In this document: positions 1 to 64,000 of the stretch, in pieces
How positions within the stretch are numbered: the stretch's first letter is position 1
Layout: each line of letters begins with the position of its first letter
Assembly (NCBI GenBank): GCA_964619485.1
Contig: CAZUCI010000002.1
Span: 27,975-91,974 of the forward strand
Origin: an uncultured Lachnospiraceae bacterium
Lineage (GTDB): Bacteria; Bacillota; Clostridia; Lachnospirales; Lachnospiraceae
Direction: 5' to 3'
DNA length: 64,000 bases
Notes under the pieces: model-generated
Database searches by the model: none
What the model was told of the DNA's origin: nothing
Seen by the model: only the letters and a program-made list of their open reading frames with translations
Translations under genes and position numbers: made by a program

Positions 1-2
1 AT

Positions 3-983
3 ATCCGGGCTGTTTTTGCAAAGCCATGGTTTTTAAAGGATGCGGATTATTACTGTACCATGAGTATGGGTATCTGTAATTTCCCGGACGACGGAGAAAA
101 TGTGGCCGATCTGATTAAAAAAGCAGACATTGCCATGTATGAGGCGAAAAAGAGCGGGAAAAACCGTGTCGCAAGGTATTCCTCCGGTTTGGGGGGCGGG
201 TCTAACAAGAGACTGGATATGGAAAAGAATATGCGTGATGCCACCAGTGGCAATTACAGTGAATTCAAGGTTTATTTCCAGCCTATCATTGATATTCAAA
301 AGCCGAGAACGCCCTGCGCCGGTGCGGAAGCGCTGGTTCGCTGGAACAGTGCGGCACTGGGATTTATTCCACCCTCTGATTTTATCCCACTGGCAGAGTA
401 TCTGGGACTGATTACACCAATAGGAAATTATGTGCTCAGAGAGGCCTGCTATGCCTGCAAAAAATGGAATGATAATGGTCATCCGGAATATAAGGTAAAT
501 GTAAATCTTTCCGTTGTTCAGCTGTTACAGAGCGATATTCGGGAGGTTGTGCATAAGGCACTGCATGATACAGGAATCAATCCCAGAAATCTTACACTTG
601 AGGTTACGGAGAGCCTTGCAATCAATGATATGGACCGCATGAAGGAAATACTGAATTCCATTCGTGAGCTGGGCGTTCGCATTGCACTGGATGATTTTGG
701 AACAGGATATTCCTCCCTGAATCATATCAGAGAGATTCCACTGGATGTCATTAAGGTGGATCAGAGCTTTGTGTCGGATCTGGCAGATGATGAATATTCA
801 CAGTCATTTATCAAGATGGTAGGTGAGCTTGCTTCCGCAATCGGGGTCAGCATCTGTGTAGAAGGAATTGAGACAAAAGAGCAGTATAAGGTGCTGGAGG
901 GAATGAAGGTTCGGTTGGTTCAGGGTTATTATTTTGACAAGCCGCTTTCCAGAGACAAATTTGAAGATAAATATGTAAATTGA
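3..983 (+). CDS. GGDEF-EAL c-di-GMP signalling protein, C-terminal part (5' end lies outside window)
   Basis: Frame is open from position 3, so the Met at 60 is internal. End of GGDEF (ADIAMYEAKKSGKNR) is followed by EAL with AEALVRW, LEVTES, LDDFGTGYSSL, IKVD, EGIET and QGYYF intact. Confidence 0.92.
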   Translation: MRAVFAKPWFLKDADYYCTMSMGICNFPDDGENVADLIKKADIAMYEAKKSGKNRVARYSSGLGGGSNKRLDMEKNMRDATSGNYSEFKVYFQPIIDIQKPRTPCAGAEALVRWNSAALGFIPPSDFIPLAEYLGLITPIGNYVLREACYACKKWNDNGHPEYKVNVNLSVVQLLQSDIREVVHKALHDTGINPRNLTLEVTESLAINDMDRMKEILNSIRELGVRIALDDFGTGYSSLNHIREIPLDVIKVDQSFVSDLADDEYSQSFIKMVGELASAIGVSICVEGIETKEQYKVLEGMKVRLVQGYYFDKPLSRDKFEDKYVN

Positions 984-1045
984 TGAATCAGAAATGTATG
1001 GGGGAATGCAATTGGACCTCGTCTTCTGCAAAAAAGGGGAAAAGC

Positions 1046-2890
1046 ATGGAGAAAGACAGAGTTGTAGAGTTAAAAAACCGCATCATGCAGCTGAAAATGC
1101 AGTCAGTCGATCCGCAGTTTTCACAGTATCTGGATCAGACGTGGATGCAGCTGCTTGAACAGGAAAAATCGCTGGATCAGTTAGCACGCTGCGTGGAGCA
1201 GAATTATGTGCTGTATCAGAGAAAGAATATGACAGCACCAATACCGCCAGTTCAGCCGATGCCACAGCCGCCGGTTCAGCCAATACCGCCGGCAACGGCG
1301 ATGTGGGGGGAGCCTCAGCCGGAATGGAAATTGCCGGAAAGCAGAAACAGGACTGAGGAAAGTGGAATTCAGTTTGGGGAGAGCAATGCCATTGTTCCGC
1401 CCTCAGAGCAAAAGAGCAAGGCTCCATTGAAGGTGAATAATACCGTTGAATTCAAGGTAGGCTCCATTATTTTTGCAGTGGTTGGTATTGCTTTTCTTCT
1501 TGTTGCCTTTATTACCCTTGGCCTCAATTATATGAACAGTCTGCTGCAGGGAATGTTCCTTTATCTGATTGCAGGTGCAATTCTTCTGGTTTCAGAGCTG
1601 TTTTTTCAAAAGAAAAATCAAAAATTTTCATTCTGTATGACAGGACTGTCAGTTAGCAGCCTGTATGTGGCTACGATTCTGAATTATCTATATCTGAAGG
1701 TGTTTCCAGGCTGGGTGGCACTTCTGATTACAATTTTAATTGCCGGATTGTCACTGTTTCTCAGCCGAAAGCGGGATTCGGGAGTCATGCGTCTGATTTG
1801 TGTGATTGGATGCTATGTTTCGCTGGTTCCGGTGCATCGCTTTTCCACCATACAGGAATTTGTGATTCCTGCCGTGATTATTTTATTAATGAATCTTGCC
1901 TGTATTTTCTATCCGGTGAGAAAAAAACAAATTGGAATCAATGCAGTACAGCATGGCTTTTCCATTGCTTTAAGTCTGTATCTGACTTCACTGCTTTGGA
2001 TGTCGGGACTGCCCTCCTGGCCGATGTACCTTTTTGTGGCAGTGAATCTGGTCCTGTCAGCACTCTTTTACTTCAGAAATGAGGACTGTGGTGGAAACCG
2101 GGCTATCCTTCTTGTCGAGATGGTAATCAGCCTGGGCTTACTTCTGTTTATCGGATACAGCGAAGCTTACCTGCTCTGGGCGTTTTTGGGAGTGACTGTT
2201 TTGGCTATGCTGTGTACAGTTCTGTTTTGGAAAAGGTGGGCACGGTTTGTTCCGTTCTATTTTTGGGCATCCTATCTTTTGCTTGCCTGTCTTTTCGATG
2301 GAATGAGTCTTTATTTTTGTATTGCGGCTCTTGTAATTTTCCTCGTAACAAGGGTTCTTGCGGGATTTTTTAAGGAGCTTGCTGTCACAGATAGTATTTA
2401 TACCATGTTCTGTGTGCTGATTGTACTCTTTGGCATGCGTGGAAGTGAATTGGAAATTGTGGGCTATATTTTTGCAGCAGCCTTGCTTTTTATGGTATTG
2501 GTTACCCAAAAATTTCGTTCCTATCATATTTTTACTGCGTTGAGCTTTATCTGGCTCTTTTTGGTGTCGGAGAGAAATCTGCCGTTTGTATGCAGCATTC
2601 TGCTTGCGGTGATTGCGGCTCTGGCAATCGGTTATGGCTTCTGGCAGCGCAGCAAGGGCGTCCGTATCTATGGATTGATTCTGATGCTTATGGATGCCAT
2701 TAAGATTGCAGTCTTTGATTTTGGAGAATCGCAGCCGGCTGTCCGCATTCTTGTATTTTGTGTGGTGGGTGTGATTATCCTGGGAGTTGCCTATCTGTAC
2801 CTGTATCTGGAAAAACAGCAGCAACAGGAGCAGGAAAAGCAGGAGCAACAGCAACAGGAGCAGGAAAAGCAGCAGCAACAGGGCAATTGA
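1046..2890 (+). CDS. Multi-pass membrane protein, DUF2339-like, with Pro/Gln-rich N-terminal linker and Gln/Glu-rich tail
   Basis: ORF 980..2890. Likely start is the ATG at 1046 after AAGGGG. About 15 hydrophobic segments; C-terminal GLILMLMDAIKIAVFD...RILVF pattern typical of DUF2339. Confidence 0.7.
   Translation: MEKDRVVELKNRIMQLKMQSVDPQFSQYLDQTWMQLLEQEKSLDQLARCVEQNYVLYQRKNMTAPIPPVQPMPQPPVQPIPPATAMWGEPQPEWKLPESRNRTEESGIQFGESNAIVPPSEQKSKAPLKVNNTVEFKVGSIIFAVVGIAFLLVAFITLGLNYMNSLLQGMFLYLIAGAILLVSELFFQKKNQKFSFCMTGLSVSSLYVATILNYLYLKVFPGWVALLITILIAGLSLFLSRKRDSGVMRLICVIGCYVSLVPVHRFSTIQEFVIPAVIILLMNLACIFYPVRKKQIGINAVQHGFSIALSLYLTSLLWMSGLPSWPMYLFVAVNLVLSALFYFRNEDCGGNRAILLVEMVISLGLLLFIGYSEAYLLWAFLGVTVLAMLCTVLFWKRWARFVPFYFWASYLLLACLFDGMSLYFCIAALVIFLVTRVLAGFFKELAVTDSIYTMFCVLIVLFGMRGSELEIVGYIFAAALLFMVLVTQKFRSYHIFTALSFIWLFLVSERNLPFVCSILLAVIAALAIGYGFWQRSKGVRIYGLILMLMDAIKIAVFDFGESQPAVRILVFCVVGVIILGVAYLYLYLEKQQQQEQEKQEQQQQEQEKQQQQGN
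2816..2883 (+). repeat. 30-bp in-frame tandem repeat encoding (QQQQEQEKQE/Q)x2
   Basis: gcaacaggagcaggaaaagcag recurs at 2821 and 2851. Confidence 0.9.
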
Positions 2891-3020
2891 ATTTCACAGT
2901 ACTTTATGCTAAAATTATTTTTATCGCATAAAACGGAAGTAAATCAGTTAAAAAAATCAGGCATCAGGGCATTGCCGCCGACAGCGACATCCCCATGCCG
3001 AAGTCCGGGAGTAGACAAAA

Positions 3021-4727
3021 ATGGAAAATAACAACATGGAAAACAGCAATATTGAGGATACAGAGAGCACAGCAGTGTCCAAAAACTTTATTGAACTTGA
3101 AATTGACAAAGACCTGGCTGAGGGAAAATATGACACTGTTCATACGCGTTTCCCACCGGAGCCAAACGGTTATCTCCACATTGGACATGCCAAAAGTATT
3201 ATTTTAAATTATGGTCTGGCCAAAAAATATGGTGGAAAATTTAACATGAGATTTGACGATACCAATCCTACCAAGGAGAAAAGTGAGTTCGTTGAATCCA
3301 TTAAGGAGGATATTAAATGGTTAGGTGCAGACTGGGAGGATCGTCTCTTTTTTGCATCCAATTATTTTGACCAGATGTATGAGGCAGCGGTCAAGCTGAT
3401 TAAAAAGGGAAAGGCATATGTATCAGACCTGAATGCAGAGCAGATCCGCGAATATCGCGGCACGCTTACAGAGCCCGGTAAAAAGGACCCGTATTCTGAC
3501 AGAAGCATTGAGGAAAACCTGGAGCTTTTTGAAGGAATGAAGGATGGAAAATACGAGGATGGAAGTAAGGTCCTCCGTGCCAAAATTGATATGAGCTCTT
3601 CCAATATCAACATGAGAGATCCTATTATTTATCGTGTTGCCCATATGACACATCATAATACAGGTGATAAATGGTGCATCTATCCTATGTACGATTTTGC
3701 CCATCCAATTGAAGATGCCATTGAGGGAATTACTCATTCCATCTGTACTCTGGAATTTGAAGATCACAGACCGTTATATGACTGGGTTGTGAGAGAGCTG
3801 GAATATCCGAGACCACCGAGACAGATTGAATTTGCAAAAATGTATCTCACCAATGTGGTAACCGGTAAGAGGTATATCAAGAAGCTGGTAGAGGACGGCA
3901 TTGTTGATGGCTGGGATGATCCAAGACTTGTCTCTATCGCAGCACTTAGAAGAAGAGGCTACACACCGGAGTCCATTCGTATGTTTGTGGAGCTCTGTGG
4001 TATCTCAAAAGCAAATTCTTCTGCGGATTATGCAATGCTGGAATATTGCTTAAGAGAGGATTTGAAACTGAAAAGAGCCAGAATGATGGCGATTCTTGAT
4101 CCAATCAGGTTGGTGATTGATAACTATCCGGAAGGACAGACCGAGCTGCTGGATGCTGCTAATAATATGGAGAATCCGGAATTGGGATCTCATCAGGTTC
4201 CATTTGAGCGAGAGTTATATATTGAGCGAGATGACTTCATGGAGGAGCCTCCAAGAAAGTATTTCCGTTTATTCCCTGGAAATGAAGTTCGTCTGATGCA
4301 TGCTTATTTTGTAAAGTGTGAGAGCTTTGAGAAGGATGAAAATGGAAAGGTCACCGTTGTTCATTGTACCTATGACCCGGAGACAAAGGCAGGCAGTGGT
4401 TTTACAGGCAGAAAGGTAAAGGGAACCATTCACTGGGTACCTGTTCATTCTGCGGTAGAAGCAGAGGTTCGTCTGTATGAAAATATTATTGATGAGGAAA
4501 AGGGTGTCTACAATGAGGAGGACGGAAGCCTCAATTTGAATCCAACCTCTCTGACTGTTTTAGAGCACTGTTATCTGGAGCCTGCCATTGCAGGAGCAAA
4601 GGCTTTAGACAGCTTTCAGTTTGTGAGAAACGGTTACTTCTGCGTGGATTATAAGGATACAACAAAAGAAAAATATGTCTTTAACAGAATCGTTTCACTA
4701 AAGAGCTCATTTAAGCTTCCTAAATAA
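3021..4727 (+). CDS. glnS: Glutamine--tRNA ligase
   Basis: [17 protein letters not shown] (HIGH motif), [25 protein letters not shown] and C-terminal FQFVRNGYF. Confidence 0.97.
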
Positions 4728-4751
4728 TTTAGGGGATTAGGAGATTAGAGA

Positions 4752-5627
4752 ATGGAAAAATTATTATCTGGCCTGGAAGGGATGGGTCTGGGTGATTTGG
4801 AAGACCTTGATCTTTATGAGGAAAAGCAGCGCTCCCGTGAAAGGGAAGAGAAAAATGCCCAGGAAGCGAAGGACAACGAAGTCAAGGAAGAGGATATGCT
4901 TTATGATAAGAGCTATACCTGTCCCATCTGCGACAAGGAATTTAAAAGTAAAACTGTAAGAAGCGGCAGAGCAAGAGCGCTTGGCGTGGATATGGATCTC
5001 AGACCAAGGTATGAGAATATCGATGTACTGAAGTATGATGTAATTGCATGCCCAAACTGTGGCTATGCGGCACTGCCAAGATATTTCCCGTATCTGACTC
5101 CAAAACAGAAAAAGGATATCCGAGAAAAAATCGCACAAAACTATAAGGTTCGTGAAGTGCACGAAGCACAGACCACCTATACCTATGAAATGGCGCTGGA
5201 GAGAAATAAGCTTGCCCTTGTAAATGCCATCGTAAAACACGGAAAAAACAGTGAGAGAGCCTATATCTGCCTGAAAACCGGCTGGCTGTTGAGGGGGATG
5301 AATGAGGTCCTCAACCCGAAAACGGAAGATTACAAAAAAAAGAAGCGGGAAAATACAGCTACAGAGCGGCAGTTCCTTCGTAATGCCTATGAAGGCTTCA
5401 TGGATGCAAGACTGCACGAAAGACCTCCACTCTGTGGCATGGATGAGATGACAGTTGATTACCTTCTGGCAACTCTTTCGATTGTTTTCAATGAGTATGA
5501 AAATGCCGAGAGACTGATTGGAGCCATTATTTTATCAAAAACTGCCAACAGCAGAATTAAGGATAAGGCCAGAGATTTAAAGGAAATTCTTCGCCAGAAA
5601 ATGAAGGAAGCAGAGTCTGATGAATGA
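4752..5627 (+). CDS. DUF2225-like zinc-ribbon protein
   Basis: CPICDKEF and CPNCGYAA CxxC pairs, D.DLRP.Y motif, helical C-terminal half with WLLR. Confidence 0.75.
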   Translation: MEKLLSGLEGMGLGDLEDLDLYEEKQRSREREEKNAQEAKDNEVKEEDMLYDKSYTCPICDKEFKSKTVRSGRARALGVDMDLRPRYENIDVLKYDVIACPNCGYAALPRYFPYLTPKQKKDIREKIAQNYKVREVHEAQTTYTYEMALERNKLALVNAIVKHGKNSERAYICLKTGWLLRGMNEVLNPKTEDYKKKKRENTATERQFLRNAYEGFMDARLHERPPLCGMDEMTVDYLLATLSIVFNEYENAERLIGAIILSKTANSRIKDKARDLKEILRQKMKEAESDE

Positions 5628-7032
5628 ACTAAGTATTCCTCTGAATGAAAAGAGTGGGGAACACCTGTATTTACAGATTTACAATTACATGAAAAAGGAA
5701 ATCCAGAGGGGCAGCCTGGCAAAGGGTCAGAGGCTGCCCTCGACCCGTGCGCTGGCGCAGCACCTGCAGGTGTCACGCAGCACGGTAGATTTTGCTTATG
5801 GACAGCTCTTATCGGAGGGATATATTGAATCCATTCCCTATAAGGGCTATTTTGTTTGTGAGATGAACCAGCTTTACAAACAGCTTCCGACCAAACAGTA
5901 TCAGAGGGAAACCAGAACAAAAAAGCAGGCTGCCTTTGATTTTTCTCCTAACAAAATAGATATTTCTTTTTTCCCATTCCCCACATGGAAGAAAATCTCC
6001 AAGTCCGTTTTTCTGGATGAGGAGAGAGAGGTGTTTGAGCTGGGGGAGTCGAAGGGAGATTTCCGCCTCAGGGAAGCAATATGCAGCTATATTCACAGCA
6101 GCCGCGGGGTATCAGCCAGTCCTAACCAGATTATTGTCGGTGCAGGAAATGAATATCTGCTTTTGCTGCTGCAGAAGATACTTGGAGAAAAGAGAAGGAC
6201 GGCTGTGGAAAATCCCACCTATAAGCGTGCTGCCCAGATTTTCACCTCCGGTGGCTACAGTGTTATTCCTGTCGCCATGGATGAGATGGGGATGCAGGTG
6301 GAGGCACTGAATGAAAGTGCAGCCGATATTGCCTATATTACGCCTTCGCATCAGTTTCCCACAGGAATTGTCATGCCTATTGGACGGAGAATGGATCTTT
6401 TATCCTGGGCTGGAGCCAGGGAAGACCGTTTTTTGATTGAGGATGATTATGACAGTGAATTTCGATATCGTGGAAAACCGATTCCATCGCTGCAGTCCTC
6501 AGACTCCAATGGAAAAGTAATCTATCTTGGAACCTTTTCCAAATCCATTGCACCTGCCATCCGTATCAGCTATATGGTACTTCCTGAAAAGCTGATGGAG
6601 ATCTATGAGAGGAAGCTGGGTTTTATGTCCTCTACCGTTTCCCGAATCGACCAGGCAATTTTATATCATTTTATCGCAGACGGACACTTTGAGCGGTATT
6701 TGAATAAAATGAGAAAAATTTACAAGGATAAGCATGATCTTTTGCTGGAGCAGATAAAGGACTTTCGCACACAGTTTAAAATTTCAGGGGAGTATGCGGG
6801 GCTTCATATTCTGCTGGAGGATCAGATGGGTAGAAGTGAGCAGGAGCTTATGGCTGCAGCCGGAGAGCAGGAGTGTAATATTTATGGTATGAGTGCCTAT
6901 TATCTTGAGAAAAAACCTGAAAAGGCAACCATTCTTTTGGGATTTGCCGCAATGAATGAGACACAGATTATCGAGGGCGTCCAGAGACTGAGGGCTGCAT
7001 GGAACATTAAAAAATCCCCCCTGCCCGGATAA
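5620..7032 (+). CDS. MocR/GabR-family PLP-dependent GntR regulator
   Basis: N-terminal wHTH (LPSTRALAQHLQVSRSTV), aminotransferase-like TPSHQFPTG, IEDDYDSEFRY, LGTFSKS (PLP lysine). Overlaps upstream ORF by 8 nt. Confidence 0.93.
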   Translation: MNELSIPLNEKSGEHLYLQIYNYMKKEIQRGSLAKGQRLPSTRALAQHLQVSRSTVDFAYGQLLSEGYIESIPYKGYFVCEMNQLYKQLPTKQYQRETRTKKQAAFDFSPNKIDISFFPFPTWKKISKSVFLDEEREVFELGESKGDFRLREAICSYIHSSRGVSASPNQIIVGAGNEYLLLLLQKILGEKRRTAVENPTYKRAAQIFTSGGYSVIPVAMDEMGMQVEALNESAADIAYITPSHQFPTGIVMPIGRRMDLLSWAGAREDRFLIEDDYDSEFRYRGKPIPSLQSSDSNGKVIYLGTFSKSIAPAIRISYMVLPEKLMEIYERKLGFMSSTVSRIDQAILYHFIADGHFERYLNKMRKIYKDKHDLLLEQIKDFRTQFKISGEYAGLHILLEDQMGRSEQELMAAAGEQECNIYGMSAYYLEKKPEKATILLGFAAMNETQIIEGVQRLRAAWNIKKSPLPG

Positions 7033-7062
7033 TAAAAATTATCATAGTGCAAGGGGGGGATT
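7012..7062. terminator. Probable bidirectional terminator between convergent genes
   Basis: aatccccc-ctgc ... gcaa-ggggggatt arms. The long loop contains the MocR stop codon. Confidence 0.45.
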
Positions 7063-7098
7063 AACGTGGTTGCAGACAGCGGTAGTCAGCTGCAGGTA

Positions 7099-7452
7099 TT
7101 AGTCCTCATCAACAGGGGGTTCATCAGAAACATCTTCCTCTTCATCATCCTCGTCGAAAAATTCTTCTACAGAATCAGTTGCTTTCTCGGTCTCTGGATT
7201 GAAAGCTGTTTTATCAGCTTTTGCTTTATCGGCTTCTGTCTTCTCAGCCTCTTTTTCCAGGTCCAGAGGTACATAATTGCGGCTGGAGGATAAATCGGCC
7301 TCCTCTTCATCGAAGTTTAAATCATCATCAAAATCTTCGTCATCCTCATCAAAAAATTTGTCTTCCCTTTTCTGAAGGTAATAATATGTTCCAGCGGCCG
7401 CAGCACCAATTGCTGTTCCCAATATTAATAAATTCCTGAGTTTTTTTGCCAT
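7099..7452 (-). CDS. Small hypothetical protein with N-terminal membrane anchor and very acidic tail
   Basis: RBS AAGGAG precedes the ATG. Hydrophobic LLILGTAIGAAAAGTYYYL is followed by Asp/Glu-rich sequence. Confidence 0.8.
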   Translation of the reverse strand: MAKKLRNLLILGTAIGAAAAGTYYYLQKREDKFFDEDDEDFDDDLNFDEEEADLSSSRNYVPLDLEKEAEKTEADKAKADKTAFNPETEKATDSVEEFFDEDDEEEDVSDEPPVDED

Positions 7453-7588
7453 GTAGAAATACTCCTTTCCAAATCATGCTTACCTTTCTACTATTTTAAA
7501 ATAAAACGCGCAGGAAAACAAGTAGATATTGCATTGCTTTTGGGGCTATGATAAGATTATTTTCGATTGATAAGGCGGGAAAACACCA

Positions 7589-8218
7589 ATGAATGACAAA
7601 TTTTTTGATTTGAAGAAGGAAAAACAGGATCGCATGATCAATGCGGCCTTAAAGGTATTTGCGATAAATGGCTATGGAAAAGCAAGTACGGATGATATTG
7701 TAAAAGAGGCGGGGATTTCAAAGGGCCTTCTATTTCATTATTTTGGTTCCAAGGCCGGTACCTACATTTTTGCATATGAGTACAGTGCGCGATACATGGC
7801 AATGGAATTGGAGCGGGCAGTCCCTCTGAGAGAAAAGGATCTGTTTATCCTGCTTTCCCAGGTGGAGGAGGCAAGAGCGGTACTTTTACGTAACTATCCC
7901 TTTATGCAGAAATTTCTTCTGACCTTTCATTCTGTACAGGATGAGGAGATCAGGGCAGCGATTGGGGAATATGTGGAAATGGTGCCAAAGGCAATACGGG
8001 AGCTTTATGACAGAGCAGATATGGAGCGGATTTTGCCTGGGGTTGATACAGAGCTTCTGGTCAGAAGCATGAATTACGTTACCCGCGGTCTGATGGAAGA
8101 GGCCGTAGAGCATGAAGCTGTAAATGTTGATTTCGTTTTATCTGAGGCAATCGGATATCTGGATATGATGCGTCAGAGGTTTACAAAGCCAGAATTTTTA
8201 AAGGAGGATTATCTATGA
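7589..8218 (+). CDS. TetR/AcrR family regulator
   Basis: FAINGYGKASTDDIVKEAGISKGLLFHYFGSK HTH. Confidence 0.93.
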   Translation: MNDKFFDLKKEKQDRMINAALKVFAINGYGKASTDDIVKEAGISKGLLFHYFGSKAGTYIFAYEYSARYMAMELERAVPLREKDLFILLSQVEEARAVLLRNYPFMQKFLLTFHSVQDEEIRAAIGEYVEMVPKAIRELYDRADMERILPGVDTELLVRSMNYVTRGLMEEAVEHEAVNVDFVLSEAIGYLDMMRQRFTKPEFLKEDYL

Positions 8219-8838
8219 AAATCATGTTATTAAACGGCAGCTGCAAAACAAACGGCTGCACCTACACGGCACTTTGTGAGGCTGAGAAGGTGTTAAAGGA
8301 AGAGGGATTGGAAACAGAGCTCATTCAGCTCGGTGGGCAGGCAATTCGTGACTGCATCGGATGTGGCGGATGTGCAGCAGGGAACGGCTGTGTTTTCAAC
8401 GATGACTGTATCAATGAAATAGTGAAAAAGGCTGCCCAATGCGATGGCTTTATTTTTGGAACGCCGGTTTACTATGCACATCCAAGCGGCAGAATTCTTG
8501 CTGCACTGGACAGAATGTTCTACTCTGGAAAAAGCGCTTTTGCCCATAAGCCTGGGTTCGCCCTTGCTTCTGCAAGAAGAGCCGGAACCACAGCAAGCAT
8601 TGACGTGCTTCAGAAGTACTTTACAATTTCTGAAATGCCGATTGCATCATCAAGCTACTGGACCATGGTTCACGGAAATACTCCGGAGGAGGTTTCCAGG
8701 GACGCAGAGGGACTGCAGACAATGAGAAATGCAGCAAGAAATCTGGCCTGGCTTGTAAAATGTATTGAGCTTGGTAAGCAGAATGGAATTCCGGTTCCGA
8801 AAAGCGAGACCGGGAACAGAACCAATTTTATTGAATAG
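8215..8838 (+). CDS. Iron-sulfur flavoprotein / NADPH-dependent FMN reductase family
   Basis: LLNGS start, CIGCGGC(X5)C compact Cys motif, GTPVYYA, SSYW. ATGA overlap with the TetR stop. Confidence 0.88.
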   Translation: MKIMLLNGSCKTNGCTYTALCEAEKVLKEEGLETELIQLGGQAIRDCIGCGGCAAGNGCVFNDDCINEIVKKAAQCDGFIFGTPVYYAHPSGRILAALDRMFYSGKSAFAHKPGFALASARRAGTTASIDVLQKYFTISEMPIASSSYWTMVHGNTPEEVSRDAEGLQTMRNAARNLAWLVKCIELGKQNGIPVPKSETGNRTNFIE

Positions 8839-8861
8839 TTCAAGATAAAAAAGGGGCTGGT

Positions 8862-9623
8862 TTACTTATTTTGCTGATACACGGGATCAGCAGGGTAACC
8901 GCCCCAGAGCTTCTGCATTCCGCGCTGAATGGCATCCTTGGAATTTTTCCAGTCCTTGTCATGGTTGCGGTAATCAAATTTTTCCACCAGCCAGGCAACA
9001 TCTTCACCGACGCGCAGCATATTTTTCTGCATCAGGTCAAAGAGCAGTGGAAAAAGCGCATCCTTCTGCTTGTCATTTAACTGTTCATCTGCAGCGGCAC
9101 ACAAATCGCCGAAATGATGCAGGCAGAGACCTTTGCTGTTTTTCAGCATTTCTGTCATTTCACCATCTTTTTTATACATAAAGAAAAAGGTGTCCAGATA
9201 TCTTTGATAGGTTTTTTTAAAGCTGTTGCAGATATAGCAGGATTCCTCCCGGTTTTTGACCCAGGCAGCCATGGAATTGAGGTTGTCGGAGTCCTTTTTT
9301 AATTTATTCATAAAGGAAGTTTTTCCCCGGGAGAATATTCTGATCTGTTCATTTAATTCCTGATTCATCTGAATATAATGAGTTTTTAAAATCCAGCCGT
9401 TGCCCAGTGTATTTCCATAATCAAACATTTTCTTGAAATGAGCTCTGCAAAAGCCGGCTTTGTCTGTGGCATCACGCATGTCACTTTCCATATAGGAAGA
9501 GCCGGAGCCCAGAACCAGGTCTAACAGGTCCTGTTCCACATTTCGTTCTATGTAGCAGAATGGACATTCGTCATCGGCATGGAACGCATCGGTCAGGGGA
9601 ATGGTGTATAGGGTTTCTTTCAT
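8862..9623 (-). CDS. DUF6062-like Cys/His-rich conserved hypothetical protein
   Basis: CPFC, FCRAH, CYIC and LCLHH repeated metal-binding pattern; KFDYRN and WKNSKD near the C-terminus. Confidence 0.7.
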   Translation of the reverse strand: MKETLYTIPLTDAFHADDECPFCYIERNVEQDLLDLVLGSGSSYMESDMRDATDKAGFCRAHFKKMFDYGNTLGNGWILKTHYIQMNQELNEQIRIFSRGKTSFMNKLKKDSDNLNSMAAWVKNREESCYICNSFKKTYQRYLDTFFFMYKKDGEMTEMLKNSKGLCLHHFGDLCAAADEQLNDKQKDALFPLLFDLMQKNMLRVGEDVAWLVEKFDYRNHDKDWKNSKDAIQRGMQKLWGGYPADPVYQQNK

Positions 9624-9727
9624 GTACGGTGTAACCTCCTGTGTCAGGGTATTTTGATGCTTCTATTTTAAGCTTTTTGCAGGATACATACAAGGAAAAG
9701 AATTTTACGGAGGGTGGATAGAAGAAA

Positions 9728-9804
9728 GTGTCGGAAACAAAAGATAGAAATATGGGATGGAAATAGGAGATAGAAATAAGAGATAGAAATAAGTGCTGGG
9801 AATA
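9728..9804 (+). repeat. Degenerate 13-bp tandem repeat (consensus ~agagatagaaata), about 6 units
   Basis: aaagatagaaata, tgggatggaaata, ggagatagaaata, agagatagaaata and agtgctgggaata in register. Confidence 0.8.
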
Positions 9805-9933
9805 AGTAATTTAGGATAGTAAATCCTGTCGCATTGTGTTAAAATGTGTAACGATAATGCGAAACGTGAAAGAAGACCTTTTTTATAGGATTCTTTTGCA
9901 GCAAAAATGAATAAAGAACGGGAGGAATTAGTT

Positions 9934-11301
9934 GTGGATACCAAAAAAGAAGCAATCCGCGACGCCAGACAGCTGGGAGTACCAAAAATGATGCTCCTTG
10001 GCTTACAGCATATGTTTGCCATGTTTGGTGCAACAATCTTAGTACCAATTCTTGTTAACACTTATTTCGAGGGAGAGGGCTTATCCATTCAGGTTACTTT
10101 AATCTGTGCAGGTCTTGGAACATTATTTTTCCATGTGTGCTCAAAATTTAAAGTTCCTGCATTTTTAGGTTCATCCTTTGCTTTCCTTGGCGGCTTTGCC
10201 AGTGTAGCTGCTCTTGATACAGGAAAGTTTGCCGATATGACCATGGGAGAAAAGCTTCCATATGCATGTGGCGGTATTGTAGTAGCTGGTCTGCTCTACA
10301 TTGTATTGGCTTTAGTCATCAAAGTAGTTGGTGTACAGAAGGTTATGCGTTTCCTGCCACCTGTTGTCACAGGACCAATTATTATCTGTATTGGTTTAAG
10401 TCTCGCTCCAAGCGCAGTCAGCAATGCATCCACAAACTGGATTCTTGCAATTATCGCTTTGGCAGTTATTATTATCTTTAACATCTGGGGAAAAGGAATG
10501 TTCCGTATTCTTCCGATTCTTATGGGTGTTGTTATTTCCTACGTTGTAGCTATTATTATGAATGCAGTTGGAATCACCAATCCTGATGGTTCTGCTATTC
10601 TTAATTTCTCATCTGTTGCATCTGCAAGCTTTGTAGGACTTCCACCTTTCCAGCTTTGCAAATTTGATATTACGGCAATCCTTGTAATGGCACCAATTGC
10701 TCTTGCAACTATGATGGAGCATATCGGTGATATTTCTGCTATTTCTGCAACTGTTGGTCAGAATTTCCTGGCTGATCCAGGCTTACATCGTACCTTGATC
10801 GGTGATGGTATTGCAACCTCGCTTGCAGCCATGTTTGGCGGACCTGCAAATACTACATACGGTGAAAATACCGGTGTATTGGAGCTCAGTCATGTTTACG
10901 ATCCACGTGTCGTAAGAATCGCAGCAGGTTATGCAGTAGTGCTCAGCTTTATTCCAAAAGTAGCTGAGATTATTGGTTCCTTACCAGCATCTATTATTGG
11001 TGGAATCAGCTTCATGCTTTATGGAATGATTTCTGCAATCGGTGTTCGTAATATTGTTGAGAATCGTGTAGACTTCACAAAATCCCGTAACCTGATTATT
11101 GCAGCAGTCATCCTTGTCTGCGGTCTTGGTTTCTCCGGTGGACTTACCTTCACGATTGCCGGAACCTCCATCACATTGACTTCTCTTGCAATTGCAGCTA
11201 TCGCAGGTATTCTCTTAAATGCCATTTTGCCTGGTAATGAGTACACCTTTAATTCGGAAGACGCAGCAAAAGTAAAAGAGATTGATGAAATTGAAAAGTA
11301 G
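9934..11301 (+). CDS. uraA: NCS2 uracil/xanthine permease (UraA/PyrP-like)
   Basis: GLQHMFAMFGAT, LGSSFAF, PPVVTG, MEHIGD and the TTYGENTG signature. Likely GTG start at 9934 after GGAGG. Substrate (uracil) is inferred from the motif. Confidence 0.88.
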   Translation: MDTKKEAIRDARQLGVPKMMLLGLQHMFAMFGATILVPILVNTYFEGEGLSIQVTLICAGLGTLFFHVCSKFKVPAFLGSSFAFLGGFASVAALDTGKFADMTMGEKLPYACGGIVVAGLLYIVLALVIKVVGVQKVMRFLPPVVTGPIIICIGLSLAPSAVSNASTNWILAIIALAVIIIFNIWGKGMFRILPILMGVVISYVVAIIMNAVGITNPDGSAILNFSSVASASFVGLPPFQLCKFDITAILVMAPIALATMMEHIGDISAISATVGQNFLADPGLHRTLIGDGIATSLAAMFGGPANTTYGENTGVLELSHVYDPRVVRIAAGYAVVLSFIPKVAEIIGSLPASIIGGISFMLYGMISAIGVRNIVENRVDFTKSRNLIIAAVILVCGLGFSGGLTFTIAGTSITLTSLAIAAIAGILLNAILPGNEYTFNSEDAAKVKEIDEIEK

Positions 11302-11365
11302 GATTTAAATTGAAGAGTTGGATTCAAATTGAATCTTTGAGTTGAAGAGTTGAAATCCTTTTTAG

Positions 11366-11399
11366 ACCCTCGCCAGAGCATTAGCTGGCGGGGGTTTTT
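11366..11399 (+). terminator. Rho-independent terminator of the permease
   Basis: accctcgccag-loop-ctggcgggggt stem followed by ttttt. Confidence 0.85.
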
Positions 11400-11532
11400 G
11401 TGAATGAAGACGGATGAAGTGAAGCATGTTTTGTCTGCTCTGTTGGGGAAATCATGATGAGAGAAAGTAGATGAATCATAAAAATCACTGTACCTTCGCT
11501 GCCTAATATATTGAAAATGGTGTTATGTAAAT

Positions 11533-11719
11533 CAATTGGGGCGTAGAGAAGATATAGACAGGCCTGACGGAAAAAATATCGAAGCAAATTGGACGCTGGG
11601 AGAGGATAGCCTGCTGTAGCGTCCAAATTCATAGTGAGAATTGGCAAAAATGAGTTATGCAAACAAGTTACGTAAACCAAATTGGACGTAGAAGAGAGAA
11701 ATTTGTTACAGCGCCCAAT
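11533..11719. repeat. Three REP-like palindromic units (ttggacgct ... agcgtccaa)
   Basis: Perfect 9-bp inverted repeat at 11589-11597/11618-11626; degenerate copies near 11534 and 11682-11718. Confidence 0.6.
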
Positions 11720-11750
11720 GGGATCAATTATAATGCCATTTGCGGAGCGG

Positions 11751-11928
11751 CACAGGAGGAGATCGGGCTTGTTATGTGTCATTCAAAGAGCGCGCACAGG
11801 AGATCGGGCTTGTTATGTGTCATTCAAAGAGCGTGCACAGGAGATCGGGCTTGTTATGAGCTATTCGCGGAGCGCGCACAGGAAATTGAGCTCTATTAGG
11901 TGGCCTTCGCGGAACGGAATCCACAGGA
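11751..11928 (+). repeat. 41-bp tandem repeat array, about 4-5 units
   Basis: cacaggagatcgggcttgttatgtgtcattcaaagagcgcg units start at 11795, 11836 and 11877 (exact 41 spacing), with degenerate units at 11751 and 11922. Confidence 0.9.
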
Positions 11929-12141
11929 CATGTTACAGAAGATGATTCTCTTAAGAAAAAATAATACAAAAAATTACAGTAAAACAATTGCTATTTTCAT
12001 AAAAATATGATATTGTCAATTTACTTTCTAAATACAAACAATTCTTTCGTTTCTAAATCAGCAATTTAAAACGATGCAGAACAATCTTCAATTATTCCAA
12101 CTTTTAATTAATTTAATATGAGATACAAGGGAGGCGGGTGC

Positions 12142-12921
12142 ATGCTATATGAGTATTCGTGCAAAAAATATCCGATTTTGAAAAAGGAAGTACGCCAGCT
12201 GGAGGAGGAGCTGAAGCATTTACCGGAGGGCAATATGTATGTTTGCCATAATGGTAAATACAAAAAGTATTATATGACAGATGGCAAGTGCTCAACCTAT
12301 ATTCCCAGGAAGGACTACGAAATGGCAAAAGCCCTTGCGGTAGGTAAATATAAGCGGATAAGCTTAGAGGAAAAGGCAGCAGAGCTTAAGCTGATGGAAC
12401 AAATCACGGAACGCCTGGGGAAAAAGCAGGTGAAAAGAAAACAGATGCTTGCGGAAAATTCTGCATATGGTGAGCTGCTGAGTGAAGCGATAAAAGAGCA
12501 CATGAAAAGTGAGTGGTCAAATCAGGTATATGAAAAAAATCCAAATTTTAAAGAGCATCTGGTTCACAGGACGCTGGAGGGTGAATTTGTCAGGTCAAAA
12601 TCAGAGGTTATCATTGCCAATTCCCTGTTCTTAAATCATATCCCATATCGATACGAGTGTGCACTTCAATTAGGTGACGTTACGCTTTATCCGGATTTCA
12701 CAATTATGCATCCACAGACAGAGTAAATCTTTTTTTACGAGCATTTTGGATTAATGGACAATGCCGTCTACTTTGAAAAGACGATGGCAAAGATTAAGCT
12801 TTATAGTCAATATCAGATTTTTTTGGGAGTCAATTTAATCACCAGCTTTGAAACAAAGGACCAGCCAATTGATTCGGAAAAAATTGAACGGCTGATTCAA
12901 ATGTATTTTGTACAAAACTGA
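12142..12921 (+). pseudogene. Putative Vsr/DUF559-like PD-(D/E)xK endonuclease gene interrupted by one in-frame TAA at 12724-12726
   Basis: RBS GGGAGG precedes ATG 12142. Reading VRSKSEVIIANSL..IPYRYE..YPDFTIMHPQTE*IFFYEHFGLMD..SFETKDQPIDSEKIERLIQMYFVQN continues 64 codons in frame to TGA 12919-12921. Confidence 0.75.
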
Positions 12922-13007
12922 ATTAATTCCACAAATCAATCATCAGACTATTGATTTACCTCTCACAATATTAGAAAATAGAAAAAGAAAGTAAGAGGAG
13001 CAGACAA

Positions 13008-16000
13008 ATGTCATTACGTTTTTGTATCGGGCCTTCCGGGGCGGGGAAAAGCACCAGAGTATATGAAGAGATATTGAAAAGAGCAGAAGCCGACAGAAGC
13101 GGCCATTATCTGATAATTGTGCCGGACCAGTTTACCATGCAGACACAGAAGGTTTTGTGCCATATGGCCAGCTGCGGTGGAATTATGAATGTGGAGGTTT
13201 TAAGCTTTTCAAGGCTCGCACACCGCATTTTTGAGGAAATGGGAATCGAGAGTCTGCCAAAGCTGGATGACACTGGCAAAAATCTGATTCTGCGCCGTGT
13301 CGCAGGGGAAGTGGAAGAGAAGCTGACGGTTATTGGAGCCAACATGAGGAAGGTCGGCTATATTGCACAGGTAAAGTCTATGATTTCGGAATTTTCCCAG
13401 TATGGGATAGCGCCGGGAGACATGGATGAGTTTATTCAATTGAGTGAGAAAAAGGGAAATCTTCACGCAAAGCTGCAGGATTTAAAGCTTTTATATGAGG
13501 AATACCAGAAATATATAAAAGGACATTTCATTACTACGGAGGAAACTGTCGATCTTCTGCGTGAGCAGGTGCATCGTTCCAGAATACTGAAAGACAGTGT
13601 GATTGTATTTGACGGCTTTACAGGCTTCACCCCAATACAGGATCAGCTTCTGAGGGAGCTTTTACAGTATGCTAAGGAAATGATTGTGACACTGATTGGC
13701 GACAGCCGGGAACAGTTAGCCGGGGCTGTCCGTGAGGAATCTCTGTTTTATCTTTCGGCAAAAACCTATCATAAGCTGGAAAAGCTTGCGGCTGATGTGG
13801 GGGCTGTGCGCGGGGAGGATATTGAGCTTGTGAAACGTCCGGTTCGGCGTTATGAAAATAATGCTCAGCTTTCCCACCTGGAGCAGAATCTGTTTCGTAT
13901 GAAGCAGTCGAGGATGATTCTGGAGCAGGCATCAGCTGATATGGAACAGGCAGCAACCGACGCGAATCAGGCATCAGCTGATAAGCAGGAGGAAAAAAAT
14001 ATTTCGATTCTGCAGCTTCCGGACCCGAAGGCAGAGGTTAGCTGGTGTACCGGAGCAATCAGGAGACTGATTCGGGAAAAGAATTACAGCTATCGGGACT
14101 TTGCAGTCATTACCGGCGATTTACAGACCTATGGGCATTTGCTGAAGGAGGGATTTGCAGCGGATGGGATTCCACTTTTCCTGGATCAGAATGTGAGTCT
14201 GCTGAAGCATCCGTTTATGGTGTTTTTGAGTAGTATGCTGCGTATGCTCACCAGCGATTTTTCCTATGAAAATGTAATGGTATTCCTGCGGACAGGCTAT
14301 CTGGATTTCCAGGAGGAGGAAATAGATGGTTTTGAGCTGTATCTAAAACGCTTCGGTATTCGCGGAAAAAGAAATTATGAAAAAATGTTTGTCAGACCGG
14401 ATAAAAATCTGACAGAACTGAACGGGATGAGGCAGAAGCTGATGGAAGCCATTGCACCGCTTCTGGGCTGTAAACAGACAGCTGAGAGCTTTACAGAGGC
14501 ATTGTATGACATCTGCGTCAGCCTGGATATTGAGCAAAAGATCAAGGGGCAGGCAGAGAAATTTAAAGAACAGGGGAATCTGGTACGAGCCAGGGAGTAT
14601 GAGCAGGTCTATGGAGCAGTCATGGGATTGTTTGATCAGATTTATGAGCTGCTGAAGGAAGAAATGCCACTGGAAGAGTACGGAGAAATTCTTAAGGCCG
14701 GCTTTGCTGAGCTGAAGGTGGGAAGTCTGCCACAAAGTATTGACCAGGTGGTGGCCGGTGATCTGGAGCGAACAAGATTGAAGCCTGTCAAAGTCTTATT
14801 TATTCTGGGGGTAAACGATGGAATTATTCCCGGAGGAGGCGGAAGTGGTGGTCTGCTTTCTGATTTGGAGAGGGGATTTTTGCTGGATGCCGGAATTGAG
14901 CTGGCGCCCACACCAAGGCAAAAAGGGTTTGAGGAGAGAATGTATCTGTATATGAATATGACACAGCCCGCTGAAAAGCTCTTTTTAAGCTATGCCAGAA
15001 TCAACATGGCAGGTGAAACCATCCGCCCTTCTTATTTAATCCGATCGGTAGAAAAGCTTTACGAGGGTCTTGAGATAACCTGTATTGACAATCTGGATCA
15101 GATGGAAGCGGTGGAGAGCAGAGAGAGCGGAATGATTCTGTTTGCCAGACTTCTGCGGGAATACGCTGCAGGAAATCTTACCAAGGACAACAGAGACCTC
15201 TTTTTTGGATTGGCAGAGACCTACTATCAGACACCGGAGTTTTCAAAGCTTCTGGAAGCCGCATTTTATCACTATGAGGCGCTTCCAATTTCACAGGAAA
15301 ATGCAAAGGCGCTGTTTGGAGAGATACTTCGCACAAGCATCAGCAGGCTGGAGCAGTTCTCGGCCTGTGCCTATGCTCATTTTCTGAAATATGGGCTGAA
15401 ATTGCAGGAGGAAGAAGCGTTCTCCTTTGAATCCGTGGATATGGGAAATCTTTTTCATGAGACTCTGTATGAATATGGAAAATTTCTGCCGGAGAGCGGC
15501 TATACCTGGTTTACCTGCCCGGAGGATGTTATGGATTCCTATGTGGAGAAAAAGGTGGAGGCATTTGCAGCTACCTATGGTGGAACGATTCTGTATGATA
15601 ACGCCAGAAATGAGGCAATGATTCACCGGGTAAAAAATATCCTTAAGACAACGCTGCATACCCTGTCCTTTCAATTAAAAAAGGGCGTGTTTGAGCCTGC
15701 TGGCTATGAGATTCCCTTCTTTGGGGAAAGTACCCTTGCTGATGGCAGCAGGGCAGAGCTCTATGGTAAGATTGACCGTATGGATACCGCCTCCGTAGAC
15801 GGCAAAACCTATGTAAAAATATTGGATTATAAATCCGGCAGACATCAGTTTGATCTGGTCCGGCTCTTTTATGGACTGGATTTGCAGCTGGCAGTTTACA
15901 TGAATGCAGCTTTAAAAAGGCAGAAGTCGCTGCATCCGGGAGATGAGATTATTCCGGCTGCGATTCTTTACTATCAGCTGGAGGACCCCATGGTGGAGGG

Positions 16001-16451
16001 AGCAGCAGGGGATGGTCCGCAGGTCATTTTGGAAAAGGTGCATGAAAAGCTGAAGGTGGAGGGACTGATTAATGAGTCGGATGAAGTGCTTTCCCTGTTA
16101 GATACGTCCATGACGGAGGAATCCCAGGTTATACCGGTCAAACGTAAAAAGAGCGGTGAGCTTTCAGCGTCATCACAGACAGCGCCAAGGGCAGATTTTG
16201 ATTTGATCGGGGAGTATGCCAGCTGGAAAATCAGTGAGATAGGAAAAGAAATCAGAGAAGGAAATATTGAAGCGAAGCCCTATGATGGAGAGCTCAGCGC
16301 CTGCACCTACTGCGGGTACCGTTCTATTTGCGGCTTTGAGGGAAGAATGCCGGGCTATGAGAGCAATCACGGCGAGTATACAAAGGAGCAGGCACAGGAA
16401 GAGATGAAAAAACTGCTTGGGAAAGCTTCTGACGGAAAGGAGGTAGAGTAA
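13008..16451 (+). CDS. addB: ATP-dependent helicase/nuclease subunit B
   Basis: GPSGAGKS, IVPDQFT, DGFTGF; nuclease GKIDRMD..ILDYKSG; Fe-S cysteines FSAC and CTYCGYRSIC. Confidence 0.95.
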   Translation: MSLRFCIGPSGAGKSTRVYEEILKRAEADRSGHYLIIVPDQFTMQTQKVLCHMASCGGIMNVEVLSFSRLAHRIFEEMGIESLPKLDDTGKNLILRRVAGEVEEKLTVIGANMRKVGYIAQVKSMISEFSQYGIAPGDMDEFIQLSEKKGNLHAKLQDLKLLYEEYQKYIKGHFITTEETVDLLREQVHRSRILKDSVIVFDGFTGFTPIQDQLLRELLQYAKEMIVTLIGDSREQLAGAVREESLFYLSAKTYHKLEKLAADVGAVRGEDIELVKRPVRRYENNAQLSHLEQNLFRMKQSRMILEQASADMEQAATDANQASADKQEEKNISILQLPDPKAEVSWCTGAIRRLIREKNYSYRDFAVITGDLQTYGHLLKEGFAADGIPLFLDQNVSLLKHPFMVFLSSMLRMLTSDFSYENVMVFLRTGYLDFQEEEIDGFELYLKRFGIRGKRNYEKMFVRPDKNLTELNGMRQKLMEAIAPLLGCKQTAESFTEALYDICVSLDIEQKIKGQAEKFKEQGNLVRAREYEQVYGAVMGLFDQIYELLKEEMPLEEYGEILKAGFAELKVGSLPQSIDQVVAGDLERTRLKPVKVLFILGVNDGIIPGGGGSGGLLSDLERGFLLDAGIELAPTPRQKGFEERMYLYMNMTQPAEKLFLSYARINMAGETIRPSYLIRSVEKLYEGLEITCIDNLDQMEAVESRESGMILFARLLREYAAGNLTKDNRDLFFGLAETYYQTPEFSKLLEAAFYHYEALPISQENAKALFGEILRTSISRLEQFSACAYAHFLKYGLKLQEEEAFSFESVDMGNLFHETLYEYGKFLPESGYTWFTCPEDVMDSYVEKKVEAFAATYGGTILYDNARNEAMIHRVKNILKTTLHTLSFQLKKGVFEPAGYEIPFFGESTLADGSRAELYGKIDRMDTASVDGKTYVKILDYKSGRHQFDLVRLFYGLDLQLAVYMNAALKRQKSLHPGDEIIPAAILYYQLEDPMVEGAAGDGPQVILEKVHEKLKVEGLINESDEVLSLLDTSMTEESQVIPVKRKKSGELSASSQTAPRADFDLIGEYASWKISEIGKEIREGNIEAKPYDGELSACTYCGYRSICGFEGRMPGYESNHGEYTKEQAQEEMKKLLGKASDGKEVE

Positions 16452-16452
16452 A

Positions 16453-19400
16453 ATGGCAGTGAAATATACCAGTGATCAACAGAGAGTTATTGATGAAAGA
16501 GGCGCAAATATTCTGGTGTCAGCGGCAGCAGGCTCCGGTAAAACTGCGGTTCTGGTAGAGCGTATTCTGAAAATCATCACAGACAAAGAGCACCCGGTTG
16601 ATATTGACAGACTTTTGGTGGTAACCTTTACCAACGCTGCGGCAGCAGAAATGCGGGAACGAATTCACGATGCCATTTTACGGAAGCTTCAGGATACACC
16701 GGAGGATACGAATCTGGCAAAACAGGCAATTCTGGTGCACCATGCACAGATTACAACCATAGACAGCTTTTGCCGTTTTATTCTCATGAATCACTTTCAG
16801 GAGATTGGTCTTGATCCCGGCTTTTCCGTTGGAGACCCGGGGCAGATGCAGCTGCTGGCGAAGGACACCATGGAGCGGGTCATGGAGCGCGCCTGCGCCA
16901 AAACAACGTGGTATGAGGGAAGTGATGAGGACTTTATCAACCTCTGCGATGTTTTTGCCAAAAAGGGACGGGACGATATGGTTATGAATCTGGCAGAGAG
17001 ACTGTATCAGTTTGTTATGAGTCTCCCCTGGCCGGAAAAATGGCTGAGGGAAGCGCTGCAGGATTATGAAGCGGCAACACTGGAGGAGTTTTTGATGCTT
17101 CCCTTTATTCAGGAGGGAGAAAGAAATGCAAGAAGACTGCTTCAGGAGCTGGTTGATTCCTATACAAAGGGAATCGAAATCTGTCAGGAGGGGGCGGGAC
17201 CGGAGGCTTATATTCCGCTTTTTGAGGCGGAAAGGCAGAGCCTTGCGGACAGTTTGAATACGAATTCCTACGAAGCCCTGGCCCAGGCTGTTTTAAGTAT
17301 TACATTTGACCGTCTGCCAACAGTCAGAAAGGGAACTGCAGATGATGAAAAAAAGCTTCAGGCAAAAAATATCCGTGATGAAGCCAAAAAGCAGGTTGGA
17401 AATCTGAAGGACACCTTTTTCTTTGAGGATGTTGCCCTGATGTGGGAGGATATGCAGGCTGCGGGAAGAATACTTCGGCCTCTGATTTATCTGACACTGG
17501 ATTTCATGAGGGAATTTGCAGCAAAAAAGGAAAAAGAGGGACTGATTGATTTTCACGATATGGAGCATTTTGCCTTGAAGATTCTGGTGGATGCGGATGG
17601 CGCACCGACGGGGACGGCAAGACTTTATCAGGATTTTTATGAGCAGATTATGATTGACGAGTATCAGGACAGTAACGAGGTGCAGGAGCTTCTGCTGTCC
17701 GTGATATCCAGAGAGTGGGGAGAGAGACCCAACCGCTTTATGGTGGGCGATATGAAGCAGAGCATTTATAAGTTTCGTATGGCCAGACCGGAAATTTTTC
17801 TGGAAAAATATGCGCGCTACCAGGCTGATAAAAAGCAGAATGTAAGAATAGATCTGAAGCAGAATTTCCGAAGCAGAGCACAGGTGGTGGATTTTGTAAA
17901 TGCTGTGTTTTATCCGCTGATGTGTCAGGAGGTTGGTGGGATTACCTATGATGACAATGCGGCCCTTTATGTGGGGGCGGAATATCCGGAAGCAGCCGAT
18001 GGAAAGCAGGATTATTTCAGACCGGAGCTTTTAATTTTTGAAAAGAAAAAGGAGCAGACAAATACTTCGGAGGAGCTCTCTAATCAGGAGGGTGAGGCCA
18101 GAATGATTGGGAAGCGTATAAAAGAGCTGATGAAGGATGGACTGGTGGCGGATGGAGCCGGTGGGCTAAGAGACGTTCACTATAGTGATATGGTTGTTTT
18201 GGTGCGTTCCACCACAGGTCTGATGGAGGAGCTTCAAAAGGTATTGGTCAGAGAAGGAATTCCGGCAAGTATACCATCGAGGACCGGTTACTTTTCAGCC
18301 AATGAGGTTCAGATTCTCCTTAAGCTTATCGAGGTGATTGTAAATCCCAATCAGGATATTGCCCTGGCAGCGGTTTTGAAATCTCCCTTTGGCGGATTTG
18401 ATGACAATGAACTGGCCTGTATCGGTGCCATAAGGAAGGAAGAGCAGGAAAGCCTGTCCTTTTATGAAAAGCTTTGTCTCTGGGGAACAGAAAAGGGAAA
18501 CGCATTTGTGGAGAAGCTTGACAGATACCGGGCATTGTCAAAAACGGAGGCTGTTCATGATCTTTTATATGAAATTCTCAGAGAAAACCGTTACCTCGAC
18601 TACGTGACGGCTCTGCCGGCGGGAGCCATTCGGAAAGCCAATGTGGAGATGCTTTTACAGAAGGCACTGGAGTATGAGAACAGCCAGATGCACGGACTCT
18701 TTGGTTTCCTGCGCTACATGAAGCAGCTGGAAAAATATGAAGTGGATTATGGAGAGGGCAGTGAGGAGAACGGAGACAGTGTACGCATTATGACAATTCA
18801 TAAGAGCAAGGGACTGGAATTTCCAATCTGTTTTGTCGCTGGATTGTCAAAGCGTTTTAACAGAAGGGATCTCACCGGCTCCATGCTTTTGGATACCGAT
18901 ATGGGTGTGGGAATGGAATACCGCAATCTGGATACGCGTGTGATTCGCAGGACCATTAAGCAGAAAATTGTGGCTGATAAAATGAAGAGGGATGAGACAG
19001 GGGAAGAGCTGCGTGTCTTATATGTGGCGATGACCAGAGCAAAGGAAAAACTGATTCTCACAGGAACATTGGATGATGTGGAGAAGGTACAGGAGGACTG
19101 TCGTGCCGGAAACCTGGGAGAATTGGAAAAAGCAGTGCAGGAAAGAAAAGTGAGATCTGGTGCCATACTTGGCGCCTCCGGTTTTATGCGTATGATCATG
19201 GAGGTATTGTCTCTTTATGGGGACTGTGAAGAAAAGCTTCCACAGATGAAAATCTATCATGAGGACGATCTGCAGATTGCTGATGCGGTGCAGAGTCTTC
19301 AGAGAGAGGGCGGGCGAAAGCTTTTGCTACAGAGCCTTCAGCAGAGCGGGAACACAGTCCCAACCTCAGAGATTGCCATGGAGCTGTCAAAGCGGATTCA

Positions 19401-20097
19401 CTTTCCCTATCCCCATGAAAATTTAAAGGGGTTATATACCAAAACCAGTGTATCTGAGCTGAAGCTGGCGGCACTTCACGAGGACGAACAGACTCAGGTG
19501 ATTTTTGAGACAGAGCGGGAGGAAGCAGTGGTTCCGGAATTTAGAAAGGAAAAGAAGGAAGCCGGTGGCGCAACAAGAGGAAGTGCTTATCACAGACTTC
19601 TGGAATTGCTTGATTTTGAAAAATTTCTATCCTGCGAAAACAGAGAACAGCTGTTGAAAGAGCTAAGGGTACAGGAGGCGGCAATACTCACAGAACGGAC
19701 AATGAGCCAGCAGGAGATTGCGCTGGTAAGTGAAGAAAAAATTCTTTCATTTTTACAGAGCGATGCGGCAGTGGATATGGGGAAGGCAGCAGAAAAAGGC
19801 ATGCTGTTCAAGGAACAGCCCTTTGTCATGGAGCTGCCGGCCAGAAGAGTGAATCCGGATTTCCCCAAGGAGGAAACCGTTCTGATTCAGGGTATTATTG
19901 ATGTTTACTATATTCGTGATGGAAAAGTGACTCTTTTGGATTACAAAACAGACCGTGTGGCAAAAAAAGAGGATCTGATAAAACGTTATCAGACCCAGCT
20001 TGATTATTATAAAGAGGCCCTGGAAAGGCTTACAGGTCAGGAGGTTGCAGAGGTGCTGATTTATTCCTTTGCCTTCTCTAAATCACTTGCCATCTGA
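16453..20097 (+). CDS. addA: ATP-dependent helicase/nuclease subunit A
   Basis: AAAGSGKT, VTFTNAAAAEM, IDEYQD, VGDMKQSIYKFR, TIHKSKGLEF, YVAMTRA; nuclease QGIID..DYKTD. Starts 1 nt after addB. Confidence 0.97.
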   Translation: MAVKYTSDQQRVIDERGANILVSAAAGSGKTAVLVERILKIITDKEHPVDIDRLLVVTFTNAAAAEMRERIHDAILRKLQDTPEDTNLAKQAILVHHAQITTIDSFCRFILMNHFQEIGLDPGFSVGDPGQMQLLAKDTMERVMERACAKTTWYEGSDEDFINLCDVFAKKGRDDMVMNLAERLYQFVMSLPWPEKWLREALQDYEAATLEEFLMLPFIQEGERNARRLLQELVDSYTKGIEICQEGAGPEAYIPLFEAERQSLADSLNTNSYEALAQAVLSITFDRLPTVRKGTADDEKKLQAKNIRDEAKKQVGNLKDTFFFEDVALMWEDMQAAGRILRPLIYLTLDFMREFAAKKEKEGLIDFHDMEHFALKILVDADGAPTGTARLYQDFYEQIMIDEYQDSNEVQELLLSVISREWGERPNRFMVGDMKQSIYKFRMARPEIFLEKYARYQADKKQNVRIDLKQNFRSRAQVVDFVNAVFYPLMCQEVGGITYDDNAALYVGAEYPEAADGKQDYFRPELLIFEKKKEQTNTSEELSNQEGEARMIGKRIKELMKDGLVADGAGGLRDVHYSDMVVLVRSTTGLMEELQKVLVREGIPASIPSRTGYFSANEVQILLKLIEVIVNPNQDIALAAVLKSPFGGFDDNELACIGAIRKEEQESLSFYEKLCLWGTEKGNAFVEKLDRYRALSKTEAVHDLLYEILRENRYLDYVTALPAGAIRKANVEMLLQKALEYENSQMHGLFGFLRYMKQLEKYEVDYGEGSEENGDSVRIMTIHKSKGLEFPICFVAGLSKRFNRRDLTGSMLLDTDMGVGMEYRNLDTRVIRRTIKQKIVADKMKRDETGEELRVLYVAMTRAKEKLILTGTLDDVEKVQEDCRAGNLGELEKAVQERKVRSGAILGASGFMRMIMEVLSLYGDCEEKLPQMKIYHEDDLQIADAVQSLQREGGRKLLLQSLQQSGNTVPTSEIAMELSKRIHFPYPHENLKGLYTKTSVSELKLAALHEDEQTQVIFETEREEAVVPEFRKEKKEAGGATRGSAYHRLLELLDFEKFLSCENREQLLKELRVQEAAILTERTMSQQEIALVSEEKILSFLQSDAAVDMGKAAEKGMLFKEQPFVMELPARRVNPDFPKEETVLIQGIIDVYYIRDGKVTLLDYKTDRVAKKEDLIKRYQTQLDYYKEALERLTGQEVAEVLIYSFAFSKSLAI

Positions 20098-21083
20098 CGG
20101 TAGCTGGCGGCAAGGTCTGTCTCACCCAGCTTATCGTAGCACTGGGCCAGGGCGGCCAGTGGAATGGAGGTGTGGTATTTGATATTCAGAATGCTTTCGG
20201 TTTCAAAGGCTGCATTGTAATACCAGATACAGGCCTCCTCCAAATCGTTTCCTGCCGCATAATAATCTCCCAGCAGACAGCAGATTTCGCTGCAGCCCTC
20301 GGAGGCAATGGCCTTGGTGGTGTATTTGAAAAAGTCCGGATACTGTCTTTTCAACAGGCTTGCTTTGGCAACGACGCAGCAGGCTTCCAGTATTTCGTCC
20401 TGGGAACGCGCTGTATCGGAGGCACTTTCCTGAAAGGCTTCCTTTGCGCGGATAAAATCATCGTTTTCCCCGGAAATAAACAATTCCCTGGCATAGAGAT
20501 TGTGAAGCTTTGTATTCAAACGGATATGATCCCTGATCAGACGCTCAAAGGCGGCAAGGTCTCTGGATTTATGGTTGTCTGTAGGCCGGTGCTCTATGAC
20601 AATATCACTGTCGTAGACGACGGGATCAAGCCGGACGCCCTCGTGAATTGCATTTTCCCAGATAAAGGGACGAAGTCTTTTAAAGAGCTTGGGTCGATAT
20701 TCCTTGTCAAAATTATAAATGGTATTGTAGGACAGCTGATTGGAATAGTACATTTGTACAATGTCTATCTCCGGCAGCAGTCCTTTTTTTAATAATAAAA
20801 AGCGCTGCTGGTTTTCATTGTCCAGAACCTCGTCTGCATCGGCACAGTAAATATAGTCCATATGTGCTTTTTCAAAGGAGAAATTTCTGGCATCAGCAAA
20901 GCTTCCGGTCCAGGCAAAATCATAAATCTGACTGGTATACTTTGATGCAATTTCTCTGGTATGGTCTGTGGAACCGGTATCGACAATAATAATTTCGTCC
21001 ATGAGATGAACAAGGGAATCCAGACATCGGGACAAAATTTTCTCCTCGTTTTTTACAATCATACAAAGGCTGACAGAAATCAT
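20061..21083 (-). CDS. Family 2 glycosyltransferase with TPR-like C-terminal region
   Basis: SLCMIVKNEE, IVDTGSTD, FADARN, DADE (DxD), IHE. Start at 21083 follows AAGGAG. 3' end overlaps addA by 37 bp. Confidence 0.9.
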   Translation of the reverse strand: MISVSLCMIVKNEEKILSRCLDSLVHLMDEIIIVDTGSTDHTREIASKYTSQIYDFAWTGSFADARNFSFEKAHMDYIYCADADEVLDNENQQRFLLLKKGLLPEIDIVQMYYSNQLSYNTIYNFDKEYRPKLFKRLRPFIWENAIHEGVRLDPVVYDSDIVIEHRPTDNHKSRDLAAFERLIRDHIRLNTKLHNLYARELFISGENDDFIRAKEAFQESASDTARSQDEILEACCVVAKASLLKRQYPDFFKYTTKAIASEGCSEICCLLGDYYAAGNDLEEACIWYYNAAFETESILNIKYHTSIPLAALAQCYDKLGETDLAASYRQMASDLEKAKE

Positions 21084-21184
21084 GAAAAACCTCCTTTTAA
21101 GCTTCATTTTTTTTATTTTATCATAAAAAACGGGGAGAGAATAGTTTTGCATCGATAATGTCTGATTAAATATAGTTGTTTAGG

Positions 21185-21226
21185 CTGCGTTTCAAACTGC
21201 GTTTTAAACTACGTTTTAAACTACGT
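21185..21226 (+). repeat. 12-bp tandem repeat (ctrcgtttyaaa) x3.5
   Basis: ctgcgtttcaaa ctgcgttttaaa ctacgttttaaa ctacgt. Confidence 0.85.
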
Positions 21227-21242
21227 CTGTCCTTCTGTTGTT

Positions 21243-21794
21243 TTAGTTTGTTGCCAGCGTTTTTACATAGGCAAGAGCCTTGGAAACGGGTGGCAGGGCA
21301 AGCAAAATCAGGGTCAGTACGGCCTCCGGTACAATATAAGTCATGTTGTAGAGAACTCCGGCCCAGATTGCGGCCACATTTCCGCCAAAATCACCCACAT
21401 AGGTGGTGTAAAAAATGATACCGGAAATACAGTGGAACAGGAAACGACCGAGAACGCCGGCCAGATAGCCCAGAATAAGACCGTGCTTACGTTTGTAGAA
21501 AAATCCGGAGAAGCCCAGAGCTCCAAAAGCGAGTGGAAAATCAAGCAGCACCTGAAGCGGATGTACAAAGTAGGGTCCTACGATGAACTGCAGGACACCA
21601 TAGGCGATACCGGCGATGATTCCTACCACAGGTCCGTACCAGTATCCAATCAGACAGATAACCAGCATGGAGAACAGTGTGACGCTTCCTCCGTTGGGAA
21701 GAGAAGGGACTTTGATTACAACAGAGATAACTGTTGCCAGTGCGATTGCGACGGCAGAGAAAGCCAGTCGTTTGGGTGTGAAATTTTTTGACAT
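21243..21794 (-). CDS. thiT: ECF-type thiamine transporter S component
   Basis: GGSVT, QVLLDFPLAF, RFLFHCISG.IFY and YN motifs; lies downstream of a TPP riboswitch. Confidence 0.92.
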   Translation of the reverse strand: MSKNFTPKRLAFSAVAIALATVISVVIKVPSLPNGGSVTLFSMLVICLIGYWYGPVVGIIAGIAYGVLQFIVGPYFVHPLQVLLDFPLAFGALGFSGFFYKRKHGLILGYLAGVLGRFLFHCISGIIFYTTYVGDFGGNVAAIWAGVLYNMTYIVPEAVLTLILLALPPVSKALAYVKTLATN

Positions 21795-21827
21795 AAAAAA
21801 ATCCTCCTTAGGATGCCTAGGAGGGGA
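21795..21827 (-). terminator. Riboswitch expression platform: hairpin containing the SD plus a U7 tract
   Basis: Minus strand ccuccu-agg-cau-ccu-a-aggagg-a-uuuuuuu-AUG. Confidence 0.7.
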
Positions 21828-21904
21828 CTACTAAAAGAATGCTTTTAAAAAAGGAGAAGCCAAAGAAGAATTGACACTTCTATCGGTATTTCTTTAATAA
21901 AAAC

Positions 21905-21990
21905 TGCTTCCTTACGCCAGTATTACCTGGTTCAAGTAGTGAGGGTCCGGTTGAAAAACAACTCTCTCAGCCAAAAAGGCTCCCCTAGCA
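21905..21990 (-). promoter_or_regulatory. TPP riboswitch
   Basis: Minus strand UGCUAGGGGAGC..GGCUGAGAG..GACCC..ACUUGAACCAGGUAAUACUGGCGUAAGGAAGCA matches the THI-box core. Confidence 0.96.
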
Positions 21991-22041
21991 TTGTATTTTT
22001 TGACGGATCTTGTCCGCAAAGTCAACTATAAAGTACCTGTT

Positions 22042-23394
22042 TCATAAAGTCAAGAAAAAAGTCAGGCGTTTCTCTGCAATGCGCAGGCAGGCCAGACAGG
22101 TTGGAACGATGTAAAAGCATGCGGAGAGCCATGCGGCCTGATCCGCAAAGCAGATGGCGGTGTAGCCGAACAGCGGAACAAAAACAGTGCTGACTGCGAT
22201 ACGGGCAATCATCTCCAGTGTACCTGACAGAATTGCCCGGCCGGAGAAGCCAATGGACTGGGTGGTCATGCGGAATACATTCAGGATGCCCAGAGACCAG
22301 AAGAAAAAGCCCATACAACGCAGATATTTTGCAGAAGCATCCAATACTGCCACATCCCCCTTTGATAAAAACAGAAGGGACAGGGTACGTCCGGCAAAAA
22401 TCAAAATAAGCCCTGCCAGCAGTCCGTAGAGAACACCGAGAAAGACGCCTCTTTTCAACCCGCCTCTTACACGGTCAAGCTTTCCGGCACCGAGGTTTTG
22501 TCCACAGAAGGTGGAAACGGCTGTTGCAATGGCATCAAATGGACACATGGCAAACTGCTTTATTTTCATACCGGCTGTGAAACCGGAAACATATATACTT
22601 CCCAGGCCATTGTTGGCTGACTGCATGACCATACTGCCGATGGCTGTGATGGAGTACTGCAGCCCCATGGGCAGACCCATACCAATCAGGAGGGAGATGC
22701 CGGAGGAATGAATGCGGCAGTCCGCTTTGGACAGCTTCAGGTCCGGGCATTTTTTCAAAATATAAATCAAGCACAAAAGTCCGCTGATTGCCTGTGCAAG
22801 AACCGTTGCAATGGCAGCACCGGCACAGCCGAGATGAAGAACCAGGATACAGAGCAGGTCAAGAATAATGTTGAGTACAGTGGAAACTGCCAGGAAAAGG
22901 AAGGGTGTTTTACTGTCGCCCACAGCTCTCAATATAGCGGCCTGCAAATTGTAAATCAGATTGAAGGGAATGCCAAGAAAAATAAGAAAAAGATATGCAT
23001 AGGCACCCTTGAAAATATTGTCCGGAGTGGAGAGCAGATGAAGAATCTGCGGACAAAATACGGAACAAAGAACGGTTAAGACTATGGCAAGTACAGTAGT
23101 GCAAACAGCACTTTGGAAAATCAGATTCCGCATCAGAGAGTAATCCCCGGCACCAAAGCGCTGGGCAATGGGGATGCCAAAGCCACAGCATACTCCGATA
23201 CAGAAACCCAGTACCAGAAACTGGACGCTGCTGGAAGCCCCCACGCTTGCAAGTGCATCCGGACCAAGATATTTTCCCACAATGGCGGCGTCCACAATAT
23301 TGTAGGTCTGCTGCAGCAGATTGCCCAAAAGCAGCGGCAGGGCAAATCTTAATATGAGTTTCCATGGATTTCCTTCGGTCATTGATTCTGTCAT
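22042..23394 (-). CDS. MATE family efflux transporter
   Basis: MTEGNPWKLILRFALP, NIVDAAIVGKYLG, GDSKTP, NIILD, GAAIATV. Start at 23394 follows AAGGAGA. Confidence 0.93.
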   Translation of the reverse strand: MTESMTEGNPWKLILRFALPLLLGNLLQQTYNIVDAAIVGKYLGPDALASVGASSSVQFLVLGFCIGVCCGFGIPIAQRFGAGDYSLMRNLIFQSAVCTTVLAIVLTVLCSVFCPQILHLLSTPDNIFKGAYAYLFLIFLGIPFNLIYNLQAAILRAVGDSKTPFLFLAVSTVLNIILDLLCILVLHLGCAGAAIATVLAQAISGLLCLIYILKKCPDLKLSKADCRIHSSGISLLIGMGLPMGLQYSITAIGSMVMQSANNGLGSIYVSGFTAGMKIKQFAMCPFDAIATAVSTFCGQNLGAGKLDRVRGGLKRGVFLGVLYGLLAGLILIFAGRTLSLLFLSKGDVAVLDASAKYLRCMGFFFWSLGILNVFRMTTQSIGFSGRAILSGTLEMIARIAVSTVFVPLFGYTAICFADQAAWLSACFYIVPTCLACLRIAEKRLTFFLTL

Positions 23395-23508
23395 CTGTTT
23401 TCTCCTTTGCATCCGTTCACGAACACATTATAAATCGTAACAGATTTCATTGCAACATTATAAAGTTGTGATATAACTTCTATATACGAAAGAAGTGGGT
23501 GGAAAGCC

Positions 23509-25197
23509 ATGAACCTTTTACTGCACTTGTTAGAACAGAATGCCGGAGTAATTCTGCTTTGTCTGATTTTGATCGTCTTTGCGGACGGTCTGTTTCGTGT
23601 ATGCATTTTTTCCAAAAGGAGAAGTGCGGTTAAATCGGGCACGAGAAAAAACGAAAACGCCTTTTTGCAAATGCTCAACTGCAGCAGCAAGGAGGCTTTT
23701 GCTTTGCTGGAAGAAAAAACGCTTCTGGCAGTCTGGGTCAGCGATAACATGGAACAGGTCACAGGGGTTCCGGGTGAGAACATATTTATGGATTCTGCAC
23801 AGATTTTTGCAGGTCTATCGGAGAGCGATAAGGAGAAATTTATCGCCCTTTACCATAGCTGGGACAGGAAAGAAGAATTTTGCTTTGAGGCTCCCTGGAG
23901 CTACCAGAGTAAAAGCGGGCTGCAGATTCGGATTGAGATTATTTGTAAGGATGGCAGAGAGCTGTTTCATTTGCGGAATGTTTCAGAGGAGAAGGAACAG
24001 CTGGAGCAGATGCGTGAAATGGTGGAGGAGGCAAAGCGCGGCGAGGAGGCAAAAACAAACTTTTTGTCCAACATGAGCCACGAAATCAGGACGCCCTTAA
24101 ATGGTATGCTGGGTATGATAGAGCTGGCAAAGATGAATCCAAAGGACGCGGACCGGGTGGCTGATTATCTTGGAAAAGCAGAGGAGCTGTCAAGATTTCT
24201 TTTGTCTGTTATCAACGATATTCTGGATATGTCACGTATTGAGAGCGGGAAGACGGAGCTGGAGAGCGTGGCCTTTGATATTTGCGCCATGGGTGAGAAG
24301 CTGGAAAATATGTTTCAGGGAACAATGGCAGACAAGGGCATTGATTTTTATGTGGATTATATTGAAATAGAAGAACCCTTCGTATTTGGAGATCAGCTGC
24401 GTATTTCCCAGATTTTAACCAATTTCCTTTCTAATTCATCCAAATTTACACCGGAGGGAGGAACCATTTCTCTGACTATCAGACAGATGAACAGTACACA
24501 GACGGAGTCCTCCTGGATGCTGCAGGTGAAGGATACAGGAAAGGGAATGGATGGAGAATTTCTGCATAAGCTGTTCCGGCCCTTTGAACAGGAGAACGGT
24601 GGAATTGCAAGAAAGTATGGCGGAAGCGGACTTGGAATGACCATTGCAGACAGTCTGGTTCACCTGATGGGCGGACAGATTCTGGTAGACAGTGAGATTG
24701 GTAAGGGGAGCACCTTTACTGTATTTTTGAAGCTTCCAATAGCGAAGAAAGAGGATATTATTGAGGAAGAAACAGTCGAGAGCGGAAATGAGGCTGTTTC
24801 ACTGGAGGGCAGGAGAATTCTGATGGCAGAGGATCAGAAGATCAATGCGGTCATTGTAGTACGCATGATGCAGTCCAAGGGCGTTACCATAGATGTGGCT
24901 GAAAATGGAAAACTGGTAACAGAGATGTTTGCAGCCTCGAAGCCGGGGTATTATGACGCAATTCTTATGGACATTCAGATGCCGGAGATGAATGGATGGG
25001 ATGCGGCGAAATGCATTCGCGCCATGGAGCGGGAGGATGCAAAGCAGATTCCAATTTTTGCACTTTCGGCAGATGCCTTTGTGGAGAATAAGCGAAAGAG
25101 TGTGGAGTCAGGAATGAATGCACATATCACGAAGCCAATTGATTTTAAAGAGCTGGAAAACTATTTGAAAACAGCATTTAAGGAATCGGGCAGGTAA
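23509..25197 (+). CDS. Hybrid sensor histidine kinase/response regulator
   Basis: One N-terminal TM; FLSNMSHEIRTPLN (phospho-His), NFLSNSSKFT, DTGKG, GSGLG; REC ILMAED..ILMDIQMPEMNG..KPID. Confidence 0.94.
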   Translation: MNLLLHLLEQNAGVILLCLILIVFADGLFRVCIFSKRRSAVKSGTRKNENAFLQMLNCSSKEAFALLEEKTLLAVWVSDNMEQVTGVPGENIFMDSAQIFAGLSESDKEKFIALYHSWDRKEEFCFEAPWSYQSKSGLQIRIEIICKDGRELFHLRNVSEEKEQLEQMREMVEEAKRGEEAKTNFLSNMSHEIRTPLNGMLGMIELAKMNPKDADRVADYLGKAEELSRFLLSVINDILDMSRIESGKTELESVAFDICAMGEKLENMFQGTMADKGIDFYVDYIEIEEPFVFGDQLRISQILTNFLSNSSKFTPEGGTISLTIRQMNSTQTESSWMLQVKDTGKGMDGEFLHKLFRPFEQENGGIARKYGGSGLGMTIADSLVHLMGGQILVDSEIGKGSTFTVFLKLPIAKKEDIIEEETVESGNEAVSLEGRRILMAEDQKINAVIVVRMMQSKGVTIDVAENGKLVTEMFAASKPGYYDAILMDIQMPEMNGWDAAKCIRAMEREDAKQIPIFALSADAFVENKRKSVESGMNAHITKPIDFKELENYLKTAFKESGR

Positions 25198-25201
25198 AAG
25201 G

Positions 25202-28200
25202 ATGAAAGACTTAATTTTTAAATTTATGAAAAGGAATGGAAGGCTTGTTTTGGGGGCAGCCCTGGTGCTGGCACTCTTTGTTGGCGTGCTTGTAAATGCA
25301 GCAAAGAACAAGGACGAATTTACGCCTGGGGGACAGGAAAATCATCAGCTTCCCTTTCAAAATGAGGATATGGACAAGACCTTTGATGGAAAGCAGTCTG
25401 CCACAGACGGACTGGAAATAGAAGAAAACACGGAGGATGATGAGAAGGAAAAGGAGCTGGAAGAGGGCGATGATGAGCTTTTGTCAAAGGACGATTCTGA
25501 TTTGCAGGATCAGCTGATTAACATTGCAAATCTGGTAAATCCTTCGGACAATGGAACAAAGGAAAACCCTGTTCCATCCCAGAATCCTTCAGCACCGGTA
25601 TTGAATGTTGGTCAAAAGGACGATGGTGATCCTTCGACTCCGCCTGGAATCGGACCTGTTCCGGGGATTGGAGACAATCCGGGTAATGGAGATGGTGGAA
25701 AGGGCGATGGCAAAGGGGACGGAAATGATGATGACAAGGAAAAAGAAGATCCCCCAGTCACACCTCCCAAGCCTGGAGAGGATAAAAAACCACCTAAAAA
25801 TCCTTCAACAAATCAGGATTTGACCCATGGGGATGATGATGCCTCTTACGGGAATAAGGATGAAAATAAGACTGCAGACAGCAAGGTCCCAGACAATACC
25901 TTTGAGGGAGGAACCATCCGAATGGTTAACTGTGTGCAGAAGTCAGATCAGATTTATCTGTTCCAGGGGGAATGCCCAACAGCGGAGCTCATGAAGGATT
26001 ATCTGAGTGTGGATGCCAGAATTTCTGTGGCAGCTGCTCCCGGACAGGCGGCATCGACAGTACATGTCCAGGATCTTAATTATTCCTATAAGAATAACCG
26101 TGATTCCTATGGCGGAGATTACTGTGTTGACTGGAACAGCGCTGAGGAGGGGACACAGAACCAGGCACCCTTACAGCCGGGAATCTATCAGGCATCCGTA
26201 TTTATGATCAATCCGGACAACGGAACCCAGACCCAGGCACGCGCAGGCTTTTCCTATACAGTTTATGATTATCAGCTGGAGCTTGAAGATTTTGAAGAAA
26301 ATTACAGTGCCCTTTCGGACAGTGCAAAGCCGCAGCTGCTTCACGCAGGTGAGAATGAGGAAATCAGCCTTGTGGCAGCCATTTCCAATATGAATAAAAT
26401 CATTCTGCAGAGAACAAATTCAGGGAAAAAATACACCCATATATTGAAAAAGAATGCAGACGGAACCTATGCGTCCTTCTTTGGGGGATGGTCTCTGTCA
26501 AAGGACGGAGCCACAGTTGGAAATGTTTTCGAGCTTTCCCATGTGAAGGCAGAGGAGCTGCTGGAGGATGCGGATGGAAATAAGTATTATAAAAAGACTC
26601 TATATCCGGTATGGATATCTGCCGGTGATGCGAGCAGCTATTATGAGATTACCTTGAAAAACGATGGAAGTGTGACAGCAGAGCGTTATCTGGGGGACTG
26701 CCGCAGCGTGAAAACCCTGGATATTCCCAATGGAGTGACAGTTGTAGACCTGACCTCCATAGGAAGGGACAGCTTTCCGGTGCTCACCTTAATCAATATT
26801 CCGGAGAGTGTTACATCCATTCTTTATCTTGACTCTATGACAATGTACCCAAAGCTTTCTGCATTTGGTGTGGCAGATGAAAATAAGCTTTTTATGGATG
26901 TGTCCGGAATTCTCTATAGTAAATCAGGGAAGACACTCCTTCGGGTTCCACCGGCAATGAGTAATCTGAGTGCCTGGTCAAAATACGTGGAAAGTATTGG
27001 CAGTAAAGCATTTCTTGATGTAAAAATGGCACAGGTGTCATTACCTGCATCTGTAAGAGAGATTGGGGAGCATGCGTTTGATCAGGCCAAAATTGCGACA
27101 CTGACAGAGCAGTCACCTCAAATTGTCTGGGGAAGCGGAAATCTCATAAGGAATGGGGCGGGTGCTTTCAATATCTCCCATATTCAGGTAGAGGATTCCC
27201 CGGAGGATGCTGTTTATTTAAAGCGTATCAGCAGCTTGAGTGATTATCTGACCACAGAGGGAAGCGACAGCCCGGGAAATGATGCAATGAGTATTCTGAC
27301 AACACCGTCAGGTGTAGAAAAGAATTATCAATATAAGGAAGGCTGGATTCTGGATCAGAATCAGACCAGAGTGGTGATGGGAACTGCAGCAGCCGGGACA
27401 CAGGCAGTGCTTCCCGAAGGTGTTACCACGGTAAAATCCGGTGCACTTTCTGGGTGTATGCAGCTGCAAAGGCTTACCATGTCATCTACAGTTAACATGC
27501 TGCCGGATGGCTGCTTTTTATCTGATTCTCTGACGGCAGTTTATTTTACAACAGCGACACCACCTAATATGGCGGGTGGAAAAATATTTGGCAGCTCCAT
27601 TCCAGACAGGATACGTCTGTATGTTCCGGTAGATTATCTTACAGACTATCTGAACATCTGGAAGCGCTATGAGCAAAGGGGCTACGGAAGTGGAACCACA
27701 GCGGGATTTACGGTTCCCTATGGTGACGGCATCAGTCAGGATGAGGCGGGTGCTGTATATTGGGAAGAAACGCCGGGGGCATTTACGTTGTTATCTGGAG
27801 AGCAGGTAGCCGGTGAATACACGGTAAAGGAAGGAACCACCAAAATTAAAAGCGGCGCCTTTTTGGGAAATACAGCACTTTCTGCTATTCATCTTGGCAG
27901 CGCAATTCAGACAATTGAAGCCAAAGCTTTTCAGGAATGTACAGCCTTGACAACAGTCACAGTGGGAGGACCTTTGACCACGGTGGGGGATTATGCTTTC
28001 AATAAGTGCAGTGCATTATCTGTTTTCCAATGGGAAAATGTTGCGGCGACCAGAAGTCTTTCCTCCATTGGACAGTGGGCATTTGCTGAGAGTGGATTGA
28101 CTGGAATTCCTGTTGATTTGGTCAGTGCCGCGGGAGAACCAAAATTATTTACGGTAAGAATTTCCCAGGATGGAGACTTATCTCCTTACAACAGCTGCGT

Positions 28201-28489
28201 GATTTTCGAGGGTGATGATGTAAGAGGAAGAGGGAAGATGTTCCCAAATCTGAGTTCAATTGGAGATTATGCATTTGCTTATTGCCAGAATATCAGCTAT
28301 ATGAGCATACCTCAGTTCGGTGATATTGAGGCATGGAAAGCACTTTTATATGAAAAATGGAATGTGAACTGGTTCATGACGAATACCACCATATCACCTA
28401 CACCTGTTCCCTGCGGAAGCTCTTATGATCCGGTTAAGAATCCGACAGCCGGCGGTGGAGAAGGTGGCGGCGGAGGAGAAATTATTTAA
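25202..28489 (+). CDS. Large membrane-anchored surface protein with BspA-type leucine-rich repeats (LRR_5) and an InlB-B/Flg_new-like repeat
   Basis: N-terminal TM, acidic and Pro/Gly linker, FFGGWS..LYPVW, repeated IPNGVT / LPASVREIGEHAF / LPEGVTTVKSGAL / IEAKAFQECTAL / IGDYAFAYC. Confidence 0.82.
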   Translation: MKDLIFKFMKRNGRLVLGAALVLALFVGVLVNAAKNKDEFTPGGQENHQLPFQNEDMDKTFDGKQSATDGLEIEENTEDDEKEKELEEGDDELLSKDDSDLQDQLINIANLVNPSDNGTKENPVPSQNPSAPVLNVGQKDDGDPSTPPGIGPVPGIGDNPGNGDGGKGDGKGDGNDDDKEKEDPPVTPPKPGEDKKPPKNPSTNQDLTHGDDDASYGNKDENKTADSKVPDNTFEGGTIRMVNCVQKSDQIYLFQGECPTAELMKDYLSVDARISVAAAPGQAASTVHVQDLNYSYKNNRDSYGGDYCVDWNSAEEGTQNQAPLQPGIYQASVFMINPDNGTQTQARAGFSYTVYDYQLELEDFEENYSALSDSAKPQLLHAGENEEISLVAAISNMNKIILQRTNSGKKYTHILKKNADGTYASFFGGWSLSKDGATVGNVFELSHVKAEELLEDADGNKYYKKTLYPVWISAGDASSYYEITLKNDGSVTAERYLGDCRSVKTLDIPNGVTVVDLTSIGRDSFPVLTLINIPESVTSILYLDSMTMYPKLSAFGVADENKLFMDVSGILYSKSGKTLLRVPPAMSNLSAWSKYVESIGSKAFLDVKMAQVSLPASVREIGEHAFDQAKIATLTEQSPQIVWGSGNLIRNGAGAFNISHIQVEDSPEDAVYLKRISSLSDYLTTEGSDSPGNDAMSILTTPSGVEKNYQYKEGWILDQNQTRVVMGTAAAGTQAVLPEGVTTVKSGALSGCMQLQRLTMSSTVNMLPDGCFLSDSLTAVYFTTATPPNMAGGKIFGSSIPDRIRLYVPVDYLTDYLNIWKRYEQRGYGSGTTAGFTVPYGDGISQDEAGAVYWEETPGAFTLLSGEQVAGEYTVKEGTTKIKSGAFLGNTALSAIHLGSAIQTIEAKAFQECTALTTVTVGGPLTTVGDYAFNKCSALSVFQWENVAATRSLSSIGQWAFAESGLTGIPVDLVSAAGEPKLFTVRISQDGDLSPYNSCVIFEGDDVRGRGKMFPNLSSIGDYAFAYCQNISYMSIPQFGDIEAWKALLYEKWNVNWFMTNTTISPTPVPCGSSYDPVKNPTAGGGEGGGGGEII

Positions 28490-28507
28490 AGTAGTAAAGG
28501 AGAACGT

Positions 28508-29472
28508 ATGATAATAGAACAATCAGAACAAATTATCTCAGAGGTTGGGAAGGTACTGGTAGGAAAAGATGATGTTATTAAAAAACCTTAATGGCAATTT
28601 ATGCGGGCGGACATGTGCTGTTGGAGGATTATCCCGGAGTTGGTAAAACTACTTTGGCGCTGGCTTTTTCCAGGGTACTGGGAATGGAGTATAAGCGTAT
28701 CCAGTTTACATCGGATACCATGCCTTCTGATCTGATTGGCTTTTCTGTATATGATAAGCAGAAGGATACCTTTATTTACAGACCGGGAGCGGTTAACTGT
28801 CAGCTGTTTCTTGGGGATGAAATCAATCGTACCAGTCCCAAGACTCAGGCGGCACTTCTGGAGGTTATGGAGGAGGGCAATGTGTCAGTGGATGGAATTA
28901 CGCATCCGCTTCCAAAGCCATTTATCTGTATTGCCACACAAAATCCGCTGGGCTCCATTGGTACTCAGCCGCTTCCTGATTCTCAGATGGATCGTTTTAT
29001 GGTAAGGCTTTCCATTGGATTTCCCAGCATAGAGGAACAGGCCATGATTATTAAACAGCGTCAGCATCATAATCCTTTACAGGATGTGAAAGCGGTTGTA
29101 TCTGCAGAGGATATTCTTGATATTCAAAGGTACATTGCCTCTGTAACCATGTCTGAGGAAATTCTTCTTTATATTTCTGCATTGTGTGAAATGACAAGAC
29201 TGTCACCAATGGTGGAAATGGGTGTCAGTCCCCGTGGTGCGCTGGCAATTAGCCAGATGGCAAGAGCGCATGCGCTGTTGGAAAAGAGAGATTATGTCGT
29301 GCCTGAGGATGTTCAGGAGGTATTTCTGGATGTCTGTGCCCATCGATGCGTGATGCGCCCACAGGCAAGAATCGAGGGTGTGACGGCAGAGAGCTATTTA
29401 CAGGATATCTTGAAGAAGGCGACACCACCGGAATTGGGAAACGGAAAAGCTTTATTTGGCAGAAAGGGTTAG
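28508..29472 (+). pseudogene. MoxR-family AAA+ ATPase with a 1-nt frameshift in an A6 run at 28580-28585
   Basis: ATG 28508 reads MIIEQSEQIISEVGKVLVGKDDVIKKP*. A -1 shift gives KKTLMAIYAGGHVLLEDYPGVGKT, then RIQFTSD, DEINRTSPKTQAALLE, ATQNP and DRF. Confidence 0.85.
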
Positions 29473-29475
29473 CCT

Positions 29476-30633
29476 ATGAGGAAGAACAGGATTCTCTACT
29501 GTGTACTGCTTCTTTTTTGTCTTATTTTTCTGGTTGCATCCAACCACAGAAGTGTTTTACTTTTGTGTCTGCTGCTGCTCTTTTTTGCTCTGTTTTCATT
29601 CACCCTGCTGTTTTTGGGCAGAAACGAGATAACCTCCGTTTCCCTGGAGCGCAAAGTGGGAAAAGAAAATGATAATAAGGGAAGTGAGCTGTATCTTCAT
29701 GTGGTTCGTAAGCATAAATTCCCAATTGGAAAAATCAGAATCAGACTGTTCTATGAGAACCGTTTGTACGGGGAAAGGAATCAGTGGATTTTATGTCTGA
29801 ATCCCCAGCCGGAAAGAGATATGTGGTATTCTTTGCCATGGAATGAGAGAGATTGTGGATATTATGTCATTTCATTTGAAAGAATACTTCTCTATGATTT
29901 AATGGGGCTGATGGGAATTACCCGAAAATGCAGCGGAGAAATTCAATATCCCCGATATCCTTCTTTTTATCAGTTTTTGCTGCATGCCACCAAAAATCAG
30001 AAAAATCTGTATGATGGGGAATTTTACGATCCAAATAAGAGAGGTCACGATCCCTCAGAGGTCTTTGATTTGCGGGATTACCAGGAGGGAGATGCCATCA
30101 ACAGTATTCACTGGAAGCTGTCAGGAAAGCTGGAACGACTGATCGTGAGAGAAAGTGGAAATCCCATCACCAATGAGACGGTAATTTTATGTGATCCAGG
30201 ATTTGAAAGCTTTCGCGATAATCATAAGCTGGTTGATGGAATTCTGTGTCTTTTCCTGTCTGTCAGCAAGGCACTGCTGGATCAGGGAATGAAGCACAAG
30301 GTATATTTTCCACAGAAAACGTCTTTTTTGGAGCGGGAAATTTCCACAGATGGACAATTGATGGATGCACTCCTTCTGTTTCTTCAGATTCCAATTACCG
30401 ATGGAAAAGAATTGTTTACACAGTGGAGGCTTCAGGGTGGAACAGCGAGAACCATTTTGATTACCGGTGCACTCAGGGAGTTGGAATATCAGGAGCTGGC
30501 AGAAAAAACAGCACTGACAGTTATTCTTTTATCCGAGCATAGTCTTGAGCAGATTGAGGAGAGAAGTAATTACAAAATTGTGGCCCTTCCACTGGATGAG
30601 ATTGGGCAGAAGGTAAAACAGATTGATTTTTAA
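29476..30633 (+). CDS. DUF58 (vWA-related) membrane-anchored protein
   Basis: Two N-terminal TMs; EVFDLRDYQEGDAINSIHWKLSGK signature. Confidence 0.88.
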   Translation: MRKNRILYCVLLLFCLIFLVASNHRSVLLLCLLLLFFALFSFTLLFLGRNEITSVSLERKVGKENDNKGSELYLHVVRKHKFPIGKIRIRLFYENRLYGERNQWILCLNPQPERDMWYSLPWNERDCGYYVISFERILLYDLMGLMGITRKCSGEIQYPRYPSFYQFLLHATKNQKNLYDGEFYDPNKRGHDPSEVFDLRDYQEGDAINSIHWKLSGKLERLIVRESGNPITNETVILCDPGFESFRDNHKLVDGILCLFLSVSKALLDQGMKHKVYFPQKTSFLEREISTDGQLMDALLLFLQIPITDGKELFTQWRLQGGTARTILITGALRELEYQELAEKTALTVILLSEHSLEQIEERSNYKIVALPLDEIGQKVKQIDF

Positions 30634-30648
30634 AGGGACAGGCAGGAC

Positions 30649-32961
30649 ATGAACAAAGAAGTAACGATATATGGAAAAAACAGCATAGTGCAGAGTGAGA
30701 GATGGCAGTTTTTGCATGAGGTCATGGTTGCCGTTTTCTTTTTGTCGTCTTTTTTATGCGTGTTATCCTGCTTTATGGAGCCCCTCTGGGTGAAGCTTGT
30801 GCTGGTTTTTACAGCTTTTTTTCCTATTTTGATTTTGTGCTTTCCGATTTCTTCCAGGCAAAGTACATGGGTCAGAAATATTTGTACAATTCTGACAGTC
30901 GTGTCTGTTTTGGCCGGTCCGACCAGATGGATTCATGGATTTTTGTCCTTTGCCAATCTGCTCATAGAGATGTGGAATCATCATTTTCATACCTTTATTT
31001 CAGGCTATAGGGTTGAAGCTGTCAGCCAGGCAGCGATGCTTCAGTTCTACGGATCGCTTGTCCTTTTGGCACTGTTTTTTTCTATCCTGTGCGTGAGAAT
31101 GCACTGCAGTTTTGTACTGATTATGGCAGGGTGCACACTGCTTCTGGCCGCCAGCTATTTTCAGCTTGATATTCCCCTGTGGATTTATGTGGCCATGGGT
31201 GTTGGAGTGTGGCTGTTTTTTGCAGCTGAAAGTATGGTGGATCAGGGCTATCGCATTTTGCTGAGTGTTGTGGGCGTTACTTTGGCTGTGGGTGTCCTGT
31301 TTGTGACAGTATCGTCAGGATTTACAGGGAGCACAGCAATTGCCAATGTTAAAGATACTTTTCTTCAGGGAATTGATTACCTGCGTTTTGGAAGGGATTC
31401 TCTTCCCCAGGGAGATTTGACAAAGGCTGCTTTTTTGAAGGGCGATGGGGAGGAAACGCTCTGCATCAGAGGAGAAGTATCTGTTCCCCTGCATCTGCGG
31501 GGATTTGTGGGAGGTACCTATACGGGAAGCGGGTTTGAGAGAACGGATTTGTCGGCCTACAGTGGTGATATGAATGGTCTGATGGAGTGGCTTACAGAAA
31601 ACAACTTTCAGCAGCCCTATCAGATGGCTCATTTTTGCTTTCTGACCAACACATCCGAAGCTGGAAGGAAGCTCTCTGTTATCAACAGAGGCGCTTACAG
31701 AAAATATCTTTACCTGCCCTATGAGACCATTTCGCTGGAGCGTGGAGATGGAGGGGTGAAAAACGACTGGCAGGTGGCTTCAAAAGGAATTTTTGGTGCA
31801 GGGCGCTATGAATTTACCATGGAGGATTCCAATTCCAGTGAGGACTTTGTGATGGGAAGCATTGATTCCACAAAGGAGGGAGCAGATCAGTTTGAAGCGG
31901 CGGAGAATGAGTACCGCAATTTTGTTTACAATACCTATCTTACAGTGGATGACCACGTAAGGGATGTTGTGGAGGAACAGCTCTTTTCCGGCTTGAAGCT
32001 GGAAAATGAAAGGTCTGTGGAGGATGTAACCGGAAAAATCCGTCTTGCATTGCTGCAGTATAATCAGTTCGCAGAAAAACCGGATGTATATTCCGGCGAG
32101 AAGGACTTTATTGACTGGTTTTTAGAGAATGACCATAAGTGCAACTCTGCCTATTATGCAGCGACAGCCGTTCTGGCCTACCGTTGTGCCGGGATTCCGG
32201 CCCGCTATGTGGAGGGCTATTATCTTTCAGAGGCACAGATAAGCAATGCCTCCAGCCAAAACGAGAGTGAGGTCTCTTTGACAGGTGAGGATACAAGAGC
32301 CTGGGTGGAAACCTATATCGGCGGCGTTGGCTGGCTTCCGGTGGAGGTTACTCTCGGCTATTATCAGGCCGGCTTTTCCATGCTGGAAATGGCAGTTGCA
32401 CCGGAGGATACCATTGAGGTAGTACAGGGACAGGATGATTCTGTGGCAGGAAAGACAACCGATTCCGTAATGCCCGGGGACGGTGGTGGAGAGGGTAAGG
32501 AACCACCGCTGCCAACTGTACTGCATTTTCTTGGGTGGATGCTCCTCACAGGGGTGTGTATACTTGGACTGGCATTTCTTGTCCGCATGCAGGCATATGT
32601 CAGAAGTGCGGCTTTTTATGCGGCAGTGCAAAAAAGCAGAGCAGACCGGCACTGCCGGATGGTATATGACAAGGTGTGCAGAATCTTTTTGCTGGCAGGT
32701 GTAACAGGGGATTTGCGATTTCCCAGAAAGTGCGTGAATGAGGTGACGACGGTGCTGCCGGGTATTACGGCAGACGAGATAAATCGTTTTATTTCTATTG
32801 TTGAAAAGGGAATTTTTAAGGGAAGCCTGTATTCTGCAGAGCTGGTGACCATTGACCGTTTTATGGATCTGTGTCTGCAGCAGCTTATAGAGAAGGGTAG
32901 AGTTCTGACAAAGGTCAAAACATATTATGTATATGCACTGCATAGAAAAAGGGAAGGCTGA
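30649..32961 (+). CDS. Membrane transglutaminase-like domain protein (catalytic residues apparently degenerate)
   Basis: About 7 N-terminal TMs; LHLRGFVGGTY; AVLAYRCAGIPARYVEGY; RAWVETYIGGVGWLPVEVT; a later TM. Confidence 0.85.
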   Translation: MNKEVTIYGKNSIVQSERWQFLHEVMVAVFFLSSFLCVLSCFMEPLWVKLVLVFTAFFPILILCFPISSRQSTWVRNICTILTVVSVLAGPTRWIHGFLSFANLLIEMWNHHFHTFISGYRVEAVSQAAMLQFYGSLVLLALFFSILCVRMHCSFVLIMAGCTLLLAASYFQLDIPLWIYVAMGVGVWLFFAAESMVDQGYRILLSVVGVTLAVGVLFVTVSSGFTGSTAIANVKDTFLQGIDYLRFGRDSLPQGDLTKAAFLKGDGEETLCIRGEVSVPLHLRGFVGGTYTGSGFERTDLSAYSGDMNGLMEWLTENNFQQPYQMAHFCFLTNTSEAGRKLSVINRGAYRKYLYLPYETISLERGDGGVKNDWQVASKGIFGAGRYEFTMEDSNSSEDFVMGSIDSTKEGADQFEAAENEYRNFVYNTYLTVDDHVRDVVEEQLFSGLKLENERSVEDVTGKIRLALLQYNQFAEKPDVYSGEKDFIDWFLENDHKCNSAYYAATAVLAYRCAGIPARYVEGYYLSEAQISNASSQNESEVSLTGEDTRAWVETYIGGVGWLPVEVTLGYYQAGFSMLEMAVAPEDTIEVVQGQDDSVAGKTTDSVMPGDGGGEGKEPPLPTVLHFLGWMLLTGVCILGLAFLVRMQAYVRSAAFYAAVQKSRADRHCRMVYDKVCRIFLLAGVTGDLRFPRKCVNEVTTVLPGITADEINRFISIVEKGIFKGSLYSAELVTIDRFMDLCLQQLIEKGRVLTKVKTYYVYALHRKREG

Positions 32962-33489
32962 TCACTCAACCTTCCCCATTTTATTAAAAGGAAAATAGCG
33001 GAATACGGCCTTCCCAAGGATATTATCCATTGGAACAAAGGTCTTTTCCCAATATCTGGAATCATAGGAATTGTTACGATTATCACCCATGACAAAATAG
33101 CTGTTGTTGGGCACCTCATAGGGACCAAAATTTCCAAGAGGGGTTTCTCTGGTGAAGGAGTCATCCAGAGGAGTGTCAGAATTGTTAATGTATACCTTGC
33201 CGTCAATCACTGTGACTGTTTCACCCGGCAGCCCGATGATTCGCTTGATATAAAGCTGGGATTCGTCATCAGGAAGACGGAAAATGATGATGTCAAAACG
33301 CTGGGGAATTTTACTTTTATATGCAAAACGGTTTCCGATGACACGGTCACCAATCATAATGGTGTCCTGCATGGATTCAGATGGGATGCGGGCATTGACA
33401 ATCAACACAGAGTCAATGAACCAGACAAGGCAGAGTACAACCACAAAAATGACAACATATTCTAAAGCTTCTCTTAATTTACTATTCAA
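32962..33489 (-). CDS. lepB: Signal peptidase I
   Basis: IPSESM (Ser), YIKRIIGLPG (Lys), GDNRNNSYDSR. TTG start. Its stop codon directly abuts the convergent gene's stop (tga/tca). Confidence 0.93.
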   Translation of the reverse strand: MNSKLREALEYVVIFVVVLCLVWFIDSVLIVNARIPSESMQDTIMIGDRVIGNRFAYKSKIPQRFDIIIFRLPDDESQLYIKRIIGLPGETVTVIDGKVYINNSDTPLDDSFTRETPLGNFGPYEVPNNSYFVMGDNRNNSYDSRYWEKTFVPMDNILGKAVFRYFPFNKMGKVE

Positions 33490-33537
33490 ACCGTTTACAC
33501 ACTTCTTTCTCTTTTCAGTGATTTATGTTATCCTCAT

Positions 33538-33832
33538 GATGTGAGTGTCTGGGAATCTGGTGATGCAGGTTTGGGCGGGGCAGGTTGTTTTTTATGACTT
33601 TAAAAGGGATTAGATATTCTTGAAATTCCCTTATAAAGTCAGCAATTCACAGACACGATGTCTGTGAAAGACCCATCGGAGCCACGGATGGCGACTGTGG
33701 GTCGTTTGCGTAAACATACAATACTCTAAACGGGAATTCTTAGAATATCTTACTCCCTTTTATCGGAATAAAAAAAACAACCTGCCCCGCCCAAACCTGT
33801 CAGGCATCACTAAATTCCCAGGCGCACACATC
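33538..33832. mobile_element. 295-bp nested palindromic non-coding element (MITE/REPIN-like)
   Basis: About 60-bp imperfect terminal IRs (..caggtttgggcggggcaggttgttttt / aaaaacaacctgccccgcccaaacctg..), an inner ~40-bp IR and two central hairpins. Confidence 0.7.
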
Positions 33833-33872
33833 GTCTTTATTATACAGTTACAAAATTTAGGAGTAAAGAGAA

Positions 33873-35366
33873 ATGTACGATTATGTATTATTTGATTTAG
33901 ATGGAACCCTTTCTGACCCCAAGGAGGGAATCTGCAAGTCGGTGCAGTATGCTCTGCATGATCAGGGGATTGAAGAGCCGGATATAGATAAACTGGAGCC
34001 CTTTATCGGGCCGCCCCTGGGAGCCAGCTTTGCCCAGTTTTACGGGATGGATGAGCAGCAGTGCCAAAAGGCAATCAAGAAGTTTCGTGAGCGCTTTGAA
34101 ACCATTGGAATCTACGAGAATGTTTTGTATCCGGGGATGGACAGACTGCTGGCAGATTTATGTGCACGGGGATGTAAACTGGCAGTTGCTTCCAGTAAAC
34201 CGAGAGAATTTGTGGAGATTGTGTTGGAACACTTTAACATCCGCTCCTATTTTTCTGTGGTCATGGGCTCTGAGAAGGATGGCAGGAGAGTGGAAAAGGA
34301 GGAAGTCATGGAGGAGACACTGCGTCTTTTGTTTCCGGACACCTTTCCGGATTTTCCAAGGGAGAAGGTTGCCATGGTGGGCGATAGAAGGTTCGATATG
34401 GAGGGAGCAAAGCGGTTTGGAGTAACGGCAATTGGAGTCGCCTTTGGCTATGCTCCTGTGGGAGAGCTGGAGAGCGCAGGTGCTGACAGAATCGTGGAGG
34501 ATATGGACGGATTGTGGGAGGCTGTCATCCAGGAAAACCGTATCCGCAGAGCTCCGAAGCTGCGTCCGTTGAAAAAGATTCTGGATATTGTTTCTCCACT
34601 TGTATATTACTATCTCCTGACCACAATCATTTGTCTGGCTGGTCAGCTGGTCATTCAGACGCTTGTTCATGGACCACTGTCCTCCTATGGAGCATGGGTG
34701 TCGGCACATTCCTCGCAGCTGGCAGTTTATCTCAATGGAATTGCAAATATTGTGGCCGGTGGATTTTGTCTGTGGTTATATGGAAAAGAGGCAGAAAAAC
34801 CGGTTTCTGATATGATTACAAGAAAGAGAATGCTGAAATTCGGACATGAAATACCTTGTCTCATTGTGCTTACAATATCCATCTCACTTTTTTTGAATCT
34901 GCTCTTTTCCTATCTGCAGATTATGGGCCGTTCAGAAGCTTATGGACAGGTCAGCAGTATCCAGTATTCTGTGTCCCTGGAGGTTGGGCTGTTCTTTTAT
35001 GGAATTGTGGCTCCTCTGGCGGAGGAAGCGGTTTTCCGTGGCCTGATATTTGGCAGAATCCGTCATTATTTTGGTGCAATGCCGGCGGTTCTGATTTCAG
35101 CACTGATTTTTGGCGCTTATCATGGTAATATCGTGCAGTTTCTCTATGCCTTTTTAATGGGACTGCTTCTGGCAGCGGTATACGAGAAGTATCATACCCT
35201 TTATGCTCCTGTTTTGGTGCATGCCCTGGCGAATCTGGCAGTTTATACGGTAAGCCGCGTGGCTGCAATCAACAGGCTTCTCTCTGTTCCTGTATTTCTG
35301 GTGCTTTTTGTTTTGGCAGCAGCTTCCGGGATGCTGCTGTTTAAGCCGGGGAAAACTTCAAAATAA
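33873..35366 (+). CDS. HAD hydrolase fused to CPBP (CAAX protease/Abi) intramembrane metalloprotease
   Basis: FDLDGTLSD, VASSK, MVGDRRFD; then TMs with LAEEAVFRG, FGAYH and HALAN in a single ORF. Confidence 0.9.
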   Translation: MYDYVLFDLDGTLSDPKEGICKSVQYALHDQGIEEPDIDKLEPFIGPPLGASFAQFYGMDEQQCQKAIKKFRERFETIGIYENVLYPGMDRLLADLCARGCKLAVASSKPREFVEIVLEHFNIRSYFSVVMGSEKDGRRVEKEEVMEETLRLLFPDTFPDFPREKVAMVGDRRFDMEGAKRFGVTAIGVAFGYAPVGELESAGADRIVEDMDGLWEAVIQENRIRRAPKLRPLKKILDIVSPLVYYYLLTTIICLAGQLVIQTLVHGPLSSYGAWVSAHSSQLAVYLNGIANIVAGGFCLWLYGKEAEKPVSDMITRKRMLKFGHEIPCLIVLTISISLFLNLLFSYLQIMGRSEAYGQVSSIQYSVSLEVGLFFYGIVAPLAEEAVFRGLIFGRIRHYFGAMPAVLISALIFGAYHGNIVQFLYAFLMGLLLAAVYEKYHTLYAPVLVHALANLAVYTVSRVAAINRLLSVPVFLVLFVLAAASGMLLFKPGKTSK

Positions 35367-35421
35367 ATTTTTTTAGACTAAAGTTGTATGAAACGATATT
35401 AAATAAAGAATAACAGACTGC

Positions 35422-35518
35422 AAATGTCAGAAAATATGTAAAAAATATTGATATTGTCAAATTATCAGACAATTTATAAAAATTTCCTGTTTACAATCAA
35501 AAAAAATAGGTGTATAGT
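35422..35518 (+). promoter_or_regulatory. gltB promoter with CodY-like boxes and an overlapping GlnR/TnrA-like box
   Basis: -35 tttaca 35490-35495, 17 bp, -10 tatagt 35513-35518. aattatcagacaatt (35460-35474) is 13/15 and aaatgtcagaaaata (35422-35436) 12/15 to AATTTTCWGAAAATT. tgtca-N7-agaca at 35455-35471. Confidence 0.55.
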
Positions 35519-35572
35519 TTCAAACATAAAAAAGCAAACACAAATGGATGCCACTTTGAAAGGAGATATAAC

Positions 35573-38500
35573 ATGTTTGACGCGAAGTTAGACATGCCAA
35601 GGCCTTCTCTTTACCGGGAAGAATTTGAGCATGACAACTGCGGCATCGGTGCTTGTGTCAATATTAATGGACAAAAGAGCCACGCGACAGTTGAGAACGC
35701 ACTGAAGATTGTAGAAAATTTAGAACATAGAGCAGGCAAAGATGCCGAAGGTATGACTGGTGATGGAGTTGGAATCTTAACACAGATTTCCCACAACTTT
35801 TTCACAAAAGTCTCTCATACCCTCGGCATCTTTTTAGGTTCAGAGAGAGAATATGGTGTGGGAATGTTTTTCTTTCCACAGGATGAGCTCCAGAGAAACC
35901 AGGCTAAAAAGATGTTCGAAATCATTGTTGAGAAGGAGGGACTGACCTTCCTTGGATGGAGAGAGGTGCCAACGGTCCCTTCCGTATTGGGACATAAGGC
36001 AGTGGAATGTATGCCATGTATTATGCAGGCTTTCATTAAGAAGCCTGAAAATGTGGAGAAGGGACTTGATTTTGACCGTATGCTCTACATTGTGAGACGT
36101 GTTTTTGAGCAGTCCACAGATGTGACCTATGTGGTTTCCTTAAGCAGCCGCACCATTGTCTACAAAGGAATGTTTCTGGTTGGACAGCTGCGTACCTTCT
36201 TCTGCGATTTGCAGGATAAGGACTATGATTCCGCCATTGCCATTGTCCATTCCCGTTTTTCCACCAACACCAATCCGAGCTGGGAGAGAGCGCATCCAAA
36301 CCGTTTTATCGTACACAATGGTGAAATTAACACAATTCGTGGTAATGCAGATAAAATGCTTGCAAGAGAAGAAAATATGGAATCCGTGCATTTAAAGGGA
36401 CAGCTTCATAAGGTTCTCCCGGTCATCAATGCATCCGGTTCCGATTCTGCAATGCTTGATAATACGCTGGAATTTCTGGTTATGAGTGGCATGCCCCTGC
36501 CTCTGGCTGTCATGATTGCCATTCCGGAGCCCTGGGCAAATAATAAAATCATGAGTCAGGATAAAAAGGACTTTTACCAGTATTATGCAACCATGATGGA
36601 GCCCTGGGATGGACCGGCGTCCATTCTTTTCTCCGATGGAGATATTATGGGTGCGGTGCTTGACAGAAATGGTCTTCGCCCATCCCGCTACTATATTACA
36701 GAGGATGGTCAGGTTATTTTGTCCTCAGAGGTTGGGGTACTTCCTATCGATCCAACCAAAATTGTAAAAAAAGAAAGACTTCGTCCTGGAAAAATGCTTC
36801 TGATTGACACGGTTGCCGGAAAGGTTATTGATGATGAGACTCTGAAGCAGTCCTATGCCAGCAAGCAGCCCTATGGAGAATGGCTGGACTCCAATCTGGT
36901 GGAGCTTCATGATTTGAAAATTCCCAATGTGCGGGTTCCTGAGTTTACCTACGAAGAGAGACAGCGCATGCAGAAGGCCTTCGGATATACCTATGATGAA
37001 CTGAAGCAGACCATTCTTCCAATGGCAAAAAACGGTTCTGAAGCTATTGCAGCCATGGGTGTTGACACGCCGCTTCCTGTTCTGAGTAAGGCAAAGCATC
37101 CACTTTTCAATTACTTTAAGCAGCTGTTTGCACAGGTAACCAATCCGCCGATTGATGCCATTCGTGAAGAGGTTGTGACATCAACGTCAGTTTACGTGGG
37201 GACAGATGGAAACCTGTTGGAGGAATCACCAAAGAACTGTAACGTTTTAAAGGTTCGTAACCCGATTCTGACCAACACGGATATTTTGAAAATAAAGAAC
37301 ATGAAGGCTGAGGGCTTCAAGGTGGAGGTTGTTCCAATCACCTATTACAAGAATACCAGCCTGGAAAAAGCAATTGACAGATTGTTTGTGGAAGTGGACA
37401 GAATGTTCCGCGAGGGTGTCAATATCCTGATTCTCTCCGACAGAGGAGTGGATGAAAACCATGTTGCCATTCCTTCTCTGCTTGCTGTTTCTGCATTGCA
37501 GCAGCATCTGGTATCTACCAAGAAACGTACCTCTGTAGCCATTATTCTGGAATCTGCGGAGCCGAGAGAGGTGCATCATTTTGCCACAATTCTGGGCTAT
37601 GGTGCCTGTGCAATCAACCCTTATCTTGCCCAGGAATCCATCAAGGAGCTCATTGACAGTCATATGCTGGACAAGGATTATTACGCAGCTGTAGATGACT
37701 ATAATGATGCAATTTTACAGGGCATTGTAAAAATAGCATCCAAAATGGGAATTTCCACAATTCAGTCCTACCAGGGCTCAAAGATTTTTGAGGCTATCGG
37801 TATTGATTATGATGTGGTAAATAAATATTTTAACGGAACGGTCTGCCGTGTGGGCGGAATTACGCTGAAGGATATTGAGAAACAGGTGGATGAGCTTCAT
37901 TCCACAGCTTTTGATCCCTTGGGACTGGCCACAGACCTGACCCTGGACAGCCCGGGACATCACAAAATGAGAAGTGGTGGAGATGAGCATCTTTACAATC
38001 CGGAAACCATTCATCTTTTACAGGAATCGACCCGCCGCGGTGATTATGATTTATTTAAAAAATATACCGCCTGTGTCAATGATGAGACAAGCATCAAGAC
38101 CCTTCGCGGGCTGATGGATTTCAATTATCCCAAGAAGGGGATACCACTGGAAGAAGTGGAGAGTGTGGAATCCATTGTCAAAAGATTTAAAACAGGAGCC
38201 ATGTCCTACGGCTCTATTTCCAAGGAAGCCCACGAATGTCTGGCAATTGCCATGAACAATCTGGGTGGAAAATCAAATACCGGTGAAGGTGGAGAGGATC
38301 TGGAGAGATTGTCCATCGGACCGGACGGACTGAATAAATGCTCTGCAATCAAGCAGGTTGCTTCCGGCAGATTCGGAGTTACCAGCAAATATCTGACCAG
38401 TGCCAAGGAGATTCAGATCAAAATGGCACAGGGGGCAAAACCGGGTGAGGGCGGACATCTTCCGGCTGGAAAGGTTTATCCGTGGATTGCAAAAACCCGT

Positions 38501-40120
38501 CATTCAACTCCTGGAGTCGGTCTGATTTCACCGCCACCTCATCACGACATTTATTCTATCGAGGATTTGGCGCAGCTGATTTATGACTTGAAAAATGCCA
38601 ATGTAGATGCCAGAATTTCCGTAAAACTGGTGTCGGAGGCCGGTGTTGGAACGGTTGCCGCCGGTGTTGCCAAGGCTGGAGCTCAGGTTATTCTGGTCAG
38701 CGGATATGATGGAGGAACCGGTGCAGCACCAAGGAATTCCATTCACAATGCAGGACTTCCATGGGAGCTTGGTCTTGCTGAAACCCATCAGACACTGATT
38801 ATGAACGGTCTGCGTAACAAGGTTCGCATTGAGACAGACGGAAAGCTCATGAGTGGCCGTGATGTGGTGATTGCTGCACTTTTAGGGGCTGAGGAATATG
38901 GTTTTGCAACAGCGCCGCTGGTAACCATGGGCTGCGTTATGATGCGTGTCTGCAACCTGGATACCTGTCCTGTTGGTGTAGCGACTCAGAATCCGGAGCT
39001 TAGAAAGAGATTCAGAGGAAAACCGGAATACATTGAAAATTTCATGCGCTTTATCGCTGAGGAGATGCGTGAATATATGGCTAAGCTTGGTGTTCGCACC
39101 ATCGATGAGCTGGTTGGACATACAGAGCTGTTAAAAGTAAAAGAGAATGTGGATGAGCGATATGCCAAGATTGATTTGGGGAATATCTTAAACAACCCTT
39201 ATGCAGGAAGCAGGGAAAAGGTTATCTTTGATCCAAAGCAGGTATATGACTTTAAGCTGGAAAATACGCTGGATGAAAAGGTGCTTTTAAAACAGCTTTC
39301 CAAGGCAATGGAAACAGGGGCAAAGAGAAGCATCGAGGTGGATGTGACCAACACGGATCGAGCTTTTGGAACCATTCTTGGAGCGGAGATTACCAGAAAA
39401 TTCTATAACACTCTGGAGGAGGATACCTACCGCGTTTTATGTAATGGTGCAGGTGGACAGAGCTTTGGCGCATTTATTCCAAAGGGTCTTACCCTGGAGC
39501 TGGTGGGAGATTCCAACGATTATTTTGGAAAAGGCCTGTCCGGCGGTAAGCTGATTGTTTATCCGCCAAAAGGGAGTAAGTTTAAACAGGATGAAAACAT
39601 CATTATCGGTAATGTGGCTCTTTACGGTGCAACCAGCGGAAAGGCATTTATCAATGGTGTTGCAGGCGAGCGCTTCTGCGTTCGTAACTCCGGAGCAATT
39701 GCTGTAGTGGAGGGCTGTGGTGATCATGGCTGCGAGTATATGACAGGCGGCCGCGCTGTCATCATCGGAAAGGTCGGCAAAAACTTCGCAGCCGGCATGA
39801 GCGGTGGTGTTGCGTATGTGCTGGATGAGGATAATGATTTGTATACCAAGGTAAATAAGGAAATGGTATCCTCCCATGAAATTACGTCCAAATATGATGT
39901 ATTAGAACTGAAAGACCTGATTAGTGAACACGTGTCCTACACCAACTCGGAAAAAGGAAAAGAGATTTTAAATAACTTTGGCGAATATCTTCCTAAGTTT
40001 AAGAAAATCATTCCACATGATTATGAGACCATGCTGAAAGCAATTGTTCAGATGGAGGAAAAAGGGTTAAGCGCAGAACAGGCACAGATTGAGGCATTTT
40101 ATGCCAATAAGAATAAATAA
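35573..40120 (+). CDS. gltB: Glutamate synthase large subunit
   Basis: HDNCGIG (N-terminal amidotransferase Cys), HSRFSTNT, HNGEINT, KQVASGRFGV, QGAKPGEGG, CHL/CNLDTCPVG and GXGXG repeats. Start at 35573 follows AAGGAG. Confidence 0.98.
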   Translation: MFDAKLDMPRPSLYREEFEHDNCGIGACVNINGQKSHATVENALKIVENLEHRAGKDAEGMTGDGVGILTQISHNFFTKVSHTLGIFLGSEREYGVGMFFFPQDELQRNQAKKMFEIIVEKEGLTFLGWREVPTVPSVLGHKAVECMPCIMQAFIKKPENVEKGLDFDRMLYIVRRVFEQSTDVTYVVSLSSRTIVYKGMFLVGQLRTFFCDLQDKDYDSAIAIVHSRFSTNTNPSWERAHPNRFIVHNGEINTIRGNADKMLAREENMESVHLKGQLHKVLPVINASGSDSAMLDNTLEFLVMSGMPLPLAVMIAIPEPWANNKIMSQDKKDFYQYYATMMEPWDGPASILFSDGDIMGAVLDRNGLRPSRYYITEDGQVILSSEVGVLPIDPTKIVKKERLRPGKMLLIDTVAGKVIDDETLKQSYASKQPYGEWLDSNLVELHDLKIPNVRVPEFTYEERQRMQKAFGYTYDELKQTILPMAKNGSEAIAAMGVDTPLPVLSKAKHPLFNYFKQLFAQVTNPPIDAIREEVVTSTSVYVGTDGNLLEESPKNCNVLKVRNPILTNTDILKIKNMKAEGFKVEVVPITYYKNTSLEKAIDRLFVEVDRMFREGVNILILSDRGVDENHVAIPSLLAVSALQQHLVSTKKRTSVAIILESAEPREVHHFATILGYGACAINPYLAQESIKELIDSHMLDKDYYAAVDDYNDAILQGIVKIASKMGISTIQSYQGSKIFEAIGIDYDVVNKYFNGTVCRVGGITLKDIEKQVDELHSTAFDPLGLATDLTLDSPGHHKMRSGGDEHLYNPETIHLLQESTRRGDYDLFKKYTACVNDETSIKTLRGLMDFNYPKKGIPLEEVESVESIVKRFKTGAMSYGSISKEAHECLAIAMNNLGGKSNTGEGGEDLERLSIGPDGLNKCSAIKQVASGRFGVTSKYLTSAKEIQIKMAQGAKPGEGGHLPAGKVYPWIAKTRHSTPGVGLISPPPHHDIYSIEDLAQLIYDLKNANVDARISVKLVSEAGVGTVAAGVAKAGAQVILVSGYDGGTGAAPRNSIHNAGLPWELGLAETHQTLIMNGLRNKVRIETDGKLMSGRDVVIAALLGAEEYGFATAPLVTMGCVMMRVCNLDTCPVGVATQNPELRKRFRGKPEYIENFMRFIAEEMREYMAKLGVRTIDELVGHTELLKVKENVDERYAKIDLGNILNNPYAGSREKVIFDPKQVYDFKLENTLDEKVLLKQLSKAMETGAKRSIEVDVTNTDRAFGTILGAEITRKFYNTLEEDTYRVLCNGAGGQSFGAFIPKGLTLELVGDSNDYFGKGLSGGKLIVYPPKGSKFKQDENIIIGNVALYGATSGKAFINGVAGERFCVRNSGAIAVVEGCGDHGCEYMTGGRAVIIGKVGKNFAAGMSGGVAYVLDEDNDLYTKVNKEMVSSHEITSKYDVLELKDLISEHVSYTNSEKGKEILNNFGEYLPKFKKIIPHDYETMLKAIVQMEEKGLSAEQAQIEAFYANKNK

Positions 40121-40137
40121 GGAGGGATGATTATATT

Positions 40138-41631
40138 ATGGGAAAACCAACTGGATTTATGGAGTATGAAAGATGCGTCAGTCAGGCGGAAACTCCAAAG
40201 GATAGAATCAAACATTTTAATGAATTCCATAAGCATCTTTCCAAAGAAAAACAGGAGCTGCAGGGCGCACGCTGCATGGAGTGCGGTGTGCCCTTCTGTC
40301 AGGCGGGAATGATGATCTGTGGAATGGCATCAGGGTGTCCCCTTCACAATCTTGTTCCTGAATGGAATGATCTGGTCTACACAGGAAACTGGGAGCAGGC
40401 CTACAATCGTCTCAAAAAGACCAATAACTTTCCGGAATTCACATCAAGAGTCTGTCCGGCTCTGTGTGAGGCGGCCTGCACCTGTGGATTGAATGGTGAC
40501 CCTGTTTCTTCCAAGGAGAATGAGTATGCCATTATTGAAAATGCCTATAGAGAGGGCTATGCAAAAGCCAATCCGCCGAAGGTACGCACCGGGAAAAAGG
40601 TGGCAGTCATCGGAAGCGGACCCTCCGGACTTGCCTGCGCTGATCAGCTGAATAAGAGAGGGCATCTGGTTACCGTGTTTGAGCGCCACGACCGCATCGG
40701 CGGGCTTTTGATGTACGGCATTCCAAATATGAAGCTGGAGAAATCCATTGTGGAACGCAAGGTAAAAATCATGGAGGAGGAAGGGATTACCTTTGTGACA
40801 AATACAGATGTGGGGAAAGATTTAAAAACAGCAAAGCTGTTAGCTGATTTTGACCGCGTTGTGTTATGCTGTGGCTCTTCCAATCCAAGAGACATCAATG
40901 CACCTGGAAGAGACGCCAGGGGAATCTATTTTGCAGTGGACTTTTTGTCAGCAAACACCAAATCACTGTTGGATTCCCAGTTCAAGGATAAAAAATATGT
41001 GGATACAAAAGGGAAAAATGTTGTGATTATCGGTGGCGGTGACACAGGAAATGACTGCGTGGGAACCTCTATTCGTCACGGGGCAAAAGCTGTGACTCAG
41101 ATTGAGATGATGCCAAAGGCACCGGATGAGAGAGCAGAAAATAATCCATGGCCCGAATGGCCCAAGATTTGTAAGACTGATTATGGTCAGGAGGAAGCCA
41201 TAGCCTTGTTTGGACATGATCCCCGTATCTATGAGAGCACTGTCAAGGAATTTATTAAGGATAAGAATGGAAATTTAAAGGCTGTTAAAATCGTAAAGCT
41301 TCATTGGGAAAAGGACGCTGCAAGTGGTCGTATGAAGATGAGCGAGGTTGCAGGAAGCGAACAGCTCCTGGATGCTGAAATTGTATTGATTGCAGCAGGC
41401 TTTCTTGGAAGCCAGAAATATGTTACAGATGCTTTTAAGGTAGAAACCAATGAGAGAACCAATGTGAAAACAGCAGCAGGAAAATATGAAACAAGTGTGA
41501 AACATATTTTCACAGCAGGTGATATGCATCGCGGACAGTCCCTTGTTGTATGGGCCATACGTGAAGGCCGCGAAGCCGCAAAGGCAGTGGACGAGAGCCT
41601 TCTTGGCTACTCCAATCTCAATGTGCAGTGA
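40138..41631 (+). CDS. gltD: Glutamate synthase small subunit
   Basis: RCMECGVPFC, GCPLHN, SRVCPALCE, GSGPSGL, GGGDTGNDC, AGDMHRGQSLVVWAI. Confidence 0.97.
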   Translation: MGKPTGFMEYERCVSQAETPKDRIKHFNEFHKHLSKEKQELQGARCMECGVPFCQAGMMICGMASGCPLHNLVPEWNDLVYTGNWEQAYNRLKKTNNFPEFTSRVCPALCEAACTCGLNGDPVSSKENEYAIIENAYREGYAKANPPKVRTGKKVAVIGSGPSGLACADQLNKRGHLVTVFERHDRIGGLLMYGIPNMKLEKSIVERKVKIMEEEGITFVTNTDVGKDLKTAKLLADFDRVVLCCGSSNPRDINAPGRDARGIYFAVDFLSANTKSLLDSQFKDKKYVDTKGKNVVIIGGGDTGNDCVGTSIRHGAKAVTQIEMMPKAPDERAENNPWPEWPKICKTDYGQEEAIALFGHDPRIYESTVKEFIKDKNGNLKAVKIVKLHWEKDAASGRMKMSEVAGSEQLLDAEIVLIAAGFLGSQKYVTDAFKVETNERTNVKTAAGKYETSVKHIFTAGDMHRGQSLVVWAIREGREAAKAVDESLLGYSNLNVQ

Positions 41632-41773
41632 TAGTACTTTAGTTTCATAAAACATTGTACTGAAAAAAGAACTTTACTTTCAAAAAAAAATCAGTATAAT
41701 TCAATCAATAACAAGAAAATGACATATATTGTATTGTGCATGGGCACACTGTTTTTGAAAGGTGGTTTTTATC

Positions 41774-42001
41774 ATGACAGAACGCAAATTAGTTTTAGGA
41801 CCTTCGGATGCCAAGGAACTGGTTGACATTGCAGGCAGATGTGATTTTGACATTGATATTTCATACAATCGTTATGCGGTAGATGCAAAATCAATTTTGG
41901 GAGTGCTTGCTTTGGATTTTACTAAAGTGCTTACCATTCGTTACAATGGCAGAAGTGAAGAGCTGGAACGCTTTTTAAATCATTTCGCAATGGCTTGCTG
42001 A
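41774..42001 (+). CDS. HPr-family protein lacking the His15 motif
   Basis: VDAKSILG (Ser46 motif) is present. The 75-aa protein contains no GLHARP and no His in its N-terminal region. Confidence 0.8.
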   Translation: MTERKLVLGPSDAKELVDIAGRCDFDIDISYNRYAVDAKSILGVLALDFTKVLTIRYNGRSEELERFLNHFAMAC

Positions 42002-42076
42002 CATTTAACGGATAAATAATGTTCTGCCCGCTTTGCGGACAGCGCATTGCAAGATAAGAGATGAAGAAGAACAACA

Positions 42077-42118
42077 AAGACCCGACGTTGCCAATTACAG
42101 GCGACGCCGGGTTTTTTG
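42077..42118 (+). terminator. Probable Rho-independent terminator
   Basis: acccgacgttgcc-loop-ggcgacgccgggt followed by ttttt. Confidence 0.7.
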
Positions 42119-42134
42119 CTGCATACAATGTTCT

Positions 42135-42274
42135 GCATATAATGTGCTGCCCGCTATGTGTTCAGAACATTGCTGTATTGCATATAATGTGATGCCCGTT
42201 ATGTGTGCAGAACATTGCTGTATTGCATATAATGTGCTGCCTGCTGTGCGTACAGGACACTGTTAATACTGCAT
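42135..42274 (+). repeat. 45-bp tandem repeat x3
   Basis: gcatataatgtgctgcccgctatgtgttcagaacattgctgtatt units start at 42135, 42180 and 42225. Confidence 0.9.
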
Positions 42275-42324
42275 GGCTCATGATATAATAAGAGCCGATG
42301 ATGTTGAAAGGAGGAGGTCTTCAA

Positions 42325-44787
42325 ATGGAAATTCGAATCTCAGTGCGAAGCTTTGTGGAATTTTTGCTTCGATCCGGCGATATTGATAATCGCAGGACCG
42401 GAGGAAATGAAGATGCAATGGCAGAGGGTGCCAGAATTCACCGCATGATCCAGAAGCGTATGGGTATAGAGTATCAGGCAGAGGTTACCATGGCACAGGC
42501 AATTTCCTTTGAAGAGTACTCCATTATAATAGAAGGAAGAGCAGACGGGGTCATCGATGACCGCGCTCACGGGCGGGTAGTTATCGATGAAATTAAAGCA
42601 ACCTATCGGGAACTGAAGAGAATTGATGTGCCGGACCCTGTGCATCTGGCTCAGGCAAAATGCTATGCTTACATGTGGGCAAAGCAAAACAGACTTGATT
42701 CTATTGGCATTCGCATGACCTATTGCAACATAGACTCGGAAGAAATAAAGTATTTCCATGAAAATTTCAAGTTTTCCACCTTGAATAAATGGTTTCTTTC
42801 TTTAATAGAAGAATACAGAAAATGGTCTGATTTTGAATATGCCTGGAAAAAGAAAAGGCAGGAAAGCATCGAGGCTTTGAAATTTCCTTTTCCTTATAGA
42901 AAGGGACAAAAGGAGCTGGTGGGATATGTTTATCAGACAATTTCAAAGGGAAAAAAGCTTTTTGTAGAGGCACCAACGGGGGGTGGAAAAACGATTTCCA
43001 CCATGTATCCGGCTTTGAAGGCGGTTGCGGAGGGGAAGGCAGATAAGCTGTTTTACCTGACAGCCAAAACAGTGACCGGCACAGTTGCAAAGGATACCCT
43101 GTCAATGCTCAGAGAACAGGGGCTTTGCATGAAGAGTGCCCTGCTGACTGCCAAGGAAAAGGTTTGCCCGCTGGAGGAATGCAACTGCAATCCCCAGGCC
43201 TGTCCCTTTGCCAGGGGGCATTACGACCGTATCAATGATGCGGTTTATGACCTGCTTGAGCATGAGGATGAATTTGACAGAGAAAAAATCCTGGATTATG
43301 CACTTTCTCATGAGGTCTGTCCCTTCGAAATGGGGCTGGATATGAGCCTGTTCTCGGATACTGTTATCTGTGATTACAACTATCTCTTTGATCCAAGGGC
43401 TTATTTGCGGCGCTTTTTTGCAGATGGTATTACCGGTTCCTATCTTTTCCTGATAGATGAGGCCCATAATCTTGTGGAACGTGGCAGAAGCATGTACAGT
43501 GCCACTCTGGTTAAGGAAGACATTCTGGCGGTGAAAAATATCGTGGAGCCGTATTCCCCTTATCTGGCCAAGCTGTTTGAAAAATGTAACCGGGAATTAC
43601 TGGTGCTGAAAAAGCAGTGCGAAAACTATGAAATTTTAAAGAGCCATGCCTCTTTTGTGGAGCAGGTAAACAGACTTCATGGGGCAATCAATAACTACCT
43701 GGAGGATCATGAGGACAGCCCAGTAAAGGATGAACTTTTGAATTATTATTTCGAATTGTCCCGTTTTCTTGATGTTTATGACCGAATGGATGAGGATTAT
43801 GTGGTTTATACCGGATATGAGGATGACGGCTCCTTTTTCATCAAGGAATTTTGCGTTGATCCGGCAAGACAGTTGAAGGAGTGTATGGACAAAGGCGTTT
43901 CAACGATTCTCTTTTCAGCCACATTTCTTCCAATCCAGTATTATAAGAGTCTTCTGGGCGGAGACCAGGAGGATTATGAGGTTTATGCGAAGAGCACCTT
44001 TGATCCGAAACAGCAGATTCAGATTATTGGCAATGAGGTTACAAGCCGCTACCTGAGGCGAAATGACAGAGAGTATGAGAATATTGCCTGTTATATTCAT
44101 GAACTGATCAGAGCCAGAGTGGGAAACTATCTGGTGTTCTTTCCTTCGCACGCATTTCTGGACGCGGTTTATGATGCCTTTCAAGCTATGTATGGAGAAG
44201 ATGAAATTTCCATTATCGTGCAGGAAAGCAGAATGAGAGAGGATGAGCGAGAGGCCTTTTTAGACCAGTTTTCCTTTATGGAGGATGTGGATTTCAGGGA
44301 CAAGATTCAAATGGAGGTTCTTGTGGAGGAGGATGAGCAATCAGGTGTTGACAGGCATCCAGAGGGCGAAAGGCTTCCCGAGGCCTACAGGCATACAGAG
44401 GGGAATTCCAGGACGCTGCTGGGTTTCTGTGTGCTGGGGGGAATCTTTGGCGAGGGAATTGATTTAAAAAGGGATTCTCTGATTGGTTCAATTATAGTTG
44501 GGACAGGTCTCCCGCAGGTTTGTCCGGAACGTGAAATCCTTAAGAATTACTTTGATGAGACGGGAAAGAATGGATTTGATTATGCCTATCGTTATCCGGG
44601 TATGAATAAGGTGCTTCAGGCAGCAGGAAGAGTAATCAGAACAGCTGATGACAGGGGAATTATCGCCTTACTGGATGAACGATTTGTCCAGAGCGGTTAT
44701 CAGAAAATGTTTCCTGCAGAGTGGCAGAACTTAAGGGTGATTTCCATGGATAAAGCGAAGGAAGAGGCCGAGAAATTTTGGGTATAA
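42325..44787 (+). CDS. Rad3/XPD/DinG-family Fe-S helicase with N-terminal PD-(D/E)xK-like nuclease domain
   Basis: EGRADG..IDEIKA..HLAQAKCYAY; APTGGGKT; CPLEECNCNPQACP..CPFE; DEAHN; LFSAT; FFPS; GIFGEGID; QAAGRVIR. Confidence 0.92.
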   Translation: MEIRISVRSFVEFLLRSGDIDNRRTGGNEDAMAEGARIHRMIQKRMGIEYQAEVTMAQAISFEEYSIIIEGRADGVIDDRAHGRVVIDEIKATYRELKRIDVPDPVHLAQAKCYAYMWAKQNRLDSIGIRMTYCNIDSEEIKYFHENFKFSTLNKWFLSLIEEYRKWSDFEYAWKKKRQESIEALKFPFPYRKGQKELVGYVYQTISKGKKLFVEAPTGGGKTISTMYPALKAVAEGKADKLFYLTAKTVTGTVAKDTLSMLREQGLCMKSALLTAKEKVCPLEECNCNPQACPFARGHYDRINDAVYDLLEHEDEFDREKILDYALSHEVCPFEMGLDMSLFSDTVICDYNYLFDPRAYLRRFFADGITGSYLFLIDEAHNLVERGRSMYSATLVKEDILAVKNIVEPYSPYLAKLFEKCNRELLVLKKQCENYEILKSHASFVEQVNRLHGAINNYLEDHEDSPVKDELLNYYFELSRFLDVYDRMDEDYVVYTGYEDDGSFFIKEFCVDPARQLKECMDKGVSTILFSATFLPIQYYKSLLGGDQEDYEVYAKSTFDPKQQIQIIGNEVTSRYLRRNDREYENIACYIHELIRARVGNYLVFFPSHAFLDAVYDAFQAMYGEDEISIIVQESRMREDEREAFLDQFSFMEDVDFRDKIQMEVLVEEDEQSGVDRHPEGERLPEAYRHTEGNSRTLLGFCVLGGIFGEGIDLKRDSLIGSIIVGTGLPQVCPEREILKNYFDETGKNGFDYAYRYPGMNKVLQAAGRVIRTADDRGIIALLDERFVQSGYQKMFPAEWQNLRVISMDKAKEEAEKFWV

Positions 44788-45047
44788 AATCTTTTTTCTC
44801 CGTGTCCACTGTATGGGGTACATTATAACAATAAAGAGGATGTAAAACTCCGATTTTGCTGCAGTTGTGCCCCGTTATTTTTGTAATATGGGGCATAAGT
44901 ACATAAAATTCGTCTTCTTGTGCCCTAAAAGCATTATGTAAACCTACATTTAGCGTTGTTGCGGGGCACAAGAAGGGCTTTTTGGCTAATCCATGCCCCG
45001 CTTCTAAATTAAAATTTCTGCCCCGCTGCAAATGATATAGCTAATTA

Positions 45048-45104
45048 TGGAAGATAGTAATATTTAGTGGAAGATAATAATACCTAGTGGAAGATAGTCC
45101 TTAG
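45048..45104 (+). repeat. 20-bp tandem repeat x3 at the nfo 3' end
   Basis: tggaagata starts at 45048, 45068 and 45088. Confidence 0.85.
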
Positions 45105-45979
45105 TTATTAAATAACAACCGTGATATTTCTTCCTTATATGGCGCTTTTGTTTTCCCGGGGTAATCTGGATCAGGAATCCAGGGCGTTTCCAATATCTTT
45201 GGGATAGACATAAAGTCTGGATGATATACAATTCGCTGCAATGCTTCAAAACCAATATATCCGTTACCGATATTGGCATGGCGGTCTTTAGCTGCACCAA
45301 GGGGATTTTTGCTGTCATTGATGTGGAAAACAGCAATTTGTTTCTTGCCGATGAGATGGTCAAATTTATCTATAACAGAATCAAATTCGTTTACAATGTC
45401 ATAACCTGCGTCGTTCACATGGCAGGTATCAAAGCATATACGCAGATTCTCAGGATATTTTACCTTGTCATAGATGTCGGCCAGCTCTTCAAAGCTGCGG
45501 CCCAGCTCAGAGCCCTTTCCGGCCATGGTTTCCAAAGCAATTTTACAGCTTTGATCCTTTATCATGACTTCATTGAGCCCTTCTACTATTTTATTGATTC
45601 CGGTCTGTACATCGGCACCTACAGAGGAGCCCGGGTGTAATACAAGAATTTTGCTGCCCATGGCAGTGCTTCTTGTAAGCTCCTTTTGCAGAAATTCCAC
45701 GGCAAGTGTAAAAATTTCAGGCTTAATACTGTTGGCCAGATTGATGATATAGGGAGCATGGATGACAATCTGCTCGATATGATGTGCATGGAGATAATCC
45801 CAGCCTTCTTCTATACGACATTCACTAATCTCTTTTCTACGGGTATTTTGAGGTGCACCCGTGTAGACCATAAGCGTATTGGAGCCATAACTGACCGCTT
45901 CTTTTGCAGAACCTAAAAACATTTCTTTTCCACTCATGCCCACATGAGATCCTAAAATAACATCTGATTCTAAATCCAT
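45101..45979 (-). CDS. nfo: Endonuclease IV (AP endonuclease)
   Basis: GSHV, HAPYIINL, LHPG, LETMAGKG, DTCH, HINDS, DRH and ILET zinc-ligand motifs. Confidence 0.96.
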   Translation of the reverse strand: MDLESDVILGSHVGMSGKEMFLGSAKEAVSYGSNTLMVYTGAPQNTRRKEISECRIEEGWDYLHAHHIEQIVIHAPYIINLANSIKPEIFTLAVEFLQKELTRSTAMGSKILVLHPGSSVGADVQTGINKIVEGLNEVMIKDQSCKIALETMAGKGSELGRSFEELADIYDKVKYPENLRICFDTCHVNDAGYDIVNEFDSVIDKFDHLIGKKQIAVFHINDSKNPLGAAKDRHANIGNGYIGFEALQRIVYHPDFMSIPKILETPWIPDPDYPGKTKAPYKEEISRLLFNN

Positions 45980-46068
45980 TTCGATTCCTCCAAATAGTAA
46001 AAAAAATAAAATGACACTGAAGTTAGTTTAACATATAACTGGCGTGATTTAAAATACAGCAGATGGAT

Positions 46069-46243
46069 TTATCCACAATTGTTCAAAATGGTTCACATAA
46101 GAACAAGATGCATAAAGATATTATGGAAAGTACTAATTGGTCGATATTTTGATGAAAATGCCGAAAATGAAAGATTTTCCTGCATTGCCTGCAAAGAAAA
46201 AACTGGAAATTAGTCGAAAAATAAAAAATGACATTGTGGATAA
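46069..46243. promoter_or_regulatory. Two perfect DnaA boxes upstream of nfo
   Basis: TTATCCACA at 46069-46077 and TGTGGATAA at 46235-46243. Confidence 0.6.
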
Positions 46244-46575
46244 CTATGTGGAAATTGGGGATTTTTTTAGAAGAGGTCGTTATTTTCTGATTTTGCAAGA
46301 AAAAAGTCATTTCTGAATTGAAAGGGAAAATGCAAAAATAAACAACAAAACAAAGCAATTATGTAAACTGAATAAAAAAGCAGGATTGTAAAAAGGGAAG
46401 AAGAAAAAGATAAAATATCGGAAATTAAATAACGTACGAAATGAAAAATAATGAAGAAAGAGAAATCATCTCAAATCAAATAGAAGATATGTAATTTATG
46501 AAAAATATGGTATACTCATTTTGTGGTTAAAAAAATCTGATACATATATATTGTATATAGATATGGGAAACTACA

Positions 46576-46604
46576 TTGACATGCACTTGTGCATGTGATA
46601 AACT
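46576..46604 (+). promoter_or_regulatory. SigA promoter of the GH13 gene with a palindromic operator in the spacer
   Basis: ttgaca 46576-46581, 17 bp, TGn-taaact 46599-46604; acatgcac-tt-gtgcatgt at 46579-46596. Confidence 0.7.
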
Positions 46605-46663
46605 GAGTGTACTAAGAATGTTAGTACACTTGCACACAAGAGATGAAAGTAGAGGACTGGAAT

Positions 46664-47977
46664 ATGTGGGCTTATGAAAGTGTATTTTATCAAATTTATC
46701 CATTGGGTTTTTGCGGAGCACCATTTGAAAATGATGGAGCTGTCTGCAACAGAATTAAGAAGGTAATCGATTGGATTCCTCATATAAAAAAGCTGGGCAC
46801 AAATGCAATTTATTTTTCTCCTGTTTTTGAATCAGATACACACGGATACAATACAAGGGACTACACAAGGATTGACTGCAGACTTGGCACCAATGAGGAT
46901 TTCGCAGAGGTTTGCAGGGCATTACATAAGGATGGAATTAAAATTGTATTAGATGGTGTATTTAACCACGTTGGAAGAGGGTTCTGGGCTTTTCAGGATG
47001 TTTTGAAGAACAGAGAGAGCTCTCCATATAAGGATTGGTTTTCCAGAATTGATTTCGGTGGGAATTCCAATTATAACGATGGACTGTGGTATGAAGGCTG
47101 GGAAGGAAATTATGATCTTGTGAAATTAAATCTTCGCAACGAAGAGGTCATTAACCATATTTTCCAGGCGATTGAAGGCTGGATCAGGGAATTTGAAATT
47201 GACGGACTGCGCCTTGATGTAGCATACTGCCTCGACCATGATTTTGCCAGAAGACTGAGAAGCTTTTGCGCTAGTAAAAAGGAAGATTTTTTCCTGGTTG
47301 GAGAAATGCTTCACGGTGACTATAAACAGCTGATGAATGATTCCATGCTGCATTCAGCTACGAATTATGAATGCTATAAGGGGCTTTATTCCAGCTTTAA
47401 CAGTATGAATATGTTTGAAATAAATCATTCACTGCTTCGCCAGTTTGGTCCGGAGGAGTGGACTTTGTACAAAGGGAAACATCTGTTATCATTTGTGGAT
47501 AACCATGATGTGAGCAGAATTGCCAGTATTTTAACCAATCCAGAGCATCTCCCGCTGATTTATGCACTTACCTTTGGCATGCCGGGAATTCCATGTGTAT
47601 ATTATGGAAGTGAGTGGGGCGCAAAAGCAGATAAGAGCGAGGGTGACCCGGCACTGAGGGCTTCCTTTGATGCTCCTGTGGAAAATGAACTGTCGGAGTG
47701 GATTGGAAGGCTTGCAAGGGCAAAAAAAGAGAGCAAAGCATTAAATTATGGAACATTTCGTTCCGTGCTTTTAACCAATAAACAGTGTATTTTTGAGAGA
47801 AAAACTGAGGACGAGCGGGTTCTTGTTGCAATCAATGCGGATGGAGAAGCTTTTGATGCTCACTTTGATGCCGGATGTGGAATGGCTGTTGATTTAATCA
47901 CAGGAGAGCCACACGACTTTGGAGGGGGAAGCAGACTTCCAGCCTACAGTGCTGCTTTCTGGAAAATGGAGAAATAG
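46664..47977 (+). CDS. GH13 alpha-amylase-family hydrolase (maltodextrin glucosidase/cyclomaltodextrinase-like, intracellular)
   Basis: FYQIYP, HGY, DGVFNH, GLRLDVA (nucleophile), VGEML (acid/base), DNHD. No signal peptide. Confidence 0.92.
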   Translation: MWAYESVFYQIYPLGFCGAPFENDGAVCNRIKKVIDWIPHIKKLGTNAIYFSPVFESDTHGYNTRDYTRIDCRLGTNEDFAEVCRALHKDGIKIVLDGVFNHVGRGFWAFQDVLKNRESSPYKDWFSRIDFGGNSNYNDGLWYEGWEGNYDLVKLNLRNEEVINHIFQAIEGWIREFEIDGLRLDVAYCLDHDFARRLRSFCASKKEDFFLVGEMLHGDYKQLMNDSMLHSATNYECYKGLYSSFNSMNMFEINHSLLRQFGPEEWTLYKGKHLLSFVDNHDVSRIASILTNPEHLPLIYALTFGMPGIPCVYYGSEWGAKADKSEGDPALRASFDAPVENELSEWIGRLARAKKESKALNYGTFRSVLLTNKQCIFERKTEDERVLVAINADGEAFDAHFDAGCGMAVDLITGEPHDFGGGSRLPAYSAAFWKMEK

Positions 47978-48030
47978 GCATAATTGCGAAAGAACATAAA
48001 AAACAAGCGTTTTTTATTATGAAAACCTTG

Positions 48031-48061
48031 AAACCGTCCCAATTTCAGGGACGGTTTTTTT
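48031..48061 (+). terminator. Rho-independent terminator
   Basis: aaaccgtccc-aatttca-gggacggttt followed by tttt. Confidence 0.85.
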
Positions 48062-48138
48062 GTCAGGGTGTTGTTCAGACGGCAGAGTGGGACGCTGTTG
48101 TAATGTACTACAAATATATATGTGGAAGGAAGTGCAGT

Positions 48139-48852
48139 ATGAAGAGTGATAGGGAAACCGTTATACAGGTCAAAAATCTGTATAAGGTGTATCGGGTAGG
48201 TGATACCAAGGTACGAGCCTTGAACGGTGTTGATTTTGAAATTCACAGAGGGGAGTTCTGTGCGATTGTCGGAACCTCAGGCTCGGGCAAATCTACATTG
48301 CTGAACATGATGGCCGGTCTGGAAAAGCCAACCAAGGGTGAAATCATGATTGCAGGGGAGCATATGGAGCATAAGTCGGAAAATGAGCTCGTTGGCTTCA
48401 GAAGAGAACATATCGGTTTCATATTTCAGTCCTTCAATCTGATGGGGACGATGAATGCGGTGGAAAATGTTGCATTGCCGCTGACTTTTCAGGGAATTGA
48501 TAAGGCCACTAGACTGAAAAAGGCCAATGAGGCAATTAAGCTTGTTGGACTTTCCAAATATAAGGACCATAAACCGACGCAGATGTCAGGTGGACAGCAG
48601 CAGCGTGTCGGTGTTGCAAGAGCTCTGGTGGTGGACCCGGAAATCATTTTTGCAGATGAGCCCACAGGAAATCTGGATTCAAATACTTCAGAGGAAGTGA
48701 TGCATCTGATGCAGAAGGTGGTCAGAGAGAATCATCAGACTTTGGTTATGGTAACTCATGATAATCATCTTGCCAGTTATGCAGACCGAATCTTTCATAT
48801 AAAGGATGGTAAAATTGTGAAAATAGAGGATCAGAGGGAGAAGAGAGAATGA
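48139..48852 (+). CDS. ABC transporter ATP-binding protein (MacB/LolD-like)
   Basis: GTSGSGKST, FIFQSFNL, MSGGQQQRV, ADEPTGNLDS, VTHD. Start at 48139 follows GGAAGG. Confidence 0.95.
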   Translation: MKSDRETVIQVKNLYKVYRVGDTKVRALNGVDFEIHRGEFCAIVGTSGSGKSTLLNMMAGLEKPTKGEIMIAGEHMEHKSENELVGFRREHIGFIFQSFNLMGTMNAVENVALPLTFQGIDKATRLKKANEAIKLVGLSKYKDHKPTQMSGGQQQRVGVARALVVDPEIIFADEPTGNLDSNTSEEVMHLMQKVVRENHQTLVMVTHDNHLASYADRIFHIKDGKIVKIEDQREKRE

Positions 48853-50477
48853 AACGAGAAAAAATGAAAAGAGGATTTAACAAAATTCTGACACTTGTGG
48901 CAGCTATTGCAATACTTGCAGTGTTTATGACTGAGATGTGGGTGCTTCCGTTGGAAGTACACGCAGAAACCACCGGAAATGGAAGTGGCTCAGGTCTGAT
49001 CAGCGGAAACGGATTGGACTTCGATACCACCCCTATCAGTACCAGTAATTTTGTCATGGTCGGCGGCAGCTGGGTTACCCCAACGGCTGTTTATGGAAGA
49101 ACTGTGAATGTTGTTCTTCCTGTTGTCAATATGTCAACTACACCACTTTCCAATGTAATTATTACACCTGTTATCTCAACCAATACAGGAGAATGGCCAT
49201 TTGAAATTCAGACCAGTGGATATACACAGACCATCGCTGATTTGCCGGCAAAGGGAAATGGGCAGGATGATATGACCAGAAGACGTGAGCTGACCTGGAC
49301 CTTTACAACCAGATCAGACGTTTTGAATGGCTATTACAAAATCCCTTTTAACGTAATTTACTATGTAAATGGCGGCTATGAGACCACAACAATCACTACC
49401 TACGTAAAGGCAGTGGGAGCGCCCGGTAGTGGAAATGTATCAGATGGCGGAGCAACGCTCTCTACGCCGAGAGTTATTATTACCGGATTTGACACAGAGC
49501 CTGCAAAGGTTTATGCAGGGGATACCTTTACATTGACCCTTCATTTGAAAAATACATCCAAACGTACTGCTGTTTCCAATATGCAGATTAATCTTTCCAC
49601 CCCAAAGGAAGGAAAGGATAACGATTCCACTTATGAGGCCTTTCTGCCAACCAGTGGTTCCAATACACTTTACATAGAAAAAATACCACAGAATGGAGCC
49701 TCAGATATTACTATTGAGATGACGGCAAAGGCAGACCTGGCTCAGAAACCATATCCAATCAGTGTTTCCATGGATTATGAGGATTCCGAATACAAACCAT
49801 ATCAGGAAGAGGCAAATGTTTCCATCCCGATCAATCAGGAATCAAAGTTTGAAATCGGATCTTTGGAGGTTACACCGACAGATGTTACTATCGGGGAACA
49901 GACCAACGTGATGTTCAGCATCTTCAACACCGGAAAGACAACACTCTATAATGTACAGGTCAAGTATGAGGGTGATACCATTGAAGGTGGAGAAGCTTTT
50001 GTTGGAAAAATTGAACCGGGTGCCACGGGAAATGTTGATACCATGGTAAATGCTGTTGCTGCGACGACAGATGATGGAACGGTAAAAGCAGTTGTTTATT
50101 ATGAGGATGATGCCGGTAATGTATCCACAAAGGAGCAGGAATTTACGCTGATGGTCAGCGAGGCATATGATATGAGTGAGGATATGATGTATGACGAAAC
50201 CATGGTGGAGGAGCCGGGCGGTGGAAAGGCATGGAAGGTCATTCTGGTTATCGTTATTCTTCTTGCCATTGCAGGTGGAATCACCACATTTATTCTGATT
50301 CGCAAAAAGAAAAAGGCCAAGAAGGATCAGGCTGAGCTCGAGGACGGATTAGAGGATGAGCTCCTGGAAGATGGTCTGCCGGAAGAAGACACAGACATGG
50401 GAGCACATGAGGAGCTTTATGATTCAGAGGAACAAAATTCGCAATCTGATGGTACAGAGTCGGACAGTGACAGGTAG
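48849..50477 (+). CDS. COG1361/CARDB-like Ig-fold extracytoplasmic protein with C-terminal TM and acidic tail
   Basis: Signal-like N-terminus, beta-rich repeats (VYAGDTFTLTLHLKNTS; VMFSIFNTGKTTLYNV), TM VILVIVILLAIAGGITTFILI followed by RKKKK. Confidence 0.75.
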   Translation: MKREKMKRGFNKILTLVAAIAILAVFMTEMWVLPLEVHAETTGNGSGSGLISGNGLDFDTTPISTSNFVMVGGSWVTPTAVYGRTVNVVLPVVNMSTTPLSNVIITPVISTNTGEWPFEIQTSGYTQTIADLPAKGNGQDDMTRRRELTWTFTTRSDVLNGYYKIPFNVIYYVNGGYETTTITTYVKAVGAPGSGNVSDGGATLSTPRVIITGFDTEPAKVYAGDTFTLTLHLKNTSKRTAVSNMQINLSTPKEGKDNDSTYEAFLPTSGSNTLYIEKIPQNGASDITIEMTAKADLAQKPYPISVSMDYEDSEYKPYQEEANVSIPINQESKFEIGSLEVTPTDVTIGEQTNVMFSIFNTGKTTLYNVQVKYEGDTIEGGEAFVGKIEPGATGNVDTMVNAVAATTDDGTVKAVVYYEDDAGNVSTKEQEFTLMVSEAYDMSEDMMYDETMVEEPGGGKAWKVILVIVILLAIAGGITTFILIRKKKKAKKDQAELEDGLEDELLEDGLPEEDTDMGAHEELYDSEEQNSQSDGTESDSDR

Positions 50478-50501
50478 ACTGGGGCAGAATAGGAGTAGCT
50501 T

Positions 50502-51890
50502 ATGAAATTTCTGGATTTGTTACGTCTGAGTACCAGCAGCCTTTTTAAAAGAAAGCTGCGTACCATCCTGACTGTACTGGGTGTTATGATTGGTGTGGCG
50601 TCCATTGTAGTTATGGTGTCACTTGGTCTTGGACTGAACAGAGCTTATACCAACCAAATAGAGTCTTATGGAAGTCTTACAACCGTGACTGTTCTGGATG
50701 CTTCAAATTCGATGTATATGTATTCTGATTCCAGCAGTTCATCCAGTTCGGATACGGAAATTAAGAGACTGAATGAGGATGCCATCGAGGAGCTGAAAAC
50801 GCTGCCTAATGTTGAACAGGTAATTCCAACACTGGAGATGTCCTGTCTTTTGAAAAGTGGTGCCTACGAGGCCTATGTCACGCTTGTGGGAATGCCGGAC
50901 GGTGCACTGGAGAATCAAAAGGTGGAGCTGGAAACAGGTGAGTACCCGACAGAAAACGGCGGAAGCCTGAATGTCCTGTATGGAAATCAGGTAGCCGCGC
51001 AGTTCTATAATCCCAAAACCAACAGCGGATACTGGTATGATGGAACCATGGCAGATGTGGATCTTTTGAACGACACCACATTTTTTATACTGAATATGGA
51101 TGATTATTATGCCAGTCAGAGCGGCGGAACAGATGAAAACGGCAACGTGGTAAAGAGACCTAAAAAATATATTTTTGAGCCCTGCGGACTGATTGCGGGG
51201 GGCACGGATTCTTATAGCGATTATTCCTATAACGTGTATTGCAATATTGACGATTTGAAGGCGATTATAAAAAAAGAATTTAAGGGAAAGGTTATTCCGG
51301 GACAGCCAACCACAGCGGGTGGAAAGCCTTACAAGGAGCTGTTTTATTCCTCCCTTTTAGTGACAACGGATTCCATTGACCATGTACTTGATATTCAGTC
51401 ACAGATTACCAATATGGGATATAGTGCCAACAGCCAGGCAGAGTGGATTCAGTCTGATCAGAATACCATGAAGTATATTCAGCTTGTGCTGGGTGGAATT
51501 GGTGCTGTCTCCCTTCTGGTTGCGGCAATCGGAATTGCCAATACCATGATGATGTCTATTTATGAGCGAACCAAGGAAATCGGTATTATGAAGGTTCTTG
51601 GCTGCGATATGAGAAATATTCAGGGTATGTTTTTAATTGAGGCGGGCTGTATTGGGTTTATCGGAGGAATTGTAGGACTGATTATCAGTTTTATCATTTC
51701 CAAGGTGATTAATGTTCTGGTAGCAGCCTTTGCAACGGACATGGGACTTTCCGGAAACCTGTCCTATATTCCGTTCTGGCTGGCGGGACTGTCGCTGCTT
51801 TTTGCCATACTTGTTGGTATGATAGCGGGATTTTTCCCATCTCTACGTGCGATGAAGTTAAGTCCTCTTGCTGCAATCCGAAACGAATAG
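50502..51890 (+). CDS. MacB/FtsX-type ABC permease
   Basis: RTILTVLGVMIGVASIV, large extracytoplasmic loop, GIANTMMMSIYERTKEIGIMKVLG, AMKLSPLAAIRNE. Confidence 0.94.
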   Translation: MKFLDLLRLSTSSLFKRKLRTILTVLGVMIGVASIVVMVSLGLGLNRAYTNQIESYGSLTTVTVLDASNSMYMYSDSSSSSSSDTEIKRLNEDAIEELKTLPNVEQVIPTLEMSCLLKSGAYEAYVTLVGMPDGALENQKVELETGEYPTENGGSLNVLYGNQVAAQFYNPKTNSGYWYDGTMADVDLLNDTTFFILNMDDYYASQSGGTDENGNVVKRPKKYIFEPCGLIAGGTDSYSDYSYNVYCNIDDLKAIIKKEFKGKVIPGQPTTAGGKPYKELFYSSLLVTTDSIDHVLDIQSQITNMGYSANSQAEWIQSDQNTMKYIQLVLGGIGAVSLLVAAIGIANTMMMSIYERTKEIGIMKVLGCDMRNIQGMFLIEAGCIGFIGGIVGLIISFIISKVINVLVAAFATDMGLSGNLSYIPFWLAGLSLLFAILVGMIAGFFPSLRAMKLSPLAAIRNE

Positions 51891-51928
51891 GATTGCACGG
51901 GCAGAAATAAAAACAAATGGTTACAGGT

Positions 51929-51958
51929 AAAAAAGAGAGTGATTTACTCTCTTTTTTT
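51929..51958 (+). terminator. Rho-independent terminator
   Basis: aaaaagagagt-gattt-actctcttttt followed by further T. Confidence 0.8.
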
Positions 51959-52153
51959 ATAAAAGAAAACTCGTGCTCATGCAACTTGTGCAAAGAAAGA
52001 AACAAATTTTTGTGAAATATTGACAGAGGTTTCTCGGAAATTTTATGGAATCACCCCTGAAATTATGGTATAATTTAACAAGTTGAAGCCTTGGGATACA
52101 GGCTTTAGAAGCAAAATAACTGGTATAATTTATAGACTTAGGGGCGAGAGAAT

Positions 52154-53668
52154 ATGCAGGATAATGTAGGAATGGATGCAGCTAGAAAAGCAGCAGAAGA
52201 AGCAGCAAGAAAAGCAGCCGCAGCCGCAGCAATGAAAGCAGCGGAGGCAGGCGGGTCAAACGACAGCATGCAGAGACAGGCTAGAATGGCAAGAGAAGCA
52301 ATGCAGGCAAAAACAGATACTGCCGCACAAAATGCCGGTCAGCAGCAAAATGCGGGGCAGATGCAGAATGCAGACCAGCCACAGAATGCTGCAGCAAGCA
52401 GAATTGCAATTGAGGCATCAAACCGTATCGCAGAGGAGGTTGCCAAGCAGGCAGCACATGAGGCTGTTGACAAGGGCTCCAGCGAGAAGGATGCTGCCAG
52501 AAAGGTTGTGGAGGAAGAGGCAGTCCGCAAAACGATTTCCGATTCTACCAAGAAAGCAGCAGAGGAGATTGCAAACCGTGTTGTGGAGGAAAACAACGCC
52601 AAGGCTGTAGAGACAGCCAGGAGAATTGATGAGATTGTAAAGAAGGCCAAGGAGGATGCACTTCATAAAGCAGAGGCCGAATTAAAGATAAAGGTTGATG
52701 AGACTGTCAAAAAAGCGAAAGCAGAGGCTGATAAGGTTGTAGCGGATGCGGTTGCCAAGGTTGAAGCTGAGGCTAGAAAAAAGATGGAGGAGATCATCAA
52801 AAAGGCTGAGGAAGAAGCAAAGGCCACTGTCGCTGAGGCTAGAAAAAAGGCAGAGGAGAATGCGGAAATCAAGGTGGAGGCAATTCAGTTAAAGGCTGAA
52901 GCTGAAGCAAAGCATTCCGCAGATGACAGGGCAAAAGCAGCAGAGGAGGTCGCAAGGGTAAAGGCCTCTGAGGAAGTGAGAAAGGTAGAGGCTGAGGCAG
53001 CAAAGCAGGTCGAAGTAACTGTCTCCAGAGAAGCAATTCCAATTGCTTTGAGAGCTGCAACAGAAGCTGTAAAAGAGTTAGAGGCAGACAAGGCACGTAA
53101 AGCGGAAGAGGAACGAATCAGAAAAGCGCAGGAGGCAGAGCGTCTTCGTAAGGAAGCTGAGGAGAAGGCAAGATTAGAGGCTGAGGCTGAGGCAAGAAGA
53201 GCCGAGGAAGAACGCCTGAGAAAAGAAGCTGAGGCGAAGGCCAAGGCAGAAGTTGCCATCAAAGCAAAGAGGGCAGCCGAGGAGCTTGCATTTAGAAAAA
53301 TCCAGGAAGAAGAACGAAAGAAGAGTGAACAGGCAGTTGCACAGGCAAGGGAGGCCGCCGCAGCCGCTGCATCAGCACCACCAAAACCGGCACCGGCACC
53401 AACTGCACCTTTGGCAAAATCGGCAGCAGAGGCAGTTGCTGCTGCGACAGGACATACAGTTGCACAGGGGGCACCACAACCGGTTTCACCAGCACCACAG
53501 CCGGCTTCACAACCTTCTGTTACAGGAATTCCTGCCAATGGCAAGCTTTCCTTCGCAGAGTTTGAAAAGGCTGCAAAGAAGTTAAAGATTCTTCTGGATA
53601 ATGGAATTATCACGCAGGAAGAGTTTGCATCAGAGAAGCAAAAGCTGGTCGCAAATATGGAAATATAA
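52154..53668 (+). CDS. Ala/Glu/Lys-rich coiled-coil protein with Pro-rich linker and C-terminal SHOCT-like domain
   Basis: About 400 aa of AEEA/KAKAE-type helix, PAPAP linker, then KKLKILLDNGIITQEEFASEKQKL. No TM or signal peptide seen. Confidence 0.8.
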   Translation: MQDNVGMDAARKAAEEAARKAAAAAAMKAAEAGGSNDSMQRQARMAREAMQAKTDTAAQNAGQQQNAGQMQNADQPQNAAASRIAIEASNRIAEEVAKQAAHEAVDKGSSEKDAARKVVEEEAVRKTISDSTKKAAEEIANRVVEENNAKAVETARRIDEIVKKAKEDALHKAEAELKIKVDETVKKAKAEADKVVADAVAKVEAEARKKMEEIIKKAEEEAKATVAEARKKAEENAEIKVEAIQLKAEAEAKHSADDRAKAAEEVARVKASEEVRKVEAEAAKQVEVTVSREAIPIALRAATEAVKELEADKARKAEEERIRKAQEAERLRKEAEEKARLEAEAEARRAEEERLRKEAEAKAKAEVAIKAKRAAEELAFRKIQEEERKKSEQAVAQAREAAAAAASAPPKPAPAPTAPLAKSAAEAVAAATGHTVAQGAPQPVSPAPQPASQPSVTGIPANGKLSFAEFEKAAKKLKILLDNGIITQEEFASEKQKLVANMEI

Positions 53669-53695
53669 AGTTTGTTTTGTTTAGAATTCACAAGA

Positions 53696-53733
53696 AAGCT
53701 TTGGCATTTTAGTAAAAGTGCCAAAGTTTTTTT
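53696..53733 (+). terminator. Rho-independent terminator
   Basis: ctttggca..tgccaaag stem followed by ttttttt. Confidence 0.75.
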
Positions 53734-53806
53734 TATGCCTTGAAAGCATCATAGTCAAATGATAAACTAATCATAAGGAAACTAAAAAACTGAAATTGGT
53801 TTCCGA

Positions 53807-53904
53807 GTTTCCAAACAAAGGAATGATGCAGGGTATGAAGTTTCCCAACAAAGGAATGATGCAGGGTATGAAGTTTCCAAGCGGAGGAATTTGCAGGATA
53901 TGAA
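53807..53904 (+). repeat. 33-bp tandem repeat x3 overlapping the TetR RBS and start codon
   Basis: gtttccaaacaaaggaatgatgcagggtatgaa units at 53807, 53840 and 53873 (the third is 32 bp and divergent). Confidence 0.9.
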
Positions 53905-54532
53905 GAAAGAAAGCGACGATTCGACCATAGTAATGGAGCAGGAAGAAGTCAGAGTGAGAATTATTGAAGCTGCTATTGCAGAGTTCAACGAAAAAAGCAT
54001 GAAGTTTACCATGGATGATCTGGCGAAAAGATTGATGATGAGCAAGAAGACGATTTATCTTTTTTTTAAGGACAAGGAAAGCCTTTTTCTGGAGACAGCA
54101 GACTATTGCTTTAATAAAATCAAAGCGGCACAGCAGGAGATTATGGAAAATGAAAGCCTGAATGTGGTGGAAAAGCTGGAAAAAATTTTGATTGCCATGC
54201 CTGACTCTTATCGCACGGTGGATTTTCGTCAGGTTCATCTTTTGAAGAATCGTTATCCTAAAATATACAAAAAGGTTGCCGGCAGACTGGAAGGACAGTG
54301 GGAAGACACTATTTTTCTGCTGGAGGAAGGGATGAAAGAGGGAAAAATCAGAACAATTTCCATCCCTGTTTTCAAGGTTATGGTGGAGTCTACAATTTAC
54401 ACCTTTTTGACACAGTCTGTTCTAATTGAACATGAAATCAGCTATGAAGAAGGGTTGGAAGAGATGCTGGGTATTCTAATGAATGGGATTCGTTTAGAAC
54501 AGCAAAACAGCAAAAAAGAGAAGCAGATATAG
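53900..54532 (+). CDS. TetR/AcrR family regulator
   Basis: FTMDDLAKRLMMSKKTIYLFFKDKESL HTH; GGAGGA RBS at 53883. Confidence 0.92.
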   Translation: MKKESDDSTIVMEQEEVRVRIIEAAIAEFNEKSMKFTMDDLAKRLMMSKKTIYLFFKDKESLFLETADYCFNKIKAAQQEIMENESLNVVEKLEKILIAMPDSYRTVDFRQVHLLKNRYPKIYKKVAGRLEGQWEDTIFLLEEGMKEGKIRTISIPVFKVMVESTIYTFLTQSVLIEHEISYEEGLEEMLGILMNGIRLEQQNSKKEKQI

Positions 54533-54569
54533 GCTGCCGAAGTATGTAAATGTAAGGAGGAAATGGAAG

Positions 54570-56024
54570 ATGGAGAATAAAAGCGCAGTTATTTTTGGCA
54601 ATAAAATGTCTTCCTCTGTAGTGAGGAAGGCCGAAAAATCTAAAAGAAAGTACATGAAAAGGTTCGGAGATGACAGTAATGTCAGCTATCCCCTGATACT
54701 GGAAGAAAACAAATGTCTGTTTGACACCATGGGGATTGAGAACGTAAAGATTGGGGATAAAAACGCAGAGTTTGACCGGGAAAAGGGCATTGTGGTAGGA
54801 AATATCCGCATGGGTTTTGGGCATTACCGCATTTCCATTGCCATTGCATCTGCTGCCCATGCACTGGGCTATACCCCATATTGGATGGATTTGAATTCCT
54901 ATACACAGACGACAGGTGGAAAGGTAATCGCTGCTCAGAATGCACTGTACTCCATGGGCTCGAGAATCTCCGGAAAAAGCCGCCTGTTTAACAAGCTGGT
55001 ATGGGAGCCCATGAATTACGAAGGATTTCGGAAGCTTTCCTATAACGCAGCGGATCAGAAAAATGCAGAGCTTATGACTGCTGTTTTTAAAAATCTTCCA
55101 AAGGATATTCCTGTAGTTGCAACGCATGTCTGGCCGGCACAGGCAGCAGTTCATGCGGGAATGAAACGTGTTGTAAATGCAATTCCTGATAACTGGCAGA
55201 TGGCACTTCATCTTTCCGAGGGAAGCATTCATACGATTCAGACGCATAATTCCTATTTCGGATACAGACTTTTGCGGGGGATGGATAAGAAGCGGAGACT
55301 TAAGCCCATGGGAGCTGGAGATATTGTGTATACAGGCCACTATATTGATCATGAGCTGGTTGAAAATATTGAAATGGACTGTGATAAAAGGATTGCCCGT
55401 GCAAAAAACAACAAACCGCTCCGCTTTTTGCTTACCATCGGTGGAGCAGGGGCGCAGAAGGAAATTTTTGCAGCCATCATTCGTCATCTACTTCCTCAAA
55501 TTAAAAAGAGAAGAGCGATGCTCCTGATTAACGTAGGTGACTATCGAAATGTCTGGGAGGAGCTGATGGAGGAAATACCGGAGATGAGAGGCTTTGCCAC
55601 CGAGCATTTTGATCAGTGGGAGGAGACGAAGGATTTCGCTCAGATGGCTCTGGATTCTGATATTACAGGAATTCACGGTTTTTATCACACGGATATATAC
55701 GAGGCAGTTTATGCAACGAACCTTTTGATGCGATGTGCTGACATTCTTGTCACAAAACCAAGTGAACTGTCCTTTTATCCGGTTCCAAAGCTTTTTATCA
55801 AACGTGTTGGGGGACACGAGAGATGGGGAGCAATTCATTCGGCAGAAATCGGAGATGGTACACCGGAATGTGAAACAATCGGGGATACGCTGACGATGTT
55901 GGATCTGTTTATGGATGACAAAGAGATCTTGAAAAATATGTGTGAAAATATAAAACGTAACAGGAAAATGGGAATTTACAATGGGGCGTATGAGGTTGTG
56001 AAGCTGGCAATGTCCGGCAGATAG
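54570..56024 (+). CDS. Conserved protein with GT-B, GT28/MGDG-synthase-like motifs
   Basis: RMGFGHYRIS, VVATHVWP, LLTIGGAG, MRCADILVTKPSE and VGGHE parallel GxGH / STH / GG / M..SD...TKP / PGQE of UgtP-MurG-like enzymes (recognised by eye). Confidence 0.6.
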   Translation: MENKSAVIFGNKMSSSVVRKAEKSKRKYMKRFGDDSNVSYPLILEENKCLFDTMGIENVKIGDKNAEFDREKGIVVGNIRMGFGHYRISIAIASAAHALGYTPYWMDLNSYTQTTGGKVIAAQNALYSMGSRISGKSRLFNKLVWEPMNYEGFRKLSYNAADQKNAELMTAVFKNLPKDIPVVATHVWPAQAAVHAGMKRVVNAIPDNWQMALHLSEGSIHTIQTHNSYFGYRLLRGMDKKRRLKPMGAGDIVYTGHYIDHELVENIEMDCDKRIARAKNNKPLRFLLTIGGAGAQKEIFAAIIRHLLPQIKKRRAMLLINVGDYRNVWEELMEEIPEMRGFATEHFDQWEETKDFAQMALDSDITGIHGFYHTDIYEAVYATNLLMRCADILVTKPSELSFYPVPKLFIKRVGGHERWGAIHSAEIGDGTPECETIGDTLTMLDLFMDDKEILKNMCENIKRNRKMGIYNGAYEVVKLAMSGR

Positions 56025-56033
56025 GAGGAAGGT

Positions 56034-57401
56034 ATGAAACTGAAGGGCAGGGAAAAATTTGCATATGGTGCAGGTGCAGTTGGAAAAGATATGGTTTATG
56101 CATTTGTATCCGGATTTTTAATGTATTATTACAACACGGTTCTGGGTATCAGTGCTACCTTTATAGGGGTGCTGTTTATGGCTGCCAGAGTATTTGATGC
56201 AGTCAATGACCCGATGATGGGGGTTGTGGTGGAGAAGACGCACACCAGGTTTGGCAAATTCAGGCCATGGCTTTTTATTGGAACAATTTTAAACGGCATT
56301 ATTCTGTATGCCATGTATGCGGTTCCGGAGAGTATAACAGGAACACCGCTGCTTGTATATACCTCGGTTGCCTATATTCTGTGGGGTGTAACCTATACGA
56401 TTATGGATATCCCTTACTGGTCCATGATTCCGGCAATTACAGAATCAGGAAAGGATCGTGAAAATATTTCCGTAATTGCCAGAAGCTGCGCCGGCTTTGG
56501 CTTTGCCATTCCAACGGCACTGACCATGGTGCTTGTTCCCATTCTTGGGGGTGGAAGTGAAAGAGTAGGATTTAGGATTTTTGCACTGATGGTTACTGCC
56601 TTTTTTGTCATTGCCATCATGCTGACAGTATTTAATGTAAAAGAAAAGGTTGTGGAGAGGAAAAAGACTGTCTCAGTAAAGGAAATGTTCTCAGCGCTGC
56701 TTCATAATGATCAGGCACTGGTCATTGTAGTTGCTATTATTGTGTTTAACGCGTCACTGTATCTTACCCAGCAGCTGGCAATTTATTTCTTTAAATACGA
56801 TATCGGCAATGCCTCTCTTTATGGCTTGTTTGGAACAGTCGGTGGAGCAGCCCAGATTCTGGCTATGCTTTCACTTCCGCTGATTCGAAAGAAATTTGAG
56901 TGTAAAAAAATTCTGATTGGCGCCATTGGCACAACCTTAATTGGTTATGCAGCACTTTTTATCATGGGCACTCTTGGAATCAGAAATATGATTCCTCTTT
57001 GTCTGGCAGCAGTTGTAATTTTCCTGGGCTTTGGTCTGGCAACGGTACTCACCACAATCTTTCTGGCTGATACTGTGGATTATGGTGAGTGGAAAAACAA
57101 TCAGAGAAATGAAAGTGTGGTTTTTTCACTCCAGACCTTTGTGGTAAAGCTTGCATCAGCTATTTCTGTTTTGATTGCAGGAGTTGGAATTGATATGATT
57201 AAACTGGATCAGAATGCTGTTACACAGACAGCCTCAACCCTGCTGGGACTGCGTATTCTGATGATTGTGGTTCCTATGGCGGGACTGGTTATCTCCATCC
57301 TCTTCTTTGTGAAAAAGTATAAGCTGGATGAAAAAATGCTGCAATTAATTTCCCAGGAGCTGAAGGAAAGAAGGAACGCGGATGATTCTACAGAAGAATA
57401 A
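56034..57401 (+). CDS. GPH-family glycoside:cation symporter (MelB-like)
   Basis: YGAGAVGKD, RVFDAVNDPMMG, TRFGKFRPW, DIPYWSM, ADTVDYGEW. Confidence 0.93.
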   Translation: MKLKGREKFAYGAGAVGKDMVYAFVSGFLMYYYNTVLGISATFIGVLFMAARVFDAVNDPMMGVVVEKTHTRFGKFRPWLFIGTILNGIILYAMYAVPESITGTPLLVYTSVAYILWGVTYTIMDIPYWSMIPAITESGKDRENISVIARSCAGFGFAIPTALTMVLVPILGGGSERVGFRIFALMVTAFFVIAIMLTVFNVKEKVVERKKTVSVKEMFSALLHNDQALVIVVAIIVFNASLYLTQQLAIYFFKYDIGNASLYGLFGTVGGAAQILAMLSLPLIRKKFECKKILIGAIGTTLIGYAALFIMGTLGIRNMIPLCLAAVVIFLGFGLATVLTTIFLADTVDYGEWKNNQRNESVVFSLQTFVVKLASAISVLIAGVGIDMIKLDQNAVTQTASTLLGLRILMIVVPMAGLVISILFFVKKYKLDEKMLQLISQELKERRNADDSTEE

Positions 57402-59757
57402 TGTATTTGCTCTGTGTGGAAGCAAAACCTGTTATCTTTTTCACGTGCTGGAGAGCGGGCAGCTGGAGCATCTTTATTATGGAAATAGAATAGAAGGACT
57501 GACAGAGGAAAACCTGAAAAGTGTTATGACAGTTATGTCATATAAATGCGAATTTCTGCCGGGAAATATGAGTGCCTACAGTCAGGAGTATAAAAATCTT
57601 TCCCTGGAGTATGTCTGTCAGGAGATGTCCTCTGTGGGAAAAGGGGATATGCGGGAGCCTTTTGTGTATCTGGTATATGCAGATGGCAGCAGAACCTCGG
57701 ATTTTGTTTATGAGACATTTCTTATTCAGGGAAAGCAGGAGCTTGTGACACTGCCGTCATCTTATGGCACGGAGCAGGAGGAACTGGTTATTTTCTTGAA
57801 GGAGCGCAGCCGGGATGTGACTTTGGAGCTGCATTATTCCCTGTTTGAGGACAGTGATGTATTGACCAGAAGCTGTGTTGTTAAAAACAAAGGGAGCGAA
57901 AACCTTCAGGTGCTTCGTCTGATGAGTCAGCAGCTGGATTTGCAGGACTGCCAATGGCAGCTGACCAATTTCTCCGGGGCCTGGCTCAGAGAAATGAATC
58001 CCAATCGGCATACGCTTTCTTCAGGGAAATTTGTAAATGCTTCCAGAGCGGGTGTCTCAGGAAGTGGTTGTAATCCTTTTGTTATGATAGGAAGGGAAAA
58101 CACAGTGGAGGAGTCCGGGGAATGTATGGGCTTTAATCTGGTCTACAGTGGAAATCACTATCTGGCAGCGGAGGCAGGAAGGGACGGAGGACTGAGAATT
58201 GTCCAGGGAATCAATCCTGAGGGATTTTCCTATGAGCTGAAGGCAGGCGAAGCACTGGAATCTCCGGAGGCAGTTCTGACCTATACCAAAGAGGGATACG
58301 GGCAGATGAGCCGGAATATGCATGACTTTGTGAGAGAGCATATTGTCCGTGGAGTCTGGAAGAAAAAGGAACGCCCGGTTCTTTTAAACAGCTGGGAGGC
58401 GGCTTATTTCCAGTTTGACGAGAATAAGCTTTTGAAGATGGCAAAAAGTGCCGCAGATGTTGGTATTGAGCTTTTTGTCATGGATGACGGCTGGTTTGGA
58501 AAGAGAAATGATGATACCTCGTCCCTGGGCGACTGGTTTGTAGACAGGAAGAAGCTTCCTGGCGGGTTAAAGGGGCTTCAGGATAAATTGAAGCAGCTGG
58601 GACTTGCGTTTGGAATCTGGGTAGAGCCTGAGATGGTAAACGAGGACAGCGCGCTTTATCGAACGCATCCGGACTGGGCGATGCAGATTCCAGGAAGAGA
58701 GCAGAGCCTTGGCAGAAATCAGATGATTCTTGATCTGGTGCGGGAAGAGGTGCAGGAATATATCATCGATTCTATGACGAAGGTATTTGAATCGGCAGAT
58801 ATTTCCTATGTAAAGTGGGATATGAACCGCAATTTTACCGACTGCTTTTGCAGTGCACTTGTGCCTGACAGACAGGGAGAGGTTTCTCATCGGTATGTGA
58901 TGGGACTTTATCGTGTCATGAAAGAACTGACAGCGCGCTTCCCGGATATATTATTTGAAGGATGTGCTTCTGGAGGAAACCGCTTTGACCTGGGCATTTT
59001 ATGCTATATGCCGCAGATTTGGGGGAGTGATGACACGGATGCCTATGCGAGAGCAGCTATTCAGACCGGCTACAGCTATGGCTATCCATTATCCTGCGTT
59101 TCCGCCCATGTTTCAGGGTGCCCCAACCATCAGACGCTTCGCAACACGCCACTTTCTACGCGCTTTCATGTGGCTGCATACGGTGTGCTTGGCTATGAAT
59201 GTAATCTGGCAGAATGTAAAAAAGAAGAAACAGAGGAAATCAAAAGGCAGATTGCCTTTTATAAGGAAAACAGAGCAGCGTTTCAGTTTGGTGATTTTTA
59301 CCGGATTTGCAGTGGAGAGGATACGCCGCAGACAAGAGGAGCCTATCAGTGGAATGTAGTGTCGAAGGACAAAAAGAATGCTTTTTTCTTTCACCTTTAT
59401 GGTGCTGTTGTGCCAAATCACATGAATGATTTATATAAAATTCCGGGACTGGATGAGACAAAAACTTATCATGTATGCAATCGTGGAGGAAAAATCAATG
59501 TCAAGGAATTCGGTGACCTGATTAACACAGTTGCTCCCATTCACGTAAAAAAGGATTCGCTGACACACAACCTGATTGCCAAAATGGTTCAGCTGGATAT
59601 TGAAAAGGAAGATTTTGCGGCACCGGGCAGCGTCCTGGTACAGGCAGGCTTCCATCCGAAACAGAATTATACCGGTACCGGCTATAACGAAAATGTGCGC
59701 TTCCTGGGAGATTTTAGAAGCAGACTCTATAGTGTAGAAGCAGACCCTCAAGTATAG
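57382..59757 (+). CDS. GH36 alpha-galactosidase
   Basis: LLNSWEAAYF, FVMDDGWFG, GIWVEPEMV, YVKWDMNR (nucleophile Asp), CASGGNRFD, WGSDDTD. Confidence 0.95.
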   Translation: MILQKNNVFALCGSKTCYLFHVLESGQLEHLYYGNRIEGLTEENLKSVMTVMSYKCEFLPGNMSAYSQEYKNLSLEYVCQEMSSVGKGDMREPFVYLVYADGSRTSDFVYETFLIQGKQELVTLPSSYGTEQEELVIFLKERSRDVTLELHYSLFEDSDVLTRSCVVKNKGSENLQVLRLMSQQLDLQDCQWQLTNFSGAWLREMNPNRHTLSSGKFVNASRAGVSGSGCNPFVMIGRENTVEESGECMGFNLVYSGNHYLAAEAGRDGGLRIVQGINPEGFSYELKAGEALESPEAVLTYTKEGYGQMSRNMHDFVREHIVRGVWKKKERPVLLNSWEAAYFQFDENKLLKMAKSAADVGIELFVMDDGWFGKRNDDTSSLGDWFVDRKKLPGGLKGLQDKLKQLGLAFGIWVEPEMVNEDSALYRTHPDWAMQIPGREQSLGRNQMILDLVREEVQEYIIDSMTKVFESADISYVKWDMNRNFTDCFCSALVPDRQGEVSHRYVMGLYRVMKELTARFPDILFEGCASGGNRFDLGILCYMPQIWGSDDTDAYARAAIQTGYSYGYPLSCVSAHVSGCPNHQTLRNTPLSTRFHVAAYGVLGYECNLAECKKEETEEIKRQIAFYKENRAAFQFGDFYRICSGEDTPQTRGAYQWNVVSKDKKNAFFFHLYGAVVPNHMNDLYKIPGLDETKTYHVCNRGGKINVKEFGDLINTVAPIHVKKDSLTHNLIAKMVQLDIEKEDFAAPGSVLVQAGFHPKQNYTGTGYNENVRFLGDFRSRLYSVEADPQV

Positions 59758-59820
59758 AAGCAGATTCTTAAGTACAGAAGCAGGCTCCATAGTGTAGAAG
59801 CAGACTCTATATTATAGAAG
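59715..59820 (+). repeat. 20-bp tandem repeat x5 spanning the GH36 stop codon
   Basis: agaagcag starts at 59716, 59736, 59756, 59776 and 59796; agaag at 59816. Confidence 0.9.
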
Positions 59821-59915
59821 AAACACAGATGTGACAAAACCAGCGAATGGCTTCGGACAAAAAATCATGAGTGCTGCCATGCAATAACCCCCATATTCCC
59901 ACGCTAGATACCTCA

Positions 59916-59959
59916 ACAGGCAAAATTTGTTGTATACAAGATTTTGCCTGTATTTTTTT
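59916..59959. terminator. Probable terminator between the galactosidase operon and the convergent tRNA
   Basis: acaggcaaaat / attttgcctgt perfect 11-bp IR followed by attttttt. Confidence 0.65.
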
Positions 59960-60273
59960 GCCTTTTTAAGGGTTCAAGGAAGGATTAATGGCAAATAATA
60001 CAGGCAATTATCAAAGTGTACAAATTTTTGCATGTTCTATTTCAAAAAAAGGGACAAAAAATACATGCAAATTTCGAAGAGTAAAGATAATTGCATGTTT
60101 CGGGGAAATGGGGCATCTCAAATCTGCTTCCCAATAAGGGATTTGCGATAAAGAAGTACATGCAAAATTGAGATATTAAAAATAATTGCATGTTTCCGGC
60201 TTGCGGGCACAGCGAGTATCGTCAAATTTCCGTGAGAGCAGCGATTTTTGCAAAATAAACGTGCATCAAAAAA

Positions 60274-60347
<74 letters not shown>

Positions 60348-60356
60348 ATGGTTATT

Positions 60357-60385
60357 AGTATATCAAAGGAAGAGAATTCTTTCAA
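60357..60385 (-). promoter_or_regulatory. SigA promoter of the tRNA gene
   Basis: Minus strand ttgaaa (60385-60380), 17 bp, TGn-tatact (60362-60357). Confidence 0.8.
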
Positions 60386-60399
60386 GATAAAAATTTCTA

Positions 60400-60492
60400 A
60401 AATTATTTGAATGAAATTATTTGAATGAAATTATTTGAATGAAATTATTTGAATTATTTGAATGGAATTATTTGAACCTGAAATTATTTGAA
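60400..60492 (+). repeat. ~14-bp tandem repeat (aaattatttgaatg), about 7 copies of the core
   Basis: Exact units at 60400, 60414 and 60428, then variants. Confidence 0.9.
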
Positions 60493-60510
60493 AAAAATGC
60501 AAATATATGC

Positions 60511-60575
60511 TTGACATATAATACTATACGCTGTATATTATGTCTACAAACAATATTATACAACATATAATATTG
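60511..60575 (+). promoter_or_regulatory. PadR operon promoter and palindromic operator
   Basis: ttgaca 60511-60516, 17 bp, tatatt 60534-60539; perfect IR caatattata-caaca-tataatattg at 60551-60575. Confidence 0.7.
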
Positions 60576-60670
60576 ATAAAAAAATAATATTATAATTTTA
60601 TCAGATATAGTCAAAAGGGGAATCTTAATAGTTTCTTAAGAATTAACTGGTAAAATAGGAAGGAGATCCG

Positions 60671-60997
60671 ATGGTATTTTCAACAGGAGCAACCCTATTG
60701 GATGCAATTGTACTGGCAGTTGTTTCCAAAGAAGATATAGGGACATACGGATACAAGATTACACAGGAGGTTCGGTCGGTTATCGATTTGTCAGAATCCA
60801 CCTTGTATCCCGTACTTCGCAGGTTACAGAAATACGGTTACCTGGAGGTATATGACAGAGAGTGCGGTGGCAGAAACCGCAGATATTACAAGCTGACAGC
60901 ATCCGGGGATGATGCACTGACAGATTATAAGAGTGAATGGAGCGATTACGCCGGAAAAATAACCGGTATTTTTGAGGGAGGAACAGCTCATGAGTAA
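60671..60997 (+). CDS. PadR-family regulator
   Basis: TYGYKITQ, LSESTLYPVLRRL, RNRRYYKLT. Confidence 0.93.
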   Translation: MVFSTGATLLDAIVLAVVSKEDIGTYGYKITQEVRSVIDLSESTLYPVLRRLQKYGYLEVYDRECGGRNRRYYKLTASGDDALTDYKSEWSDYAGKITGIFEGGTAHE

Positions 60998-61667
60998 ATT
61001 GGAATTCTTGGAAAAACTGGAGGTTTTACTTGCAGATATTCCTTATACAGAGAGAAGAGAAGCATTAAATTATTATACGGAATACTTTGATGATGCAGAG
61101 TGCAGCGAGGAAGAGGTTATTGCAAAGCTTGGCTCGCCGGAGGAGGCAGCACACAATATTCGCGTGGAGCTTGCAGACAAGGAAATAGCAGTTGTGGAAG
61201 AAGCCAAAAATGCAGAGCATACACAAAATACAGAAAATGGTACAGCTTACAATGACAGCACCAGCACTGGGAAAAAAGAAAAAACCAAACTTGAGGGCTG
61301 GCAGATTGCATTAATCGTTGTGGGAATTATTCTGGTTTCCCCTGTATGGCTTCCGATTGTCGGTGGCGCAGGTGGATTTCTTATCGGTATTGCTGCAGCG
61401 TACTTTGGAATTATTATCGCCCTTGCCTGCATTGCCTTCGGTTTGTTTGTTGCAGCTATGGCAGTGATTGCAGTTGGAATCGCAAAGCTGGTTATTTCAC
61501 CTGTTGCCGGTTTGTTCTTAATAGGACTTGGAATTCTTTTCCTTGGTATCGCAGTGCTCAGTGCGTTGGGCTTCTGGAAGAGTATTACAGTTGTTGTTCC
61601 GGCAACCTTTAAAGGAATCGGGTATATTTTTAACTCCATCTTTAACAGAAAGGAGTGTGCGGCATGA
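60990..61667 (+). CDS. DUF1700 (HAAS-type) membrane protein
   Basis: MSKLEFLEKL..ALNYYTEYFDD..LGSPEEAA followed by several TMs; overlaps the PadR stop. Confidence 0.85.
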   Translation: MSKLEFLEKLEVLLADIPYTERREALNYYTEYFDDAECSEEEVIAKLGSPEEAAHNIRVELADKEIAVVEEAKNAEHTQNTENGTAYNDSTSTGKKEKTKLEGWQIALIVVGIILVSPVWLPIVGGAGGFLIGIAAAYFGIIIALACIAFGLFVAAMAVIAVGIAKLVISPVAGLFLIGLGILFLGIAVLSALGFWKSITVVVPATFKGIGYIFNSIFNRKECAA

Positions 61668-62551
61668 AAAAATCTACGATGATTATGCTCTATACGGGGC
61701 TTGGCTGCCTGCTTGTGGGAACAATTGTCATGCTGATTACAGGAACCATGGGTGGTATGAAAAAAGCAGCAGAGTTGACAGGCAGCAGTCTTGTAAATTA
61801 TTGCGGGGAAGGATTTTCCTGGGATTGGAACTGGGATGATGGTTCCTATTCCTTTGTGAACACCAGTGACAGTACAACAAATGTCGGAAAAGCATCGGAG
61901 ATCAATAAGATTTCTGTAAATATCGATGCCGGCGAAGTGGAGATTGAGGATACCGATGCAGAGGACTTTTCGGTTGCAATCGAAAGTGGATTTAATATTG
62001 CATATGCAGTAGAAGACAGTACACTTGTAATCAAAGGAGATCATGATTCCAATCATCATGCAGGAAAGGTTGTTATTTATATCCCATCCAGTGCCTCCAT
62101 AGAGGAGGCGGCCTTTTCCATTGGCGGAGGTACCCTGGATGCCGGTACGTTAAAGGCTGGAAAGCTGAATGTTCAGGTTGGCGCCGGGGAAGCTGATCTG
62201 TCTGACATTACAGTTGGACAGTGTAATCTGGAAACAGGTGCAGGACAGATTAACTTTTCTGATGCTGTCATTGATGGTAATTTAGTAGCTTATGTTGGTA
62301 TGGGTGAAATTGAGATGAATGGCACTGTTACAGGAGATGTGGATTTGAAATGCGGCATGGGCAATATCTACCTTGAGCTGTCTGACAGAGAAGAAGACGA
62401 CTTCAATTATAATGTGAACTGTGCTGCCGGAAATATTGAAATTGGAGACAGCAGCTATTCAGGAATGGGCTTTAAGAAAAACATTCAGAACAATGCAGAG
62501 CACTCAGCTGTCATTGACTGTGGTATGGGAAATATCACCCTTGATTTTTAA
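61664..62551 (+). CDS. DUF4097 beta-strand-repeat (adhesin-like) protein
   Basis: N-terminal TM; repeats VGAGEADL, TGAGQINF, VGMGEIEM, CGMGNIYL, CAAGNIEI, CGMGNITL. Confidence 0.85.
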   Translation: MKKSTMIMLYTGLGCLLVGTIVMLITGTMGGMKKAAELTGSSLVNYCGEGFSWDWNWDDGSYSFVNTSDSTTNVGKASEINKISVNIDAGEVEIEDTDAEDFSVAIESGFNIAYAVEDSTLVIKGDHDSNHHAGKVVIYIPSSASIEEAAFSIGGGTLDAGTLKAGKLNVQVGAGEADLSDITVGQCNLETGAGQINFSDAVIDGNLVAYVGMGEIEMNGTVTGDVDLKCGMGNIYLELSDREEDDFNYNVNCAAGNIEIGDSSYSGMGFKKNIQNNAEHSAVIDCGMGNITLDF

Positions 62552-62786
62552 AAAAAGTTTGTGTAAATTAATATAGAAAAAACAAGAGGAAACCTCTAGT
62601 CCCATCTCACTCTTTTGTGTTATACTATTTGCGGATATTTGCACAAAATGCAGTGAGATGGTTTTTTTGTATGGCAAAAGAAGCCAGGGAAGGATACCAC
62701 CTCACAGAACACTTGATGAATGGGCAATTTCGTCATATACTAAGAGTGGTTAATAAGGATAAATTTGAAGGAGTGTTTAAAATATT

Positions 62787-64000
62787 ATGAGTAAAGAACT
62801 TGCAAAAACCTATGATCCTCATGGCATTGAGGACCGTATCTATGAAAAATGGCTGGAAAAGAAGTATTTCCATGCAGAAGTGGATCACGATAAAAAACCA
62901 TTTACCATTGTTATTCCACCACCAAACATTACAGGACAGCTCCACATGGGACATGCCCTTGACAATACCATGCAGGATATCCTCATTCGTTTTAAAAGAA
63001 TGCAGGGATACAATGCATTATGGCAGCCTGGTACAGACCACGCTTCCATCGCAACAGAAGTTAAAATTATTGAGAAGTTAAAAGAGCAGGGCATTGATAA
63101 ACATGACCTGGGCAGAGAAAAATTCTTAGAGAAGGCATGGGACTGGAAAAAAGAGTACGGCGGACGTATTATTGAGCAGCTGAAAAAGATGGGCTCCTCC
63201 TGTGACTGGGACAGAGAACGTTTTACCATGGATGAGGGCTGCAACAAGGCTGTTACAGAAGTTTTCTGTAAGATGCATGAAAAAGGATGGATTTACAAGG
63301 GCTCCCGTATTATCAACTGGTGTCCTGTCTGCAATACCTCTATTTCTGATGCAGAAGTAGAATATGAGGATCAGGCTGGACATTTCTGGCATATAAAATA
63401 TCCACTGGTTGATGAAAACGGAAAACCAAGTACAACAGAATTTTTGGAGGTTGCAACCACAAGACCGGAAACAATGCTTGGTGATACTGCAGTAGCCATT
63501 CATCCGGATGATGAGAGATATACTTACCTTCACGGCAGACAGGTTTGGCTTCCAATTGTAAACAAAGCAATTCCTGTTGTAGAAGATACCTATGTAGATA
63601 TGGAATTTGGTACCGGTGTGGTTAAGATTACACCTGCCCATGACCCTAACGATTTTGAAGTTGGAAAACGTCACGGCCTGGAAGTAATCAATATCTTAAA
63701 CGATGATGCTACCATCAATGCAAACGGTGGAATCTACGAGGGAATGGACCGTTACGAAGCAAGAGCAGCCATCGTTGAGAAATTAAAAGAAGAAGGTCTT
63801 TTGGTTAAAATTGAAGATTACAGCCATAACGTTGGTACTCATGACAGATGTAAAACCACCATCGAGCCAATGGTAAAAGAGCAGTGGTTCGTCAAGATGG
63901 ATGAACTGATCAAACCTGCTGTAAAGGCTGTAAAAGAAGGCGATATCAAATTAGTTCCGGAGCGTATGGAGAAAACCTACTTTAACTGGACTGACAATAT
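62787..64000 (+). CDS. valS: Valine--tRNA ligase (runs off window end)
   Basis: Not in the ORF track. ATG 62787 after AAGGAG reads [11 protein letters not shown]; [59 protein letters not shown]. Confidence 0.97.

Follow-up and report, generated by a model that had tools for sequence, protein, structure and literature searches.

The window analyzed is a 64,000-nucleotide stretch of the genome of an uncultured Lachnospiraceae bacterium. Between a uracil/xanthine permease gene (uraA-like) and addB it holds repeat-rich, non-coding DNA followed by an interrupted reading frame (Table 1). The permease gene is identical to a gene in L111 matched by the Pfam profile Xan_ur_permease, and its product shows 87-90% amino acid identity to that of the gene immediately 5' of addB in three related species. 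ADDB_N/PDDEXK_1 matches were obtained on a gene identical to addB.

Table 1. Features found at the uraA-addB junction of the window, in order of position.
Feature	Position	Strand	Details
Uracil/xanthine permease gene (uraA-like)	9907..11301	+	ORF; left border of the insert
Short direct repeats, 19/22 nt	11288..11357	.	TRF score 71, family D2; overlap the permease 3' end
Permease intrinsic terminator	11364..11399	+	GC-rich 13-bp stem, then UUUUU; dG -23.4 kcal/mol, z -3.8
Dispersed intergenic repeat, diverged copy of its ~200-bp core	11501..11723	+	found by nhmmer; holds the hairpin
Hairpin, 12-bp stem	11586-11629 (folded 11589-11626)		dG -20.4, z -3.3; inside the dispersed-repeat copy
Local tandem array, 41-nt unit x3.1	11757..11883	.	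90% matches, TRF score 205; copies 100/98/83% identical
Putative AT-rich promoter/leader	11940..12141	+	GC 0.335; Shine-Dalgarno AAGGGAGG at 12127-12134
Truncated ORF, 194 aa	12142..12726	+	predicted N-terminal coiled-coil/beta-meander domain and first half of PD-(D/E)xK domain (RSKSE helix, PD193)
Premature TAA	12724..12726	+	codon 203 of a 267-codon frame; variable alignment column
Untranslated gene remainder	12727..12921	+	64 codons and TGA; predicted to specify the strand E208-H209-F-G and what is left of the nuclease core
addB (helicase-nuclease subunit B)	13008..16451	+	ORF; right border of the insert

The distance separating uraA from addB is 1,706 bp in the window vs. 13 bp, ~281 bp and ~360 bp in three congeneric species, and the spacers of these relatives share no similarity with that of the window. 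Absence of the cassette from their uraA-addB junctions, a check proposed with the original prediction, makes the gene and its flanks a 1.7-kb lineage-specific insert; the absence was seen between species only. The GC content of the cassette (0.34-0.44) is near that of the surroundings (0.40-0.47), and a compositional signal of foreign DNA was not found. Terminal repeats, inverted or direct, were not found on either side of the gene. An IS or transposon was rejected on this ground, and because near-identical copies are missing.

The permease terminator, missed by an uninformative consensus promoter/terminator scan, was confirmed by folding. No terminator was found between the interrupted gene and addB, the interval 12921-13007 folding weakly, so that addBA are probably transcribed now from inside the cassette. 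The search of the 9500-13200 region against Rfam returned nothing at E<=1, and the hypothesis that the 700-bp gap hosts a riboswitch or a known non-coding RNA was accordingly dropped.

About 700 bp of repeat-rich DNA had been predicted ahead of the ORF, and the 718 bp at 11400-12117 do hold repeats. The 41-nt tandem array has no other copy in the genome, and features the same copy number in the three other assemblies that cover it. The segment preceding it is a member of a dispersed family: nhmmer matched it to 14 other intergenic sites (E 8e-11 to 4e-4), the repeat having at least 14 other genomic copies and a long form of ~0.8 kb. The window copy had no match in Rfam. Repeats are common in this genome, 27% of the gaps of at least 250 bp containing tandem, and 25% dispersed repeats. 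The repeats ahead of the interrupted gene consist of a dispersed, MITE-like repeat in decayed form and a local triplication of a 41-bp unit, and do not work together with the nuclease.

The reading frame was listed as 12118-12726. It terminates at the TAA at 12724-12726, and is open for 64 further codons up to the TGA at 12919-12921; coordinates and frame of the original prediction, which had noted the protein-like sequence beyond the stop, are confirmed. The true start is likely the ATG at 12142, located behind the AAGGGAGG motif, and the database protein P0002 begins at this same codon. From this ATG the product is 194 aa long, or 259 aa with read-through. The YPDF tetrapeptide is encoded at 12688-12699 (PD at 12691-12696), EHFG at 12739-12750, and the TAA falls between the two, exactly where it had been placed. 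The column of the stop is variable across homologues, E, Q and K being the commonest residues. As to where homologues end, all full-length ones (about 255-260 aa) align past the TAA position as far as the C-terminus.

The same split into 194-aa and 55-aa frames was found in four further metagenome assemblies, at least 99.85% identical over the aligned cassette (over the entire 1.9 kb in three of them, over 1.3 kb in the fourth). A search of 5.8 billion proteins found no intact allele that is more than 48% identical. Since four more assemblies share the TAA and the record lacks an intact allele, the window gene is a genuine pseudogene, and the TAA is not an assembly artefact. Decay is visible past the stop, where 6 of 22 conserved columns deviate, a level reached by only 2 of 113 members; the changes include Y206, 100% conserved, and P236, 98% conserved. 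The pre-stop segment is unremarkable, 4 of 44 conserved columns deviating, as many as in 30 of the 113 members.

It is very improbable that an active nuclease of full length is produced, whether by read-through or recoding of the TAA or because the TAA is a sequencing error. The 64 downstream codons are open, and the invariant residues E208, H209, G211, Y218 and E245 are kept. Against this stand the presence of the TAA in the assembly of the window as in the four others, the excess of changes at conserved post-stop columns, and the failure to see a recoding signal or an Rfam element. Moreover, in-frame stops of all three kinds are scattered among other members, as in ordinary decay (about 7 of 150 listed matches, several matches being fragments). 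With the TAA placed between D193 and E208, translation yields 194 aa lacking the strand with the invariant E208-H209 and half of the catalytic core; this product ends before strand 3, would be unable to form the nuclease core, and should be inactive. The original claim that the nuclease would be dead is thus supported.

The nature of the encoded protein was deduced from structure models and profile matches. The full-length AF2 model obtained from family alignments has a pLDDT of 91, that of residues 130-267 a pLDDT of 94 and a pTM of 0.88. In the C-terminal domain model a helix (32-43) is followed by four short strands, a strand (75-81), a helix (87-102) and a final strand (111-115), corresponding to the alpha-beta-beta-beta-alpha-beta core fold of the PD-(D/E)xK superfamily. 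Compared with the PDB by Foldseek, this domain retrieved PD-(D/E)xK nucleases as almost all of the best 50 matches. Bax1 ranks first (probability 0.98, E 6e-3); other matches are DrdV, R2 RLE, 3ijm, XisH, MunI, AF1548, Can2/Card1/Cdn1 and viral cap-snatching endonucleases. E-values are modest, none at or below 1e-3, and TM-scores range from 0.4 to 0.5. Because no Foldseek E-value reaches 1e-3, the fold is assigned on account of how uniform the list is, and of PADLOC sequence matches, among them one to the profile HEAT_CxxC_PD-DEXK (E 3.6e-4). Model, Foldseek list and PADLOC matches agree with the predicted PD-(D/E)xK-like nuclease, and the C-terminus of the family is a restriction-endonuclease-fold domain. 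Searches of Pfam, NCBIfam, PHROGs and PDB sequences with the single protein, 29 members or a profile gave no meaningful family match, and the precomputed flag "DUF6788 (faint)" carried by some members was not reproduced.

In the full-length Foldseek search the remaining matches are mainly prefoldin chains, aligned to the N-terminal helix, the beta-meander and the long helix. The N-terminus combines a prefoldin-like coiled coil and a beta-meander of three strands, and probably serves in oligomerization or DNA contact. Invariant residues cluster in the nuclease domain: R159, S160, K161, S162 and E163 on helix 1, P192-D193 at the start of core strand 2, E208-H209-(F)-G211 on strand 3. P192-D193 and E208 reside on the strands expected for the catalytic signature, the position of the canonical (D/E)xK lysine being occupied by F210. 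As read from the alignment, the active site would be a variant one, featuring Phe in place of Lys; the invariant K161 and R159 of helix 1 may substitute for the lysine. Because the lysine is replaced by F210, catalysis is presumed, and intact members are putative metal-dependent DNA endonucleases.

The assignment to the Vsr/DUF559 type (PF04480) made in the original prediction did not hold. The layout looks alike, both sets being small proteins, often in several copies, with an acidic residue on helix 1 followed by PD(F) and E-x-x-G. Yet profile, hhalign and Foldseek tests were all negative: the Pfam DUF559/Vsr profile matched neither the query at E<=10 nor 29 members at E<=1, a six-frame search over the complete genome with its five paralogues returned zero matches, the hhalign probability with a true DUF559 protein was 0.1, and no Vsr structure is among the 50 Foldseek matches listed. 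Bax1, the archaeal partner of XPB (PDB 6p4w, 6p66, 8gy8), shares the PD-(D/E)xK core with the family nuclease domain (TM 0.45), and differs from it for the sequence (~16% identity), the domain architecture and the archaeal origin; the family is found without an XPB partner gene, in bacterial hosts restricted to Lachnospiraceae. One member showed a faint match to Pfam DUF790 (E 0.057), the family of Bax1.

The best sequence matches are to two PADLOC defence candidates. PDC-S68 is hit at E 2e-30, only at positions 1088-1218 of the 1221 of the profile, PDC-S69 at E 4e-9, at positions 140-260 of a 289-position profile, the N-terminal halves of which do not align. Homology is clear for the C-terminal ~125 residues of the family. 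The PDC-S68 profile spans ~1,220 positions; the family of the window is made up by 258-aa proteins with a coiled-coil N-terminus and no helicase, which do not share the full-length PDC-S68 architecture. SF1 helicases (AAA_30/UvrD_C_2) of ~1,250 aa found in Lachnospiraceae end in the same nuclease domain, and resemble PDC-S68 in size and ending. The domain is also inserted in a 1,184-aa protein of G009; this is a UvrD/RQC helicase with GajB-like matches, and was rejected as a PDC-S68 protein. A literature search on PDC-S68 found nothing.

On these grounds intact members might be single-gene anti-phage nucleases, short relatives of PDC-S68/PDC-S69, and the window copy a lost defence gene. The two matches and the helicase proteins carrying the domain argue for it, as do the extreme sequence diversity, the patchy distribution and the birth-and-death turnover of the family. 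The hypothesis is nonetheless quite unlikely. The nuclease domain alone is common to both sides, not the architecture, and PDC-S68 and PDC-S69 are themselves untested candidates, inferred only from their embedding in BREX/DISARM/RM loci (Payne et al., bioRxiv 10.1101/2024.01.29.577857). Unlike these, the loci of the family are not embedded in defence systems, housekeeping or sporulation genes being their neighbours rather than defence islands or mobile elements.

Homologues are numerous. More than 1,100 were retrieved in a word-indexed search, and 5,925 clusters at 50% identity in an exhaustive one, with a length of ~258 aa. Members reside in 90 of 300 Lachnospiraceae genera, at 1-7 copies per genome; a sample of 16 genomes belonging to other families of the order contained none. 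The family is composed of uncharacterised, stand-alone ~258-aa proteins found almost only in Lachnospiraceae. The genome analyzed contains five diverged paralogues, four of them intact, the window copy being ~29-44% identical to the other four; all five sit between housekeeping genes. No conserved partner gene was found across the family loci.

Most members are preceded by 150 bp of AT-rich DNA with a motif resembling an extended -10, and have AAGGAGG as ribosome-binding site. Judging from these signals, intact members appear to be made from a sigma-A-type promoter of their own and a strong ribosome-binding site. A sporulation-specific promoter, considered as some members adjoin spoVAC, was dropped, upstream regions resembling sigma-A, extended -10 promoters.

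Part of the family shows signs of vertical descent. The subgroup adjoining spoVAC is kept across genera, and four species of the genus analyzed share the position of one orthogroup. Other syntenic sites are occupied by members which are only 32-38% identical. Downstream of ppdK, 32%-identical members are found in opposite orientations, beside PpdK proteins 88% identical. Diverged members at syntenic sites hint at turnover or insertion hot spots. Over short time scales no movement was seen, identical proteins being found in one context each: P0002 at 4 of 4 places, the R. faecis copy at 10 of 10, P0011 at 8 of 8. The large cluster P0046 resolved on look-up to one 1.3-kb contig only.

Repeats were monitored at the homologue loci as well. 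At 78 of these, flanking gaps have a median length of 286 and 270 bp vs. 51 bp for other gaps. Among gaps of at least 250 bp, tandem repeats make up 10.1% of the bases beside family genes and 3.6% elsewhere, about a threefold difference, and are found in 25 of 80 gaps beside family genes vs. 8 of 62 others; these figures rest on crude ORF calls. In the genome analyzed, all five paralogues have a tandem repeat in a flank, the repeats, tandem or dispersed, adjoining the other paralogues being of unrelated sequence. The association with repeats suggested in the original prediction is thus statistically real. No common sequence, motif, side or spacing was found: units are unrelated, lie on either side of the gene at variable distances, and share no 6-8-mer above shuffled controls. 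Their period spectrum is that of the genome background, and the 40-42-nt period is not special. A CRISPR-like array or iterons were rejected on this basis, and neither sequence, nor spacing, nor position of the repeats is conserved across loci as in a repeat-associated system.

The undescribed repeat-associated mobile or defence module originally suggested is not borne out by these data, the units being unrelated, part of the repeat DNA being dispersed genome-wide, and terminal repeats and a partner gene being missing; the constancy of context of identical proteins and the housekeeping surroundings speak against it too. The association with repeats looks like what weakly constrained DNA next to an accessory gene would show, rather than the mark of a functional array. 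Conceivably, nuclease activity itself may promote duplications.

A different origin of the cassette was weighed, according to which a selfish, homing-type or mobile nuclease gene entered the uraA-addB junction. In a cycle of gain, fixation and decay the cassette would by now have reached decay, and the tandem repeats beside it would be scars left by its cleavage and repair, or DNA brought along. Several observations fit: the gene is a solo gene, its flanking gaps are long and repeat-rich, distribution is patchy (0-7 copies), pseudogenes recur in the family, the insert is missing from three syntenic relatives, the site downstream of ppdK hosts dissimilar members in both orientations, and many family copies lie at contig ends. 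Free-standing homing endonuclease genes are similarly solo nuclease genes in intergenic DNA, patchily distributed and recurrently found as pseudogenes. The hypothesis is however unlikely. Neither defined ends nor conserved flanks were recognized, flank similarity being found neither between the five paralogues, nor among 75 homologue loci beyond close orthologues. No genome holds a pair of near-identical copies, identical proteins always share one context, and the gene is fixed in three sampled species. Features typical of homing endonuclease genes, such as presence/absence polymorphism within species, identical copies at new sites and a target site, were not found. The spoVAC-adjoining subgroup diverges in step with its neighbour (41-63% identity vs. 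53-76% for SpoVAC); this, the conserved synteny of the other orthogroup and the lack of a motif common to repeat units speak against mobility too.

Rather unlikely, and still worth retaining, is the view that the family represents solo endonucleases of a new class, resident in the chromosome and diversifying fast, whose own activity (self-cleavage and repair, homing-like replacement at hot spots, or defence) creates the long, repeat-rich flanks, the window copy being recently dead. The cassette is probably best explained as a nonsense-inactivated paralogue of an uncharacterised Lachnospiraceae PD-(D/E)xK family, lying in a lineage-specific insert together with unrelated repeat debris. According to this explanation, the TAA at codon 203 would have arisen in the lineage, inactivating the gene, and the 64 codons downstream would have begun to drift, while repeats would pile up in the long, weakly constrained gaps which typically flank the family.

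The window copy is, in sum, an ordinary pseudogene, and the interesting by-product is a very large and diverse family unnamed in curated protein-family libraries. Its nuclease domain is common to helicase-nuclease defence candidates, and its loci are measurably linked to long non-coding DNA rich in repeats. Among gut commensals, Lachnospiraceae are dominant. The prominence of these hosts, and the presence of up to seven copies per genome, make the family a reasonable target for biochemical characterization. Knowing its role, in repair, restriction or selfish propagation, would explain why the genes are located in unstable intergenic islands. The islands holding family genes also appear to break metagenome assemblies.

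The repeat-rich DNA upstream of the nuclease pseudogene includes a copy of a dispersed repeat, at least 15 copies of which, this one included, reside in the source genome, all of them strictly intergenic. The core of the repeat, about 200 bp long, carries TTGGACG-type hairpins, and a long form measures about 0.8 kb. No Rfam match to this repeat was obtained in the 9500-13200 interval of the window (E<=1). The family looks like MITEs or, alternatively, an unknown family of ncRNAs. Members of a second family of dispersed repeats, 153-184 bp in size, were found at both sides of the intact nuclease paralogue on contig C9, the two copies being 91% identical, and also on contigs C47, C8 and C41, in addition to the copy listed in the table.

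Features discussed in the text (C, contigs of the source genome; L, other loci)
Feature	Location	Strand	Source
~200-bp-core repeat	window 11501-11723
~200-bp-core repeat, other copies (plus 9 more)	C11:1692-1895; C31:10824-11017; C5:38508-38717; C3:29949-30133; C1:4565-4773
153-184-bp repeat, one copy	window ~44832-45015 (C2:72806-72989)
IS with DDE_Tnp_1 transposase	L144 1181-2731		one human-gut metagenome
UvrD-type helicase, 1,184 aa, with RQC and HTH domains	L030 1879-5430	-	relative G009
~1,250-aa helicase-nuclease protein	L149 1537-5286	+
~1,250-aa helicase-nuclease protein	L150 1187-4876	-
spoVAC-adjoining family member	L001 6001-6783

In the 11364-13007 interval of the window a strong terminator is found 3' of uraA, while the stretch that separates the pseudogene from addB has none. 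In the relative G017 only 13 bp lie between uraA and addB. In the source genome, expression of addBA probably depends on a promoter within the cassette.

In draft and metagenome assemblies, family genes often lie no more than about 1.5 kb from the end of a contig; all eight contigs carrying P0011, one of the family proteins, for example, stop 160-590 bp downstream of the gene. The pattern suggests that the flanks of these genes break assemblies. The IS at L144 sits inside the long gap adjoining the Roseburia faecis family member; the gap is intact in the other nine places sampled.

The nuclease domain is also found in larger proteins. In the G009 helicase it is inserted within helicase domain 1 (residues ~307-414). 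The L149 and L150 proteins feature, from the N- to the C-terminus, an unknown region of ~600 aa, an SF1 helicase (AAA_30/UvrD_C_2) and the nuclease domain, one having as neighbour a Bro-N protein, the other a 700-aa RE_endonuc protein. Both are similar to the phage-defence candidate PDC-S68 in size and layout, the features on which they were compared.

A subgroup of the family adjoins spoVAC, in the spoVA sporulation operon, an arrangement kept across several Lachnospiraceae genera. Besides L001, members of this type were found at nine of 78 related loci (L032, L104, L055, L088, L049, L052, L077, L044 and L075).

Follow-up and report, generated by a model that had tools for sequence, protein, structure and literature searches.

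Gene content and layout of the locus

The window, a 64,000-nucleotide stretch of DNA from an uncultured Lachnospiraceae bacterium, carries a set of five genes, all on the plus strand and separated by gaps of 4, 18, 3 and 15 bp, with a divergent MatE gene 96 bp upstream (Table 1). The 18-bp gap between the LRR and MoxR genes is valid only when MoxR starts at 28508. The open reading frames and their spacing were found where an earlier sequence-only reading of this DNA had put them, and the signal peptidase I that it had described as convergent and flush with the 3' end of the set is indeed there. The domain identities given in that reading agreed with Pfam, with the qualification that the DUF58 protein of the window scored 17.3 bits, which is below the 23.4-bit cut-off; its same-genus orthologue scored 35.8 bits. 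The hairpin that spans the junction of the two convergent stop codons is a candidate for a terminator shared by the convergent genes, and a promoter and terminator scan of the locus gave an overall result at chance level. When the neighbourhoods of related loci were compared, neither a sixth conserved gene nor a conserved output gene was found in the cluster.

Table 1. Features of the five-gene locus and its 3' boundary (positions are those of the window)
Feature	Position	Strand	Length	Basis
Hybrid histidine kinase	23509..25197	+	562 aa	Pfam HisKA + HATPase_c + Response_reg
LRR_5 (BspA-type) surface protein	25202..28489	+	1095 aa	Pfam LRR_5 1.3e-34
MoxR-type AAA+ ATPase gene, interrupted	28508..29472	+		Pfam AAA_3 + AAA_lid_2
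A6 homopolymer, one-base deletion site within MoxR	28580..28585	+		Comparison with sister strain (A7)
DUF58-type protein	29476..30633	+	385 aa	Pfam DUF58 sub-threshold; motif; AF2 fold
TgpA-like membrane protein	30649..32961	+	770 aa	Pfam Transglut_core 4.9e-14
S26 signal peptidase, convergent	32962-33489	-		0-bp gap to TgpA-like stop codon
Hairpin across junction of two convergent stop codons	32950..32977		12-bp stem	Pattern match only

The MoxR gene and its frameshift

A MoxR gene had been counted as the third gene of the set; it is present, and intact in a sister strain, but a frameshift in the window had been read through. From 28508 the frame runs for 27 codons before a stop (28589-28591) closes it, and the AAA+ frame (293 aa) does not open before 28591. 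When the A6 run at 28580-28585 is read as A7, a 321-aa MoxR is obtained that aligns with its relatives from residue 1 and is 60% identical to the same-genus copy; A7, or a -1 slip at this run, restores ...VIKKTLMAIYAGGHVLLED... The sister-strain contig, which is 99.56% identical to the window across 21.5 kb, has A7 and an intact 321-aa MoxR gene exactly 18 bp past the LRR gene. The A7 form is found in two records that are identical to each other.

The module in the window strain may be off because MoxR is frameshifted in the assembly. That the A6 allele reflects a genuine loss of MoxR function, or a slipped-strand (phase-variable) state of the gene, and not an assembly error, with the module off or decaying, is a plausible though not a favoured explanation. 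A second assembly record, 100% identical to the window across 2438 bp, also has the A6 form, and the A6/A7 difference is the sole coding-sequence indel between the window and the sister strain within the 21.5 kb. Components are split in other clusters too: MoxR into 157 + 200 aa in the record of Slackia isoflavoniconvertens DSM 22006, with the indel near a C5 run, the LRR gene into 613 + 1332 aa in a Roseburia MAG, and the TgpA-like gene into 549 + 173 aa in another locus (L101). However, the two A6 records possibly come from one sample and have low coverage (cov 3.7 and 2.2 in their names), a run of 6 or 7 bases is short for efficient phase variation, and neither the other four genes nor the remainder of MoxR, which has no substitution compared to the sister strain, show decay.

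Predicted architecture of the proteins

The kinase had been described as having almost no extracellular domain, and hydropathy agrees: about 14 residues are predicted outside, followed by one TM helix (15-33), and the remainder is cytoplasmic. Its domains are a PAS-like region (about 60-157), DHp/HisKA (181-247), HATPase_c (294-410) and a receiver (437-553). No HPt domain was found in the 562-aa protein by domain analysis; stand-alone HPt ORFs are present elsewhere in the window genome. In the AF2 model of the kinase (pLDDT 84) residues 62-157 form a beta-beta-helices-beta-beta-beta unit that runs into the DHp helix, and the Foldseek matches were the PAS/LOV-DHp-CA kinases WalK, VicK and YF1. 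Residues H191, D442, D488 and K542 are invariant among 20 orthologues. In four distant genomes the triad-linked kinase was the genome-wide best match to the window kinase, with 41-45% identity, E values of 1e-120 to 1e-134 and a coverage that includes the N-terminal domain, whereas other hybrid kinases matched at 1e-85 or weaker and only over the core. The kinases of Coriobacteriia have no transmembrane helix and therefore the input common to these kinases must be cytoplasmic; from the model, the conserved input domain is predicted to be a cytoplasmic PAS-like fold.

The LRR protein has a basic N-terminus with one TM or signal-anchor helix (15-33), a juxtamembrane F-x-P motif (EFTPGG) and an acidic Pro/Gly-rich linker up to about residue 230. 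The region of about 250 aa after the linker had no match in Pfam; LRR_5 repeats extend up to about residue 1050 and the C-terminal tail is Gly-rich, and no LPXTG motif was found in the 1095 aa. Alignment of the N-termini of 20 LRR proteins linked to such clusters brought out the TM helix, F-x-P motif and acidic linker, with a lipobox in place of the helix in the Christensenellales versions. LRR_5 was verified by Pfam in seven other clusters.

The DUF58 protein is predicted by hydropathy to have an N-terminal two-helix membrane hairpin (6-45), followed in the cytoplasm by a beta-sandwich (52-170) and a vWA-like alpha/beta domain (197-385), and it has the conserved motif EVFDxRxYxxGDxxRxIHWKLS. 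The best PDB match of its AF2 model (pLDDT 82.7, pTM 0.75) was the MDN1 MIDAS (vWA) domain 8ql1, and the vWA domain of Rpn10 was matched too. For the TgpA-like protein, hydropathy gives about six N-terminal TM helices and then an extracytoplasmic domain of about 405 aa, within which lies a transglutaminase-like core (477-566), and these are followed by a further TM helix (627-645) and a 125-aa basic cytoplasmic tail. In an alignment of 27 homologues the window protein has S, R and E at the C, H and D catalytic positions of TgpA. The only solved homologue found by profile match was the periplasmic domain of P. aeruginosa TgpA (6g49), whose GFC Cys aligns with A, S or D in the clade of the window protein; the catalytic Cys is lost throughout this kinase-linked clade. 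By predicted topology, the only extracytoplasmic parts of the module are the ectodomains of the LRR and TgpA-like proteins.

Linkage and distribution of the five genes

The neighbourhoods of related TgpA-like genes were surveyed at 80 species-representative loci. An orthologous kinase lies beside the triad at 26 of these, and all 26 fall within one clade of 33 rows in the TgpA-like tree (support 99; Fisher p = 9.5e-15, not corrected for phylogeny). The adjacency of the kinase and LRR genes to the triad, on which the earlier claim of a joint system had been staked beforehand, held among the 21 loci of this clade with full flanks: a full-length orthologous hybrid kinase was found at 18 and an LRR or giant protein at 19. 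At one further locus a kinase is cut by the contig end, and two members of the clade have no kinase. None of the 11 Cys-retaining triads with full flanks had a kinase or LRR neighbour. The linkage is thus a property of one Cys-less subclade and does not extend to MoxR-DUF58-transglutaminase triads generally. Within the subclade the LRR gene changes place, preceding MoxR in Clostridia and following the TgpA-like gene in Coriobacteriia, and the linkage is kept. The five-gene set recurs in two phyla, in no fewer than 26 further genomes at species level; it is conserved and of single origin, and is a conserved unit in many gut Clostridia and Coriobacteriia. Cultured strains that carry it include Coprococcus comes MSK.16.63, Lawsonibacter sp. 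LCP25S3_F5 and Adlercreutzia sp. ZJ176.

Identity to the other clusters was 61-66% for MoxR, the most conserved component, 40-46% for the kinase, 26-32% for the DUF58 and TgpA-like proteins and 21-26% for the LRR protein. This gradient, as far as sequence divergence goes, agrees with a cytoplasmic engine that is conserved and exposed parts that evolve fast. In a sister Cys-less clade the triad occurs with giant surface proteins and without any kinase, among these giants being Big_2 proteins with choline-binding repeats, cadherin-like proteins with dockerin, GLUG proteins, and others that have C-terminal TM anchors. Therefore the core link is that between the triad and a surface protein, which suggests that signalling may be an add-on to this core.

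Proposed working of the module and other explanations

By analogy of architecture, we lean towards the reading that the module is a histidine-kinase and LRR version of the surface sensing cassettes of the PFNA/Esr type and that its five genes are functionally coupled; such a version looks undescribed. The giant LRR_5 protein would be exported and held at the membrane by its N-terminal helix, or by a lipid anchor in some lineages, and its fast-evolving ectodomain would bind an external ligand, which could be another cell, a phage or epibiont, or host or dietary material. The catalytically dead TgpA-like ectodomain would not act as a cross-linking enzyme and would instead hold the LRR protein, probably by binding its conserved juxtamembrane F-x-P segment. 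The occupancy or load of this complex would be passed across the membrane through the TM bundle and tail of the TgpA-like protein and the DUF58 hairpin, with the cytoplasmic vWA-like domain of DUF58 serving as an adaptor for the MoxR AAA+ ring. The state of the complex would be read by the PAS-like domain of the kinase, which would autophosphorylate on H191 and transfer the phosphate to D488 of its own receiver. As the cluster has no conserved output gene, the output would leave it, through a stand-alone HPt protein and a response regulator encoded elsewhere. It had been proposed earlier that the LRR protein could be the external sensor of the kinase. The linkage supports this, but direct contact of the two in the membrane is unlikely as a general route because the Coriobacteriia kinases have no TM helix and the conserved input is PAS-like and cytoplasmic.

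A possible but less probable explanation is that the module is a machine for the biogenesis or anchoring of a surface protein and not a sensor. The giant LRR adhesin would then be a client whose folding, insertion, display or retention is the task of MoxR, DUF58 and the TgpA-like protein. The kinase would merely tune this, for example in response to secretion or envelope load or through control of MoxR. The kinase-free pairing of the triad with other giant surface proteins in the sister clade favors this, as does the release of the giant surface protein EsrA1 from cells upon loss of the transglutaminase EsrD in the Esr pathway (PMC13622651). MoxR1 of M. tuberculosis has been reported to aid the export of RipA, the product of a gene just upstream (PMC12067865), and MoxR-vWA pairs are generally described as assembly chaperones (PMC7159879). 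However, MoxR and the vWA domain of DUF58 are predicted to be cytoplasmic, whereas the bulk of the client is outside the cell, and in the Esr pathway the giant protein is needed for signalling, beyond mere display. A dedicated kinase orthologue with its own conserved input domain has also been kept across phyla and changes of gene order, and exceeds the needs of a generic regulator. The sensor and biogenesis readings are not exclusive of each other.

A role in conflict or defence, like that of the MoxR-vWA systems described by Kaur et al. (2020), in which a toxic effector is deployed past a threshold, is very unlikely. The intact MoxR of the sister strain has a weak precomputed match to bpMoxR (PF20030), the same-genus MoxR orthologue matches this family at 1.5e-9, and the authors of the Esr study connect that pathway to these systems. 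Against this, none of the components of the cluster is an effector, toxin, peptidase, beta-propeller, VMAP or iSTAND protein, PADLOC gave no matches among the five proteins, and Kaur et al. report finding no histidine kinase among vWA-associated components (PMC7159879). An accidental neighbourhood, in which a housekeeping triad merely happens to have an orphan kinase and an adhesin gene beside it, can hardly be entertained given the recurrence of the five genes in two phyla, through a change of gene order and with all orthologous kinases in a single TgpA-like clade, even though in the one other genome of the window genus with a full-length TgpA-like relative that locus has neither kinase nor LRR gene.

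Comparison with known systems

The sequence-only reading could not match the module to a described pathway, but counterparts exist. The closest described systems by architecture appear to be the PFNA operon of Bifidobacterium (pkb2-fn3-aaa-atp-duf58-tgm; PMC8430577, PMC10688814) and the Esr (epibiont sensing and response) pathway of Schaalia odontolytica and other Actinomycetes (bioRxiv 2026 preprint, PMC13622651), the likeness to the module being drawn from gene content and architecture. Both have a giant surface protein, MoxR, vWA/DUF58, a transglutaminase and a Ser/Thr kinase (PMC8430577, PMC13622651). The Esr preprint does not mention PFNA, and from their gene content we infer that the two are the same kind of cluster.

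The order of the PFNA genes is that of the window: membrane kinase, giant surface repeat protein, MoxR, DUF58 and transglutaminase-like protein. Its components are, as in the module, highly divergent among species. Co-transcription of the operon was demonstrated in B. longum GT15 and its kinase Pkb2 phosphorylates the MoxR ATPase in vitro (PMC8430577). Unlike in the module, the kinase of PFNA is a Hanks-type Ser/Thr kinase and its surface protein an FN3 protein, genes for PrpC and FHA are often present, and the operon has been described as unique to bifidobacteria. The Esr pathway likewise brings together a giant secreted surface protein without LPXTG, MoxR, a vWA-type partner, a transglutaminase-like membrane protein and a kinase, and it shares with the module a conserved cytoplasmic engine and a sensor that is the most divergent part. 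Deletion of EsrA1 abolishes the epibiont response, and the signal route is through MoxR, vWA and the kinase (PMC13622651). Esr differs in that it relies on a Ser/Thr kinase together with a phosphatase and an output protein of the FHA type, whereas the module has a hybrid histidine kinase with a receiver and no output gene. The sensor in Esr is a filament of Ig repeats that carries a beta-propeller, and that of the module an LRR_5 protein whose membrane anchor is N-terminal. Covalent linkage of EsrA by EsrD has been proposed, whereas the TgpA-like protein of the module lacks the catalytic Cys. Esr is also reported as effectively confined to the class Actinomycetes, while the module is found in Clostridia and Coriobacteriia.

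More distant likenesses are seen with three other systems. The MoxR-DUF58-TgpA triads, of which P. aeruginosa TgpA (PDB 6g49) is an example, share the three-gene core with the module, and TgpA has the topology of the window protein: an N-terminal TM bundle, an external transglutaminase-fold domain, a TM helix and a cytoplasmic tail. TgpA, however, retains the GFC catalytic Cys and the HAW and GW..D motifs where the window protein has Ser, Arg and Glu. Two other triads in the window genome retain the Cys, and both are without a kinase or LRR neighbour. The MoxR-vWA ternary conflict systems (Kaur, Burroughs, Iyer, Aravind 2020, PMC7159879) have, as the module does, a MoxR and vWA-fold pair, which is proposed to set a threshold or to remodel a third, variable sensing component; the module differs from them in having no VMAP, iSTAND, FtsH, beta-propeller third component or effector domains. 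Finally, in the mycobacterial ripA-ripB-moxR1-DUF58-vWA neighbourhood (PMC12067865) an exported protein is encoded directly upstream of MoxR-DUF58, like in the module, but the client is a small, Tat-exported NlpC/P60 hydrolase and not a giant LRR_5 protein, the third gene encodes a vWA membrane protein and not a TgpA-like one, and the cluster has no kinase.

Gene layout and the MoxR reading frame

The window comes from a 92 kb contig in a metagenome-assembled genome with 137 contigs, a size of 2.82 Mb and a completeness of 92%. The five plus-strand genes of the module, for a hybrid histidine kinase, an LRR_5 protein and a MoxR-DUF58-TgpA-like string (the triad), were found where the sequence-only reading had placed them, and its domain calls were confirmed by Pfam, except that DUF58 gave a sub-threshold match. 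The kinase gene is preceded, at a distance of 96 bp, by a divergent MatE gene. When 23300-33900 was scanned for promoters and terminators the counts were the same as in shuffled sequence, and the scan did not inform the operon boundaries.

Genes of the module and the convergent gene that follows it
Feature	Position	Strand	Size and evidence
Hybrid histidine kinase	23509-25197	+	562 aa; HisKA + HATPase_c + Response_reg (Pfam)
LRR_5 protein	25202-28489	+	1095 aa; PF13306 1.3e-34, three stretches (Pfam)
MoxR gene	start 28508, AAA+ frame from 28591	+	AAA_3 2e-52, AAA_lid_2 3.6e-24 (Pfam)
DUF58 protein	29476-30633	+	385 aa; sub-threshold Pfam match
TgpA-like protein	30649-32961	+	770 aa; Transglut_core PF01841 4.9e-14 (Pfam)
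S26 signal peptidase	32962-33489	-	convergent; abuts TgpA-like stop codon

The MoxR gene had been assumed to be intact, and this was wrong, as a frameshift in the assembly had gone unnoticed. The frame breaks at a run of six A residues (A6) at 28580-28585, and the 18-bp gap claimed in front of the MoxR gene exists only if the start at 28508 is used, in a frame that ends after 27 codons. When A6 is read as A7, a 321-aa MoxR is obtained that aligns with its relatives from residue 1, and it is a MoxR protein of the MRP subfamily by its domains, by its conserved GVGKT and DEINR motifs (Walker A/B) and by its gene adjoining that for DUF58. In a near-identical sister strain (ENA contig ERZ25038538, 99.56% identity over 21.5 kb) the run is A7 and the MoxR gene is intact, and A6/A7 is the sole coding indel in the 21.5 kb compared. 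A6 is present in two assembly records and A7 in two, and these records may share samples. The chance that the A6 allele is real, with the module genuinely inactive in this strain, is somewhat short of even; a component is also split in three other clusters, which would fit either frequent inactivation or plain assembly errors. Programmed -1 frameshifting at T-AAA-AAA-C is not favoured, as the sister strain has an in-frame A7 and no such arrangement was seen in any relative examined.

The three other split genes are of different kinds. In Slackia isoflavoniconvertens DSM 22006 (locus L047, 7153-8107) MoxR is split into 157 and 200 aa by a one-base indel, relative to a related MAG, near a C5 run; in a Roseburia MAG (L026, 2003-7803) the LRR gene is split into 613 and 1332 aa with the TM helix and an FDP motif in the first part; and in L101 the TgpA-like gene is split into 549 and 173 aa. 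Repeated loss of function or faulty assembly may lie behind these splits.

Between the signal peptidase gene (minus strand) and a HAD/Rce1-like gene (plus strand) there is a palindromic intergenic element at 33538-33832, bounded by the inverted repeats GGCGGGGCAGGTTGTTTTTT...AAAAAAAACAACCTGCCCCGCC. It is inverted in the sister strain, where its inner 176 bp match at 96% in reverse orientation compared to 66.5% in forward orientation, and from its sequence it looks like an invertible DNA switch.

Linkage of the kinase and LRR genes to the triad

MoxR-DUF58-transglutaminase triads are very common and, to our knowledge, almost unexplained. An alignment of the closest TgpA-like relatives was used to find 80 loci in species-representative genomes; genes in these loci were called by a simple longest-ORF procedure and annotated by phmmer with the window's proteins as queries, and the presence of kinase and LRR genes was decided by phmmer thresholds. 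An orthologous hybrid kinase was found beside the triad in 26 of the 80 loci, and 24 of these also encode a giant LRR protein (762-2276 aa), the contig ending at the place of the LRR gene in the other two. LRR_5 repeats were confirmed by Pfam in seven clusters, three of which the phmmer query had missed. The gene order in Clostridia is the same as in the window, namely kinase, LRR, MoxR, DUF58 and TgpA-like. The LRR gene comes last in most Coriobacteriia (Collinsella, Eggerthella, Slackia), after kinase, MoxR, DUF58 and TgpA-like. Genes that stay linked through rearrangement are classically taken to be functionally coupled, and the persistence of this linkage across the change of gene order between Clostridia and Coriobacteriia suggests such coupling for the five genes. 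The claim that the kinase and LRR genes belong with the triad was borne out.

In a FastTree tree of 81 TgpA-like proteins, which has many long branches, all the kinase-positive loci fall in one 33-row clade with a support of 99, the remainder of which consists of two kinase-negative loci and five truncated ones; outside this clade the kinase was found in 0 loci (Fisher p = 9.5e-15, uncorrected for shared ancestry). Searched with the window kinase, four distant genomes each gave the triad-linked kinase as the top hit, with 41-45% identity, E-values of 1e-120 to 1e-134 and the N-terminal domain covered, and the other hybrid kinases in those genomes reach E 1e-85 at best and match in the catalytic core alone. 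That the kinase and LRR genes adjoin the triad by mere chance is unlikely. A search of 27 clusters for a sixth conserved gene, such as one for an HPt protein, a response regulator, an FHA protein or a phosphatase, found none and gave just antisense shadow ORFs and lineage-specific neighbours.

The module is rare in the window's own genus: a full-length relative was present in only 1 of 17 genomes, and at the locus of that relative a 222-aa ORF and a 7TM-HD-GYP gene stand in place of the kinase and LRR genes. This 7TM-HD_5 protein is encoded at 13000-14724 of L021, the kinase-less same-genus locus, and in Roseburia too the triad has HD-GYP-type (HD_5) neighbours, encoded immediately downstream of the TgpA-like gene (L025/L026, 12260-13315). 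An alternative link to cyclic-di-GMP signalling is possible.

The taxa that carry the module are best read as Clostridia and Coriobacteriia, since several record labels are clearly wrong. Four GTDB representative records (L029, L035, L038, L045) have module contigs in bins with misfitting names, such as a contig of 46.6% G+C in a Bifidobacterium catenulatum bin, one of 65.8% in a Bacteroidaceae bin, one in a Succinivibrio bin and an Acutalibacteraceae contig clustering tightly with Collinsella. The likely reason is that contigs were mis-binned or records mislabelled. The genome labelled Bifidobacterium catenulatum (L029) is mislabelled: four stretches examined have about 46% G+C, and its triads are solely Firmicutes-like. 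Among 150 sampled Actinomycetota genomes full-length matches were found in just three, the query Collinsella genome included, and in 20 other actinobacterial triad loci there was neither a Ser/Thr kinase (HRDxKPxN motif) beside the triad nor a giant gene beside MoxR. The control genomes of the family search yielded no loci.

The kinase and the LRR protein

By hydropathy and in an AF2 model, some 14 residues of the kinase are external and a single TM helix connects them to a cytoplasmic body. Residues 62-157 form a PAS-like unit that runs into the DHp helix (AF2, pLDDT 84), and by Foldseek the model resembles PAS/LOV-DHp-CA kinases. H191, D442, D488 and K542 are invariant in 20 kinase orthologues, and the H-box, the HATPase_c domain and the acceptor Asp are all present. 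Neither an HPt domain nor a cognate response regulator was found in the kinase protein or in the cluster, and several small stand-alone HPt ORFs occur elsewhere in the genome. The kinases of Coriobacteriaceae and Eggerthellaceae start at the PAS-like domain, and since they have no TM helix the input shared by the kinases must be cytoplasmic.

In the LRR protein a basic N-terminus leads into a single hydrophobic helix; an F-x-P motif, an acidic linker and the LRR region come after it, and by hydropathy about 1060 aa are external. With LRR_5 repeats in an exported protein it is a BspA-type LRR surface protein; its NCBIfam similarity to the LRR adhesin HupY/LrrG is weak and far below cut-off. The juxtamembrane F-x-P motif (window 25202-25330) is common to most cluster-linked LRR proteins, as judged from the N-termini of 20, and the Christensenellales versions have a lipobox in place of the helix. 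Pfam searches at relaxed thresholds gave nothing usable in the kinase N-domain or in the LRR middle region. In several Clostridia LRR proteins an N-Q-[VI]-x-F motif with a conserved Gln lies about 10 residues past F-x-P. From these motifs, the F-x-P/N-Q-[VI]-x-F segment could be a site recognised by the transglutaminase-like ectodomain.

The DUF58 and TgpA-like proteins

The DUF58 protein consists of a two-helix membrane hairpin, a beta-sandwich and an alpha/beta domain (hydropathy and AF2). The window protein scores 17.3 bits against the Pfam PF01882 cut-off of 23.4, with the conserved motif present, and an orthologue scores 35.8 bits. The C-terminal half of the AF2 model matches MIDAS/vWA domains, the best PDB match being the MDN1 MIDAS (vWA) domain. 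The DxSxS MIDAS motif, tried as a marker of the kinase-linked clade, was absent from DUF58 in every clade compared and did not discriminate.

In the TgpA-like protein about six TM helices precede an external domain of 405 aa, after which come one further TM helix and a basic tail of 125 aa; Pfam at relaxed thresholds found nothing usable in the first half of the ectodomain or in the tail. It is very divergent, and its best relatives, the sister strain aside, are 27-32% identical. Over the module identity falls from 61-66% for MoxR to 40-46% for the kinase, 26-32% for the DUF58 and TgpA-like proteins and 21-26% for the LRR protein (local matches). The sole solved homologue is the periplasmic domain of Pseudomonas aeruginosa TgpA (6g49), which the clade profile matches at 7.8e-11. 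The Cys of the TgpA GFC motif aligns with Ala, Ser or Asp across the whole kinase-linked clade, and in the window protein Ser stands for Cys, Arg for His (DTRAWVETY) and Glu for Asp (GWLPVEVT), which leaves it with no catalytic triad. Two more MoxR-DUF58-TgpA triads occur in this genome, on the minus strand of contigs C11 (L022, 6126-10743) and C19 (L023, 6304-10892), with no kinase or LRR gene next to either. Because these two paralogues keep the catalytic Cys as GYC, this genome holds both the enzyme-type and the Cys-less kind.

A sister clade of Cys-less TgpA-like proteins, in which GYS or GYD replaces GYC, has no kinase. Its triads are adjoined by other giant secreted proteins of 1500-2200 aa, encoded downstream of the TgpA-like gene (L060, L062, L064, L065, L078, L084, L105), which contain Big_2 and choline-binding repeats, cadherin-like and dockerin domains, GLUG or no known domain, and several of which carry C-terminal TM anchors. 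Since this kinase-less clade keeps giant surface proteins, the primary partnership appears to be that of the dead transglutaminase-like protein with a giant surface protein, and the kinase appears to be an addition in one lineage.

Possible functions of the module

From gene content and by analogy to the epibiont sensing and response (Esr) pathway of Actinomycetes, we lean slightly towards the module being an Esr-like surface sensor. The LRR ectodomain would bind an external ligand, and the dead TgpA-like ectodomain would hold the LRR protein non-covalently, plausibly via the F-x-P segment. The membrane parts of the TgpA-like and DUF58 proteins would relay the state of the complex to a cytoplasmic vWA/MoxR engine, the PAS-like domain of the kinase would read it, and phosphate would then move from H191 to D488, to a stand-alone HPt protein and to a response regulator.

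A less probable explanation, which we nevertheless take seriously, is that the module is a machine that displays or anchors an adhesin and is modulated by the kinase. Two findings favour this: the sister clade has no kinase, and cells without the transglutaminase EsrD1 release the giant surface protein EsrA1 (PMC13622651). Display and sensing can coexist. A bolder extension of the surface-sensor reading, which we consider improbable, is that these modules are a widespread and unrecognised class of split receptors in gut Gram-positives, the histidine-kinase counterpart of Esr. A hypervariable LRR ectodomain would dock on a dead transglutaminase scaffold that signals through the DUF58 vWA adaptor and the MoxR AAA+ ring to the cytoplasmic PAS-kinase-receiver protein; detection of a surface-attached partner (epibiont, phage or host material) would lead to a phosphorelay response, and frameshift-prone runs would turn this antigenic and costly module on and off within populations. 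A defence-effector system is unlikely: VMAP, iSTAND, FtsH, beta-propeller-vWA and effector domains, as known from MoxR-vWA conflict systems, are all absent from the five proteins, which have no PADLOC match, no NCBIfam equivalog name and no third component, and in the catalogue of conflict systems of Kaur et al. 2020 no histidine kinases were found.

Comparison with known systems

The sequence-only reading had proposed a kinase-LRR-triad system that could not be matched to any described pathway. [quoted passage not shown] PFNA encodes, in this order, the kinase Pkb2, a 1994-aa FN3 protein, MoxR, DUF58 and a transglutaminase; its genes are transcribed together in B. longum GT15, its MoxR is phosphorylated in vitro by its kinase, and it has been described as unique to bifidobacteria (PMC8430577, PMC10688814). 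Esr was reported in a September 2026 preprint on oral Actinomycetes, the first functional dissection of such a cluster, in which EsrA1 is required in the response to a Saccharibacteria epibiont and the signal reaches an FHA protein by way of MoxR, a vWA protein and a paired Ser/Thr kinase and phosphatase; according to its authors the pathway is effectively confined to the class Actinomycetes (PMC13622651).

The window cluster likewise encodes a giant exported surface protein and, in one string, a MoxR (frameshifted here), a DUF58/vWA protein and a transglutaminase-like membrane protein, and its gene order is identical to that of PFNA; the likeness to both systems is seen at the level of gene content. 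The surface protein differs, being LRR_5 instead of FN3 or Ig-repeat plus beta-propeller, and so does the kinase, which has HisKA, HATPase_c and receiver domains here, unlike the Hanks-type Ser/Thr kinase, with PP2C and FHA in fuller versions. The same design thus seems to exist in abundant human-gut Clostridia and Coriobacteriia, with the Ser/Thr kinase-phosphatase-FHA branch swapped for a hybrid histidine kinase and the sensor swapped for an LRR protein. This swap suggests that what is conserved is the combination of a giant surface protein, held by a transglutaminase-like protein, with a MoxR/vWA engine and a kinase, and it offers a comparative way to tell the essential parts. Several cultured strains carry the module, among them Coprococcus comes MSK.16.63, Lawsonibacter sp. 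LCP25S3_F5 and Adlercreutzia sp. ZJ176. Across the whole clade the transglutaminase-like part would work with no nucleophile, which bears on the covalent-anchoring model put forward for Esr.
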